In this document: in pieces, positions 1-23,900 of the stretch | Layout: the number at the start of each line of letters is the position of its first letter | Numbering within the stretch: the first letter of the stretch is position 1 | Program-made: the position numbers and the translations under genes | The notes under the pieces: generated by a model | Databases searched by the model: none | Told to the model about the DNA's origin: nothing | The model's input: the letters and a program-made list of their open reading frames with translations, nothing else | Source of the DNA: a virus | Lineage: Duplodnaviria; Heunggongvirae; Uroviricota; Caudoviricetes | Virus record (IMG/VR): IMGVR_UViG_2778261223_000025 | Location: 1 to 23,900 of that record | Direction: 5' to 3' (one strand) | DNA: 23,900 nucleotides

Positions 1-324
1 ATGAAGATGCCAGAAAAACATGACCTGTTAGCCGCCATTCTCGCGGCAAAGGAACAAGGCATCGGGGCAATCCTTGCGTTTGCAATGGCGTACCTTCGCG
101 GCAGATATAATGGCGGTGCGTTTACAAAAACAGTAATCGACGCAACGATGTGCGCCATTATCGCCTGGTTCATTCGTGACCTTCTCGACTTCGCCGGACT
201 AAGTAGCAATCTCGCTTATATAACGAGCGTGTTTATCGGCTACATCGGTACTGACTCGATTGGTTCGCTTATCAAACGCTTCGCTGCTAAAAAAGCCGGA
301 GTAGAAGATGGTGGAAATCAATAA
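1..324 (+). CDS. S: Class I holin, lambda S-type, with dual-start motif Met1-Lys2-Met3
   Basis: 107-aa ORF whose translation matches my recollection of lambda S almost residue for residue; 3' end overlaps the next gene by 17 nt as in lambda S/R. Confidence 0.93.
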
Positions 325-784
325 TCAACGTAAGGCGTTCCTCGATATGCTGGCGTGGTCAGAGGGAACTGATAACGGACGGCAGAAAACCAGAAATCAT
401 GGTTATGACGTCATTGTAGGCGGAGAGCTATTCACTGATTACTCCGATCATCCTTGCAAACTTGTCACGCTAAACCCCAAACTCAAATCAACAGCAGCCG
501 GACGTTACCAGCTTCTTTCCCGTTGGTGGGATGCCTATCGTAAGCAGCTTGGCTTGAAAGATTTCTCTCCGAAAAGCCAGGACGCAGTTGCACTGCAGCA
601 GATTAAAGAGCGTGGCGCTTTACCTATGATTGATCGCGGTGATATCCGTCAGGCAATCGACCGTTGCAGCAATATCTGGGCTTCACTGCCGGGCGCTGGT
701 TATGGTCAGTTCGAGCATAAGGCTGACAGCCTGATTGCAAAATTCAAAGAAGCAGGCGGAGCGGTCAGAGAGATTGAGGTATGA
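308..784 (+). CDS. R: Endolysin, lambda R-type lytic transglycosylase
   Basis: 158-aa ORF ([22 protein letters not shown]...) recognisable as lambda R; stop overlaps the Rz start (ATGA). Confidence 0.93.
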
Positions 785-1248
785 GCAGAGTAACCGCGAT
801 TATCTCCGCTCTGGTTATTTGCATCATCGTCTGCCTGTCATGGGCTGTTAATCATTACCGTGATAACGCCATCGCCTACAAAGAACAGCGAGATAAAAAA
901 GTCAGTGAGCTGAAGCAGGCGACCGCCACCATTACTGACATGCAGCAGCGCCAGCGTTCTGCTGATGCGCTCGATGCTAAATACACGAAGGAGTTAGCTG
1001 ATGCGAAAGCTGAAAATGATGCTCTTCGGCGCAAGCTTGATAATGGTGGTCGGGTGTTCGTCAAAGGAAAATGCCCTGTGCCATCCTCAGCCGAAACCTC
1101 CGGCGCCTCCGGCATGGGCAATGATGCCACCGTCGAACTCTCTCCAGTTGCTGGACGAAACGTTCTCGGTGTCCGGGACGGAATTATCCGCGACCAAACA
1201 GCACTGAGAACGCTTCAGGAATACATCAGGACGCAATGCCTTCGATGA
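781..1248 (+). CDS. Rz: Rz i-spanin (inner-membrane spanin subunit)
   Basis: 155 aa with N-terminal transmembrane segment ([18 protein letters not shown]) and coiled-coil body; N-terminal half resembles lambda Rz, C-terminal part differs. Confidence 0.88.
1001..1207 (+). CDS. Rz1: Rz1 o-spanin lipoprotein, embedded in the +1 frame of Rz
   Basis: 68-aa ORF wholly inside Rz in another frame; lipobox (MVVG-C) then a proline-rich stretch ([11 protein letters not shown]), as in lambda Rz1. Confidence 0.8.
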
Positions 1249-1422
1249 TAGCGATAATTTTACTCATCATCCTTCACATCTGGCTCTGTAGACAGGGTGG
1301 TGATCACTTCTGGAGTGAATCCAGATTAAACATCTCATTGCTGATGCTTGAAGTTGAGCATCTGGCGCGCGGTAAGGGGCTGCGTTGAGATAAGAGCCAG
1401 TCATTACAAATACCAGGATTTA

Positions 1423-1446
1423 GCCTCGCATTCGCGGGGCTTTTTT
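1423..1446 (+). terminator. Candidate rho-independent terminator downstream of Rz
   Basis: 7-bp stem gcctcgc/gcggggc (one G-U pair) with a 4-nt loop, followed by TTTTTT. Confidence 0.4.
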
Positions 1447-1593
1447 ATATCTGCAACAAACGCGCTTCACACGCGCGACTTATGAACACAGAACCTTTCA
1501 GGATGACCCTTGAGGATGCCGGTTTGGTGATCGGTGCCTTTCTGTGGGCCGGAATCCTGTGTGACAAGGTTCATCACTAAAAGGTGAGCACTG

Positions 1594-2136
1594 ATGAATT
1601 ATCCAACTATCGTTAACGGCATCGATTTCCGAGAACTGATTTTTGTGGCAAACAACGATCCGGTTACAGATTCTTTTATGGTGGCAAAAGCATTTGGAAA
1701 GCTGCCGAAGAACGTGGTTCGTGACATTGAGCGAACCATAGAAGCTTGCCCTCCTGAGTTTGATACAAAGCTCAACTTTGAGCTTTGCTATAAAAACAAT
1801 GAGTTACAGAATGGTAAGCCGCAAAAATTCTACCGTCTACGCAAGGATGGGTTGATGCTTTTGGTTATGTCCTACACCAAAAAAGAAGCAATGCGTATCA
1901 AAATTGCTTACATCAACGCATTTAACTGGATGTACGCCATGCTTCAGGTTGGTCATCGTCAATTTGAAGAAGAGAGAAATGCCGTAATGCTGGAGTACAT
2001 GAAAGAGAAGGATGTTGCCAGCATGTCAGGTCGCCTGCTAAATCGCTGGGGCAAAATTAAGAAGCCACAGTTGCTGGCTAGAATTGAACGCCTTGAACAG
2101 CACGGGCAAACCGTAATCCCCGGACTCATCAATTAA
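1594..2136 (+). CDS. rha: Rha-family phage regulatory protein
   Basis: 180-aa ORF with a Shine-Dalgarno-like aaaggtgag upstream; N-terminal region resembles the phage Rha domain and sits where P22-like phages carry rha (between lysis genes and terminase). Confidence 0.75.
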   Translation: MNYPTIVNGIDFRELIFVANNDPVTDSFMVAKAFGKLPKNVVRDIERTIEACPPEFDTKLNFELCYKNNELQNGKPQKFYRLRKDGLMLLVMSYTKKEAMRIKIAYINAFNWMYAMLQVGHRQFEEERNAVMLEYMKEKDVASMSGRLLNRWGKIKKPQLLARIERLEQHGQTVIPGLIN

Positions 2137-2343
2137 CGGCAGTACCGCGAAACAACCCAAGCCAGTAAGTGGGGAAATAACTGAAAGATGAACCTCCAGC
2201 CTTATGGCAAAAAAGATTCTTTGTGGTGGCGGACTGATGGAAAGACATCGGATAGAATAAAACAGTGGCTAGGGTAGCTCCCGAAAAGCGGAATCGTCAC
2301 CGCCAGCCACTGAATCTATGACGAACAACTAGACGAGGTTGAT

Positions 2344-2586
2344 ATGAGTGAAATTGATAAAATAATAAATGGTACATGTAACTTTCAATCAATGCCGCCA
2401 GGTAGTTATGTAAAACAATGTAGTGAAATAGTTAATGGTCAGCTTGTAATGTCAAATGCAGGACGTGGAGTTTCTACGGATGAAAAAAAATCAATAAATG
2501 AAGCCCTATTAAGCATCAATGTTTTTGACTTGTTTCGCCCATCTTGGGTTATTTTGCAAAATAGTAGTCAATTCCCACATTATTGA
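2344..2586 (+). CDS. Hypothetical 80-aa protein, AT-rich moron
   Basis: ORF with a gaggt Shine-Dalgarno-like motif 5 nt upstream of the ATG; visibly AT-rich relative to neighbours; followed by its own terminator; no signal peptide; no family recognised. Confidence 0.5.
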   Translation: MSEIDKIINGTCNFQSMPPGSYVKQCSEIVNGQLVMSNAGRGVSTDEKKSINEALLSINVFDLFRPSWVILQNSSQFPHY

Positions 2587-2604
2587 TAAATTAATTAATA
2601 AATT

Positions 2605-2626
2605 GGTCGCTCAGGCGGCCTTTTTT
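2605..2626 (+). terminator. Rho-independent terminator after the moron ORF
   Basis: Stem ggtcgc/gcggcc (one G-U pair), loop tcag, then TTTTTT. Confidence 0.6.
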
Positions 2627-2733
2627 ATTGCCATCACAAAAGCCATTCCCTACAGAGTGGCTTTGATAATGGCTTATACCCTACACGGGATAACTTAACT
2701 GATATCCCTTTTAACGGATAAACGGAGCCAACA

Positions 2734-2976
2734 ATGGCAGAGATTATTCCCATGACTGAAGAACAGAAATTCCAGTTAGAGATTTACAAGCTGGTCATGA
2801 ACCAGAACGCAGCCGCAGAAGAAGCATTTCAATTCATTGGCACTGACGAACTGAAGCTTGAGCTATTCAAAATTCACTTCCAGTCAGGTGGCGCTAATTC
2901 AGATATCACGACCCGAACTATCGAAGCGGTGCGTAAATCGAAGGAAGCGTTAGACCTGTTCACTACCGGAGCATAA
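2734..2976 (+). CDS. Hypothetical 80-aa protein immediately upstream of the terminase genes
   Basis: ORF with a ggag Shine-Dalgarno-like motif upstream; acidic, helical-looking sequence; P22 has a small ORF of similar size in this position (from memory). Confidence 0.6.
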   Translation: MAEIIPMTEEQKFQLEIYKLVMNQNAAAEEAFQFIGTDELKLELFKIHFQSGGANSDITTRTIEAVRKSKEALDLFTTGA

Positions 2977-3055
2977 ACATGGCAACTCAAGGTTTCGACA
3001 ACCCATCCAAATTCCGCGATGAATGGGATAAGCAAGCAGAAGGGAAATAATCAAT

Positions 3056-3544
3056 ATGGCAGCACCAAAGGGCAACCGATTTTGGGAGGCCCGCAGTAGT
3101 CATGGGCGAAATCCTAAATTCGAATCGCCTGAGGCGCTGTGGGCTGCTTGTTGTGAATACTTCGAGTGGGTAGAAGCTAACCCGCTATGGGAGATGAAGG
3201 CGTTCTCGTATCAGGGTGAAGTGATACAAGAGCCTATCGCCAAGATGCGAGCGATGACCATTACCGGACTCACTCTGTTCATTGATGTGACGCTTGAAAC
3301 ATGGCGCACATATCGCCTGCGAGAAGATTTATCTGAAGTCGTTACGCGAGCAGAGCAGGTCATCTACGACCAGAAATTCTCTGGCGCAGCCGCTGACCTT
3401 CTCAACGCTAACATCATCGCCCGTGATTTGGGCCTCAAAGAGCAGTCGCAAGTTGAAGACGTGACACCTGATAAGGGAGATCGCGATAAGCGACGCTCTC
3501 GTATCAAGGAGCTATTCAACCGTGGAACTGGACGCGATTCTTGA
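3056..3544 (+). CDS. 3: Terminase small subunit, P22 gp3-type
   Basis: 162 aa, the size of P22 gp3, and matches my recollection of it closely; contains the pac-like sequence; 3' end overlaps the large terminase start. Confidence 0.93.
3323..3344 (+). other. pac: P22-type pac site (headful packaging initiation) inside gene 3
   Basis: Sequence GAAGATTTATCTGAAGTCGTTA inside the small terminase gene matches the P22 pac site as I remember it. Confidence 0.55.
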
Positions 3545-5021
3545 TAACCTGAGCGACGAAGAGCAAATCGAGTTGCTCGAGCTACTCGAAGAAGAAGAGA
3601 ACTACCGGAACACACACCTGCTATATGAATTTACGCCATACAGCAAACAGCGTGAGTTCATCGACGCCGGGCATGACTATCCAGAGCGCTGTTTTATGGC
3701 TGGTAACCAGCTTGGTAAGTCATTTACTGGTGCTGCTGAAGTCGCGTTTCACCTTACCGGGCGTTATCCGGGCACAAAAGGCTATCCGGCTGATGGTAAA
3801 TATGGTGGGGAGTGGAAAGGTAAGCGTTTCTATGAGCCTGTTGTCTTCTGGATTGGCGGCGAGACAAACGAGACTGTAACCAAAACGACTCAACGCATCC
3901 TGTGCGGTCGTATCGAAGAGAATGATGAGCCTGGCTACGGCTCCATACCGAAAGAGGACATCATTAGCTGGAAGAAGTCTCCTTTCTTTCCGAACCTTGT
4001 TGATCACCTTCTGGTTAAGCATCACACGGCTGATGGCGTTGAAGATGGCATTTCAATCTGCTACTTCAAGCCATACTCGCAAGGTCGTGCTCGCTGGCAG
4101 GGTGACACAATCCACGGAGTGTGGTTTGACGAAGAACCACCATACAGCATTTATGGCGAAGGGCTTACCCGTACCAACAAATACGGGCAATTCTCAATCC
4201 TGACGTTTACCCCGCTGATGGGGATGTCTGACGTTGTTACCAAGTTCCTGAAGAATCCCAGCAAGTCGCAGAAAGTGGTCAACATGACCATCTATGACGC
4301 TGAGCACTATACCGACGAGCAGAAAGAGCAAATCATCGCATCCTATCCAGAGCATGAGAGAGAGGCTCGAGCTCGCGGTATTCCTACGATGGGTAGTGGT
4401 CGAATCTTCCAGATACCGGAAGAGACGATTAAGTGTCAGCCGTTCGAGTGTCCTGATCACTTCTACGTAATTGGCGGGATGGATTTCGGATGGGATCACC
4501 CTCAGGCGCAGGTTCAGCTTTGGTGGGATAAGGACGCAGACACAATCTACGTTTCGCGCGTGTGGAAGGCGAAAGAAAAGACAGCTGTTCAGGCGTGGGG
4601 AGCCGTTAAACCATGGGCGCATAAAGTGCCAACCGCATGGCCCCATGACGGAAACCAGCACGAGAAGGGCGGCGGTGAGCAGCTTAAAGGGCAGTACGCG
4701 GACGCTGGTTTTATGATGTTGCAGGAGCATGCGACATGGCCTGATGGCGGTAACGCTGTGGAGCCTGGAATCACTGAATTGCGCGACATGATGCTTGATG
4801 GTCGCTTCAAAGTATTCAACACCTGTGAGCCATTCTTTGAGGAGTTCCGCCTCTATCACCGTGATGAAAACGGGAAGATCGTCAAGCTTAACGACGACGT
4901 GCTATCCGCCGTTCGCTATGCATACATGATGCGCCGCTTCGCAAAAATGATGCGCGACATCAAAAAACCAAAAGAGAAAAAGATACCAGCCCCAATCAGG
5001 CCCATCGCACGGAGAACTTAA
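3522..5021 (+). CDS. 2: Terminase large subunit, P22 gp2-type
   Basis: 499 aa, the size of P22 gp2; sequence recognised as P22-type large terminase. Confidence 0.95.
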
Positions 5022-7187
5022 ATGGCCGACGAAAACAGACTCAATTCCATTCTGTGTAAGTTTGACGCAGACTGGATGGCGAGCGATGAAGCCAGAACCG
5101 AGGCGACAAATGACCTGTATTTTAGCCGAGTGTCGCAATGGGATGACTGGCTATCAAACTACACCACCCTGCAATATCGCGGACAATTCGATGTTGTCCG
5201 CCCGGTTGTCAGGAAGTTGGTCGCAGAGATGCGCCGGAACCCTATCGACGTTCTCTTCCGACCAAAAGACGGTGCTAATCCTGATGCTGCCGATGTGCTG
5301 ATGGGGATGTATCGTACTGATATGCGCCATAACACGGCAAAAATTGCCGTTAATGTTGGCGTTCGTGAGCAGATAGAGTCAGGCGTTGGTGCATGGCGTC
5401 TGGTCACGCAGTACGAAGACAACGACCCAACAAGCAACAATCAGGTAATCCGACGCCTGCCAATCCATGAAGCCTGCTCACACGTCATATGGGACGCCAA
5501 CAGCAAGCAGATGGATAAGAGCGACGCTAAGCACTGCACGGTGATTAACGCCTTGTCACGCAATGGCTGGAAAGAGTTCGCAGAGGATTACGGTATTGAT
5601 CCTGACACCTTGCCATCTTTCCAGAATCCGAACGATACATGGCTGTTTCCGTGGGTATCGAATGATGTCGTCTACGTCGCTGAGTATTACGAGGTCGAAG
5701 AGAAGAAGGAGAAGGTCTTCATCTACCGCGACCCGCTGACAGGTGAGCCGGTCAGCTATTACCAGCAGGATATCAAAGACGTCATCGACGACCTGGCTAA
5801 TCGTGGATTCATTAAGGTAGCAGAGCGCAAGGTGAAGCGTCGGCGTGTGTATAAGTCGATCATCACCTGCACGCAGATACTGAAAGACCGAGAAAAGATA
5901 GCCGGAGAGCATATCCCAATCGTTCCAGTGTATGGAGAATGGTCATTCGCTGGTGACAAGGAGTGCTACGAAGGAGTGGTAAGGCTGACGAAAGACGGTC
6001 AACGCCTTCGTAACATGATCATGTCATTCAACGCCGATATTGTTGCTCGTTCACCGAAGAAGAAACCGACCTTCTTCCCTGAGCAAATCGAAGGCTACGA
6101 ATACATGTACGGTGGAAATGATGACTATCCGTACTATCTGCAGAACAGGACCGATGAAAACGGTAACGACCTGCCGATTGGTCCAATCTCCTACATGGAA
6201 AACCCTGAAGTGCCGCAAGCCAACGCTTATATGCTTGAGGCTGCCACCAACGCAGTGAAAGAGGTGGCTAGTCTTGGTGTGGATGCGCAGGCAGCAAACT
6301 CTCAGGTCGCTTTCGATACCGTCAATCAACTGAACATGCGGGCAGACCTTGAGACATACGTGTTTCAGGATAACCTGGCTACCGCAATGCGACGTGATGG
6401 CGAGATTTATGCCTCAATGGTCAACGATATTTATGACGTTCCTCGTCATGTAACGCTGACACTTGAAGATGGAAGCGAGAAAGACGTTCAACTCTATGCG
6501 CAAGTTGTCGATTACCAGTCCGGCAATGTGGTCACACTCAACGACATTCGTGGTCGCTATGAGTGCTATACAGACGTTGGACCATCCTTCCAGAGTATGA
6601 AGGAACAGAACCGCGCAGAGATTCAGGAGTTACTCACCAAGGTTCCGCAAGGTACTCCAGAGTTCCAGATGCTGATGCTGCAATACTTCACGCTCCTTGA
6701 CGGTAAAGGCGTCGAGATGATGCGAGAGTACGCGAACAAGCAACTGGTGATGATGGGGCTGAAGAAACCAGAAACACCTGAAGAGATGGAGATGGTACAA
6801 CAGGCACAACAACAGCCGCAGCAGCCATCAGCAGAGCAAATTCAGGCGCAGGGTATCCTTCTGCAAGGTCAGGCTGAATTGCTCAAGGCAGAGAACCAAC
6901 AGGCACAGATTCAGGTTGAAGCCGCCAAGGTTGAAGCCCAAAACCAACTCAACGCCGCGAAGATTGCAGAAATCTTCAACAATATGGACCTCGACAAGCA
7001 GGCAGAACTGCGTGAGTACCTCAAGCTAGTAGGTCAATTCCAGCAACAGCGCAGCAAAGATGCTCGTGCTAACGCTGAGCTGCTTCTTAAAGATGCAGAC
7101 CAGAATCATTCACAACGCATGGATTTCGCGAATCTTATGCGTCAAGTTCAAATCCCCTCCGGCGGAGTAGCCGAGACACCTCAATAA
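5022..7187 (+). CDS. 1: Portal protein, P22 gp1-type
   Basis: 721 aa; recognisable P22 portal sequence including the Q-rich C-terminal helical region; ATG directly follows the terminase stop. Confidence 0.95.
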
Positions 7188-7200
7188 GAGAGAGTTAATC

Positions 7201-8112
7201 ATGGACCAAACCACCGACATTCAGGCTTCTGAAGAATTAACCCTGCCCGGCAATCATGCAGCGGCATCTGCTGATGGCTTAGTTGTCGATAATGCCAACG
7301 ACAACGCAGGTCAGGAAGAAGGCTTTGAGATTGTCCTGAAAGACGATGAGAAACCAAAACAAGACCCGGCAACTAATGCTGAATTTGCCCGTCGCCGCAT
7401 CGAACGCAAACGCCAGCGTGAGCTTGAGCAGCAGATGGAAGCGGTTAAGCGTGGAGAGTTGCCGGAGCACCTGCGGGTGAACCCTGAGTTACCAAAACAA
7501 CCAGACCCTAACGATTATCTTTCCGAAGATGCACTGGCTAAGTACGACTATGACCAGAGCCGCGCACTGGCTGCCTTCCAGCAGGCAAACAGTGAATGGC
7601 AGATCAAGGCTATGGACGCACGAAGCCAGGCTGTCGCCGAGCAGGGCCGCAAAACTCAGGAGTTCACCCAGCAATCAGCGCAATACGTCGAGGCCGCCCG
7701 TAAGCACTACGATGCAGCGGAAAAGCTTAATATCCCTGACTATCAGGAGAAAGAGGATGCATTCATGCAACTGGTGCCGCCAGCAGTCGGTGCCGACATC
7801 ATGCGCCTCTTCCCGGAGAAATCCGCCGCTCTCATGTATCACCTTGGTGCTAATCCTGAGAAAACACGCCAGTTGCTGGCGATGGACGGGCAATCCGCGC
7901 TGATTGAACTCACTCGACTGTCAGAACGTTTAACTCTCAAGCCTCGAGCAAAGCCTGTTTCAGAAGCCCCGTTACCTGATGAACCCATTCAGGGACACGC
8001 TGTTGCTGCAAATATCTCTGCGATTGAAAAGCAGATGGAAGCGGCAGCAAACAAAGGGGATGTAGAGACGTACCGCAAGCTCAAGGCGCAACTGAATAAA
8101 GGAATTCGATAA
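7201..8112 (+). CDS. 8: Scaffolding protein, P22 gp8-type
   Basis: 303 aa (same size as P22 gp8), highly charged and helical; stop overlaps the coat start (TAATG). Confidence 0.88.
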
Positions 8113-9407
8113 TGGCATTAAATGAAGGTCAACTGGTCACGTATGCTCTGGATGAAATCATCGAAACCGTCCAGAACCTGACGCCAATGGCGTCCAAAGT
8201 GACAAAATACACCCCTCCGGCAGAATCCATGCAGCGTTCAAGCAACACCGTGTGGATGCCTGTTGAGCAGGAAGCGCCAACCCAGACTGGCTGGGATTTA
8301 ACTGGCAACGCAACCGGGATTCTGGAACTCTCCGTGAAATGCAACATGGGCGATCCGGATAACGATTTCTTCGAGCTTCGTGCAGATGACCTGCGTGATG
8401 AGCGTTCTTACCGTCGCCGCATCCAGGCATCCGCCAAAAAACTGGCGAATAACATTGAGTCAGCGATTGCCAAACAGGCAACTGAAATGGGCTCGCTTGT
8501 TGTTCACGATACCCGCGCAATTGGTCCATCTACTGGCCTTTCTGGCTGGGATTTTGTGTCTGATGCAGAGCGCCTGATGTTCTCCCGTGAGCTAAACCGC
8601 GATATGGGCATCAGTTACTTCCTGAACCCTGACGATTACCGCAAAGCAGGCCGCAACCTGGTAGATGGTGACATCTTCGGGCGCGTTACTGAAGACGCGT
8701 ATCACAACGGTACTATTCAGCGTCAGATTGCTGGCTTTGATGAAATTCTTCGCTCACCGAAACTTCCCGCAGTTACCAAGTCAACCGCTACTGGTGTAAC
8801 TGTTTCTGGTGCGCAGAAGTTTAAGCCGCAGGCATACACCCTTGATACCGATGGTAACAAAGAGAACGTCGATAACCGTGTTGCAACGGTGACCGTATCC
8901 TCCACCACCGGATTTAAGCGCGGCGACAAAATCAGCTTCACTGGTGTGAAATTCCTGTCTCAGATGGCGAAGAACGTGCTGACTGATGATGCGACTTTCT
9001 CAATCACCCGTGTGATCGATGGTACTCACATCGAAATCACGCCGAAGCCGATTGCGCTGGATGACGCGTCACTGACAAAAGAAGAGAAGGCTTACGCTAA
9101 CGTAAACACCTCTCTTGCTGATACCACTCCGGTAAACGTTCTGAACGTGGCAACAACCACCGCTAACGTGTTCTGGGCTGATGACTCAATCCGTCTGCTG
9201 TCTCAGCCGATCCCGGTAACCCATGAACTGTTTGCTGGCATGAAAACGTCTTCCTTCAGCATTCCTGGTATTGGTGTTAACGGCATCTTCGCAACGCAGG
9301 GGGATATCAACACTCTGTCTGGCAAGTGCCGTATTGCTGTGTGGTATTCAGCATGTGCTGTACGACCAGAGGCAATTGGTGTTGGTCTGCCTAACCAGAC
9401 CGCGTGA
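8112..9407 (+). CDS. 5: Major capsid (coat) protein, P22 gp5-type
   Basis: 431 aa versus 430 for P22 coat; clear similarity along the whole length to my recollection of P22 gp5. Confidence 0.93.
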
Positions 9408-9414
9408 TAACCAG

Positions 9415-9438
9415 AGGGAGCTTCGGCTCCCTTTTTTA
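9415..9438 (+). terminator. Rho-independent terminator immediately after the coat gene
   Basis: Perfect 7-bp stem agggagc/gctccct closed by a cUUCGg tetraloop, then TTTTTT. Confidence 0.65.
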
Positions 9439-9451
9439 TCTGGAGACAAGC

Positions 9452-9706
9452 ATGACACACATGATCTTTCGTCATGGAGACATGAAGAAGTGGAAAGGCG
9501 TTGGATACGACTTTGAAATCGTGAAAGCCGAAGAGCTTCAGGAATATCTGGATGCTGGCTGGTTTGCACATCCCGATGACCTTCTGAAGGATGTTGCAGA
9601 GTCAGAGCCAGAGCTAGAACCAGAGTCAGAGCCAGAAGAAAAACAGCGTAAAAAGCCTGGTCGAAAACCTAAGGCGGTAGCAGATGAACCTGACAACGAA
9701 GGGTGA
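9452..9706 (+). CDS. Hypothetical small protein with acidic [13 protein letters not shown] repeat and basic C-terminal tail
   Basis: The track ORF 9404..9706 starts at a GTG inside the coat terminator hairpin; the ATG at 9452 has GGAG 6 nt upstream and is the likelier start. Overlaps the gp4 start. Confidence 0.45.
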
Positions 9707-10184
9707 TTTAGTTCTTGCGGCATTACGTAAGCTCGGTGTGGCATCAAATGCCACGTTAACCGATGTCGAACCGCAGTCTATGGAAGATGGCGTCAACGAC
9801 CTTGAAATGATGATGGCTGAATGGCTTGGCGGTGATGCGTCACCTGGGATCAACGTTGGCTACATTTTCGCTGATGCAGATGTCGCTCCAGATCCGGGCG
9901 ATGAGCACGGCTTATCAAATAACGCTATAAATGCCGTCATTTTCAACCTTGCCTGCCGCATTGCTCCAGATTATGCGCTGGAAGCGCCAGCAAAACTTAT
10001 AACCACTGCCAGATACGGGAAAGAGCGACTCGTCAAACCGTCTGCAATGGACAGAGCAAAAGCCGCTAAATGTAAGTCCGGTTATCCAAACCGTATGCCT
10101 GTTGGTAGCGGTAACCAGTTGGCGAAGTGGAATGGTTGGAATTACTTCCACCGAAAGGAACCTTGCGATAACGGGAGCGAATAA
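9684..10184 (+). CDS. 4: Head completion / tail accessory protein, P22 gp4-type
   Basis: 166 aa (same size as P22 gp4); syntenic position; sequence resembles gp4 as remembered. Confidence 0.82.
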
Positions 10185-11603
10185 ATGCCGATTCAGCAAC
10201 TTCCGCTTATGAAAGGTGTCGGCAAAGACTTTCGAAACGCCGACTATATCGACTATCTGCCAGTGAATATGCTGGCTACACCCAAAGAAATCCTGAACAG
10301 CAGCGGATATCTTCGCTCATTCCCTGGCATTGCCAAACGCTCTGATGTGAACGGTGTATCTCGCGGCGTCGAGTACAACATGGCGCAGAATGCTGTTTAT
10401 CGTGTGTGTGGTGGCAAGCTGTACAAAGGAGAAAGTGAAGTCGGTGACGTCGCCGGAAGTGGTCGCGTATCAATGGCGCATGGTCGTACATCTCAGGCGA
10501 TAGGTGTTAATGGTCAACTGGTCGAGTATCGCTATGATGGCACGATTAAAACCGTCTCAAACTGGCCTACAGATAGTGGATTCACTCAGTATGAGCTAGG
10601 TTCGGTTCGTGACATTACGCGCTTACGTGGGCGTTATGCGTGGTCAAAAGACGGCACTGATTCATGGTTTATCACTGATCTTGAAGACGAATCGCATCCT
10701 GACCGCTACAGCGCACAATATCGTGCCGAGTCTCAGCCGGACGGCATCATCGGCATCGGCACATGGAGAGACTTCATCGTCTGCTTTGGTTCATCGACGA
10801 TTGAATATTTCTCCCTGACTGGTGCAACCACCGTTGGTGCTGCTTTGTATGTCGCACAGCCATCACTGATGGTGCAGAAAGGCATTGCCGGGACTTACTG
10901 CAAAACGCCGTTTGCTGACTCGTATGCGTTCATCAGCAATCCGGCAACAGGTGCGCCGTCTGTATACATCATCGGCTCCGGTCAGGTATCACCAATCGCC
11001 AGCGCGAGCATTGAGAAAATACTACGCTCCTACACTGCTGATGAACTGGCTGAAGGCGTGATGGAATCGCTGCGGTTTGATGCGCATGAGTTGCTGATTA
11101 TCCATCTTCCGCGCCATGTTCTCGTATACGACGCATCTTCAAGCGCCAATGGTCCGCAATGGTGTGTATTGAAAACAGGCCTGTATGACGATGTGTACCG
11201 CGCTATCGACTTCATTTACGAAGGCAATCAGATAACGTGCGGCGATAAGCTGGAATCGGTGATCGGGAAATTGCAGTTCGATATCAGCAGCCAGTACGAC
11301 AAGCAACAGGAACACCTGCTGTTTACTCCGTTGTTCAAAGCGGATAACGCCAGATGCTTTGATCTGGAGGTGGAATCATCGACTGGTGTTGCGCAGTATG
11401 CTGACCGCCTGTTCCTCTCTGCAACCACTGACGGCATCAATTACGGTCGTGAGCAGATGATTGAGCAGAATGAACCGTTCGTTTACGACAAACGCGTTTT
11501 GTGGAAGCGAGTTGGGCGCATCAGGAAAAATGTCGGCTTCAAATTGCGCGTTATCACTAAGTCACCTGTCACTCTGTCAGGCTGCCAGATAAGGATTGAG
11601 TAA
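10185..11603 (+). CDS. 10: Tail accessory protein, P22 gp10-type
   Basis: 472 aa (same size as P22 gp10); synteny; ATG immediately follows the upstream stop. Confidence 0.82.
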
Positions 11604-12451
11604 TGGCTGATTCGAATCTCAATGTGCCGGTAATCATTCAGGCTACACGGCTCGACACATCAGTCCTTCCACGCAATATCTTCTCGCAGTCGTATCTGCT
11701 TTACGTTATCGCACAGGGTACTGATGTTGGTAACGTGGCGAACAAAGCCAACGAGGCCGGACAGGGTGCTTATGACGCACAAGTCAGGAACGATGAGCAG
11801 GATGTGATTCTCGCTGACCATGAGCAGCGAATTTCTGCTGCGGAAGCAACGCTTGTTAATCATGAGGAGCGAATCAGCCAGGCAGAATCAACTCTTCAGG
11901 AACATGAAACGCGAATCGCTCAGAATGAAAGCGATATTGCGTCGCTTGATACCAGAGTTCAGTCGCTGGAGTCGCAGGTTTCAGACCATGAATCGCGCAT
12001 CGATTCTCTGGAGTATGCCACTACTCGCAAAAAGTCAGAGGTTGTTTACTCTGGCGTATCTGTAACCATTCCGACAGCGCCGACCAACCTTGTTAGCCTG
12101 CTGAAAACGCTCACGCCGTCATCAGGCTCGTTGGCACCATTCTTCGACACCGTTAACAACAAGATGATTGTGTTCAACGAGAACAAAACCTTGTTCTTCA
12201 AGCTGTCGATCGTCGGGACGTGGCCCAGCGGAACAGCCAACAGGTCAATGCAGCTAACCTTTTCCGGCTCTGTTCCTGACACACTGGTAAGCAGTCGCAA
12301 CTCGGCTACAACAACCGATAACATCCTGTTAGCTACGTTCTTCAGCGTGGATAAAGACGGCTTTCTTGCCACAAATGGCAGCACGTTAACCATCCAGTCA
12401 AATGGTGCGGCGTTTACTGCCACAACTATCAAAATCATTGCGGAGCAGTGA
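11603..12451 (+). CDS. 26: Tail needle protein, gp26-type, with C-terminal knob extension
   Basis: N-terminus ([25 protein letters not shown]...) matches P22 gp26; central heptad-like repeats (DHEQRIS, NHEERIS, EHETRIA, DHESRID); 282 aa versus 233 in P22, with an added beta-rich C-terminus. Confidence 0.85.
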
Positions 12452-12918
12452 TGGAAATAAAGCTCATCGATAATCCGGTGAAGCTTGCAGAATTCCTCAA
12501 CAACCCGGCAAACACGGGAAATATCGTAGATAGTGGAGATAAATACTACATCAAGCCTGATGCGGTATACCTCGGCATCTACGAAGGATTAGTGCTGGCT
12601 GGCGTTCATGAAGTGCGTAACTTCTGGCATAGCGTTGTTGAATGCCATGCGGTGTACGACCCCGGATTCCGTGGTGAATATGCACTGCAAGGGCATCGAT
12701 TATTCTGCAAGTGGCTTCTCGAAAACTCACCATTCCTTAACAGCATTACCATGGTTCCTGACACCACGAAATACGGACGGGCAATTATCCGTTTGCTTGG
12801 CGCTACCCGTGTTGGTCACCTTGATGATGCGTACATGAGTAACGGAAAACCGGTTGGAATCACCCTCTATCAATTACCTCGTTCAAAATATGAGGAGCTA
12901 TTAAATGTTAGTACTTAG
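12451..12918 (+). CDS. 14: gp14-type head/ejection-associated protein
   Basis: Assigned by synteny and size (about 155 aa); ATG at 12451 has GGAG 5 nt upstream and overlaps the gp26 stop; the track's 12448 start is a GTG. Confidence 0.65.
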   Translation: MEIKLIDNPVKLAEFLNNPANTGNIVDSGDKYYIKPDAVYLGIYEGLVLAGVHEVRNFWHSVVECHAVYDPGFRGEYALQGHRLFCKWLLENSPFLNSITMVPDTTKYGRAIIRLLGATRVGHLDDAYMSNGKPVGITLYQLPRSKYEELLNVST

Positions 12919-13585
12919 CGAAAGCTTCAAGAATAAATTGCTTCCCATGAATGGGTATATGAAAGGCGGCAGCGACTCCGGATCTAAAGCCCAGGCACGC
13001 GCAACTGAAAAGGGCATCGAACTGCAGCGTGAAATGTGGCAAACGAACATGCAGAACCTTGCACCGTTCACGCCACTCGCTAAGCAGTACGTATCACAGT
13101 TGCAGAATCTTTCCTCTCTTCAGGGGCAAGGTCAGGCGCTTAACCAGTATTACAACTCTCAGCAGTATAAAGACCTTGCAGGGCAGGCACGCTATCAGAG
13201 TCTGGCAGCAGCAGAGGCAACGGGTGGATTAGGCTCTACAGCAACAGGAAACCAGTTAGCAGCAATCGCACCTACACTCGGTCAAAACTGGCTGTCAGGT
13301 CAGATGAACAACTACAACAATCTGGCAAACATTGGCCTTGGTGCTCTTACAGGTCAGGCAAACGCTGGGCAGAACTACGCTAACAACGTCAGCCAATTGT
13401 ATCAACAGCAGGCGGCAGCATCTGCGGCGAATGCTAACCGACCATCAGGACTGCAATCAGCCTTGGGAGGTGCCATGAGCGGTGCGGCATCAGGGGCGAT
13501 GATTGGCTCTGTGGTGCCAGGAATAGGTACAGCTGTTGGCGCTATTGGTGGCGGTATTATCGGTGGTCTTGGATCATTGTTTTAA
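12905..13585 (+). CDS. 7: Ejection (internal virion) protein, gp7-type
   Basis: 226 aa (P22 gp7 about 229); strong gaggag Shine-Dalgarno-like motif; Q/N-rich body and C-terminal glycine-zipper hydrophobic segment. Confidence 0.68.
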   Translation: MLVLSESFKNKLLPMNGYMKGGSDSGSKAQARATEKGIELQREMWQTNMQNLAPFTPLAKQYVSQLQNLSSLQGQGQALNQYYNSQQYKDLAGQARYQSLAAAEATGGLGSTATGNQLAAIAPTLGQNWLSGQMNNYNNLANIGLGALTGQANAGQNYANNVSQLYQQQAAASAANANRPSGLQSALGGAMSGAASGAMIGSVVPGIGTAVGAIGGGIIGGLGSLF

Positions 13586-13594
13586 GGTGGGAAT

Positions 13595-14866
13595 ATGGCT
13601 AGTTGGCAACAAGGAATCAACTCAGGCGGCTTTCTTGCTGGTATCGGTGGGCAAAACTCAAATGCGCCAAAGGCAAGTGATGTAAGTGAGGCGTTGGCCT
13701 ATATTCGCCAGAACAACGAAATGGAGCGCTCAGGTCGCAATAACATCGGCCTTCAGGCGTTGCAGGGGCCTGGTAGTGTCGCTCAAACATATCAAGCCGC
13801 AAAGCAACAGGAAGCGGGTGCTGCATTCCAAAAAGAATATGCGGCAGCCATCCAGTCAGGTGATCGGCAGCAGGTGCGAGATCTGATGACCAAATATCCT
13901 GGTCAATTAGAGAAGATTCAGTCTGGTATGAAGTGGGCAGACGAAGACCAGCGCAATTCTATCGGCACCTTAGCGGCTGGCGCACGCCTTGCGTCATCGT
14001 CTCCAGAAGCAATGCAATCATGGCTGCAAAACAACGCCAAGGAACTGGCGCGCGTCGGTGTTGACCCTAACAGCGTTGCTCAGATGTATCAGCAAAACCC
14101 TTCAGGATTTGGTGAGTTTGTTGATCACCTTGGAATGGCTGCTCTTGGTCCGATTGATTACTTCAATGTTCAGGACAAGATGGTTGGTCGCCAGCAGGAT
14201 CAACAAAGAATTAACGAAACAATCCGTAATAATGACATGACAAATGCCAGAGGGTGGGCAAGCAACAATATTGCGCAACAAAATGTCAATCTTCGTCGGA
14301 TGGAATTAGAGGACAAGAAATACGACAGACTCATCGCAAATGAAACTAATGCCTTAAAACTTGCTGAATTGCAGGACAAGAGATTGCAGAATCAGCAAGC
14401 TATGGAGCAGGCAAAGCGAGATAAGGCCGATGCGTACAACTCTGGAATGGATAATCTCTCCAGAACGATAGAGACGGCTACAAAAGTTCTTAATAGCCCA
14501 GGATTCACGGGATATTTCGGAACAAACCTAAACCCACTATCGAGTAGATTCATTCCAGGAACAGAGGCTGCTGATACAGAAACTCTGGTTGACACACTGA
14601 AATCTCAGGGATTCTTATCTGGCATTCAGCAGATGAAAGGGATGGGGGCTTTAAGTAATGCCGAGGGGCAAAAGGTAATGGATGCTATTGGTAGTTTGTC
14701 CCCAAATCAGTCTGAAAAATCAGCCAGAGCAGCTATCAAAACAATCATAAAAACCACTGAGATGGCTCAGAAACGTATGCAACAGAAATACGGGAAGGAC
14801 ATACAACCGTCTCAACAGCAGCTTTCTGATGATGACCTGATTAATAAATATCTCGGAGGGCAGTAA
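13595..14866 (+). CDS. 20: Ejection protein, gp20-type
   Basis: 423 aa at the position of P22 gene 20; aaggtggg Shine-Dalgarno-like motif; diverged from P22 (size differs). Confidence 0.65.
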
Positions 14867-16980
14867 TGACCTATAGTCGCGAACAGTTGATGACGGCGTT
14901 AAGGAATGCTGATGCTGCCGGCGATACTGAGGGAGCACGTCGCATTGCTCAGATGCTGTCTTCTGGTGATCAATCCACTCAAAACCAATCGCAGCCAGAA
15001 GAACAATCTCTGGTAGGAAAAGCCACTGACTGGCTCACTGGTGGTCAAAGCGCAGGGCAAATTGCAGAACAGGCTGGCCGTGGTCTGGTAAACATACCAT
15101 TTGACGTATTGCAGGGTGGCGCAAGTCTGATTAATGCAATCAGCCAGGGGCTTGGTGGCCCCAAGGTTTTGGATGATGTCTATCGTCCAGTCGATCGACC
15201 GACAGACTCTTACGCACAAGCCGGTGAAACAATTGGTGGGTATCTCCTGCCAATTGGCACAGCGGCAAAAGCTGCTGGAGCGCCAGCAAAGCTCGCAGGA
15301 GACATCGGTTCCGCAGGAAACATGATTGCCGGTTCTCTTGCTGATGCTGCAAATCAGGAGGGTGATTTTGCACAAAATGCTGCCATTAACGGTGGTATCA
15401 ATATTGGTGCTCAAGGCGTTCTTTCAGGTGTCGGGCGCGTTATTGCGCCAAGGGTTTCACAGGCTCTTGGTGGTGCAGCACTGAATTCTGCTAATGATGT
15501 TTCCAGGATGGCAAAGTCAGGTGCTGGGCGTCAGTCAATTGCCAGTCAGGCCGCTAATGTGTCCGAAGATGTAGCAAAAGCGGCTGAGTCTGCTGGAATT
15601 GATATAAACGCATTAACACCAGGAATGCGATCTGGAAGTCGTGGAATTGCACAAGCCGAAGGCGCATTGGCATCAACACCAGGGATTGTTCAGGATGCCC
15701 ATCAGGCAGCATTTAACGAAATATCATCAAAGTTAAGTCGAAACCTTGATGAATTTGGGGCCGCATCTGGAACGGCATCAGAAAAAAGTGCGGCTATAAA
15801 ACAAAGGATTCTTCAAAATCTTGATCAGATGAAGGATGCTGAGCGCGCGGCATGGGATGACGTGCGGTCAACAATGCCAAATCAAAAAGCAAGAATGCTA
15901 AATGGTAATGCCGTTATTCAGGCAGAGCGATCTGCTGGCATACCGCTTACTCCTGAAATGAAACAGTTTGTTCAGGCAAACAATCAAGGTGGAGTAACAT
16001 TTGATGGCATGAAAGCATGGAGAGCGAAATTTGCTGATGCGGAGCAAAAATATAAGCGTAGCGGAGAGGCAAATGCGGCAAGGAGAGCAGGGGAAATACG
16101 TCGGGCAATTACTGATGATATGCGCACAATGGCGGAAAACGGCGGATTTTTTGATGACTGGCAAAAAGCTAATGATCTGTCTAAAGCGAGGCTATCCGCA
16201 CAAGAGAGTGCAGAGTCTGTTTTTGGGCGTGATTTGGCAACAGATGCACTGATTACGAATGGAGTAAAATCTCTTCAATCATCGTCAGCTAAAGGTCTTA
16301 ATGGTCCTGCTGGATTCCATTCTATGATCCGCGCGCTGCCAGAATCAGAGCGTGTTCCTGCTATATCATCAATGTTGCAGGATGCTATCTCGCATGGTGT
16401 ACGTGGTGGCAAATCTGATGCAGCAGGAATTAACCATATCGCAGAGATACTCACTCCACAAAATGTAAAAGCCATTAGCATATATTCCTCAGAACTCGGA
16501 AGAATTGCTGATGCATATGGCACTCTTGCAAGAGCAGCAGTGAAACCTCAGCAGTATATTGAAAGAACAGGGAGAACTGCCAATGTACTACGCGATCTGG
16601 ATGCCGGTTTATCCAACGTCACATCAACAGTGTTAAATGCAATTGCCAACTCAACATCAGGTGCCATTGTTGGTGGAGCAGGAGGGGGCATTGCAGGCGC
16701 TGCCGCAGGTGCTTTAGTTGGCGCCGGGTTAAAAGGTGCTGTATCTAAAATTGCCACCACGCGTAGCGGTCGATATGCGATAGAGAAAGCAGTTCAGGAA
16801 GCCACGAAAGCAGTAAGAGCTGGCGGAAGTAAAGAAGCATTAGCGGCGGCTGAACGCAGATTTATGGCAAATAAAGCCGCCGTAAAAGCAATACGCGATG
16901 CTATTGGTAGCGATGAATTCAATCGCTTGTCGAGAGCTGGTATTGTCGCCTCGTTAAGCGGTATGAATGAATATGAATAG
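14866..16980 (+). CDS. 16: Ejection protein, gp16-type (extended, 704 aa)
   Basis: Last gene of the morphogenetic block by synteny; start overlaps the gp20 stop (TAATG); Gly/Ala-rich hydrophobic segment near the C-terminus. Confidence 0.7.
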
Positions 16981-16982
16981 CT

Positions 16983-17366
16983 TTATCTAATGTTGCTGCT
17001 ACTGTTGCATGTGACGGTATTCCCAAATCCTGAATTGCAGTTTGTATATGTGTCAACGCGTGTTGGGTAAGGTTGAGTTATAACAGGCTGGCGCGCTTTT
17101 TGCTCGATCGCTTGCATTGTGTTTACAGCCTGATAATTCAATAAAGCCTGCTGGAATGCTTGGCTTTGTGCTATTTGTTGGGCTTGTTCTTGGCTTTGTA
17201 ATTGAACATAAAGATTCTGAAGCTCAAGTCTTGCCTGTGCGTCACTTATCTTGCCTTGATCGACACCTTGCCCGAGCATCTTCGCAGCAAGGACATACAG
17301 CTTAGGTGTTGGTGCTGATGCCATGCGTGAGTCGTTCTTCACGCTGGCATCAAGGCAATTAGCCAT
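16983..17366 (-). CDS. Hypothetical Q-rich coiled-coil protein, probably a lipoprotein whose signal peptide is encoded upstream of the first ATG
   Basis: 127-aa ORF from the first ATG; the same frame is open upstream to 17507 and encodes (I)KKSLLIIPLLLAG-C, a lipoprotein-type signal peptide, with no in-frame ATG/GTG/TTG; ATA codons at 17478-17480 and 17466-17468. AT-rich. Confidence 0.55.
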   Translation of the reverse strand: MANCLDASVKNDSRMASAPTPKLYVLAAKMLGQGVDQGKISDAQARLELQNLYVQLQSQEQAQQIAQSQAFQQALLNYQAVNTMQAIEQKARQPVITQPYPTRVDTYTNCNSGFGNTVTCNSSSNIR

Positions 17367-17493
17367 ATCACTAAGCTTTGGATAGCGTTGCTCGCAACTT
17401 GCTTGGTAGTCACTTACTTTTGCGCATCCAGCCAGCAGAAGCGGGATAATTAATAGTGATTTTTTTATAAAGTTATTTATAAAATCCTTTCTA

Positions 17494-17808
17494 TTATTTA
17501 TCAGAAGTTAGATTGTAATAATTGGTATAAGCTGAAATTGACTTCTGGCATGCTTCAAGAAATTCCTGTGGATTCATTCCTAGTCTTGCTTGCTCTGTGG
17601 TCAGAAAACGCTGTAAGAACTCATCTCCGCCAGGCATTTTTGTTGATTCTTGAAATGTTGCCATTTGTTTGATTGTGCCGCACATGCCAGCAAATTTCGA
17701 AGTTATCATGAGTTCTTGCAGGCCTTTAAGATCGCCATTATCTGATTTTGGTTTGGCGAAAACTATTGTAGAGAAGAACAATATTAACAAAATAGCGATA
17801 CGTTTCAT
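17494..17808 (-). CDS. Hypothetical small secreted protein with Sec signal peptide
   Basis: 104 aa; N-terminus MKRIAILLILFFSTIVFA followed by KPK; start ATG overlaps the mnt stop (ATGA), implying translational coupling; AT-rich; no family recognised. Confidence 0.6.
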   Translation of the reverse strand: MKRIAILLILFFSTIVFAKPKSDNGDLKGLQELMITSKFAGMCGTIKQMATFQESTKMPGGDEFLQRFLTTEQARLGMNPQEFLEACQKSISAYTNYYNLTSDK

Positions 17809-18056
17809 TTTTCACTGTTGCCATGCATACATTTTAACTTCTCAACCTCATGCTCAAGCTCTATCAACCGCGATGCTATAGTTGCAAGATCTAGTGCTTG
17901 AATATGTTTATTTTTTTCAGTCCATGCCTCAAGTGCTGCTACCATCTCAGCATTTAATGAACGAGAATTAGCCTCAGCCAGTTCAATAAGACGTTCCTTT
18001 ATCTCTACAGGAAGCCTCAGATTCACTTGAGGGTTTTTGTACTTACGATCAGACAT
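17805..18056 (-). CDS. mnt: Mnt-like ribbon-helix-helix repressor (immI region)
   Basis: 83 aa from the ATG at 18056 (track ORF starts at an upstream GTG); N-terminal RHH-like motif and C-terminal coiled coil; divergent from arc-ant as in P22; same length as P22 Mnt. Confidence 0.72.
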   Translation of the reverse strand: MSDRKYKNPQVNLRLPVEIKERLIELAEANSRSLNAEMVAALEAWTEKNKHIQALDLATIASRLIELEHEVEKLKCMHGNSEK

Positions 18057-18084
18057 CGGCACATCCTGAATAATTTTTTACCAC

Positions 18085-18113
18085 AGGATATGTAGGTATC
18101 TATTGACTATCAA
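18085..18113 (-). promoter_or_regulatory. Candidate Pmnt promoter
   Basis: Minus-strand TTGATA, 17-nt spacer, TATCCT, about 30 nt upstream of the mnt ATG; overlaps the divergent Pant -35. Confidence 0.3.
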
Positions 18114-18131
18114 TGCGTACCTAAATACTAT
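18103..18131 (+). promoter_or_regulatory. Candidate Pant promoter driving arc-ant
   Basis: TTGACT, 17-nt spacer, TACTAT on the plus strand about 30 nt upstream of arc; a 6-bp inverted repeat tgtatg/cataca (18131-18149) and a direct repeat atgcgtacc (18113-18121, 18134-18142) are operator candidates. Confidence 0.4.
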
Positions 18132-18160
18132 GTATGCGTACCACATACAAAGGAGCAAAA

Positions 18161-18307
18161 ATGAAAGTTAAGACATTAAGGATGCCAGAATGGCTGGAAA
18201 AGGCTTTGGAGCAGTCCGCGAAAAAGGATGATCGGTCGTTCAGTAATGAGGTATTGAGGAGACTAAAGGAGTCAGTAGCTAAGGATGGAATTGTTTGTCC
18301 AGAATGA
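18161..18307 (+). CDS. arc: Arc-like ribbon-helix-helix repressor (48 aa; below the ORF track's length cutoff)
   Basis: ATG at 18161 with AGGAG 6 nt upstream; MKVKTLRMPEWLEKALEQSAKKDDRSFSNEVLRRLKESVAKDGIVCPE; size and position match P22 arc, upstream of ant. Confidence 0.68.
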   Translation: MKVKTLRMPEWLEKALEQSAKKDDRSFSNEVLRRLKESVAKDGIVCPE

Positions 18308-18310
18308 GTA

Positions 18311-18341
18311 AAGCCCAAGCTATTGCGAGTAGCTCGGGCTT
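18311..18341. promoter_or_regulatory. Hairpin in the arc-ant intercistronic region (possible sar-like antisense RNA element)
   Basis: 10-bp arms aagcccaagc/gctcgggctt (9 of 10 paired), 11-nt loop, 30 nt upstream of the ant start; no clear U-tract on either strand. Confidence 0.3.
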
Positions 18342-18373
18342 AAATCGCCAGTAAATTTTGAGGAAAAACTGAC

Positions 18374-19303
18374 ATGAAAAGTATAGCAACAGCAGTATCT
18401 ACTATCAACGTGCCATTCCACGGCGCAGAGCTTTATGTCGTCAATCACAACGGTGAGCCGTACACCCCAATGAAACCTATCGTTGAAGGTATGGGTATGG
18501 ATTGGGCTTCACAGTTTACGAAAATAAAGCAACGGTTTAAAACCTCCATTGTGAAAATCACAATGCAGCTTCCTGGTGATGAACAGTGCCGTGAGATTAT
18601 TTGTTTGGCACTTCGCAAACTTGCTGGCTGGCTGCAAACCATCAGTCCAAACAAAGTCCGCCCTGAAATCCGCGACAAGGTAATCCAGTATCAGGAAGAG
18701 TGTGACGATGTGCTCTACGAGTACTGGACTAAAGGCCATGTAGTTAACCCACGCAAAGCTAAAAAGGCGTTGCCGGGTAAAATCACCACTGAACAGCAGG
18801 AAGCCATTAAACAACTCGTCATGAGTCGCGGTCAGTCTCTGCCAAAAGAAAAACAGGCGAAGGCAATGATTACCATGTGGTCGTCGCTGAAATCTCATTT
18901 TGGGTGTTCATACAAAGAAATCAGCGATGAGCAGTTTACCGAAGCTCTGTCACTTGCAGCTCGCGTTCCGCTTGAAGGCGAGTTAATCGGCAAACAAGAG
19001 AAGAAAGCAAACGAGCTTTCTGCAAAAGAAGCAAACAGCCTTGTATGGTTATGGGATTATGCCAACCGCTCACAGGCATTATTCCGCGAACTGTATCCGG
19101 CGCTAAAACAAATTCAATCGAACTATTCAGGCAGATGTCATGACTGTGGTTATGAGTTCTCCCGTATTATCGATATGGCGAGAGACGTTTTAATCAATCA
19201 CTCACGAGATGTTGATATCAATGAGCCAGACGGACCAACGAATCTTTCCGCATGGATGAGACTTAAGAATAAAAAATTACCTCCTTCAGTACATAACTAC
19301 TGA
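18374..19303 (+). CDS. ant: Antirepressor Ant
   Basis: 309 aa (P22 Ant about 300); N-terminus has the typical antirepressor look; follows arc and precedes the tailspike as in P22 immI. Confidence 0.8.
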   Translation: MKSIATAVSTINVPFHGAELYVVNHNGEPYTPMKPIVEGMGMDWASQFTKIKQRFKTSIVKITMQLPGDEQCREIICLALRKLAGWLQTISPNKVRPEIRDKVIQYQEECDDVLYEYWTKGHVVNPRKAKKALPGKITTEQQEAIKQLVMSRGQSLPKEKQAKAMITMWSSLKSHFGCSYKEISDEQFTEALSLAARVPLEGELIGKQEKKANELSAKEANSLVWLWDYANRSQALFRELYPALKQIQSNYSGRCHDCGYEFSRIIDMARDVLINHSRDVDINEPDGPTNLSAWMRLKNKKLPPSVHNY

Positions 19304-19321
19304 CAGATAACCAACGCAACG

Positions 19322-19346
19322 ACCCAGCTTCGGCTGGGTTTTTTTA
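19322..19346 (+). terminator. Rho-independent terminator between ant and the tailspike gene
   Basis: Perfect stem acccagc/gctgggt with a cUUCGg tetraloop, then TTTTTTT. Confidence 0.8.
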
Positions 19347-19403
19347 TACCCAAAATTCACCGTAGCCACGCTGCGGCGATTCCTTGCATCTGGAGCAAAT
19401 TAA

Positions 19404-21533
19404 ATGACAGACATTACAGCCAATGTGATTGTATCTATGCCTTCGCAACTCTTCACTATGGCGCGTTCTTTTAAAGCGGTTGCCAATGGCAAAATTTATA
19501 TCGGTAAAATTGACACTGACCCGGTAAATCCTGAAAACCAGATTCAGGTTTATGTGGAGAACGAAGACGGTTCTCACGTTCCTGTTTCGCAACCAATCAT
19601 CATTAACGCTGCTGGATATCCGGTATATAACGGACAGATTGCCAAGTTCGTAACTGAGCAAGGCCATTCCATGGCTGTATATGATGCGTATGGTGCGAAG
19701 CAGTTCTATTTTCCTAATGTGCTGAAGTATGACCCTGACCAATTTCAGTTCACGCTCTCGTCAGACACTGGCGCAAATCTTGTCGGCATCAAGAGAACTG
19801 GACTGCCAAATAATAACTCTACTACTGTTGGTGCTTACTATCAGACAACACCTATCAACGCGGTAACAGATTACGGAATGAAAGGGGATTTCGACCCGTC
19901 AACTGGATTTGTTAACGGAACGAATAACCGTTCTGCACTTCAACAATTGATGGATGATCTGGTAAATATCGGTGGAAACAAAACTGTAACCATTCCTCCG
20001 GGTAACTATTACTTCAACTTTGACGGTAGCACTAATCCTGGTGGTGTTGGGGTTATGTGGGGAAGGGTCGGTGCAGGGTTAAAGAATGTCACATTCCTGT
20101 GCTATGGCGCCACATTTTACTCTGGGAGCATTGGCAGACTTAACGGCATATTCAGCGCTAATTATGGTGTAAGGATAAAAGGCTTGAGAGTGATAGGGTT
20201 CGGCGGCGGAACGCTCGCTCCTTCACGAGAAAGGGATGCTATCTTTGCTCTTGCCTACAACTGCTGTGGGGTAACATTTGATGAGTGTTACTTTGCTAAC
20301 AGCATGGGGGACTGCGTTTATCTTGGTGGCAGTCTTGATGACGGCTCTATAACTGGATTATTTTGCAGGGATATCGCTTTTAATGGCTGTACTTTAAAAG
20401 AAAGATACGGGGATGGTATTAGATCTTACTACAGCGGATCTAGGTCAAGGATGGCTATTGCTGTTATCGACTGCGTTGGTCTCAGGATTGATAACTGCAA
20501 AATAGTAGGCGGAATAGACTTCGAACCAAACGCAACAAACCAGCGCCTGCAGAATATGATGGTAGGTAATACCAGGTTCCATGCAGGAAATGTCCTTGCA
20601 TACACTGGAACAAACCCATTTTACGAGGAGCAAATCAATAGCGGAACTCAGGTTATACGTGGAGACATCCGATTCCAGACGCGAGCGGGTGGGGTCATCA
20701 CTCAGAATATTCATATATCTAACGTATCATTCGACTACGGATGCATCAGGCAGACATCTCTTGGTATAGCTGACGTTATTTATGAAAACATAAGAATGCG
20801 CAGGGGTATATTGGTGGTTGGTTCTGACTCAGGCACAAACTTCAACCCATCTGCAAACTTCAATGATGTTTATGTTGATCTGGCTCTTAACGGTTCAGAT
20901 GATGATATCTTTGAGTTGAATGGGTCAGGCACAACACCTCCTACATTGCCAGCAGTAGTCATGTTGATACAGGGAAATCTTACATACGCAAGATTTAATG
21001 GGATAAGTGGAGGGAATACCATCGGTGCATTTAGTTACCTGTTTTATGCAGATCCAACACACACAGCTGGTGATGCGGGGAGGAGCATTTACGCAAACTG
21101 CAGCATACTTGGCGGTAACCTTTACAACTACACTATCCCGGATAGCAGTCAGGAACTTGGAAACACATCTATGCCAGCCTCCGGAGTTGCCTTTACAAAA
21201 TACCGTAGGATTAATACTGACCTAATCATGCAGTCGGTTGGTGCTCTAAGCATATCCGCAAGCGGTTCAATAGACTGGAACGCATTCAGAACAAGCAAAT
21301 TGGCAGTAACTGCTACCACTACAGGCCTGCAAATATCAGGGATTGTTAATGGCCCTATGGTTGGTGCTGAGGTTCAGATAAGGAATAGTGGATCAAACCC
21401 CATAATTCTGGCTCACAGTACATCTTTCTATCTTAAAGGAACAACTAGTGCCACCCTTGACGATACGAGAAAGGTGGTGACGTTCCAGTACATCTCTTCA
21501 GGAGTATGGACGGAGATATACCGGAACTTTTAA
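19404..21533 (+). CDS. 9: Tailspike protein with P22-type N-terminal head-binding domain and a divergent receptor-binding domain
   Basis: 709 aa; the first roughly 110 residues match the conserved P22/HK620 tailspike N-terminus from memory; the rest is G/N/S/T-rich, consistent with a beta-helix, and differs from the P22 and HK620 domains I can recall. Confidence 0.9.
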
Positions 21534-21574
21534 TCAGTGTCCATGGATGGCCATCTTTCACCAGTTATCTTCAT
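21530..21574 (-). pseudogene. gtrB: gtrB remnant: 14-codon stub beginning MKI, ending on the tailspike stop codon
   Basis: Minus-strand ATG overlaps the gtrA stop (ATGA), the normal gtrA-gtrB junction; encodes [14 protein letters not shown] then TAA, which shares bases with the plus-strand tailspike TAA. Confidence 0.5.
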
Positions 21575-21935
21575 TTCCCATCCCTAAAGACAATGAACTT
21601 TTAATAGACGAAACCGCACACCAGACTGATGGCGGAGAAGGTGATAAGAGTGACAATTGGAGGAAGTGCGCATCTATCAGCAGCCCATCCAATAGTAGCA
21701 CTCAGTGTCCCCATGAACCCGACATATAACATGTAGCGCATCGTTGTAGTCGATGTTTTGAATGTGAATCTTGCATTCGCGAAGAAGCTAAAGCTCACAG
21801 CCACAACGAAACCTGCGAAGTTTGCCAAAGCCTGATTGGTATGCTCGGCATAGATACATACACCAAAAACCACCCAGTGTATAAGTGTGTTCAGCACACC
21901 AATCGAGGTGTGTACTTTGCAAATAGCTTTAACAT
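21571..21935 (-). pseudogene. gtrA: gtrA (bactoprenol-glucose flippase) pseudogene with frameshift and premature stop
   Basis: ATG at 21935 gives MLKLFAKYT then stop after 14 codons; GtrA continues (SIGVLNTLIHWVVFG...) in another frame after a 1-nt insertion in an acacacc run; in-frame TAA at 21601-21603 is followed by 9 sense codons (KFIVFRDGK) up to the ATGA junction; repaired length about 120 codons. Confidence 0.72.
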
Positions 21936-22400
21936 TTCTTATATCAGGTAATAATCAAAGTCATGAAGTCTATCATCCAAGTCTCAATCGATCGATGACT
22001 TGCTGTGGTTGATGAGACAAAACTGATGCACACAAAGCTTTGCGCTGGATTGCAAGGCTTTGTACTCTTCGATAGTGGTTAAGGCGGTTCACTCCACCTT
22101 TTCATCAATCCAGTCCGCCCACCACTGCATCATTTCTCTGCGCTTATCGTGGCAGATGCCTCACTATCACACGGTGATGGTTCATTACTGGTTTGCATAA
22201 TGGATAGAGAACTGAGGATAAAAGATATCCCAAAACCCAAAAATCTCATCTTTAGGATTTGCAGAAAGGGAGGCGTGAACAAATACCTGCGCATGAAAAC
22301 GGAACTAGTCCAGATGTGATGTTTGTGGTGATCACATACATCATTAACGATGCTCGTTATGGTGAGTTTGATGATTACCCACTGAAGTGAAAATTGTGTT

Positions 22401-22424
22401 GTGTACCAAATTGCGTACCAAACT
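22401..22424. repeat. Imperfect tandem 12-bp direct repeat in the junction region upstream of dacD
   Basis: gtgtaccaaatt / gcgtaccaaact, matching at 10 of 12 positions. Confidence 0.4.
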
Positions 22425-22727
22425 AAAATCACAAATCATGAAACCCTTGTTCATGGCGGTTCTCAGGGGTGTTGCGCGTAATCGTGAAACAAAAAGGTAG
22501 ATTGTTGCTTACCGTCATTCATCATTAGGTTAAATCCGTTATTTCTGCTATCTGCCAGAGTATCAAATATCACCGTGCTAATCAGCTTTAGCGCGACAAT
22601 TTGACAGCGAGTGGCAACAAATCATGTCAGATAAAAATGAGAGGGTAGTCACATTTTCTTGCACTTTATTCCAGCCAGTTCATAAGTATTTCCGTAAAAA
22701 GAACAGCTATTTGAAACTCCTGAGGGT

Positions 22728-23900
22728 TTGCTGTTGAAACGCCGTCTTATTATTGCTGCTTCTTTGTTCGTTTTTAACTTATCGTCTGGTTTTGCGGCGG
22801 AAAACATTCCTTTTTCACCTCAGCCTCCAGAGATTCATGCCGGGTCCTGGGTATTGATGGATTACACCACCGGTCAGATTCTCACCGCGGGTAATGAGCA
22901 TCAACAGCGCAATCCCGCCAGCCTGACAAAGCTGATGACGGGCTATGTCGTGGATCGCGCTATCGATAGTCATCGCATTACGCCAGACGATATTGTCACC
23001 GTGGGGCGCGATGCGTGGGCGAAAGATAATCCGGTGTTTGTCGGTTCTTCACTGATGTTTTTGAAAGAGGGCGATCGCGTATCGGTACGTGATTTAAGCC
23101 GTGGTTTAATTGTGGATTCCGGAAATGACGCTTGTGTTGCTCTGGCTGACTATATTGCCGGTGGGCAACGGCAGTTTGTTGAAATGATGAACAACTATGC
23201 CGAGAAGCTGCATCTCAAGGATACGCATTTTGAAACAGTGCATGGTCTGGATGCACCTGGCCAGCATAGCTCGGCTTATGATTTAGCCGTGCTTTCTCGC
23301 GCTATCATCCACGGCGAGCCCGAGTTTTATCATATGTACAGTGAGAAAAGCCTCACCTGGAACGGTATCACCCAGCAAAACCGTAACGGGTTATTGTGGG
23401 ATAAGACCATGAATGTTGACGGCCTGAAAACGGGTCATACTTCTGGTGCCGGGTTTAATCTTATTGCTTCGGCTGTAGACGGGCAGCGTCGCCTCATTGC
23501 AGTGGTAATGGGTGCTGACAGCGCAAAAGGTCGTGAGGAAGAGGCAAGAAAATTACTGCGTTGGGGGCAACAAAACTTTACTACGGTGCAAATTTTGCAC
23601 CGTGGGAAAAAGGTCGGAACGGAACGCATCTGGTATGGCGATAAAGAAAATATCGACCTGGGAACGGAACAAGAGTTCTGGATGGTGCTACCGAAAGCCG
23701 AAATTCCACATATCAAAGCCAAATATACCCTTGATGGTAAAGAACTCACCGCGCCAATTAGCGCCCATCAGCGGGTAGGGGAAATTGAACTTTACGACCG
23801 TGATAAACAGGTGGCGCACTGGCCGCTGGTTACCCTGGAATCTGTCGGGGAAGGCAGCATGTTTTCCCGCCTGAGTGATTATTTCCACCATAAGGCCTGA
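22728..23900 (+). CDS. dacD: D-alanyl-D-alanine carboxypeptidase DacD (PBP6b), host gene
   Basis: 390-aa ORF recognised as E. coli DacD, with signal peptide and SxxK motif (ASLTKLMT); the track start is a TTG at 22728 and a TTG at 22734 (MKRR...) is an alternative; stop at 23898-23900. Confidence 0.93.
   Translation: MLLKRRLIIAASLFVFNLSSGFAAENIPFSPQPPEIHAGSWVLMDYTTGQILTAGNEHQQRNPASLTKLMTGYVVDRAIDSHRITPDDIVTVGRDAWAKDNPVFVGSSLMFLKEGDRVSVRDLSRGLIVDSGNDACVALADYIAGGQRQFVEMMNNYAEKLHLKDTHFETVHGLDAPGQHSSAYDLAVLSRAIIHGEPEFYHMYSEKSLTWNGITQQNRNGLLWDKTMNVDGLKTGHTSGAGFNLIASAVDGQRRLIAVVMGADSAKGREEEARKLLRWGQQNFTTVQILHRGKKVGTERIWYGDKENIDLGTEQEFWMVLPKAEIPHIKAKYTLDGKELTAPISAHQRVGEIELYDRDKQVAHWPLVTLESVGEGSMFSRLSDYFHHKA

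Follow-up and report, generated by a model that had tools for sequence, protein, structure and literature searches.

A candidate portable gene cassette with an int-alpA RNA leader in the late operon of a P22-like Escherichia coli prophage

What is a small, AT-rich orphan gene doing in the late operon of a P22-like prophage, and how might it be expressed there? The gene lies in a P22-like (Lederbergvirus-type) Escherichia coli prophage that shares 100% identity with E. coli ETEC1738; the whole stretch of DNA that was analysed, 23,900 nucleotides in length, is referred to here as the window. A first-pass annotation, made from the sequence alone, had described an 80-amino-acid frame with about 200 bp of non-coding DNA in front of it and its own terminator behind it, between rha and the terminase genes, and had taken this for the layout of a moron. 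The moron concept reportedly comes from the comparison of HK97 with HK022, and bor and lom of lambda are examples of morons in lambdoid phages. We conclude, with a probability of roughly 0.6, that positions 2250-2630 are a moron: a portable cassette that brings an accessory gene together with an expression socket under RNA control, and that sits in a hypervariable slot. The flank, the gene and the terminator are placed as follows:

2137-2249, + strand: conserved left flank of the cargo slot, 113 bp; context, outside the cassette
2344-2586, + strand: ORF80, 80-aa orphan protein; ATG start, three helices predicted, C12 and C26 conserved
2605-2626, + strand: predicted intrinsic terminator (scan and fold), GGUCGC-UCAG-GCGGCC then U6, stem 2605-2620

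The slot is bounded in the late operon by the lysis genes and rha on one side and by the DUF2560 gene, followed by the terminase genes, on the other. The placement between rha and the terminase genes was therefore right as far as it went, but the immediate downstream neighbour is the DUF2560 gene (80 aa, 2734-2976, named hkbM in HK620 and CUS-3), and the small terminase gene starts at 3056. We found nothing on this slot in the literature on DUF2560 and P22-like morons. A comparison of presence and absence in relatives, proposed as a check in the first-pass annotation, gave a clear result: the slot is empty in CUS-3 and in 38 of 69 loci, with 163 bp between the anchors against 545 bp in the window, and at least ten alternative contents occur across the 69 loci. 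Where the window has 641 bp, CUS-3 has 271 bp, and the flanks are about 92% identical. None of the 199 phage records that match the flanks covers the middle of the insert, and tblastn found ORF80 in none of 50,697 phage records. A query spanning 2137-2740, which includes the right flank and the start of the DUF2560 gene, gave partial matches in 2,565 of 5,426 complete E. coli genomes, while ORF80 itself is carried by 15 of them, STEC306-308 included.

The limits of the insert are sharp. The left flank is near-invariant in the window, CUS-3, BIS08P22 and Huey regardless of what adjoins it, empty-slot relatives included, and the divergence of all alleles begins just 3' of ...GGAAAGACATC at 2249; the insert extends from about 2250 to about 2630. 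Short conserved ORF starts are present within this flank, for example an ATG at 2189 (MNLQPYGKKDSLWWRTDGKTS...). The upstream gap (2137-2343) is indeed close to the length first given, at 207 bp with no ORF of at least 30 aa on the + strand; however, only about 94 of its bases belong to the unit, the rest being conserved flank, and it is far from featureless, as its 2250-2343 portion carries a -10 box followed by a structured leader RNA that matches the Rfam int-alpA family. A homologous leader-ORF-terminator unit is also found in a second slot, Q-holin, and the homology between the window, L005 and L007 (Q-holin slot) begins at the leader and ends just past the terminator. Between the window and BIS08P22, the exchange breakpoints lie exactly at the start codon and the terminator. 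Target duplication, direct repeats and terminal inverted repeats are all absent from the insert ends at 2250 and 2630, no integrase or integron integrase lies near the slot, and there is no tRNA or tmRNA in the region. A transposon-like insertion was ruled out on the lack of target duplication and terminal inverted repeats at these ends. An integron gene cassette was also ruled out, the 3' element being a plain GC hairpin with a T run and the slot having neither an integrase nearby nor flanking repeats.

ORF80 is as AT-rich as first described: its GC content of 0.329 compares with about 0.49-0.50 around it, a drop of some 17 GC points, and values in 200-nt windows over 2301-2600 are 0.315-0.355 against 0.42-0.53 on either side. 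In comparisons with L005 and L007, homologues that are 73-75% identical, dN/dS is 0.17-0.22 and dS 0.64-0.88; there are 19-23 synonymous and 25-26 non-synonymous differences, although non-synonymous sites are about four times as many. Homologues from the two slots differ by a one-codon indel that leaves the reading frame intact, 53 of 80 alignment columns are invariant, and the two cysteines that had been pointed out, C12 and C26, are invariant in all homologues. A good Shine-Dalgarno sequence precedes the gene at the right spacing. This pattern of substitution indicates that ORF80 is a real gene under purifying selection. Frameshifts concentrate at an A8 run (2483-2490): A8-to-A9 variants truncated to 52 aa occur in several genomes (P0005, P0006), and their existence shows that the gene is dispensable.

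As expected for a protein described as having no signal peptide, the N-terminus contains no hydrophobic stretch. The failure to recognise a family also held in wider searches, which included the profile and structure searches that had been suggested: there were 0 matches in Pfam, 0 in PHROG and 0 in PADLOC, none with tblastn against phages, and only six close clusters in a word-indexed search of 5.8 billion proteins. An exhaustive HMMER profile search returned ORF80's own cluster plus repeat artefacts alone. The latter were six large proteins with up to 30 'SYLRSCSEI'-like repeats, each scoring below 7 bits, and were rejected (hhalign probability 3.6%). AlphaFold2 (4 sequences) gave a low-confidence model with a mean pLDDT of 65 and helices at 3-11, 22-37 and 45-72, for which Foldseek found no relative in the PDB beyond myoglobin-type helical noise (best E = 1.5). 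The product would be a small cytoplasmic helical protein. Its role is probably conflict-related, by association.

The region between the flank and ORF80 contains the following elements:

2253-2258, + strand: putative sigma-70 -10 box TAGAAT, at a position shared with related leaders
2263-2312, + strand: 5' leader core, Rfam int-alpA RNA (RF02996), from Rfam match, MFE fold and covariation
2263-2269 with 2306-2312, + strand: leader stem P1
2270-2271, + strand: leader UA junction
2272-2274 with 2280-2282, + strand: leader stem P2
2283-2287, + strand: leader GAAAA
2288-2291 with 2300-2303, + strand: leader stem P3, with loop AAUCGUCA at 2292-2299

The int-alpA model matches 2262-2324 at 42.0 bits, against a gathering score of 35.8 (E = 5e-8), and model positions 1-71 are fully matched. 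The MFE fold of the window leader has three stems identical to those of the Rfam core and is only modestly better than that of shuffled sequences (z = -1.75). When 22 diverse leaders were aligned with MAFFT, 90.2% of cells were paired, compared with 36-49% when the partners were slid, and both sides change in 14 of 18 pairs; 0 of 500 shuffles reached the observed values. G-U pairs in the stems are tolerated on the sense strand only, and CUAG and CGAAAAG are invariant or nearly so. The window leader shares with int-alpA the three-stem core and the junction bases CUAG, CGAAAAG and CC[U/A], but differs in lying in the late operon of a P22-like prophage and in having the P3 loop UCGUCA instead of one of the CCUU type. 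It is also located between rha and DUF2560, not in an integrase-alpA interval. In Aeromonas L220 the leader does lie in the context that gave the family its name, with integrase, leader, a 271-aa ORFan and AlpA in that order; this location is a habit of the family and not part of the model. The int-alpA RNA originates from the motif survey of Weinberg et al. 2017 (PMC5737381), the main text of which contains no discussion of the motif. Our literature search on int-alpA RNA and RF02996 found no function, mention being limited to a table entry. A riboswitch was considered on account of the strongly conserved junction bases but seems unlikely, since the genes behind the leader share no metabolic theme and are ORFans without relation to one another.

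The predicted transcription start, at about 2264-2265, coincides with the first bases of stem P1. Among 75 unique leaders, 52 have a -10 hexamer, defined by at least five of six matches to TATAAT with A2 and T6 kept, whose 3' end lies 9-12 nt before the C of CUAG, against 1 of 75 in a control window, and TAGAAT is among the two commonest forms (14/52). It can be seen that in our sequence TAGAAT occupies the modal position and lies within the cassette boundary, not in the shared flank; however, the -35 region is poor (CGGACT, 3/6), there is no TGn extension and there was no match in a generic promoter scan. That scan overlooked 2253-2258 because it requires 9 of 12 matches. The promoter that it did report, TTGATA-16-AATAAT at 2339-2366, overlaps the start codon and was rejected for ORF80. 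Since about a quarter of leaders are without a -10 box, and several of them, that of the ORF80 homologue in the Q-holin slot among them, come directly after a terminator, a promoter is not obligatory for the leader.

Downstream of the core, two sites complementary to the P3 loop precede the start codon:

2319-2324, + strand: site 1, UGACGA, a 6-bp perfect complement to the P3 loop UCGUCA (2294-2299); candidate pseudoknot partner
2326-2341, + strand: hairpin P4, CAACU (2326-2330) with GGUUG (2337-2341), from the MFE fold
2331-2336, + strand: P4 loop AGACGA, which contains site 2, GACGA (2332-2336), 5 bp with the P3 loop

The 3' end of the Rfam int-alpA model falls on site 1, and the Shine-Dalgarno sequence GAGG (2335-2338) overlaps both site 2 and the 3' arm of P4. 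Loop and site covary across subfamilies, the pairs being UCGUCA/UGACGA, CCUUCA/UGAAGG, CCCUG/CAGGG, CCUGUU/AACAGGA, CCUUGA/UCAAGG and CCGUG/CACGG. At least one complementary site of at least 5 nt is present in 112 of 129 leaders, and two are present in 83. The longest and second-longest loop-site matches in the 129 leaders average 5.18 and 4.09, whereas permuting the loops among instances gave means of 4.06 and 2.52, with maxima of 4.47 and 2.99 over 200 permutations. A further set of 120 leaders, filtered separately, contained 81 with two sites; 74 of these 81 have site 2 inside a hairpin loop (26/81 when shuffled), and 61 have 7-8 nt between site 1 and site 2. Loop and sites are almost constant among enterobacterial leaders, so the evidence for pairing in that subfamily is the comparison with distant subfamilies. 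The Shine-Dalgarno-like nature of the sites in most subfamilies could be a partial explanation of the complementarity.

At the other end of the unit, the terminator that had been noted after the ORF is predicted at 2605-2626 as a stem followed by T6, with a local fold z of -2.9. This terminator does not belong to ORF80 alone: the frame of which it is a part is common to unrelated cargo ORFs. The same terminator is found behind other contents of the slot (a 62-aa ORF; DUF551; an 89-aa ORF with DUF551), accompanies the ORF80 homologue in the Q-holin slot, and lies 3' of 37 of the 73 cargo ORFs that follow this leader; a terminator-like site comes after 53 of the 73. At least 30 small AT-rich ORFs that are unrelated to one another have the leader in front of them, and the cargo ORFs behind it have a median length of 79 aa and a GC content of 0.42 against 0.51 in the flanks. 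Ten bacterial cargo proteins gave no significant family match, the single sub-threshold match being to DUF7310, and the cargo tested in PADLOC had no significant match to a known defence family. Since dozens of small genes with no relation to one another lie between copies of this leader and this terminator, we regard the pair as a likely shared socket for accessory genes. The moron layout proposed at the outset is borne out by a unit that is absent or replaced in relatives, has low GC and a terminator, carries a -10 box at the modal position and recurs in the Q-holin slot.

Like lambdoid morons, the cassette consists of a single gene inserted in the late region between genes that are adjacent in relatives, with deviant base composition, a terminator of its own and a putative promoter. 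Unlike them, its frame of -10 box, leader and terminator is common to dozens of unrelated ORFs and moves between slots. Anti-CRISPR genes by aca and the defence hot spots of P2, P4 and PICI are similar in that a conserved regulatory marker shows where small, fast-changing genes of unknown family gather in mobile elements, although in the cassette the marker is an RNA leader and not a helix-turn-helix gene or flanking core genes. Two antisense RNAs, C4 of phages P1 and P7 and CI of satellite P4, are structured RNAs from operon leaders. Their loops can pair with the transcript from which they come, among other places at the ribosome-binding site of the gene that follows, and where the loops differ between specificity types the targets differ with them. 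The window leader likewise has a loop that complements sites in its own transcript including the ribosome-binding site, and therefore we say that it may work like these RNAs, not that it belongs to their family. Homology to them in sequence or structure was not detected: the Rfam C4 model gave no match at E up to 10 on 2235-2360, nor at E up to 1 on 1200-3200. In contrast to C4 and CI (Citron and Schuster, 1990, as cited in PMC8201110), the window leader has one antisense loop and not two, both of its targets lie downstream, 7-8 nt apart, and its downstream genes are variable cargo instead of an antirepressor or replication operon. The relation of the two sites to the Shine-Dalgarno sequence and the hypervariable cargo of int-alpA are described here from sequence comparison.

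In the reading that we prefer, a weak sigma-70 promoter (-10 TAGAAT, 2253-2258) would start transcription at the foot of P1. This would allow ORF80 to be expressed while the prophage is repressed, or at once on entry, and during lytic growth it would also be read through from the late promoter. The leader would control translation via alternative partners of the P3 loop: pairing with site 1 (2319-2324) would make the ribosome-binding site usable, and pairing with site 2 in the P4 loop (2332-2336) would occlude the Shine-Dalgarno sequence. Such a switch would resemble the leader-derived C4 RNA (P1/P7) and CI RNA (P4) acting on sites in their own transcripts. The ORF80 product would most likely bind a host protein, or a protein of a competing element, in phage-host or phage-phage conflict (exclusion, defence, counter-defence).

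A different account, which we consider unlikely, is that ORF80 is a passenger of the late operon that has no working promoter of its own and is expressed solely by antiterminated late read-through, the leader folding within the late transcript as, for example, a processing or stabilising element. The weak -35 region and the lack of a promoter in the generic scan agree with this, as do the co-orientation of the unit with the late operon in every instance and the Q-holin leaders that directly follow a terminator and have no -10 box. In the P22-like prophage Gally, moreover, there was no moron expression in LB, although the Gally allele differs. However, this account sits poorly with the sharp -10 peak, with A2 and T6, just upstream of P1 (52/75 against 1/75) and with a -10 box that lies inside the cassette boundary instead of in the shared flank, and a gene expressed by read-through alone would have little use for a private terminator. 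It is also doubtful that the leader is chiefly a trans-acting sRNA of the C4/CI kind, in which case a stable RNA of about 50-60 nt would be cut from the transcript and would, by pairing of loop with site, repress its own downstream gene together with matching genes on incoming elements, the covarying loop/site types serving as specificity classes. Rfam does type the int-alpA family as sRNA, and the loop/site pairs form discrete classes. The architecture also parallels P1/P7 C4 and P4 CI RNA: a closing stem encloses two hairpins, and the loop of one of these is complementary to two places on its own transcript, of which one is at the ribosome-binding site. Against this, the Rfam C4 model has no match even at E up to 10, there is usually one leader copy per genome (median 1, maximum 2), and the enterobacterial type has no terminator or known processing signal between leader and ORF; trans action would in any case be compatible with cis action and would not replace it.

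The leader and terminator could instead be DNA-level recombination sites (integron- or attC-like) or homology patches for cassette swapping, with no regulatory RNA role. Unrelated ORFs between near-identical ends, and the breakpoints between BIS08P22 and the window exactly at the start codon and terminator, are what such sites would produce, and structured single-stranded DNA sites can mimic RNA motifs (Weinberg et al., PMC5737381). We nevertheless find this improbable: the leader always points the same way with respect to the gene behind it, only the sense strand tolerates G-U pairs, and changes in the loop go together with changes in sites at the ribosome-binding site, which a DNA site does not need. 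No integron integrase lies nearby and the ends have neither direct nor terminal inverted repeats; homologous recombination at the ends surely occurs, but it leaves the structure unexplained. The last account, that ORF80 is a non-functional chance or decaying frame in AT-rich filler DNA, draws on its orphan status with no relatives beyond about 73% identity, on the low-confidence structure model and on the frameshifted 52-aa versions in several genomes. It is very hard to reconcile with a dN/dS of 0.17-0.22, with a frame that is kept through a one-codon indel in homologues from two slots and with a good Shine-Dalgarno sequence at the right spacing, and we give it hardly any weight.

A wider reading, which we offer tentatively and as possible at best, extends the cassette beyond this prophage. 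The int-alpA leader and the shared terminator would then be a portable socket in temperate phages and integrative islands across Proteobacteria, giving any small gene placed in it a promoter-proximal, self-limiting control by a C4/CI-like loop that toggles between a decoy site and the ribosome-binding site, perhaps with type-specific trans action, and the ORFan cargo, ORF80 included, would be conflict effectors (counter-defence, exclusion, host takeover).

Taken alone, ORF80 would be one more orphan moron, and it is the context that adds value. The int-alpA motif gains a concrete, testable role as a 5' leader pairing with the ribosome-binding region of variable cargo genes, in a compact natural cassette with about 130 nt of control sequence, the logic of which could be dissected with a few compensatory mutants. 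The leader is also a short conserved RNA signature, by which hundreds of accessory genes that lack annotation could be collected from prophages and islands, as aca did for anti-CRISPRs. If it acts in trans, it would add an RNA-based layer of specificity to prophage competition. If the cargo genes are conflict effectors, the leader would be a discovery handle for them, and the hypervariable ORFans would, should the portable-socket reading be true, represent a large untapped pool of such effectors.

We found that ORF80, the AT-rich 80-aa orphan ORF upstream of the terminase genes, belongs to a mobile cassette in which a conserved, structured leader precedes a small ORF under selection and a terminator; the cassette occupies a hypervariable slot between the rha/lysis genes and the DUF2560 gene. 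The window is the late region of a P22-like prophage, and its segment 2137-2740 is present at 100% identity in the E. coli ETEC1738 chromosome, in an element that begins with an integration region and continues past lambda-like early genes to head genes of the P22 type. The features of the region are:

1-324, holin gene
308-784, endolysin gene
781-1248, Rz gene
1594-2136, rha (Phage_pRha + ORF11CD3)
2344-2586 (+), ORF80
2605-2626, terminator hairpin GGTCGC-TCAG-GCGGCC, then T6
2734-2976, DUF2560 gene (hkbM in HK620 and CUS-3)
3056-3544, small terminase gene
3522-5021, large terminase gene
from 5022, portal gene

ORF80 has a GC content of 0.329, and 200-nt windows across it give 0.315-0.355 vs 0.42-0.53 in its surroundings. 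Given this contrast and the hairpin with its T6 run, the first-pass annotation was correct in describing an AT-rich 80-aa ORF with its own terminator. At 1422-1441, between Rz and rha, there is also a strong hairpin resembling a terminator (8 pairs, then T5), and rha itself varies among relatives (a KilA-N gene in phage BIS08P22, no gene in locus L005) and therefore also acts as a swappable unit. Between the DUF2560 and small terminase genes lies a 23-codon ORF (2979-3050) that may encode a conserved micro-protein; its paralogue MSAEGFNNPSKFRDEWDSSVKSK is the sole content of a 269-bp slot allele at two loci (L078 and L087).

There are 199 phage records that match the flanks of the slot (about 92% identity), none of which covers the middle, and CUS-3 has 271 bp in place of the window's 641. 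With anchors starting at 2189 on the left and ending at 2733 on the right, we recovered the slot from 69 loci obtained via the DUF2560 gene or other matches. The check for presence or absence across relatives that had been proposed for ORF80 gave an empty slot in 38/69 loci and other cargo elsewhere: a 62-aa ORF with a terminator; leader, DUF551 and terminator; a Sf6-gp66-like gene without a terminator; leader, 89-aa ORF, DUF551 and terminator; or two-gene combinations, alongside the leader, ORF80 and terminator of the window. The alleles share their sequence through ...GGAAAGACATC (2249) and all diverge from 2250, and those bearing a terminator reconverge at the terminator, which places the cassette at about 2250-2630. 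Its ends show neither a target duplication nor terminal inverted repeats. The roughly 200 bp of non-coding DNA described upstream of the ORF is thus not featureless: 2137-2249 is conserved flank outside the cassette, and only the remainder, with its RNA leader, belongs to it.

The left flank is near-invariant across P22-like phages, whether rha, KilA-N or no gene lies upstream. Short ORFs that overlap each other begin within it, MNLQPYGKKDSLWWRTDGKTS... at 2189 and MAKKILCGGGLMERH... at 2204, and their C-termini differ per allele. In the epsilon34 record the flank is annotated as resembling the ST64T orf118 N-terminus; it could be an old gene-start remnant or a functional element. In the right flank, a short way upstream of DUF2560, there is an imperfect inverted repeat at 2630-2673 (19-nt arms, 79% complementary, core AAAGCCA...TGGCTTT); at this position the empty allele carries another hairpin (GAGACCA...TGGTCTC).

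Among 5.8 billion clustered proteins, ORF80 matches only six clusters: one at 95% identity, two of 79 aa at 73-75%, and three truncated or frameshifted. The last three include two 52-aa forms, which arise via A8 to A9 at 2483-2490. Products shortened by A9 occur in no fewer than two protein clusters, with 17 member sequences, and at a further locus (L137); pseudogene formation, switching at a slippage-prone run and sequencing error in the homopolymer are the possible causes. Relative to the 79-aa forms, dN/dS was 0.17-0.22 at dS 0.64-0.88, with the frame preserved over a one-codon indel and both cysteines invariant. The gene was present in 15/5,426 complete E. coli genomes. The first-pass annotation had recognised no family, and this was borne out by profile and structure searches: there was no match in Pfam, PHROG or PADLOC or, by tblastn, in 50,697 phage records, and Foldseek with the AlphaFold2 model (three helices, mean pLDDT 65) gave no credible neighbour. 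Exhaustive profile searching of 1.84 billion representatives with HMMER gave the gene's own cluster and six large repeat proteins; the latter are artefacts, because they reached significance only by summing many matches below 16 bits (30 in the best scorer). To judge by its pattern of substitution ORF80 is a real gene; it is also an orphan.

One of the 79-aa homologues (L005) occupies the same slot as in the window, without rha, and the other (L006-L010, several contigs) lies between the late antiterminator and holin genes. When the three contexts were aligned, homology started at the leader and stopped a few bases past the terminator, the sequences outside being unrelated, which argues that the leader-ORF-terminator unit moves as a block. 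The L005 prophage also has an isrJ-type Hfq-binding RNA at 2807-2885 (44.2 bits, gathering score 37), directly downstream of its Q antiterminator gene.

The leader matches the Rfam int-alpA RNA (RF02996) at 2262-2324 with 42.0 bits vs a gathering score of 35.8; the same RNA precedes DUF551 (L007) and another ORF in BIS08P22. The minimum-energy fold of 2263-2352 and the associated sites are:

2253-2258, -10-type box TAGAAT, inside the cassette boundary
2263-2269 with 2306-2312, stem P1
2272-2274 with 2280-2282, stem P2
2288-2291 with 2300-2303, stem P3
2292-2299, P3 loop AAUCGUCA
2319-2324, site 1, UGACGA, perfect complement of P3 loop UCGUCA
2326-2330 with 2337-2341, stem P4
2332-2336, site 2, GACGA, 5 bp with P3 loop UCGUCA

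In a MAFFT alignment of 22 diverse leaders, not fitted to structure, standard pairs were seen in 90.2% of cells vs 36-49% with slid partners, both-sided changes occurred in 14/18 pairs, and none of 500 shuffles reached the observed values. G-U pairs were seen on the sense strand, favouring RNA over a double-strand DNA signal. The family ranges over Beta-, Gamma- and Alphaproteobacteria; near-identical leaders were present in 47/5,426 complete E. coli genomes (1-2 copies per genome, never annotated) and in only 21/50,697 phage records.

The P4 loop contains site 2, which overlaps the GAGG of the Shine-Dalgarno sequence (2335-2338); the AUG follows at 2344. Distant leaders, retrieved through pattern searches of viral and genome collections, keep the layout of loop and two sites with different sequences.

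P3 loops of distant leaders and their downstream sites
CCUUCA: UGAAGG twice
CCUGUU: AACAGGA twice
CCUUGA: UCAAGG and CAAGG
CCCUG: CAGGG and AGGG
CCGUG: CACGG and ACGG
CAGCCU: AGGCUG and GCUG

At least one perfect loop-complementary site of at least 5 nt was found in 112 of 129 unique leaders, and two in 83. Over these 129 the longest and second-longest loop matches averaged 5.18 and 4.09, vs 4.06 and 2.52 when loops were permuted among instances (means of 200; maxima 4.47 and 2.99) and 2.98 and 1.40 when loop letters were shuffled. Separate filtering gave a set of 120 leaders, 81 of them with two sites; site 2 fell in a hairpin loop in 74 of the 81, vs 26/81 shuffled segments, and the gap between the sites was 7-8 nt in 61. 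In the enterobacterial type, site 1 is not Shine-Dalgarno-like any more and retains the loop match, and site 2 reaches 5' of GAGG, preserving it. We infer from these complementarities that the P3 loop may pair with either of two partners, a decoy site or the ribosome-binding region, and thereby set translation.

A generic promoter scan upstream of ORF80 found none. When we required at least 5/6 matches to TATAAT, with A2 and T6, a hexamer whose end lies 9-12 nt 5' of the C in CUAG was present in 52/75 unique enterobacterial leaders vs 1/75 in the control window, forms including TATAAT, TAGAAT, TAAAAT, GATAAT and CATAAT. The TGn extension accompanied 16 of the 52, and -35 elements were poor; the window's TAGAAT has a -35 of only 3/6 and no TGn, and it predicts a start at about 2264-2265, the foot of P1. 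Some leaders without a box directly follow a terminator, among them that of the ORF80 homologue in the Q-holin slot. On balance, a weak promoter of its own is probable rather than certain in the window. Since all leader instances are co-oriented with the late genes, read-through expression in lytic growth is expected either way. A boxless sub-type (L006, L110, L129 and similar), in which P2 is GAUAGGCCAAUC or GACCGGCCAGUC, sits directly after a terminator plus TTTTTAGTT(A/G)G, which suggests that its 5' end is made differently, by processing or another promoter type. We propose, with moderate confidence, that transcription would begin at the weak promoter at the foot of P1, and that sites 1 and 2 would then compete for the P3 loop and so determine the translation level of the cargo gene.

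The 23-nt leader core CGAAAAGCGGNATCGTCACCGCC was matched exactly in 104 IMG/VR contigs, typically just after Rz, in the rha/Rz-DUF2560 slot or in the Q-holin slot, and at least 30 unrelated small ORFs start about 20 nt past it. These have a median of 79 aa (range 28-165) and a mean GC of 0.42 vs 0.51 in the flanks, being more than 5 points lower in 54/71; a terminator-like site follows 53/73, the GGTCGC...GCGGCC hairpin 37/73. Scans of ten cargo proteins gave hits to function-unknown PHROGs for two and an RNA polymerase alpha C-terminal domain in a third, with no match for the others. Cargo at these loci (L091-L194, e.g. L115, L095, L130, L091 and L096) includes a 58-aa family, MDSQKQRDLIASLYEEL... 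(PHROG 12238), an 89-aa family, MKISLVGGPYD... (PHROG 17136), orphans of 83, 74, 67 and 136 aa, and DUF551. The 165-aa cargo of L119, about 45 nt past a core at 8125-8147, has the polymerase domain at its C-terminus (PF03118, E = 3.8e-7) and may be a phage-borne alpha-CTD mimic. In Aeromonas sobria (L220, 2990-5584) a tyrosine integrase gene is followed in turn by the int-alpA leader (4264-4305), a 271-aa ORFan and AlpA, an order which accounts for the family's name; the variable gene lies inside the very interval after which int-alpA was named. Ten bacterial cargo proteins (188-396 aa) had no significant family match, one being sub-threshold to DUF7310.

Phages P1/P7 and P4 encode RNAs in leaders (C4 RNA and CI RNA, respectively) that pair through their loops with sites of the same transcript, a ribosome-binding site among them, and loops and sites covary as specificity types. 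These RNAs are the closest mechanistic precedents of the window leader, which by analogy plausibly works in the same manner; it falls outside the C4 family, as the Rfam C4 model does not match it. The primary reference is cited in PMC8201110. As a moron, the ORF80 cassette adds one more case to a familiar kind. What appears new is that a frame made up of promoter box, RNA leader and terminator is common to lambdoid late-region morons, that this leader is the int-alpA motif, and that its hairpin loop matches two sites at the ribosome-binding region; the literature searched describes none of the three.

With low confidence, we suggest that the ORF80 product could be a small cytoplasmic binder in phage-host or phage-phage conflict, because the gene is among the fast-swapping, AT-rich, family-less genes of mobile elements, its self-contained expression signals would permit synthesis from the prophage or on entry, and its frameshifted copies indicate that it is dispensable. 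The leader and cassette system is of more interest than ORF80 itself, and the ORFs behind the leader core constitute a ready catalogue of uncharacterised accessory genes.

Follow-up and report, generated by a model that had tools for sequence, protein, structure and literature searches.

The superinfection exclusion protein SieA of phage P22 is encoded between genes 16 and 9, and is a polytopic protein of the inner membrane that has 3 or 4 transmembrane helices, lacks a signal peptide and contains the motif FxRYPxEAxxFNK (Leavitt et al. 2024, PMC10883804). Phages and prophages also encode small exclusion lipoproteins with a type II signal peptide that modify the envelope, such as Cor of phi80/N15 and Llp of T5. 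With regard to unusual start codons, infC starts at AUU, and this codon is conserved and autoregulatory. When initiation was measured from all 64 codons in E. coli, the near-cognate codon AUA gave 1-2% of AUG in an sfGFP screen and 0.02-3% of AUG in NanoLuc constructs (Hecht et al., bioRxiv 10.1101/063800). Here we describe a prophage lipoprotein gene that lies in the position of sieA and in which the codon at the start position is ATA. Comparison with relatives shows that a G-to-A change has removed its ATG start codon.

The lipoprotein gene and its surroundings

The window, by which we mean the whole stretch of 23,900 nucleotides that was analysed, is a P22-like (Lederbergvirus-type) prophage of E. 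coli. Its late operon is apparently intact and includes lysis genes, terminase, portal, scaffold, coat and gp7/20/16-type ejection proteins. The right end of the prophage adjoins chromosomal dacD (21900-23900), and the top identity of this flank to complete E. coli genomes is only 97.6%. Coverage of the window by any one complete E. coli genome reaches at most 73%, so the window is a novel mosaic that is built from known modules. An Rfam match to the int-alpA RNA (RF02996; 42 bits, with the gathering score at 35.8) is found at 2262-2324 on the plus strand, in the interval that separates the lysis genes from the small terminase gene; at the lipoprotein locus Rfam gave no RNA family. The features of the region of interest, immI, and its neighbours are as follows.

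14866-16980, plus strand: gene for a gp16-like DNA transfer protein, convergent with the lipoprotein gene
16983-17468, minus strand: lipoprotein ORF of 161 codons plus stop, a member of phrog_6067, with ATA as codon 1
17494-17808, minus strand: orf104, encoding 104 aa with a Sec-type signal peptide (MKRIAILLILFFSTIVFA-KPK), phrog_19844
17805-18056, minus strand: mnt-like Arc-family repressor gene, the first of the leftward immI operon, with ATG 18056 according to the annotation of relatives
18085-18113, minus strand: promoter-like site TTGATA-17-TATCCT upstream of mnt, from a consensus scan
18103-18131, plus strand: promoter-like site opposing the mnt one, from a consensus scan
18134-18307, plus strand: arc
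18374-19303, plus strand: ant
19404-21533, plus strand: tailspike gene

The lipoprotein gene lies in the interval bounded by the gp16 ejection-protein gene on one side and the tailspike gene on the other, the homologues of P22 genes 16 and 9, and the annotation of relatives agrees with this. The mnt-like gene is a 252-nt CDS in relatives, where it is annotated as "Arc family DNA-binding protein" or "Mnt", and it matches PF03869 on Logan contigs. The layout of the two facing promoter-like sites resembles Pmnt/Pant of P22, though the sites are consensus matches only and such matches are no commoner in this region than in shuffled sequence. The stop codon of mnt and the start codon of orf104 overlap by 4 nt (ATGA), and the stop codon of orf104 lies 25 nt upstream of codon 1 of the lipoprotein gene. 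Because of this tight spacing, mnt, orf104 and the lipoprotein gene look like one leftward operon that is expressed from the prophage. In relatives the product of orf104 is the hypothetical protein WP_000820795.1, and the function of phrog_19844 is unknown. This small gene is present beside the lipoprotein gene in only about 12% of loci.

Thus the lipoprotein resembles SieA of P22 in its slot downstream of mnt in the leftward, prophage-expressed immI operon and in its size of about 160 aa. Unlike SieA, however, it is a lipoprotein, with no transmembrane helix predicted past the signal peptide. The motif FxRYPxEAxxFNK has no match in the window or in any of the 141 lipoprotein-bearing loci, a weak negative result since these loci differ in length and the motif is loosely conserved. 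We considered whether the lipoprotein is SieA and ruled this out, since the motif is missing, there are no transmembrane helices, and the AlphaFold2 model has a soluble helical domain after the signal peptide.

The frame of the lipoprotein gene, on the minus strand, opens at 17507 directly behind a TAA (17510-17508) and ends at the TAA at 16985-16983. It reads LLINNRKDF-I-NNF-I-KKSLLIIPLLLAG-C-AKVSDYQASCEQRYPKLSD-M-ANCLD..., and the mature protein would start C-AKVSDYQ. The elements around its 5' end are listed below.

17445-17502, minus strand: predicted A/U-rich extended hairpin
17485-17490, minus strand: Shine-Dalgarno (SD)-like motif AAAGGA, the same in relatives with ATG
17478-17480, minus strand: first in-frame ATA (Ile), 4 nt after AAAGGA
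17466-17468, minus strand: second in-frame ATA (Ile), the mutated start codon, with G>A at 17466 (C>T on the plus strand)
17424-17465, minus strand: rest of the predicted type II signal peptide, with n-region KK, h-region SLLIIPLLL and lipobox
17435-17424, minus strand: lipobox L-A-G-C, with the predicted acylated Cys at 17426-17424 (Cys15) and Ala as the +2 residue
17364-17366, minus strand: internal ATG (Met35), the sole canonical in-frame start, giving a 127-aa product

The initial annotation, made from the sequence of the window, had placed a lipoprotein signal peptide upstream of the first ATG in this frame and without a canonical start codon, and our analysis bears out both points. The frame matches phrog_6067 over its full length (E 9.8e-110, 364.6 bits, residues 1-161 against profile positions 1-161). 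The charged n-region KK is followed by the hydrophobic stretch SLLIIPLLL, in the same layout as in about 85 homologues, and by a lipobox of the PROSITE PS51257 type with an invariant Cys. Since the frame of 161 codons fits the family end to end and the N-termini of the homologues are conserved, we regard the signal peptide as real and not as a chance resemblance. By the +2 rule of E. coli, Ala at +2 leads to Lol-dependent sorting to the outer membrane. Because the +2 residue is Ala here, the normal precursor is predicted to be lipidated at Cys15 and then directed to the outer membrane.

What is missing from the window is a usable start codon ahead of this signal peptide, where ATA is found instead. 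There are zero in-frame ATG, GTG or TTG codons between 17507 and 17367, and the ORF listing accordingly starts at 17366 with 127 aa. The ORF is otherwise intact, free of frameshifts, premature stops and private amino-acid changes. It had also been expected that standard gene callers would miss the signal peptide, and this is what happens on both public contigs that carry the ATA allele, where the 127-aa ORF from the internal ATG is called.

The start codon in related loci

Two alternatives had been put forward for the ATA codons, namely that the gene normally initiates at a non-canonical codon (ATA/ATT) or that an ATG was changed to ATA. Alignment with homologous prophages favours the second. 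At the position of the second ATA (17468-17466), ATG is found in 134 of 134 related loci, and the window is the sole ATA. These loci (L001-L134) comprise 100 from IMG/VR, 27 from metagenomes and 7 annotated ones from phages and E. coli chromosomes, and the pattern scan of the metagenomes permitted any triplet at the start position. The exact upstream sequence of the window is common to 16 of the 134 loci, every one with ATG at this position.

Complete phage and bacterial genomes give the same picture. By megablast against phage genomes, three phages carry the gene, namely Escherichia phages vB_EcoP-720R6 and Gally and Salmonella phage VSe13. The homology starts exactly 1 base before the second ATA, and all three phages read ...TAAGGAGAGTTAATCAT-ATG-AAAAAATCACTG... 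at this point. The arrangement of orf104 and the lipoprotein gene seen in the window is found in 18 complete E. coli genomes. In strains O104:H4 2011C-3493, 203740, EC17GD31 and MS14384, the upstream sequence AAAGGATTTTATAAATAACTTT is identical to that of the window and is then followed by ATG. In these genomes PGAP annotates a CDS of 486 nt from that ATG, and in the O104:H4 genomes its product is named "lipoprotein" (RefSeq WP_000749286.1, 161 aa). These WP_000749286.1/phrog_6067 relatives (O104:H4 2011C-3493, 720R6, Gally and VSe13) have the same gene as the window, with 161 codons and the same position and signal peptide, and they differ in codon 1, which is ATG in the relatives and ATA in the window. 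A 56-mer across the site has a match in 17 complete E. coli genomes with exactly 1 mismatch each, and a perfect match, which would indicate the ATA allele, is found in none of 5,426 complete E. coli genomes. A scan of genome contigs with the pattern of the start region gave no match, which is expected because that database holds one genome per species. The ATA allele can be recognized by the 33-mer AACTTTATAAAAAAATCACTATTAATTATCCCG.

The sequences ahead of the start codon fall into two context classes, and the breakpoint of this mosaic lies exactly at -1/-2 of the ATG (window 17466-17470 compared with L001-L134). The first class, in 118 of the 134 loci, reads TAAGGAGAGTTAAYYAT-ATG and has a strong SD. 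The second class is made up of 16 loci and the window, in which orf104 is followed by AAAGGATTTTATAAATAACTTT ahead of the start, which is ATG in the loci and ATA in the window.

Since all relatives have ATG there, codon 17468-17466 is the ancestral start, and the window carries a G>A transition at 17466. A gene that normally initiates at ATA or ATT is not what the comparison points to, since a non-AUG start is conserved in none of the 134 relatives. Neither is a start at the first ATA behind AAAGGA, because the intergenic sequence around this ATA is not conserved and 118 of the 134 loci lack it. The gene shares with infC an AUN codon at the start position, but the AUU of infC is conserved, whereas the AUA of the window is confined to one lineage whose relatives all have AUG. 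With ATA in none of the 134 relatives and none of the 5,426 complete E. coli genomes, the window carries an ordinary start-loss allele of one rare E. coli lineage and not a conserved unusual start codon.

Consequences of the ATA codon

Taking these data together, we think it highly probable that the window carries an accessory lipoprotein gene of a P22-like prophage whose start codon was lost by a G>A change, and that the allele is a recent null or a strong hypomorph. In its normal form the gene starts at ATG, encodes a precursor of 161 aa with a type II signal peptide, and is probably transcribed together with mnt and orf104 from the mnt promoter that is active in the prophage. In the lineage of the window, the single G>A at 17466 converted ATG to ATA. 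Because AUA gives about 0.02-3% of AUG and no SD is well placed, the output of exported lipoprotein is expected to be strongly reduced, by about two orders of magnitude (~100-fold or more), or abolished. The allele would thus be an incipient pseudogene. Residual initiation at the AUA at 17468, or at that at 17480 behind AAAGGA, could give some lipoprotein.

The leader of the gene bears on how much initiation might remain. AAAGGA precedes the first ATA by 4 nt and the ancestral start by 16 nt, a spacing that is favourable for neither. The first ATA at 17480 is a possible weak near-cognate start, though it is not the ancestral one. In the hairpin predicted at 17445-17502 (MFE -13.3 kcal/mol, z = -3.2), the stop codon of orf104 belongs to the outer 5' arm, an internal loop contains the SD-like motif, and the inner stem has the start codon on its 3' side (17471-17463). 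For the ATG allele the same structure is predicted at -13.4 kcal/mol; the G>A turns a U-G pair into a U-A pair with no energy change. This hairpin rests on a folding prediction, and covariation is uninformative here since the relatives are nearly identical. Because the stop of orf104, the SD-like motif and the start codon come together in it, the hairpin may act as a translational-coupling device, which would point to coupled translation of orf104 and the normal lipoprotein gene. Coupling would still require a start codon that is accepted by the initiator tRNA and IF3.

Other routes into the frame were considered and rejected. Entry by a +1 frameshift at the end of orf104 was dismissed by inspection, since GAU-AAA-UAA offers no good +1 slippery site and the relatives with ATG need none. 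Use of the in-frame ATT and ATC at 17450-17445 would lose the charged n-region, and the in-frame CTG at 17504 lies inside orf104 and has no SD; as near-cognates, none of these codons is any better than ATA.

The alternative that survives best is that AUA at 17468 or 17480 is a functional and selected start, giving a deliberately low, tuned-down level of lipoprotein, perhaps with coupling to orf104. AUA does initiate measurably as a near-cognate (Hecht et al., bioRxiv 10.1101/063800), the orf104 stop lies 25 nt upstream with a predicted hairpin that could couple the two translations, and polymorphic start codons are a known means of tuning expression in E. coli, one case being lacI GTG/ATG (PMC11445065). 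However, the documented cases of tuning involve GTG and TTG (10-100% of AUG) and not AUA, both spacings from AAAGGA (~4 nt and 16 nt) are unfavourable, and ATA is absent from the 134 relatives and the 5,426 complete genomes. The intact ORF, in which the other private changes are synonymous, also agrees with a selected start, but its weight depends on the time that has passed since the change. Compared with 15 relatives of the same context, the window has 4 private alleles in the 1080-nt block from mnt to the lipoprotein gene, all of them transitions:

18061: T where relatives have C, in the mnt 5' leader
17466: A where relatives have G, in the start codon
17391: GAA>GAG, synonymous
17022: GGA>GGG, synonymous

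Four private substitutions in 1080 nt leave too little time for decay, and the intactness of the ORF is thus uninformative. Since the ORF is intact and its other private changes are synonymous only, the start loss looks recent. The lack of decay past the start codon would be equally expected under continued selection on a weakly expressed gene, and at such low divergence a recent loss and a gene still under selection are indistinguishable. On balance we regard a deliberately selected AUA start as improbable. That the ATA allele is alive in the broader sense, with a low level of lipoprotein made via AUA and possibly aided by termination-reinitiation from orf104 and the hairpin, is a little less improbable but still unlikely. 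If this were true, the lineage would have a naturally tuned-down outer-membrane lipoprotein in the SieA slot, which may be an exclusion or envelope-modifying factor.

One of the private alleles also affects the ORF listing of mnt. The C>T at 18061 places a GTG in frame, 6 nt ahead of the mnt start codon (ATG 18056), and because of this new GTG the Mnt ORF in the window is listed as 85 aa, compared with the 83 aa annotated in relatives.

Returning to our preferred reading, a start codon lost by mutation, this requires that the ATA is a real allele. A sequencing or assembly error in a genome that truly has ATG could be suspected, since the changed base adjoins an A6 homopolymer (ATGAAAAAA > ATAAAAAAA) and the allele is otherwise unique among all relatives. 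An exact look-up of the 127-aa product, however, found it on 2 contigs, in the Logan assemblies of SRA runs SRR10970594 and SRR10990793, which are 100% identical to the window over 5189 nt and 4657 nt, respectively, with the ATA included. Since two separately assembled read sets share this base within 4.6-5.2 kb of perfect identity, an assembly artefact is very unlikely. The three further private transitions in the block are also what is expected for a genuinely distinct lineage, and we give an error of any kind very little credence. Both Logan runs may be clonal with the source of the window; they exclude an artefact but say nothing for an old or widespread allele. The same amino-acid sequence with Met1 (P0098) is found on 49 public E. 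coli contigs, compared with 2 for the truncated call.

The last alternative, that the 127-aa protein from ATG 17366 is a functional cytoplasmic, signal-less isoform with a role of its own, has in its favour that this is the sole canonical ORF and the one reported by gene callers, but we consider it extremely doubtful, since there is no SD-like purine run upstream of this ATG (ccaaagcttagtgatATG), no intact homologue starts there, and Cys15 and Cys25 are lost while the remaining conserved cysteines point to a disulfide-bonded periplasmic protein. Homologues that truly start at the internal Met were looked for as evidence against the upstream signal peptide, and no intact one was found. The two database entries with an internal Met that were examined (P0065 and P0054) are pseudogenes of full-length genes interrupted by nonsense mutations, which retain the upstream ATG and the lipobox. 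Because the 127-aa product is without the export signal and one conserved cysteine, it is unlikely to function.

The lipoprotein family and its possible role

A protein search found 97 homologues in Enterobacterales, in the genera Escherichia, Citrobacter, Serratia, Klebsiella, Cronobacter, Pectobacterium, Yersinia, Tatumella, Morganella, Providencia and Xenorhabdus. About 85 of them are full-length, and all of these have M-[KRN]-[KR], a hydrophobic stretch and [AVST][GSA]-C. The mature N-terminus CAKVSDYQ..CE is conserved across the homologues, while the sequence of the h-region drifts. In an alignment of 55 sequences (A2), the four cysteines Cys15, Cys25, Cys38 and Cys154 never vary, and conservation of G14 is 90% or more. 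The invariant cysteines fit a disulfide-bonded periplasmic protein. Since the lipobox Cys and Cys25, Cys38 and Cys154 are invariant while the h-region drifts, export appears to be essential to the family.

In Pfam, NCBIfam and PADLOC there is no family for the lipoprotein or for orf104, and the only profile matches are far below the cut-offs (GspK, 19 bits vs a cut-off of 130; T3SS needle, E 0.11). None of the anti-phage defence HMMs in PADLOC-DB matched either protein at E <= 1. In PHROGs, the lipoprotein and orf104 belong to phrog_6067 and phrog_19844, both of which are families of unknown function. The AlphaFold2 model of the lipoprotein, made from a 55-sequence alignment, has a mean pLDDT of 65. 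Residues 18-96 form a confident helical domain; the model also has a Q-rich helix of low confidence and, at the C-terminus, a small beta-hairpin with the last cysteines. Foldseek searches with this model against PDB and BFVD gave no match at E <= 0.001. The likeness to Cor and Llp is a functional analogy only; the similarity of the window protein to Cor is limited to the signal peptide (phrog_1119, E 0.078, residues 1-29), with no match in fold. Given its place in the sieA slot of a prophage-expressed operon, an envelope-modifying or exclusion role for the lipoprotein is a reasonable guess.

The value of these findings is chiefly for annotation. The lipoprotein family is already annotated, though uncharacterised, and the start loss is of an ordinary kind. 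Where gene callers give a 127-aa "hypothetical protein", the locus is a start-mutated copy of a 161-aa lipoprotein gene, and it deserves to be flagged as a pseudogene or a start-loss allele. In addition, the ATA lineage would be a natural knock-down that is usable as a comparison strain for the role of these conserved cysteine-rich lipoproteins in the SieA slot of P22-like prophages of Enterobacterales.

The start loss would be one more knock-out of an accessory prophage gene, in a family that also has independent nonsense alleles. In the Symbiopectobacterium sp. Eva_TO locus (L137, 1390-1500; P0065), a nonsense mutation GGA>TGA is found inside the lipobox, and in three other loci (L138-L140; P0054) a nonsense mutation CAA>TAA is found after CAKVSDY. 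For these alleles gene callers give internal-Met products of 126-127 aa, which mimic that of the window. The two independent nonsense pseudogenes show that the lipoprotein gene has been lost repeatedly. In a further E. coli protein of 167 aa (P0096), the lipoprotein signal peptide and the first ~30 mature residues are fused to an ERF-type recombinase domain (PF04404); this is probably a chimera that arose by recombination or assembly.

Follow-up and report, generated by a model that had tools for sequence, protein, structure and literature searches.

Gene organization of the locus

The window (the whole 23,900-nt stretch of viral DNA that was analyzed) carries, between a gene-16 homologue and the tailspike gene in its ORF map, two divergent genes for small ribbon-helix-helix (RHH) proteins and an antirepressor gene, ant (Table 1). 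The leftward product, here called Mnt-like, belongs to the Arc family of Pfam (PF03869, E=2.9e-10, 40.3 bits versus a cut-off of 20.4); over the RHH domain its sequence identity is 42% with P22 Mnt and 47% with P22 Arc, and its top PDB match is 1mnt. The rightward, Arc-like product falls into the same Pfam family (E=1.6e-5, 25.1 bits versus 20.4), matches PDB entries 1arq/1par and is 31% identical to P22 Arc. Ant contains both P22_AR_N (7e-45) and P22_AR_C (1.2e-26) domains and is 55% identical to P22 Ant. Neither the GTG at 18062 upstream of the mnt-like gene nor the in-frame ATG at 18134 of the arc-like gene is kept as a start in the family.

The C-terminal part of the Mnt-like protein may form a helix (residues 57-78), which a single-sequence AF2 model predicts weakly, with confidence in one of five models; hydrophobic residues with 3-4 spacing can be read from the sequence at 54-76. 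No sequence similarity between this C-terminus and that of P22 Mnt was found, and the C-termini of Mnt-like proteins vary widely across the family.

On the minus strand, a sar-like antisense RNA is predicted. It matches Rfam family RF00262 over the full model length with 29.3 bits (E=0.0036), where the gathering score is 43, and an Rfam scan of positions 17000-19600 returned nothing besides this sub-threshold match. The predicted fold consists of two hairpins (-25.7 kcal/mol, z=-5.7), and a promoter-like site for this RNA is located inside the start of ant, at the position of P22 Psar.

Both the gene order and the Pfam families match P22 immI, which supports the view, already put forward in a preliminary description of this DNA, that the interval between the two divergent repressor genes is an immI-type control region. 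In its virion-gene backbone, the window is similar to coliphages Louie, APC_JM3.2, and IME10.

Table 1. Genes and predicted regulatory features at the locus, in window coordinates
Feature	Position	Strand	Remarks
Mnt-like RHH repressor gene	17805..18056	-	83 aa; ATG 18056..18054; stop included
Predicted 5' leader, mnt-like mRNA	18057..18078	-	Shine-Dalgarno AGGA 18067..18064; start predicted from the -10 position
Conserved regulatory core	18085..18149		65 nt; delimited by per-column conservation; both leaders and the coding flanks diverge
Predicted leftward promoter -10, TATCCT	18085..18090	-	17 nt from -35; predicted start ~18078
Box L, GTAGGTATC	18092..18100	+	Degenerate copy; within the spacer of the leftward promoter
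Predicted rightward promoter -35, TTGACT	18103..18108	+	Arc-like/ant direction; TTGAC invariant in the family
Predicted leftward promoter -35, TTGATA	18108..18113	-	Mnt-like direction; TTGATA or TTGCTA throughout the family, TTG always kept
Box M, ATGCGTACC	18113..18121	+	Within the rightward spacer, abuts the leftward -35; CGTAC invariant
Predicted rightward promoter -10, TACTAT	18126..18131	+	17-bp spacer; predicted start ~18138
19-bp palindrome, TGTATGCG-TAC-CACATACA	18131..18149		Includes box R; lengthens the 6-nt arms TGTATG/CATACA
Box R, ATGCGTACC	18134..18142	+	Over the predicted rightward start; 21 bp from box M
Arc-like RHH gene	18161..18307	+	48 aa; Shine-Dalgarno GGAG 18152-18155; stop included
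sar-like antisense RNA	18307..18373	-	Faces the arc-ant junction and the ribosome-binding site of ant
Antirepressor gene ant	18374..19303	+	309 aa
Promoter-like site for sar-like RNA	18380..18408	-	TTGATA, 17 nt, TATACT; TG before -10; 10/12

Distribution of the module and conservation of its control region

About 170 related loci were gathered in three collections: a search with the Mnt-like protein (79 IMG/VR loci, 51-100% identity), a search with the Arc-like protein (80 loci), and a profile scan in which each species was represented by a single genome (18 loci). The hosts found by the profile scan were Yersinia, Arsenophonus, Phlomobacter, Xenorhabdus, Photorhabdus, Providencia, Moellerella, Chimaeribacter, Pantoea, and two distant MAGs. 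The module was also detected in 147 of 5,426 complete E. coli genomes, K1/ExPEC and O104:H4 strains among them, and in 50,697 phage records it was found only in CUS-3 and SEN22.

Comparison of these loci delimits, in the intergenic region, a core that is conserved among prophages of Enterobacterales. Even where the adjacent mnt-like gene matches the window at only 20-50% of third codon positions, counted at identical amino acids, the core is 80-98% identical to that of the window; values are lower where the core is truncated or carries a 1-nt indel. Because the core has been kept where neighboring synonymous sites have diverged, the comparison indicates that this non-coding sequence is under purifying selection.

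Two predicted divergent promoters with abutting -35 hexamers

The two promoters listed in Table 1 had been pointed out in the preliminary description, and the hexamers of both are present, with -35 regions that overlap at a single base, 18108. Each of them matches the sigma-70 hexamers at 9/12 positions with a 17-bp spacer. Such matches are no rarer in this DNA than in shuffled sequences (four found in 2.1 kb versus 4.3 expected), and since a 9/12 match alone is at chance level, support for the promoters has to be comparative. Among 64 unique family segments, the leftward -10 takes the form of 12 hexamers (TATCCT, TACTAT, TATTCT, TAATCT, TACCAT, TAATAT, TACTCT, TATATT, TAACAT, TAATTT, TATTAT, and TAGTAT), all of which read T-A-n-n-n-T. 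It is thus invariant only at 18090, 18089, and 18085, the three weightiest positions of a -10 element, and it lies 17 bp from the -35 hexamer, or 18 bp in two segments. On the rightward side, 43 of the same 64 segments have TACTAT as the -10 and 13 have TAATAT, and the spacer measures 17 bp in almost all segments. Both predicted promoters are therefore supported by family-wide patterns of conservation. Their predicted layout is a mirror image about base 18108, in which the promoters stand back to back with abutting -35 hexamers, and the starts predicted at ~18138 (plus strand) and ~18078 (minus strand) would be about 60 bp apart.

A leftward promoter superimposed on the rightward one, with a -10 of GATAGT (18111..18106) and a -35 of TACATA (18134..18129), would be analogous to the layout in P22, and its start at ~18099 would place a conserved-looking hairpin in the leader, where the -10/L-box region pairs with the Shine-Dalgarno sequence. 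However, it matches at only 7/12 positions, and the competing back-to-back -10 has the TAnnnT signature. Moreover, the essential A of the superimposed -10 has been lost in 13 of the 64 unique segments (GCTAGT, and GCTCGT once) by a change that keeps the -35 TTG. This candidate was rejected, and we give it a very low probability.

Three repeated boxes and a palindrome

The core also contains repeated elements. Boxes M and R, which are identical at 9/9 bases in the window, form the direct repeat with a start-to-start distance of 21 bp that had been noticed earlier, and a third, degenerate copy (box L) is situated a further 21 bp to the left. In an alignment on the -35 anchor, this 21/21 spacing (boxes at 18092, 18113, and 18134) is retained in nearly all family members. 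The family consensus of box M is ATRCRTACC, and that of all three boxes is RTRCRTACC. In other lineages, the box L position is occupied by ATGCGTACC (Yersinia), GTGCGTACC (Photorhabdus), and GTACATACC or CTGCATACC.

These lineages bear on another element of the preliminary description, an inverted repeat TAGGTA/TACCTA on the overlapping -35 hexamers. The repeat is indeed there (18093-18098 and 18118-18123, centered at 18108), but we reread its two arms as parts of the degenerate box L and of box M, because in Yersinia, Photorhabdus, and other lineages the L position simply repeats the box in direct orientation. Whether the boxes are read as direct or inverted copies is ambiguous since their GTAC core is its own reverse complement.

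Judged from the window sequence alone, no element other than the direct repeat is conspicuous. Shuffling produced three perfect 6-nt inverted repeats within 98 nt in 18% of cases and a 9-nt direct repeat in 1.9%, versus 0 of 2000 shuffles for a 21-nt periodicity with 16/21 matches. The box pattern has nine matches in the 23.9-kb window, four of them inside 51 bp of the control region, and in the whole CUS-3 genome a stricter version of the box occurs only at the equivalent site and as one singleton.

Box R is embedded in the 19-bp palindrome, which extends the previously described inverted repeat of TGTATG (18131-18136) and CATACA (18144-18149), found as described with 7 nt between its arms. 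In the family, this palindrome has the form TGTATGYG-TAC-CRCATACA, which occurs once in the window. It is a perfect 8+8 palindrome (..CCGCATACA) in four loci (L013, L044, L046, and L066), and even a Cellvibrionaceae MAG (L099) retains its outer TGTAT/ATACA arms. We rejected the palindrome as a minus-strand terminator-like hairpin, which would have only three G-C pairs, no supporting context, and a location on the rightward start site.

Outside the promoter hexamers, the conserved positions are GT at 18092-93, GGTA at 18095-98, CGTAC at 18116-20, TATGTATGC-TAC at 18129-41, and TAC at 18146-48. Two of these are invariant beyond what a promoter needs, namely CGTAC, within the spacer of the rightward promoter, and GGTA, within that of the leftward one. 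The phasing of the boxes suggests that they lie on the same face of the helix. Their 21-bp spacing speaks against binding by RHH repressors, since it is twice the 10-11 bp at which adjacent RHH dimers usually sit on DNA, and the half-way positions between the boxes in the window (GACTATC and TACTATG) are weak box matches only.

The conservation of the 65-nt core might also be explained by a recombination linker for lambdoid module swaps instead of repressor sites. In the CUS-3 annotation, the mnt-ant interval is labeled 'bsq2; boundary sequence', and mosaic joints closely flank the core: the arc-like type changes directly behind CATACA, the C-termini of the Mnt-like proteins are variable, and two loci (L024 and L045) break at ~18083. 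However, substitutions in the core are not uniform; they are promoter-specific (TAnnnT, TTG) and box-specific. In addition, the boxes stay with the mnt-like gene in a different context, and a recombination linker does not need 21-bp phasing. We consider this explanation highly improbable.

Which repressor may read the boxes

To assign a protein to the boxes, the N-terminal strands of both repressors were compared with the DNA of their loci. The Mnt-like strand has the form Y[KR][NH]PQVNLRLP, and PQVNLRLP is invariant in 167 of 167 core-carrying loci, even in those with an unrelated C-terminal half. Its Gln, Asn, and Arg align with the base-contacting positions of Arc and not with the His-Asn-Arg of Mnt. 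In contrast to this single strand, at least three types of Arc-like heads (KTLRMP, SSVRFP, and VSVRMP) are present on essentially the same DNA. The distant locus L099 has the same Mnt-like head, and its M and R boxes have changed in concert (ATACATAGC and ATACATATC).

Four Providencia/Moellerella loci (L086-L089) contain the mnt-like gene, with adjacent arc or ant absent. In an ungapped frame, their leftward promoter consists of TTGATA (L086, L088, and L089) or CTGATA (L087), 17 nt, and TAGAAT, and AGGTATC/GCGTACC boxes recur every 10-11 bp, half-way positions included. The same half-way positions are taken in the window by the rightward -35 and -10. An '11-bp deletion' in the Providencia loci was rejected on the basis of this alignment, with its ungapped frame and full boxes at half-way positions.

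Because the boxes co-occur with the Mnt-like strand and persist across different Arc-like heads and without adjacent arc or ant, they are most likely operators of the Mnt-like protein. By their sequence, all of them look like copies of one operator type that travels with this protein. The preliminary description had regarded the separate repeats as candidate Arc and Mnt operators, a division that was not supported: the boxes appear to be of a single type, and a separate Arc-like site was not found in the control region. Most loci carry both Mnt-like and Arc-like proteins, which weakens the co-occurrence argument. The Arc-like head of L099, QFNVR, shares its Gln-Asn-Arg pattern with the Mnt-like head, and an Arc-like gene may be present elsewhere in the Providencia prophages.

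An operator for the Arc-like protein was sought by comparing loci with different Arc-like heads, and no DNA difference tracking the head type was observed. The search for Arc-like homologues in other contexts gave none among the 80 type-A/B loci, all of which carry the same core, and a type-C Arc-like query returned only three close loci. Likewise, N/H or K/R variants in the arm of the Mnt-like protein showed no association, by eye, with G/A variants of the boxes. The Arc-like protein may use the same boxes or the symmetry centered on the -35 hexamers.

The second of these options leads to a two-operator arrangement, which we think unlikely. Here the palindrome at 18131-18149 would be the Mnt-like operator, and a repeat centered at 18108 (TAGGTA...TACCTA or ATTGA-CTA-TCAAT) would be a distinct Arc-like operator that shuts both promoters, as a positional copy of P22 Omnt/Oarc. 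The positions do parallel those in P22, positions 18089-18127 form a 39-bp imperfect palindrome with 14/18 pairs, and GGTA (18095-98) and TACC (18118-21) are both conserved. An Arc-like site over both -35 hexamers would also explain double repression. On the other hand, the left element is a direct and not an inverted box copy in several lineages, and the ATTGA/TCAAT symmetry arises automatically from two abutting -35 hexamers. The 9/9 identity between M and R suggests one protein, and three Arc-like head types are found on essentially the same DNA.

The first option, in which both repressors read the RTRCRTACC boxes, seems to us quite improbable. The two proteins would differ in oligomeric state and affinity, the Mnt-like one with a C-terminal oligomerization helix and the Arc-like one as a bare 48-aa RHH protein, and competition or mixed occupancy would follow. 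Consistent with such sharing, the core shows no second class of conserved motif, (T/S)-x-R-(M/F)-P is common to all Arc-like heads, and in L099 the Mnt-like and Arc-like proteins both carry a Gln-x-Asn-x-Arg strand. However, the reading strands differ (Q-N-R versus V-T-R or P-S-R), and, as Knight and Sauer reportedly found, it is differences in the reading strand that set operator specificity in P22.

Comparison with P22, CUS-3 and other repressor systems

The locus shares with P22 immI the divergent order of mnt and arc-ant between gene-16 and tailspike homologues, with RHH repressors of the Arc/Mnt type. A further likeness may be the antisense RNA that faces the ribosome-binding site of ant and is driven from a promoter within this gene; its predicted counterpart here is the sub-threshold sar-like match. 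A symmetric site is also present in both just downstream of the rightward -10, the position of Omnt, which corresponds to box R here. The DNA sites themselves are different. Neither P22 Oarc (ATGATAGAAGCACTCTACTAT) nor Omnt (AGGTCCACGGTGGACCT) has a match within three mismatches anywhere in the window, in agreement with the earlier remark that the candidate operators differ from those of P22. No P22 operators were found in CUS-3 either, and alignment of the window with the P22 control region gave no meaningful similarity.

The promoters of P22 are superimposed (14793-14821 on the plus strand and 14826..14798 on the minus strand), with starts ~37 bp apart, whereas those predicted in the window (18103-18131 and 18113..18085) overlap only in their -35 hexamers. 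Moreover, the candidate operators in the window are three copies of one box, in contrast to the two unrelated sites of P22, and the Mnt-like protein has the Gln-Asn-Arg reading residues of Arc in place of the His-Asn-Arg of P22 Mnt.

Two phages carry the same module as an 'ant moron'. In coliphage CUS-3 (CP000711) the control region is nearly identical to that of the window, and in Salmonella phage SEN22 (NC_028696) the entire mnt-like/arc-like stretch is 84% identical to the window. CUS-3 differs from the window in having another Arc-like allele, a further ORF ahead of ant, and, downstream, an additional mnt gene of the P22 type. According to the epsilon34 genome paper (PMC2629481), arc is apparently absent from CUS-3 and HS-1, and ant may be under a different control there. 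We found in CUS-3, at the position equivalent to the arc-like gene, an unannotated 46-aa ORF of the Arc family (Pfam 3e-8). Promoters and operators are not marked in the CUS-3 and SEN22 annotations, and our literature searches on the control region or its motifs found nothing relevant. To our knowledge, the operators of the CUS-3/SEN22-type module have never been defined.

Two other kinds of systems offer analogies. In lambda OR, which is comparable only in the way it works, three similar sites about two helical turns apart, one of them weaker, are likewise placed over divergent promoters, and such an arrangement lets the lytic-side promoter be repressed by degrees and the repressor promoter be autoregulated. 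The differences are that the lambda repressor is a helix-turn-helix protein, unlike the RHH proteins here, and that the -35 hexamers abut in the present locus. MetJ met-boxes, omega heptads, and CopG sites are arrays of short repeated boxes on one DNA face, and the Providencia relatives with boxes every 10-11 bp are like them. The box sequence is different from theirs, however, and the strong boxes of the window are 21 bp apart.

A proposed regulatory mechanism

We think it probable that the region is the bidirectional promoter-operator of a CUS-3/SEN22-type immI module in a prophage related to P22, which would combine back-to-back promoters, three boxes bound by the Mnt-like protein, and damping by the Arc-like protein and the sar-like RNA. 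According to this proposal, the rightward promoter would transcribe the arc-like gene and ant, and the leftward promoter would transcribe the mnt-like gene and a translationally coupled orf104. The Mnt-like repressor would bind the boxes through its invariant Gln-Asn-Arg beta-strand, and the 21-bp spacing would place all three on one face of the helix. Within the palindrome, box R would cover the rightward -10 and start, with M beside the leftward -35 and L in the leftward spacer. If R and M were filled first, the arc-like gene and ant would be off in the lysogen while the mnt-like promoter was free or favored; the weak L box would be filled only at high concentration, and expression of the mnt-like gene would then limit itself. 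The Arc-like protein, as the first product of the rightward transcript, would join the sar-like RNA in damping ant in the course of infection, as in P22. For the sequence in which the boxes are filled, and for a possible activation of the leftward promoter, the proposal draws purely on analogy with P22 and lambda.

A more far-reaching version, which we offer only tentatively, is a three-operator switch resembling lambda OR that is governed by a single Mnt-like repressor, with the Arc-like protein as an interchangeable accessory and the whole cassette mobile among genera of Enterobacterales. If this were true, graded occupancy of three boxes on the same face would silence ant first and then limit the repressor itself.

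Implications

On the sequence comparisons presented above, the control region is probably a conserved version of the P22 immI switch with another promoter layout and other candidate binding sites. It is widespread and tidy, and it holds no major surprise. The published view that CUS-3 is without arc can now be corrected, as the module has an Arc-family gene. The module would represent a second natural switch of the immI type, with a different promoter geometry and a repeated-box design of the operator, which may be useful for comparing the designs of RHH-repressor switches and as a compact orthogonal regulatory part. It is spread widely in prophages of E. coli as well as those of Yersinia, Photorhabdus, Xenorhabdus, Arsenophonus, Pantoea, and other genera. 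Antirepressor control determines if a prophage remains silent, and also if one phage can induce another or resist it.

Repeated boxes in other control regions

The spacing of the window's candidate Mnt-like operator, the RTRCRTACC box repeated 21 bp apart, was found again in a control region of different immI type. In L024 and L045, two related loci with the repressor head (the N-terminal DNA-reading strand) SPLGIRIP, this region has its own box, CTACACCGTG, in copies exactly 21 bp apart, as well as a CTACACTGTGTAG palindrome. The 21-bp repeated-box design may be general to this class of switches. A locus in an Armatimonadia MAG (L098) contains two copies of GGACCACGGTGGTYC, about 23 bp apart, upstream of an mnt-like gene and between divergent ribbon-helix-helix (RHH) genes. 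It has the core CCACGGTGG in common with the P22 operator Omnt (GGTCCACGGTGGACC), although the host phylum is very distant.

Features of related loci and of the window
Feature	Location	Strand	Remarks
104-aa ORF	window 17494-17808	minus	signal-peptide-like N-terminus MKRIAILLILFFSTIVFA
sar-like antisense RNA with its own promoter	window 18307-18408	minus	opposite the arc-like/ant junction
Different immI-type control region	L024/L045, about 330-390 nt upstream of mnt-like ATG		repressor head SPLGIRIP
LexA-box region	L086-L089, 60-180 nt upstream of mnt-like ATG
Arc-family ORF, 46 aa, unannotated	L001 2859-2999 (CUS-3 CP000711 about 6759-6899)		Pfam Arc, 3e-8
P22-type mnt in CUS-3	L001 2224-2472 / L180 7286-7534		downstream of resident mnt-like gene

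Transcripts and genes next to the switch

At 18060-18092 of the window, the region of the -10 element and the leftmost box is complementary to the Shine-Dalgarno region of the mnt-like gene (CATATCCTG / CAGGATGTG, minus strand), and in other lineages different sequences maintain such a pairing. Since the predicted start of the leftward promoter lies near 18078, only a single arm would be transcribed from it. The complementarity could form a structure in plus-strand late read-through RNA, could be an extra operator acting at the DNA level, or could have arisen by chance from boxes that resemble an anti-Shine-Dalgarno sequence.

The sar-like RNA matches the Rfam model RF00262 over its full length with 29.3 bits, under the threshold of 43. 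It folds into two hairpins (z=-5.7), and its promoter (10/12, with a TG extension) is located within the start of ant. It may be a diverged family member, under-scored by the Rfam model.

The start codon of the 104-aa ORF and the stop codon of the mnt-like gene overlap as ATGA, so the ORF is probably expressed together with the repressor from the prophage. It matches PHROG 19844 (7e-64), a family of unknown function, and has no Pfam match. We regard it as a candidate lysogenic-conversion or exclusion gene; P22 has orf59a and sieA at this position.

In the Providencia and Moellerella loci L086-L089, a UmuD-like (S24 peptidase) gene with a canonical LexA box (TACTGTATATAAATACAGT in L087) faces the mnt-like gene. 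A second, near-LexA box (CTGTATACATATACAA) adjoins the mnt-like boxes, which hints at an SOS input to the repressor promoter.

Annotation and stacking of mnt-type genes

Both PHROGs (PHROG 795/2685) and the RefSeq records of P22 and SEN22 (NC_002371, NC_028696) give Mnt and its relatives the name 'partition protein ATPase'. Because the proteins so named are 83-aa RHH repressors, this label is a propagating annotation error. In CUS-3, a published comparison reported that arc is apparently absent (PMC2629481); the 46-aa Arc-family ORF lies inside a stretch whose sole annotation is 'bsq2 boundary sequence'.

CUS-3 also carries two stacked mnt-type genes and, despite the P22-type copy, no P22 Omnt site was found in its whole genome. 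Conversely, the mnt-like gene of the window's type comes second in L024, L045, L091, and L092, where it follows a different RHH repressor and has no RTRCRTACC boxes close to it. Such orphan mnt alleles might protect the lysogen against antirepressors of superinfecting phages with another immI type.

Follow-up and report, generated by a model that had tools for sequence, protein, structure and literature searches.

The minus strand of the spacer between arc and ant very probably encodes a diverged orthologue of the sar RNA of phage P22. The spacer is part of the 23.9-kb stretch of viral DNA analyzed here (the window), in which the predicted RNA of ∼67–68 nt occupies 18306–18373 on the minus strand; it is supported by the Rfam family RF00262, a covariance model termed R2, and its fold. 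Judged by its sequence, it is an ordinary, diverged member of the known sar family and not a new kind of element: it lies in the antisense slot, its 5′ end adjoins the start of ant, it can form two stem-loops, it is complementary to the ribosome-binding site, and it matches a covariance model significantly. The initial annotation of this DNA had proposed a sar-like antisense element between arc and ant, a proposal that the sequence supports.

Results

The window is recognizable as a P22-like prophage of Escherichia coli that carries an immI region. Over long stretches, its morphogenetic genes share ∼95% identity with those of E. coli phages of the P22-like group (Lederbergvirus). The 401-nt region that contains the spacer is matched without any difference by a prophage of E. 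coli PSJ-36 (100% identity), and at least 80% of it was found in 35 of 5,426 complete E. coli genomes. The gene order, that is, mnt (on the minus strand), arc, a 66-nt spacer, ant, a canonical terminator, and the tailspike gene, matches that of the P22 immI region, where sar is annotated between arc and ant (15021–15090 in BK000583). The mnt homologue (17805–18062, minus strand; Pfam Arc-like domain, E = 3e-10) has the position and orientation of P22 mnt and completes the immI layout. The arc homologue (18161–18307, plus strand; 48 aa) matches Pfam Arc (PF03869) with 25.1 bits against a cutoff of 20.4; AAGGAG is found upstream of its ATG at 18161, and its stop codon (TGA, 18305–18307) overlaps the predicted 3′ end of sar. 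The antirepressor gene ant (18374–19303, plus strand; 309 aa) encodes the Pfam domains P22_AR_N (E = 7e-45) and P22_AR_C (E = 1.2e-26). Between the end of arc at 18307 and the start of ant at 18374, the spacer (18308–18373) measures 66 nt, exactly the length that had been assigned to it. The translation start of ant (18360–18376, plus strand), read from the sequence as the Shine–Dalgarno motif GAGGA (18360–18364) and ATG (18374–18376), would be the target of sar. The arc-ant target mRNA likely originates from a Pant-like promoter (TTGACT-17-TACTAT; 18103–18131, plus strand), which was recognized by consensus scan only and is located within a palindrome (18089–18127).

The mnt-arc control region (18085–18131) is unlike that of P22 and the same as that of phage SEN22. 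The two 18-nt arms of the palindrome (18089–18106 and 18110–18127) span the −35 element of the Pant-like promoter, and a divergent Pmnt-like site extends from 18113 to 18085; the sequence of this region points to Arc/Mnt operators with a different specificity. On the far side of mnt, a 104-aa ORF (17494–17808, minus strand) overlaps the end of that gene by 4 nt; it has a signal peptide-like N-terminus (MKRIAILLILFFSTIVFAKP) and no match in Pfam, occupies the slot of P22 orf59a/sieA, and may be a moron or exclusion gene. The canonical GC-rich terminator with its T run is situated 3′ of ant (19321–19340, plus strand), and its minus strand (19318–19356) gave a weak, insignificant match to the Rfam family STnc370 (E = 3.2).

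A hairpin had been noted in the spacer just upstream of the ant ribosome-binding site, with a stem of 10 bp. The hairpin is real, and its distance to GAGGA is 19 nt; its stem, however, comprises 12 positions and not 10 (arms 18311–18322 and 18330–18341, separated by a 7-nt loop). On the plus strand, these arms form 11 Watson–Crick pairs and one A·C mismatch (18317/18335), whereas on the minus strand the same two positions form a G·U pair, so that 12 of 12 positions are paired. Neither the minus strand (tail UUUACUCAUUCU) nor the plus strand (tail UUAAAUCGCC) has a clean U-tract, which agrees with the initial annotation. The minus-strand hairpin (38-mer) folds with −18.7 kcal/mol (z = −5.65), and 0 of 200 shuffled sequences were as good. 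Over 81 nt, the minus strand reached a z-score of −5.43, compared with −2.52 for the plus strand, and the structure of the plus-strand leader (18340–18400) is not unusual (z = +0.98).

From the geometry of the P22 promoter, the RNA is predicted to start at G18373, the base next to the complement of the ant ATG, and by analogy its 3′ end would lie at ∼18306–18307. The minimum free energy fold of this 68-mer (−24.8 kcal/mol, z = −5.08; P22 sar, −29.5 kcal/mol, z = −4.75) has the two-hairpin shape of P22 sar. Stem-loop I (18347–18373, minus strand) consists of a 6-bp stem (18373–18368 with 18352–18347) and a 15-nt loop (UUUUCCUCAAAAUUU), which carries the anti-Shine–Dalgarno motif CCUC. Stem-loop II (18311–18341, minus strand), the predicted terminator hairpin, is the hairpin that had been noted before; it contains 12 bp including one G·U, the loop CUCGCAA, and the tail UUUACUCAUUCU. 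Because this U-tract is poor, the efficiency and the exact point of termination are uncertain. P22 sar likewise has no clean U-tract (it ends …GGGGCUUCAACUU); the doubt raised in the initial annotation applies to it just as much, and a weak U tail is a trait of the sar family. In the sequence type represented by the window (window type), the U tail is also constrained by the overlapping stop codon of arc. Two minus-strand ORFs extending over the spacer (18279–18389 and 18320–18448) were not accepted as genes: both begin ahead of the point at which the transcript is predicted to start, neither AUG nor GUG occurs within sar, and the indels among its homologues are not multiples of three.

One check suggested in the initial annotation was for a promoter on the minus strand within the first 60 bp of ant, and a σ70-like scan found such a site at 18408 to 18380 (minus strand), within codons 3–12. 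It consists of a −35 element TTGATA (18408–18403), a 17-nt spacer, an extended −10 TG (18388–18387), and a −10 element TATACT (18385–18380). The −10 element ends 6 nt inside ant, which is the offset of the annotated P22 Psar (in BK000583, Psar is at 15097–15125, the ant ATG at 15091, and the 5′ end of sar at 15090). With 10 of 12 consensus positions matched, it is the best of four σ70-like sites within 17700–19500 (1.8 kb), but the match alone is not significant, as 3.6 ± 2.3 such sites are expected in shuffled sequence. The evidence for the promoter is, therefore, its position and its conservation, since hexamer matches are no commoner than in shuffles. Conservation was assessed at 80 loci that had been picked by homology to the N-terminal domain of the Ant protein alone and were, thus, free of promoter-based selection. 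The ATG was found at the expected position in 70 of them, corresponding to 35 distinct ant-start sequences, and TGcTAnACT together with TTGAT[A/T] is kept in all 35. Codon 2 of ant varies across these loci (Lys, Thr, Ser, or Asn), and the Ile codon inside the −10 element is either the rare ATA or is replaced by Val or Leu with the key −10 positions intact. Part of the conservation of the −35 element may reflect the conserved Ant peptide T-I-N-V. Taken by its sequence pattern, the site is a conserved, putative antisense promoter in the first codons of ant.

RF00262 aligned end to end (model positions 1–68) with 18373–18307 (minus strand; 29.3 bits, E = 0.0028). This score is below the Rfam gathering cutoff of 43 bits, which is a curated annotation threshold and not a biological property. 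Elsewhere, the family model scored 97.8 bits for P22, 84.6 bits for CUS-3, and 32.4 bits for SEN22, which carries a variant of the window type. An alignment with P22 sar, which had been proposed as a check, confirmed the correspondence: RF00262 is matched over its full length, identity is ∼68%, the architecture is the same, and the changes in the terminator stem are compensatory. For model R2, 30 sar sequences of types other than the window type were used, and its parameters derive solely from these; its source alignment (A4) comprised the non-window-type loci realigned with R1, a model that had seen the window type. A MAFFT alignment prepared without the window type (A3) was discarded for modelling, as it placed stem-loop I in three registers. 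In a search of the entire 23.9-kb window with filters off, R2 gave a single significant match, which covers the full length of the model at 18373–18298 (minus strand; 39.4 bits, E = 2.6e-6); next in rank were the same palindrome read on the plus strand (17.8 bits) and noise of at most 12.6 bits. Weak Rfam matches to STnc370, Plastid-psbJ-4, and snoU61 (E between 3 and 9) were dismissed as chance or terminator-like.

Searching IMG/VR with the conserved −10/ATG motif yielded 119 loci, which, after removal of 7 unrelated ones, provided 64 distinct 76-nt sequences. Twenty-four representative sar variants were aligned with MAFFT, and RNAalifold, run independently, returned exactly the two expected helices as the consensus. 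Standard pairs were found in 97.6% of the pair cells, compared with 33–45% when the partners were slid by one to three columns, and 8 of the 19 pairs had changed on both sides; the observed values were reached by 0 of 500 shuffles. Helix 1 is paired in 97.9% of its cells, with both-side changes in 2 of 6 pairs, and helix 2 in 97.4%, with such changes in 6 of 13. The two strands differ in this respect: the helices contain 84 G·U cells when read as minus strand and 1 when read as plus strand, and pairing amounts to 97.6% versus 79.4%. It is this asymmetry which indicates that the minus-strand RNA is the selected molecule.

The same data bear on the notion that the hairpin acts on the plus strand, within the arc-ant mRNA, by way of intercistronic processing, stability, or attenuation, and that no functional antisense RNA exists. 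The plus strand folds too (z = −2.52 over 81 nt), and in 1997 Schaefer and McClure reportedly described a mirror-image structure in the P22 target mRNA (cited in PMC2629481). However, the plus-strand stem contains the A·C mismatch and is followed by a tail without a U-tract (UUAAAUCGCC), its pairing across the 24 variants drops to the lower value because the 84 G·U cells become A·C, and one variant (L129) would carry two adjacent mismatches. As, in addition, the leader is not unusually structured and a conserved antisense promoter is present at the right distance, action of the hairpin solely as an mRNA element is very unlikely. Even less credible is a palindrome operating at the DNA level, as a protein-binding site or as a recombination boundary between mosaic modules, with merely incidental RNA-like properties. 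Such a role would fit the invariant base of the stem (GCCC/GGGC), the reassortment of the flanking modules among phages, and the annotation of the region in CUS-3 as “boundary sequence.” It would demand Watson–Crick symmetry, yet 84 cells are G·U, and the free covariation in the upper stem is what paired RNA would show, rather than a site recognized by a sequence-specific protein.

At 78 of the 80 loci selected by Ant homology, a minus-strand match to sar ends directly next to the ant ATG, at the base preceding it. The remaining two Ant homologues (L184 and L186, both from IMG/VR) have a different 5′ context, and the upstream sar-like element is absent. A mere coincidence of a hairpin with a promoter-like site could invoke the fact that promoter-like hexamer pairs are equally frequent in the region and in shuffles, but it would also have to produce fold z-scores between −5.1 and −5.7, which none of 200 shuffles equalled, model E-values of 0.003 and 3e-6 precisely where synteny places sar, and an element conserved in 78 of 80 Ant-linked loci. 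The R2 match and the 78 Ant-selected loci effectively refute this reading, to which we assign the least probability of all.

An antisense RNA of the sar family could also persist as a decayed, non-functional remnant. The diverged sequence with its 29.3 bits against the 43-bit cutoff, a U·U at the position of the P22 helix base pair 36–69, and the poor U-tract would be in line with decay. The window type recurs, however, in many independent contigs: it was found in 5 of the pattern-selected loci, in 14 of the 80 Ant-selected loci, in SEN22, and, over at least 80% of the region, in the 35 E. coli genomes mentioned above. Where its copies differ, pairing is preserved (L105, G·U to U·G and C-G to A-U; SEN22, U·G; L129, A-U to G·U). 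Moreover, arc and ant are both intact, and the −35 element (TTGATA, 5 of 6 consensus positions) is nearer to the consensus than that of P22 (GTGTTA, 3 of 6; our own reading of the P22 −35), which makes decay improbable, if less so than the other readings. Thus, the alternatives to a sar-family antisense RNA are disfavored by the statistics of the models, by the integrity of arc and ant, by the G·U asymmetry, and by substitutions within the window type that retain pairing.

Discussion

In P22, the sar transcript is made and represses the translation of Ant (PMC7968456, PMC13397905, PMC12111858). Antisense control in the P22 immI region, which provides the basis for the mechanism proposed here, is also covered in PMC2629481, and the length of P22 sar is given as 69 nt (PMC3134472). 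By analogy, we infer that a sar RNA is made in this prophage as well, pairs with the arc-ant mRNA, and represses Ant. The σ70 promoter within the first codons of ant (18408 to 18380) would read backwards; transcription would proceed from ∼G18373 across the ant leader and stop at the 12-bp GC-based hairpin at ∼18306–18307, resulting in an RNA of ∼67 nt. Its first hairpin would present the anti-Shine–Dalgarno sequence in the 15-nt loop, and the complementarity of the predicted RNA to the ant leader is complete and takes in the Shine–Dalgarno motif GAGGA. The RNA would pair with arc-ant mRNA originating from Pant or from late-operon read-through, and this pairing would occlude the ribosome-binding site of ant and lower antirepressor synthesis while leaving arc untouched. 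The prophage, therefore, probably keeps a P22-style third layer of control over its antirepressor, which bears on predicting induction and superinfection. The known mechanism of sar is unchanged by the element in the window.

The practical point is one of annotation. Routine annotation would miss the window copy because its score is below the 43-bit cutoff, and the variant recurs in many prophage contigs of IMG/VR. A broader covariance model (R1 or R2) recovers sar beside 78 of 80 ant genes, including that of one Stx-type lambdoid phage. No ncRNA or sar feature is present in the two RefSeq records inspected, the 100% identical locus of E. coli PSJ-36 and that of E. coli APEC O18, which is of the CUS-3 type; as both lack the annotation, the comparison is uninformative as to a detection failure specific to the window variant.

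The Stx-type phage is YYZ-2008 (L205; NC_011356, 41274–44603), where an immI cassette (838–2433 of the locus) is situated between tail genes and only ant is annotated. The cassette consists of an mnt-like ORF (838–1182, minus strand), an arc-like ORF (1266–1439, plus strand), a sar-like RNA (1509 to 1435; 51.4 bits with R1) with a clean U-tract, and ant (1510–2433). The mnt-arc-sar-ant cassette may also move as a unit into unrelated lambdoid phages, of which YYZ-2008 is an example. A sar is also present in Cronobacter phage ES2 (79.3 bits). In CUS-3, sar (3194–3261 of locus L002) lies inside the feature annotated only as “boundary sequence”; this phage was described as lacking arc (PMC2629481). 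The locus of E. coli APEC O18 (L124, 1603–2006) has a CUS-3-type sar that does not adjoin arc: in RefSeq, a small gene of the Arc family is placed 263 nt ahead of ant.

Within the family, sar is modular (L004–L204, IMG/VR): several types of stem-loop I, linked to the 5′ allele of ant, occur in combination with several terminator types, linked to the arc allele on the other side. At the joints of these modules are invariant stretches (TGCTAnACT…CAT and GCCC/GGGC), which may serve as recombination boundaries. One IMG/VR locus (L104) has a window-type sar in which the 3′ arm of the terminator is replaced by unrelated DNA (…CGCAATAGGTTGTTTGATGGG…) and the hairpin cannot form; this copy appears to have arisen by natural recombination or to have been inactivated. 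The window/SEN22, P22, CUS-3, and other types of sar are distinguished by loop I and by the upper part of the terminator stem. That they constitute discrete alleles, each perhaps repressing only its own ant leader, is a tentative idea that we consider rather doubtful. If true, antisense control in immI would be allele-specific, in the way that plasmid antisense RNAs define incompatibility groups, and could determine if the antirepressor of a related, superinfecting phage is silenced by the prophage already resident.

Several other antisense systems invite comparison. RNA-OUT of IS10 and OOP of phage lambda resemble sar in being short, structured RNAs made from the strand opposite to their target (PMC3134472), and RNA-OUT, like sar, covers a ribosome-binding site. 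Their sequences and genetic contexts are unrelated to those of the window sar, and the Rfam search of the window region produced no match to RNA-OUT or OOP. The target of lambda OOP is the 3′ end of cII, with which it pairs, and its action depends on cleavage by RNase III. The c4 RNA of the P1 and P7 immI regions is similar to sar in that it limits the synthesis of Ant by masking a ribosome-binding site. It (Rfam “C4”) is processed from the target operon's own strand, has short complementary boxes, and is not a cis-antisense transcript; within 17500–19500, no C4 match was obtained at E-values up to 10, which places the element outside that family.

P22 sar (RF00262; BK000583, 15021–15090) is 68–69 nt long, this length and the behavior of Psar being drawn from secondary citations and the BK000583 annotation. 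It corresponds to the predicted RNA in its location on the antisense strand of the arc-ant spacer, with a 5′ end abutting the ant start codon and a 3′ end overlapping the arc stop, in a promoter within the first ant codons with the extended −10 TGcTATACT, in a size of ∼67–68 nt, and in its two hairpins, the first with an anti-Shine–Dalgarno sequence in loop I and the second a GC-based terminator hairpin followed by an interrupted U tail. The window element differs by its ∼68% identity and sub-cutoff Rfam score, by an upper terminator stem and loop that are replaced with compensating pairs, by a U·U in place of the G-C closing pair of P22, and by a loop I without the small inner helix predicted for P22 sar. 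Its −35 element is closer to the consensus, its arc allele is different, and its mnt-arc operator region is unlike that of P22. Much closer to the window element are an IMG/VR variant and an unannotated sar-type element of SEN22 (NC_028696, 16128–16194), both ∼90% identical to it. SEN22, whose ant is interrupted by a transposon, shares the arc type and the mnt-arc control region with the window, and the few substitutions by which its element departs from the predicted RNA all preserve pairing.

Follow-up and report, generated by a model that had tools for sequence, protein, structure and literature searches.

Does the gtr-like DNA beyond the tailspike gene of this P22-like prophage still encode an O-antigen glucosylation (serotype-conversion) operon, or only the relic of one? 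Intact GtrA is a protein of about 120 aa with four transmembrane segments (Pfam PF04138), and GtrB, encoded immediately downstream, is a family-2 glycosyltransferase of about 305-310 aa. GtrC, a serotype-specific, polytopic membrane protein encoded downstream of gtrB, attaches glucose to the O-antigen, and this glucosylation alters the receptor recognised by the phage's own tailspike. GtrB loads glucose onto undecaprenyl phosphate, and GtrA flips the lipid-linked glucose across the membrane (PMC4413052). We analysed a stretch of 23,900 nucleotides that contains the locus (hereafter the window) and compared it with intact and truncated gtr loci. Judged from these comparisons, the locus is very probably a non-functional relic of a gtrABC operon.

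The locus lies inside a P22-like prophage integrated at sbcB

Full-length Pfam matches identified the P22-type virion genes gp3, terminase, P22_portal, scaffold, P22_CoatProtein, gp4, gp10, needle, gp7 and gp20, and Arc/Mnt and Ant were also detected with Pfam. This virion gene set, together with the P22 head-binding domain of the tailspike, places the element among the P22-like (Lederbergvirus-type) prophages (Table 1). Prophage DNA ends on the right in the attR region, whose ~30-nt att core (22477-22506) is repeated at attL of the E189 prophage, beside int, and duplicates the 5' end of sbcB, which assigns integration to sbcB from an attR in the window and an attL seen in E189. The chromosomal flank is 98.8% identical to K-12. 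Apart from the gtr relic, the prophage appears intact.

Table 1. Features of the window discussed in the text, with positions counted from its first nucleotide
Feature	Positions	Strand	Description
P22-like (Lederbergvirus-type) prophage in E. coli			Inserted at the 5' end of sbcB, beside dacD
Tailspike gene	19404-21533	+	709 aa, intact
P22-type head-binding domain	19404-19744	+	Pfam Head_binding, residues 1-113, E=3.5e-65
Receptor-binding domain	19745-21533	+	Foreign to all relatives
Chimeric 14-codon ORF	21530-21574	-	gtrB start reading into the orphan spacer
Orphan spacer, 29 nt	21534-21562	.	TCAGTGTCCATGGATGGCCATCTTTCACC; between tailspike stop and gtrB remnant
gtrB 5' remnant	21563-21574	-	ATGAAGATA plus up to 3 nt; ATG at 21574-21572
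gtrA pseudogene	21571-21935	-	365 nt, against 363 nt in intact genes
gtrA nonsense codon TAA	21601-21603	-	S111*; TCA (Ser111) in seven intact references
(AC)3 tract	21908-21913	-	2-nt AC insertion relative to (AC)2 of intact genes
gtrA upstream region	21936-22149	-	Conserved in HF4s, N7, E212, HK620 and CPS-53-type yfdG loci of E. coli
humD (umuD-like) pseudogene	22150-22387	+	N-terminus absent, frameshifted; NCBIfam HumD
attR region	22477-22525	-	First 49 nt of K-12 sbcB (blastn against K-12 and the complete E189 prophage)
dacD (PBP6b), host chromosomal flank	22734-23900	+	Pfam Peptidase_S11 and PBP5_C

The gtr-like sequence (21530-21935, minus strand) abuts the tailspike stop and lies between it and attR. 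Intact relatives show the order tailspike, gtrC, gtrB, gtrA, att (E189, HF4s and SfV), and the order in SPN9CC is the same, so a decayed gtr module in the canonical place between tailspike and att, as originally predicted, is what we found. We rejected the idea that the relic belongs to the remains of an earlier prophage beyond the present one, since its position is internal to attR. A second P22-like backbone shares the block from 18970 to attR at 99.8% identity, which implies that the relic travels in phages that are still recombining.

gtrA is broken by a frameshift and a nonsense codon

A tblastn search with intact E189 GtrA matched the window gtrA at 91% amino acid identity (E=2.5e-68), and its DNA shares 93.6-95.6% identity with the intact gtrA genes of E. 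coli E189 and phage HF4s. When repaired, its translation matched the Pfam GtrA_DPMS_TM model from end to end (52 bits; cut-off 26.1). As it stands, the gene encodes no intact GtrA, since a +2 frameshift at codons 8-9 and the S111* nonsense codon interrupt its reading frame. In alignments with intact genes, codons 8-9 have changed from TACACC to TACACACC; phages N7 and HF4s and strain E189 have TACACC without the insertion, and E212 has CACACC, also without it. The original prediction of a 1-nt insertion after codon 9 is thus corrected to 2 nt, AC, within codons 8-9. The frameshift leads to a stop at codon 15 (TGA, 21893-21891), and the ATG frame translates as MLKLFAKYTPRLVC*, a product of 14 aa. 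The in-frame TAA that had also been predicted 10 codons before the end of gtrA is present, and it costs GtrA its final 10 codons. Phase variation through the (AC)n tract was considered and rejected, as three repeats are too few and the carriers are all identical.

The window gtrA also encodes four residues, including A30E, that are absent from seven intact references. Compared with HF4s it has 8 non-synonymous and 10 synonymous differences, against 3:12 between two intact genes, an excess that is not significant (Fisher p=0.27 and 0.15). The gene is possibly under relaxed constraint, the trend being in the expected direction and not significant.

gtrC and nearly all of gtrB are missing

Alignment with E189 and HF4s showed that gtrB contributes no more than the initial 9-12 nt, about 3 codons, to the 14-codon ORF. 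All full-length database matches, which came from 614 complete E. coli genomes and phages HF4s, SfI, SfII, SfIV and SfV, begin at window positions 21563-21570. The TAA of this ORF (21532-21530) overlaps the TAA of the tailspike gene (21531-21533) by 2 nt. The original prediction described a gtrB of 14 codons whose stop is shared with the tailspike; the ORF and the shared stop are as described, and the gtrB portion shrinks to the three codons given above, so that the short "gtrB" ORF should be annotated as a chimera.

No further gtrB was detected in the 23.9-kb window by tblastn with two GtrB proteins. Searches of the same DNA with two GtrC proteins found no gtrC, a result to be read in the light of the diversity of GtrC families, which makes sequence search by itself a weak test for this gene. 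Between the gtrB stub and the tailspike stop there is no ORF, just 29 nt, which leaves no room for gtrC and agrees with its predicted absence. The locus therefore encodes neither the GtrB nor the GtrC of a functional operon. For gtrBC as a whole, absence applies to the right-hand 22.5 kb of the prophage, the left arm (int through early genes) lying outside the window. Measured against intact relatives, all of gtrC and all of gtrB except 9-12 nt have been lost, which amounts to about 2.4 kb when E189 is the reference and about 2.2 kb when HF4s is.

From the broken gtrA and the missing partner genes, we infer that the locus provides no Gtr activity, and the predicted loss of O-antigen modification is supported as far as the window extends, on the evidence of sequence. 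A second gtr operon could exist elsewhere in a host, as 614 of 5,426 E. coli genomes match the gtrA segment full-length; these include K-12-type strains, in which it is annotated yfdG/yfdH beside intS. The gtrA gene may have lost its partner genes first and decayed afterwards, an order that the carriers do not reveal, since each of them has the full set of lesions.

Related loci range from intact operons to short stubs

The closest intact counterparts are the gtrABC operons of HF4s (a Lederbergvirus) and E189, in which the same gtrA and gtrB-start sequence lies directly after the tailspike gene, on the opposite strand. The E189 prophage is moreover integrated at the same site and shares the gtrA-humD*-attR-dacD flank. 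Both operons are intact (gtrA 363 nt, gtrB 918-924 nt, gtrC 1233-1518 nt), whereas in the window gtrA is broken, gtrB is reduced to ~10 nt and gtrC is absent, and their tailspike receptor-binding domains are unrelated to that of the window. In the Shigella flexneri phages SfI, SfII, SfIV and SfV, gtrA and the gtrB start are 89% identical to the window at the DNA level, but belong to functional gtrA-gtrB-gtr[type] operons next to attP and int on phages that are not P22-like. In SfV a tail-fibre assembly gene lies just past gtrV, while the copy in the window is dead and sits on the prophage of a P22-like podovirus. The yfdG-yfdH-yfdI locus of K-12 prophage CPS-53 (KpLE1) is about 92% identical to 21563-22140 across yfdG, the yfdH start and the upstream DNA; it belongs to a different cryptic prophage, next to intS, and annotation shows its gtrA and gtrB homologues as intact.

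Truncated operons resembling the window are found in other coliphages. E212, EC.P3, N7 and HK620 (Lederbergvirus) share the segment upstream of gtrA, and in these phages a short unrelated spacer after the tailspike is followed by a truncated gtr operon. About 46 nt of gtrA remain in E212 and EC.P3 and about 60 nt in N7, and the gtr-less HK620 retains 33 nt of upstream DNA only; compared with these, the stub in the window, with the whole of gtrA and the start of gtrB, is the least eroded. Many E. coli genomes likewise contain truncated gtr stubs of other lengths.

A gtrA pseudogene in a remnant gtr operon has already been published for the Salmonella prophage BTP1, a P22-like prophage whose remnant operon at the tailspike consists of the gtrA* pseudogene STMMW_03921 and gtrC-BTP1 (Kintz et al. 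2015, PMC4413052). BTP1 thus resembles the window in its prophage type, in the position of gtr beside the tailspike gene and in its gtrA pseudogene, but its gtrC survives and actively modifies the O-antigen (PMC4413052), whereas nothing functional is left in the window. The two also differ in host genus and integration site. Deletions of gtrB and pseudogenes of gtrC are known from Salmonella gtr operons (PMC3688519).

The junction may mark a tailspike cassette import or a deletion

One rearrangement has fused gtrB, at about its fourth codon, to DNA 29 nt beyond the tailspike stop. DNA homology to all relatives stops where the head-binding domain ends, at 19744, and picks up again at 21563, so the receptor-binding domain and the 29 nt form one foreign block. 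PDB matches to the tailspike were confined to its N-terminal part, namely residues 1-116 (P22-type entries) and 1-218 (Sf6 tailspike, 7sg7). For the 1.8-kb block 19745-21562, E. coli genomes and phages yielded no relative at the DNA level, and IMG/VR yielded none for the receptor-binding domain. Protein relatives of the receptor-binding domain are found on other N-terminal anchors and in other genera, and the 90% cluster to which this tailspike belongs includes WP_242172048.1 of Enterobacter sp. I4, WP_251364684.1, WP_268602760.1 and HFP6220236.1. The C-terminus (...WTEIYRNF*) is native to the tailspike, being common to a 70% relative in contig L009; no gtr lies downstream of this nearest P22-type relative. 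G+C content is flat (0.40-0.47) over 19400-22000, so composition is uninformative about the edges of a cassette.

An exact match to the 29-nt spacer itself was found in neither IMG/VR nor GTDB genomes nor JGI metagenomes, and a blastn search with 21526-21566 (E<=10) of 5,426 complete E. coli genomes returned nothing. The C-terminal peptide of the chimeric ORF occurs in no reference GtrC protein, none of which ends in this way. A back-translated ...WPSMDTD* pattern gave one match in the genome collection and four in the metagenome collection, all on high-GC soil or Bacillota contigs without Gtr context and all judged to be chance.

We slightly favour the import of a foreign receptor-binding cassette, which fits these data as well as a deletion of roughly 2.2-2.4 kb does. 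The left crossover would have fallen where the head-binding domain meets the receptor-binding domain, and on the right the cassette would have been joined illegitimately within gtrB. Cassette import is supported by the exact breaks in homology at 19744 and 21563 around a block without DNA relatives in E. coli or phages, by the protein relatives on other N-terminal anchors and in other genera, and by the lack of gtr downstream of the 70% P22-type relative. Other coliphages keep gtrA stubs of varied lengths after different tailspikes.

The alternative, to which we assign somewhat less than an even chance, is a plain internal deletion, in which an ancestor with this tailspike and its own gtrC, gtrB and gtrA lost about 2.2-2.4 kb. 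The lost segment would have reached from codon 4 of gtrB into gtrC, as far as its last ~10 codons, and the 29 nt would be the 3' end of that gtrC. Deletion is the most economical single event, Salmonella gtr operons provide known cases of conserved gtrB deletion (PMC3688519), and in intact relatives 12-26 nt separate the end of gtrC from the tailspike stop. Past the junction, the gtrB frame runs on for 10 codons, and its TAA overlapping the tailspike stop resembles a convergent gene end; however, chance alone would give ten open codons about 60% of the time, which deprives the open frame of any weight. Against a deletion, searches of E. coli genomes, phages, GTDB genomes and metagenomes revealed no gtrC with such a 3' terminus or C-terminal peptide, the receptor-binding domain is foreign to every gtr-bearing relative, and no carrier of this tailspike type was seen with an intact gtr operon. 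Deletion and replacement are indistinguishable because no parental sequence was found for the 29 nt. Of the originally predicted deletion from early gtrB to just past the tailspike gene, the loss of gtrB and gtrC therefore stands, and simple deletion becomes one of two readings that fit equally well.

Residual function and sequencing error are improbable

It is highly improbable that the remnant keeps some function, either as a shortened GtrA working with gtrBC elsewhere in the host or as a terminator or regulatory spacer. The GtrA and GtrB of one gtr operon are usually considered able to replace those of another, many E. coli have a second gtr locus, and a 98-aa ORF (21601-21897) with an internal GTG start at 21897 spans GtrA residues 14-110. 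However, this ORF is missing a portion of the first transmembrane segment as well as the 10 conserved residues at the C-terminus, has by eye no Shine-Dalgarno sequence ahead of the GTG, and carries the four residues unseen in intact genes, A30E among them. A regulatory role finds no counterpart at the junction, where neither a terminator nor a promoter-like pattern was predicted, no Rfam family matched above noise and no stable fold was found; RNA structure in the spacer 21534-21562 was not significant (z=0.08).

The chance that the lesions are sequencing or assembly errors in a truly intact gtrA (or gtrAB) is negligible. Errors often take the form of short indels in repeats, and the insertion does fall within the (AC)n tract, but a tract of only (AC)3 is not long enough to invite them. 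The absence of gtrB and gtrC is a structural difference (tailspike-dacD spacing is identical in contigs L002, L003 and the window), one carrier contig has a 94%-identical variant tailspike yet the same junction and lesions, and the junction, AC insertion and TAA recur in three NCBI assemblies and four separate SRA runs, whose differing backbones exclude derivation from one erroneous reference. The junction and both gtrA lesions are base-for-base the same in eight independent public contigs; those designated L002-L008, from the assemblies and runs just named, match the window across the junction and gtrA. GCA_002233385.1 is an example of a carrier strain. An intact gtrA once errors are excluded, which would have spoken against the original prediction, was thus not borne out.

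Implications for annotation and host range

A "GtrA family" match in this prophage must not be taken as serotype-conversion capacity, and a phage-glucosylated O-antigen should not be predicted for carrier strains from this locus. The decay described here is real but ordinary loss of prophage accessory genes, and it leaves the current view of gtr operons and P22-like phages unchallenged. The relic does lie at the right edge of a rare receptor-binding cassette and, with the stubs of other coliphages, forms a small breakpoint series that could test the linkage of tailspike swapping and gtr loss, a modest evolutionary point. We tentatively raise, and consider rather unlikely, the wider idea that gtr stubs of differing length are scars of repeated host-range cassette swaps in P22-like coliphages. 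A new receptor-binding domain would then enter by homologous exchange at the head-binding boundary, and its right side would join illegitimately inside the gtr operon. If this were true, each receptor switch would destroy a now mismatched serotype-conversion module, and host-range change would be mechanically coupled to loss of O-antigen modification.

The interval between gtrA and attR holds a second dead gene, humD, in which positions 51-75 and 87-128 of the NCBIfam HumD profile are matched in two different frames. The same feature is annotated as a pseudogene in the RefSeq annotation of strain MB10.

A putative dead gtr operon between the tailspike gene and attR

The first 22.5 kb of the window are the right-hand part of a P22-like prophage; the rest is host DNA, with 98.8% identity to E. 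coli K-12 from 22477 rightwards. In the complete genome of E. coli strain E189, a related prophage sits between dacD and sbcB in the order dacD, gtrA, gtrB, gtrC, tailspike, other prophage genes, int, sbcB, with the ~30-nt att core repeated at its int end (attL). As the attR/host boundary of our prophage maps to the right of the gtr interval (22477 onward), this interval lies within the prophage, flanked by the tailspike gene on one side and attR on the other. At exactly the equivalent position, gtrABC is intact in E189, phage HF4s, SfV and SPN9CC, and the original prediction of a decayed conversion module between tailspike and att was right in substance. Both sequence and position argue for derivation from a gtrABC operon; a functional operon it is not, because gtrA, gtrB and gtrC are broken or absent. 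From its sequence, we read the locus as a dead gtr operon in a prophage whose remainder looks intact.

Features of the prophage right end and adjoining host DNA
Feature	Coordinates	Strand	Description
gp3, large terminase, P22 portal, scaffold, P22 coat, gp4, gp10, needle, gp7, gp20			virion genes; full-length Pfam matches
Mnt/Arc and Ant			after virion genes, before tailspike
Tailspike	19404-21533		709 aa; P22 head-binding domain
gtrA homologue	21935 to 21571	minus	tblastn against intact E189 GtrA, E=2.5e-68, 91% identity
humD/umuD-like pseudogene	22150-22387	plus	N-terminus missing; two fragments in different frames; between gtrA and attR
attR region (first 49 nt of sbcB)	22477-22525	minus	match to K-12
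dacD	starts 22734		host gene

The insertion site is the 5' end of sbcB, of which the first 49 nt and the upstream region remain on the dacD side at attR; the counterpart region for the att repeat lies at 42775-42820 of the E189 locus (L013). As the sbcB annotated beside int in E189 has 1425 nt and that of K-12 has 1428 nt, a replacement 5' end appears to have been supplied by the phage end. Between gp16 and mnt, two ORFs on the minus strand (127 and 104 aa; 16983-17808) are without a Pfam family and match only the unknown-function PHROGs phrog_6067 and phrog_19844; this slot is variable, since another contig with the same gtr junction (L002) has different genes there.

Lesions in gtrA

The repaired gtrA translation matches Pfam GtrA_DPMS_TM end to end, and the gene is 95.6% identical in DNA to that of E189 and 93.6% to that of HF4s. 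An insertion is present, as predicted, but it is of 2 nt within codons 8-9 and not of 1 nt: in the alignment, TACACC of E189 (the uninserted form, also in HF4s and coliphage N7) becomes TACACACC in the window, giving a gene of 365 nt against 363 nt when intact. Translated from the gtrA ATG, the altered frame gives MLKLFAKYTPRLVC followed by a stop. The predicted in-frame TAA ten codons before the end of the gene was confirmed at codon 111 of the original frame, where 7/7 intact references have TCA, and the last ten residues are lost. Four residues (A30E, A60T, V81I, A119G) are unique, occurring in 0/7 intact references. Relative to HF4s, gtrA has 8 non-synonymous and 10 synonymous codon differences, against 3 and 12 between two intact genes, substitutions that would fit relaxed constraint with a difference that is not significant (p=0.27).

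The gtrB stub and 29-nt spacer

Where E189 has ~2.4 kb (gtrB from nt 10, the whole of gtrC, then a 12-nt spacer), the window has 29 unrelated bases; in comparison to HF4s the equivalent missing stretch is ~2.2 kb. By tblastn, neither gtrC nor further gtrB was found anywhere in the 23.9-kb window, in agreement with the predicted absence of gtrC. The 14-codon ORF ascribed to gtrB is present by translation, and its TAA does share two bases with the tailspike TAA; its gtrB origin held only in part, however, as only ATGAAGATA and at most ~3 further bases derive from gtrB. Full-length matches all start at 21563-21570 (614 complete E. coli genomes plus HF4s, SfI, SfII, SfIV and SfV), and ~900 E. coli genomes match the segment on its right side alone, with a left edge that varies among them. 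The 29 nt (21534-21562) had no match in E. coli genomes, IMG/VR, GTDB genomes or JGI metagenomes, and no promoter-like site, terminator, Rfam family or stable structure was found at the junction.

Origin of the junction

Homology to all E. coli relatives ends together with the head-binding domain, at 19744, and returns only at 21563. For the intervening 1.8-kb block, comprising the receptor-binding domain and the 29 nt, searches of 5,426 complete E. coli genomes and 50,697 phage records gave no DNA relative. The domain itself (19745-21533) is rare: INPHARED phages contain no DNA homologue of it, and sequence comparison gave no relative among solved structures. Its protein relatives (48-59% identity) have other N-terminal anchors and come from records labelled Pseudomonas aeruginosa, Escherichia marmotae and Obesumbacterium, the first two at 56-59% identity and with different N-terminal anchor domains. 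A 70% relative of the domain, on a P22-type tailspike, is followed by a terminator, with no gtr genes.

Import of a receptor-binding cassette, through a homologous crossover at the boundary between head-binding and receptor-binding domains and an illegitimate junction in gtrB on the right, would account for the two breakpoints no less well than a deletion. The plain deletion originally proposed, with ends in early gtrB and just beyond the tailspike gene, is possible but over-specific on mechanism, since the homology gap spans the receptor-binding domain, and this domain, like the 29 nt, is foreign to E. coli relatives. Both cassette import and deletion stand, as neither the four sequence collections nor pattern scans and reference GtrC ends yielded a parent for the 29 nt. 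Every carrier has every lesion; gtrA may have decayed after loss of its partner genes.

A sequencing or assembly artefact is ruled out, and the lesions stand: three NCBI assemblies and four SRA runs yield contigs that match the window identically across the junction and gtrA.

One of these contigs (L008, 6000-8130; SRR8989446) has a mosaic tailspike variant, 94% identical in the receptor-binding domain. Its tailspike equals that of the window except for an internal ~700-nt patch of 77-86% identity (window 20400-21200), which points to probable recombination within this domain; downstream, the junction and gtrA lesions are the same. Four independent draft contigs (L004, L005, L007, L008) all stop at window 22143, near the end of HF4s and N7 homology at 22149, which suggests an assembly-graph branch at sequence common to another locus. 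Contig L006 departs from the window at 22245 into 77 nt resembling an insertion sequence end.

Comparison with other gtr remnants

Decay of gtr operons is already documented. In the P22-like Salmonella prophage BTP1, a gtrA* pseudogene lies next to the tailspike gene, in a gtr operon that the authors describe as a "remnant" (PMC4413052), and conserved gtrB deletions as well as gtrC pseudogenes are known among the gtr families of Salmonella (PMC3688519). Lederbergvirus coliphages share the layout of the window but break at other points. E212 has the tailspike stop, a 30-nt spacer and then the initial ~46 nt of gtrA, a segment that EC.P3 also matches. N7 keeps ~60 nt of gtrA, and HK620 just 33 nt of gtrA-upstream DNA. 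Our observation, real and with two details corrected, is an ordinary case of a known phenomenon, and the annotation value of the locus is small; the one lead of mild interest is the possibility that these stubs mark swaps of tailspike cassettes.

The mobile right end

From 18970 to attR (18970-22525; mid-ant, tailspike, gtr relic, attR), the window is 99.8% shared with a second P22-like prophage (contigs L002, L005, L007), in which the immI and ejection-protein regions either differ or reach only 84-96% identity. As this block is conserved while the immI and ejection genes diverge, the right end moves between backbones as a unit, and the relic therefore rides in still-recombining phages and not in a collapsing prophage. 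The humD feature is annotated as a pseudogene in E. coli MB10 and is also a pseudogene in relatives with intact gtrABC, so its decay predates that of gtr. The same dacD/sbcB site is occupied in MB10 (L011, 1-5400) by a very dissimilar prophage that carries genes for baseplate J, YmfQ and the StfP tail fibre and has intact gtrABC at its end; gtr, the humD pseudogene and attR thus form a unit common to unrelated phage types.

Follow-up and report, generated by a model that had tools for sequence, protein, structure and literature searches.

The window analysed here, a stretch of 23,900 nucleotides, comprises the late region of an E. coli prophage that is P22-like (Lederbergvirus-type). The genes upstream of the tailspike encode Rha, the gp3 and gp2 terminase proteins, the P22-type portal, coat, gp4 and gp10, followed by an Sf6-type needle with a knob, gp7, gp20, gp16, Arc-family (mnt/arc-like) regulators and Ant. 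The virion genes present in the window are without exception intact, with matches to P22-type families, and the tailspike gene is the last gene of the virion module after mnt/arc/ant, as in the P22-type gp9 class.

Several further features of this region were recorded. The tail needle (gp26 equivalent, 282 aa; positions 11603-12451) is of the Sf6 type, with the C-terminal knob PF16532 (E 1.9e-115), and not of the P22 type. A low-GC stretch (positions 2137-3055, GC 0.42-0.43) separates the rha-like gene from the small terminase gene; its ORFs are all small (2344-2586 and 2734-2976, each of 80 aa). In addition, two leftward ORFs on the minus strand (16983-17366 and 17494-17808, encoding 127 and 104 aa) are located between gp16 and the Arc/Mnt-like genes at the position of sieA/hkc in P22. 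Neither has a match in Pfam, and the first is 161 aa long in sibling prophages.

The tailspike gene itself (positions 19404-21533, plus strand) is one intact ORF with an ATG start, encoding 709 aa, stop codon included in the interval. A GGAG ribosome-binding site, read directly in the sequence, is present 9 nucleotides 5′ of the ATG (19391-19394, plus strand), and a pattern scan revealed a terminator-like hairpin with an 8-bp stem and a T run (19321-19340, plus strand) between the tailspike gene and the antirepressor gene ant (18374-19303; PF10547/PF10548), which lies 5′ of the hairpin. The identical protein is already deposited at NCBI (WP_244572155.1/STE71519.1, 'phage head-binding domain-containing protein [Escherichia coli]') and sits in a 90% cluster of 26 sequences. 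It was found on 12 contigs that were read, the six shown as loci deriving from six different assemblies or sequencing runs, and several draft assemblies carry the exact protein in the same sbcB/dacD prophage. This recurrence of an identical protein on 12 contigs argues that the tailspike is maintained.

On the 3′ side of the gene, a spacer of about 30 nucleotides unique to the lineage (21534-21563, without strand assignment) forms the right end of a foreign segment, as indicated by alignment with EC50 and by a megablast match that starts at query position 30. Homology to E. coli resumes 30 nucleotides 3′ of the stop codon, at the very start of gtrB (within three codons). A comparison with the intact gtrA-gtrB-gtrC (yfdG/yfdH) genes of EC50 by alignment shows that only the start codon and about three codons of gtrB are left as a stub (21564-21574, minus strand), followed by a gtrA pseudogene (21571-21935, minus strand) in which alignment and translation reveal an insertion of 2 bp close to the 5′-end together with a premature stop (TCA to TAA). 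The locus lacks gtrC and everything else of gtrB; the O-antigen glucosylation module (gtr) of the prophage has decayed.

The right junction of prophage and chromosome (attR region) was located by alignment with K-12 MG1655. The prophage is inserted in the 5′-end of sbcB, after codon 16 (sbcB 5′-end with its first 16 codons, 22476-22525, minus strand), next to dacD, which forms the chromosomal flank (22728-23900, plus strand; megablast and annotation). We also considered that the prophage might end at the junction 30 nucleotides past the stop codon. This was ruled out, since homology to K-12 begins only at position 22476, and the gtr remnant is for the same reason prophage DNA. The O-antigen gene cluster lies beyond the prophage of about 40 kb, on the sbcB side.

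The decay of the adjoining gtr genes, with gtrB and gtrC deleted and gtrA a pseudogene, could be taken to mean that the spike gene is likewise a non-functional leftover of a defective prophage, or that its product is a spike that binds without enzymatic activity. We consider this very unlikely. The ORF is full length and preceded by a ribosome-binding site, the protein recurs unchanged on the contigs mentioned above and has the same length as its relatives, and the virion genes of the window are all intact. Moreover, residues of catalytic type in the spike, described below, stay invariant in the family down to 28% identity.

The N-terminal part of the protein, residues 1-114 (19404-19745, plus strand), is the head-binding (tail-hub attachment) domain and represents the conserved left flank of the swapped segment. 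PF09008 (Head_binding) spans residues 1-113 with an E-value of 3.5e-65 in the Pfam search, and a sequence search of the PDB matched residues 1-116 to the tailspikes of Sf6 and P22 and to related tailspikes, the alignment with Sf6 extending weakly to residue 218. The domain shares about 96% identity with HK620 and Sf6 and about 70% with P22. In line with these values, BLASTP against HK620 gp9 showed near-identity through 'KYDPDQF' (residue 114), then faint gapped similarity to residue 293, then nothing. These matches, like the absences described below, are statistically strong and not a product of chance; the matches bear out the sequence-only reading of this DNA, which had taken the N-terminus for the conserved capsid-attachment domain. 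As such a domain, residues 1-114 plug the spike onto the tail hub.

The left swap junction lies directly after codon 114. Among 5,426 complete E. coli genomes, 1,131 match the 5′-part of the gene with 90-97% nucleotide identity, and in the matches listed the similarity stops at nucleotides 335-345 of the gene in all but H41, where it stops at nucleotide 368. The remaining 1.8 kb of the gene, and thus the module, had no match in these 5,426 genomes by megablast or by sensitive blastn; the first ~340 nucleotides alone were found. Furthermore, a sibling prophage in EC17GD31 is 97.4% identical to the window across gp16 to ant and the head-binding region. Its spike, however, is an unrelated protein of 825 aa that diverges at the same codon, and the two sequences rejoin only at about position 22012. 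A different spike at the same junction therefore provides direct evidence of cassette exchange at the domain boundary. Together with the occurrence of the module on three or more further types of N-terminal anchor (see below), it substantiates the earlier suggestion of horizontal swapping at this point.

The foreign segment begins with a linker of residues 115-150 (19746-19853, plus strand), where the homology to HK620 and to the sibling prophage collapses. The 595 residues from residue 115 onwards matched no solved structure by sequence, neither with phmmer nor with a family profile searched against the PDB. Likewise, the module matched no PHROG or NCBIfam model and no characterised spike in BFVD. 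A characterised tailspike with high identity over the full length, or over the receptor-binding domain, was looked for in the PDB, 50,697 phage records, PHROGs, NCBIfam and BFVD, and none was found; homology to the catalytic β-helix of P22 gp9, Sf6 gp14 or HK620 gp9 was not detected either. An hhalign comparison with HK620 gave weak similarity in the cap that ends at residue ~300-305, before the HK620 active site (D339/E372). Because the profile alignment stops short of this site, no catalytic equivalence to HK620 is drawn.

The Pfam searches of the protein were similarly sparse, and no catalytic family reached the threshold. PF25692 (Phage_depo_C) scored 21.4-21.9 bits on the C-terminus, under its cutoff of 25 bits, and is matched by 12 of 23 relatives (best E 1.9e-6). 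PF12708 (Pect-lyase_RHGA_epim) did not match the tailspike at E ≤ 0.1, whereas four of the 23 family members match it (best E 1.6e-5); the PF12708-like N-terminal cap motif in the module is a variant carrying an insertion (16 protein letters not shown). The sequence-only reading had stated that the roughly 600 residues behind the anchor resemble neither the P22 nor the HK620 receptor-binding domain. This proved correct for the 595 residues, which by sequence are also unlike Sf6. Its description of the domain as unrecognised stands in that the domain is uncharacterised, but not in that it is unrecorded, the identical protein being deposited as WP_244572155.1.

Structure prediction and structural comparison, both proposed in that reading, were performed. 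An AlphaFold2 model of the monomer, built on 32 sequences, has a mean pLDDT of 80, with values of about 90 across residues 150-700 and low values in the linker (residues 107-139). The part assigned to the foreign linker (residues 115-150) is flexible, with a pLDDT of 41-53. The model shows a long right-handed parallel β-helix from about residue 150 to 580, as in the receptor-binding domains of the gp9 class, followed by a C-terminal β-sandwich of residues 583-709 (21150-21533, plus strand; all-beta by DSSP, pLDDT about 85-92), which contains the conserved tail (..W.E..RNF) and the stop codon.

The best structural neighbours of the model were the A-module of the AlgE4 epimerase (score 31.4 over 331 residues, 2.5 Å) and the polysaccharide lyase RbmB (30.3), followed by an alginate epimerase/lyase (29.6), a plant polygalacturonase (28.8) and a K5 lyase (28.7). 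Members of the hydrolase families GH110 and GH87 scored 28.3 and 28.0, and among phage spikes an Acinetobacter phage spike reached 27.8, Det7 26.0, HK620 24.2 and 9NA 22.8. The sequence identity to these neighbours is 7-18%. Taken together, the module is predicted with high confidence to adopt a right-handed parallel β-helix of the polysaccharide-depolymerase type, in agreement with the fold anticipated from the sequence. The tailspike gene hence joins a P22-type anchor to a rare β-helix module, a mosaic of a type that is ordinary in phages.

The conservation within the module is uneven. Residues 117-376 share 51-79% identity in 20 of the 22 aligned relatives, with two outliers at 45% and 36%. 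They include the conserved half of the β-helix (residues 151-376; 19854-20531, plus strand), which comprises the PF12708-like cap and a charged stack and is modelled with a pLDDT of 87-98. In contrast, the distal β-helix and the start of the C-terminal domain (residues 377-656; 20532-21371, plus strand) are variable. Identity in residues 421-656 is mostly 15-53% among relatives, and outside the 90% cluster it amounts to 12-65% in residues 421-600 and 601-656 (57% at most beyond the relative P0002), before it recovers in the last ~50 residues. Even in the relative P0001, which is 95% identical, most differences are concentrated in residues 377-600.

The module itself is bipartite, as the E. marmotae copy illustrates with 79% identity in residues 117-376 and 31-36% in residues 421-656. 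Two causes come into question, diversifying selection or a second zone of recombination inside the module.

Invariant or near-invariant residues of the family are R275, D278, N299, D303, Y306, E333, R334, R340, S341, R347, S348, R349, D356, D372, E374, N376, Q380 and E409. The invariant charged residues are spaced by 16-35 residues, that is, by roughly one coil of the helix. Judging from this pattern, the charged and polar residues of the conserved half may line a catalytic groove, and a candidate catalytic centre would comprise D303, E333/R334, D356, D372-x-E374-x-N376 and E409, each about one coil apart. The poorly conserved distal half (residues 377-656) is predicted to be the specificity part and would probably set which glycan is recognised.

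We also asked whether the spike could be a member of the AlgE family. The A-module has a superposable β-helix fold. The catalytic motif of AlgE-type enzymes is YG(F/I)DPH(D/E). There is no 'DPH' in the 709-aa tailspike sequence, the nearest conserved motif being (Y/V)G(E/G)ID(L/F)EPN, and a family profile search of the PDB gave no sequence-level match to AlgE4. Membership in the AlgE epimerase family was therefore rejected, since the similarity is confined to the fold and extends neither to the motif nor to the sequence.

Apart from this family, the module might still be a polysaccharide lyase or a lyase/epimerase-like enzyme that acts by β-elimination on a glycan that contains uronic acids or is otherwise acidic, and not a glycoside hydrolase of the kind found in P22, Sf6 and HK620. 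The identity of the best structural neighbours and the conserved arginines are consistent with such an enzyme. However, hydrolases score nearly as high, carboxylates are abundant, and the module contains neither an invariant Lys or His nor the 'DPH' motif. We regard a lyase as a serious but lesser possibility and favour a hydrolase, at a little better than even probability.

The module is rare. A word-indexed search among 5.8 billion proteins returned 20 clusters, and when 1.84 billion representatives were searched exhaustively with a profile, 80 matched at E ≤ 1e-30, about 65 of them via the module and the rest via the anchor columns. Relatives on other anchors were found in prophages of E. 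marmotae, Obesumbacterium, Enterobacter and Pseudomonas and in two T1-like coliphages. The anchor PF18668 carries the module in E. marmotae, Obesumbacterium, Enterobacter and Leclercia; in siphovirus-like prophages of Pseudomonas aeruginosa it stands on a different anchor directly 3′ of a GpJ-like gene; and in the T1-like coliphages TR1 and IME542 it is attached to long anchors. An Obesumbacterium copy on the head-binding anchor (P0003) is 72-75% identical to the PF18668-anchored copies P0010-12 and 50% identical to the E. coli copy. The identity of the module thus tracks host or subtype, not the anchor. Functional characterisation of a member of the module family was not found in the literature.

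The loci of some relatives merit description. The relative P0002 (70% identical; locus L012, a contig from Logan SRR19115553) sits in a P22-like virion module with a 998-aa SLT-domain ejection protein, and genes for SSB, ERF, helicase and primase are located directly 3′ of the spike, a genome organisation unlike that of the prophage in the window. In a survey of species-representative genomes the module was present at one locus, NZ_VSMK01000220.1 (L016, 'Nitratidesulfovibrio liaohensis' NODE_2), with 40% identity. This contig has a length of 46,669 bp, compared with 46,553 bp for the T1-like coliphage IME542, and probably represents a coliphage contaminant in the 'Nitratidesulfovibrio' assembly.

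The spike of a P. aeruginosa prophage (CP169522.1; locus L010, 10001-12160) is chimeric in composition: GC3 is 0.74 in the anchor and 0.75-0.82 in the neighbouring genes, but 0.41 in the module, while enteric copies of the module have a GC3 of 0.36-0.42. The GC content falls at about nucleotides 400-800 within the gene and is restored immediately behind it, so that both changes coincide exactly with the borders of the module. Where similarity to the window copy is detectable, nucleotide identity is only 65-69%. The composition and this nucleotide identity together suggest that the Pseudomonas phages imported the module from a low-GC phage gene pool and not from the lineage of the window. One could go further and regard the module as the founder of a new family of carbohydrate-active enzymes, perhaps of the lyase type for acidic surface glycans, which moves between phages of different bacterial orders; a sequence link to a solved or curated catalytic family was not found. 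We consider this rather doubtful; if true, characterising the module would extend the depolymerase toolbox by one specificity and perhaps by a new mechanism, and it would document an exchange of receptor-binding modules from Enterobacterales to Pseudomonas.

In the E. marmotae prophage (locus L013, 10212-13395) two Acyl_transf_3 genes are located directly 3′ of the gene for the related spike and resemble a module for lysogenic conversion (glycan O-acetylation), analogous to gtr.

Which glycan the spike would act on can be approached from its genomic neighbours and from the hosts of its relatives. O-antigen is the target of most characterised P22-type spikes. By analogy, it is probably the target here as well, because the gtr remnant adjoins the spike and the Acyl_transf_3 genes adjoin its relative in E. 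marmotae. On the other hand, the nearest phage homologues, in TR1 and IME542 (40% identity), belong to phages whose hosts are rough BL21(DE3) strains, an LPS mutant among them, so that the module family is not necessarily tied to O-antigen. The target might accordingly be a surface glycan of a different kind, for example a capsule (K antigen), colanic acid or some other exopolysaccharide, as would befit structural neighbours that act on exopolysaccharides and capsules; in the P22-like phage CUS-3 the spike attached to this head-binding domain is an endosialidase. We nevertheless consider a target other than O-antigen somewhat unlikely, given the record of the characterised P22-type spikes and the neighbouring gtr and acyltransferase genes, which are of a kind typical of O-antigen conversion, whereas a homologue with 40% identity, as in TR1, says little about specificity.

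Taken together, the gene very probably encodes a two-module gp9-equivalent tailspike that most likely cleaves a host surface polysaccharide, most likely O-antigen. By analogy with characterised P22-type spikes, it is most likely a trimeric enzyme that both binds and destroys the receptor: the trimeric spike would bind and cleave the repeating surface polysaccharide of the host, and this cleavage would bring the virion down to the outer membrane.

The receptor-binding modules of tailspikes decide which strains a phage infects, and they are used as serotyping reagents, targeted antimicrobials and glycan-degrading enzymes. For instance, a tailocin has been retargeted to O104:H4 by using a prophage spike (PMC3303846). 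Assigning the target of the present module would add one glycan specificity. Swapping at the boundary of head-binding and receptor-binding domains is textbook knowledge, to which our analysis adds an instance and not a concept; its contribution is the description of a rare module that is confidently modelled, with its junctions defined and a candidate active site proposed from conservation.

The A-module of the mannuronan C5-epimerase AlgE4 (2PYG) and the Vibrio cholerae lyase RbmB (9OZD) are 12-15% identical to the module, show no sequence relationship to it that could be detected, are not phage proteins and lack both the anchor and the C-terminal sandwich; furthermore, the module has no invariant lysine at the equivalent of RbmB K227. 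The 'tail fiber proteins' of TR1 (UVD31764.1) and vB_EcoS_IME542, T1-like coliphages of the genus Christensenvirus (Drexlerviridae), were the only records with a homologous module among the 50,697 phage records. They are 40% identical to the tailspike of the window across residues 120-709 (E 3e-132) and share its conserved motifs and C-terminal tail, but they carry a different anchor, of 220 residues, and form a lateral spike on a siphovirus. In the paper on TR1 the homologue is annotated merely as 'tail fiber'.

The accessions of the tailspike did not occur in the literature full text or in those supplements of Pas et al. (2023; PMC10408124) that were examined, and no phage of high identity was found among the 50,697 phage records; as far as these sources go, the spike therefore falls outside the 14 serogroup-assigned subtypes described there. 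That study describes E. coli phage subtypes in which a conserved anchor is combined with a receptor-binding domain that is exchanged horizontally and follows the glycan of the host, the same modular principle as in the tailspike of the window. The tailspikes HK620 gp9, Sf6 gp14 and P22 gp9 occupy the same gene position after ant and share the same plan of anchor, linker, right-handed β-helix and C-terminal domain, the HK620 spike comprising 710 aa and that of the window 709 aa.
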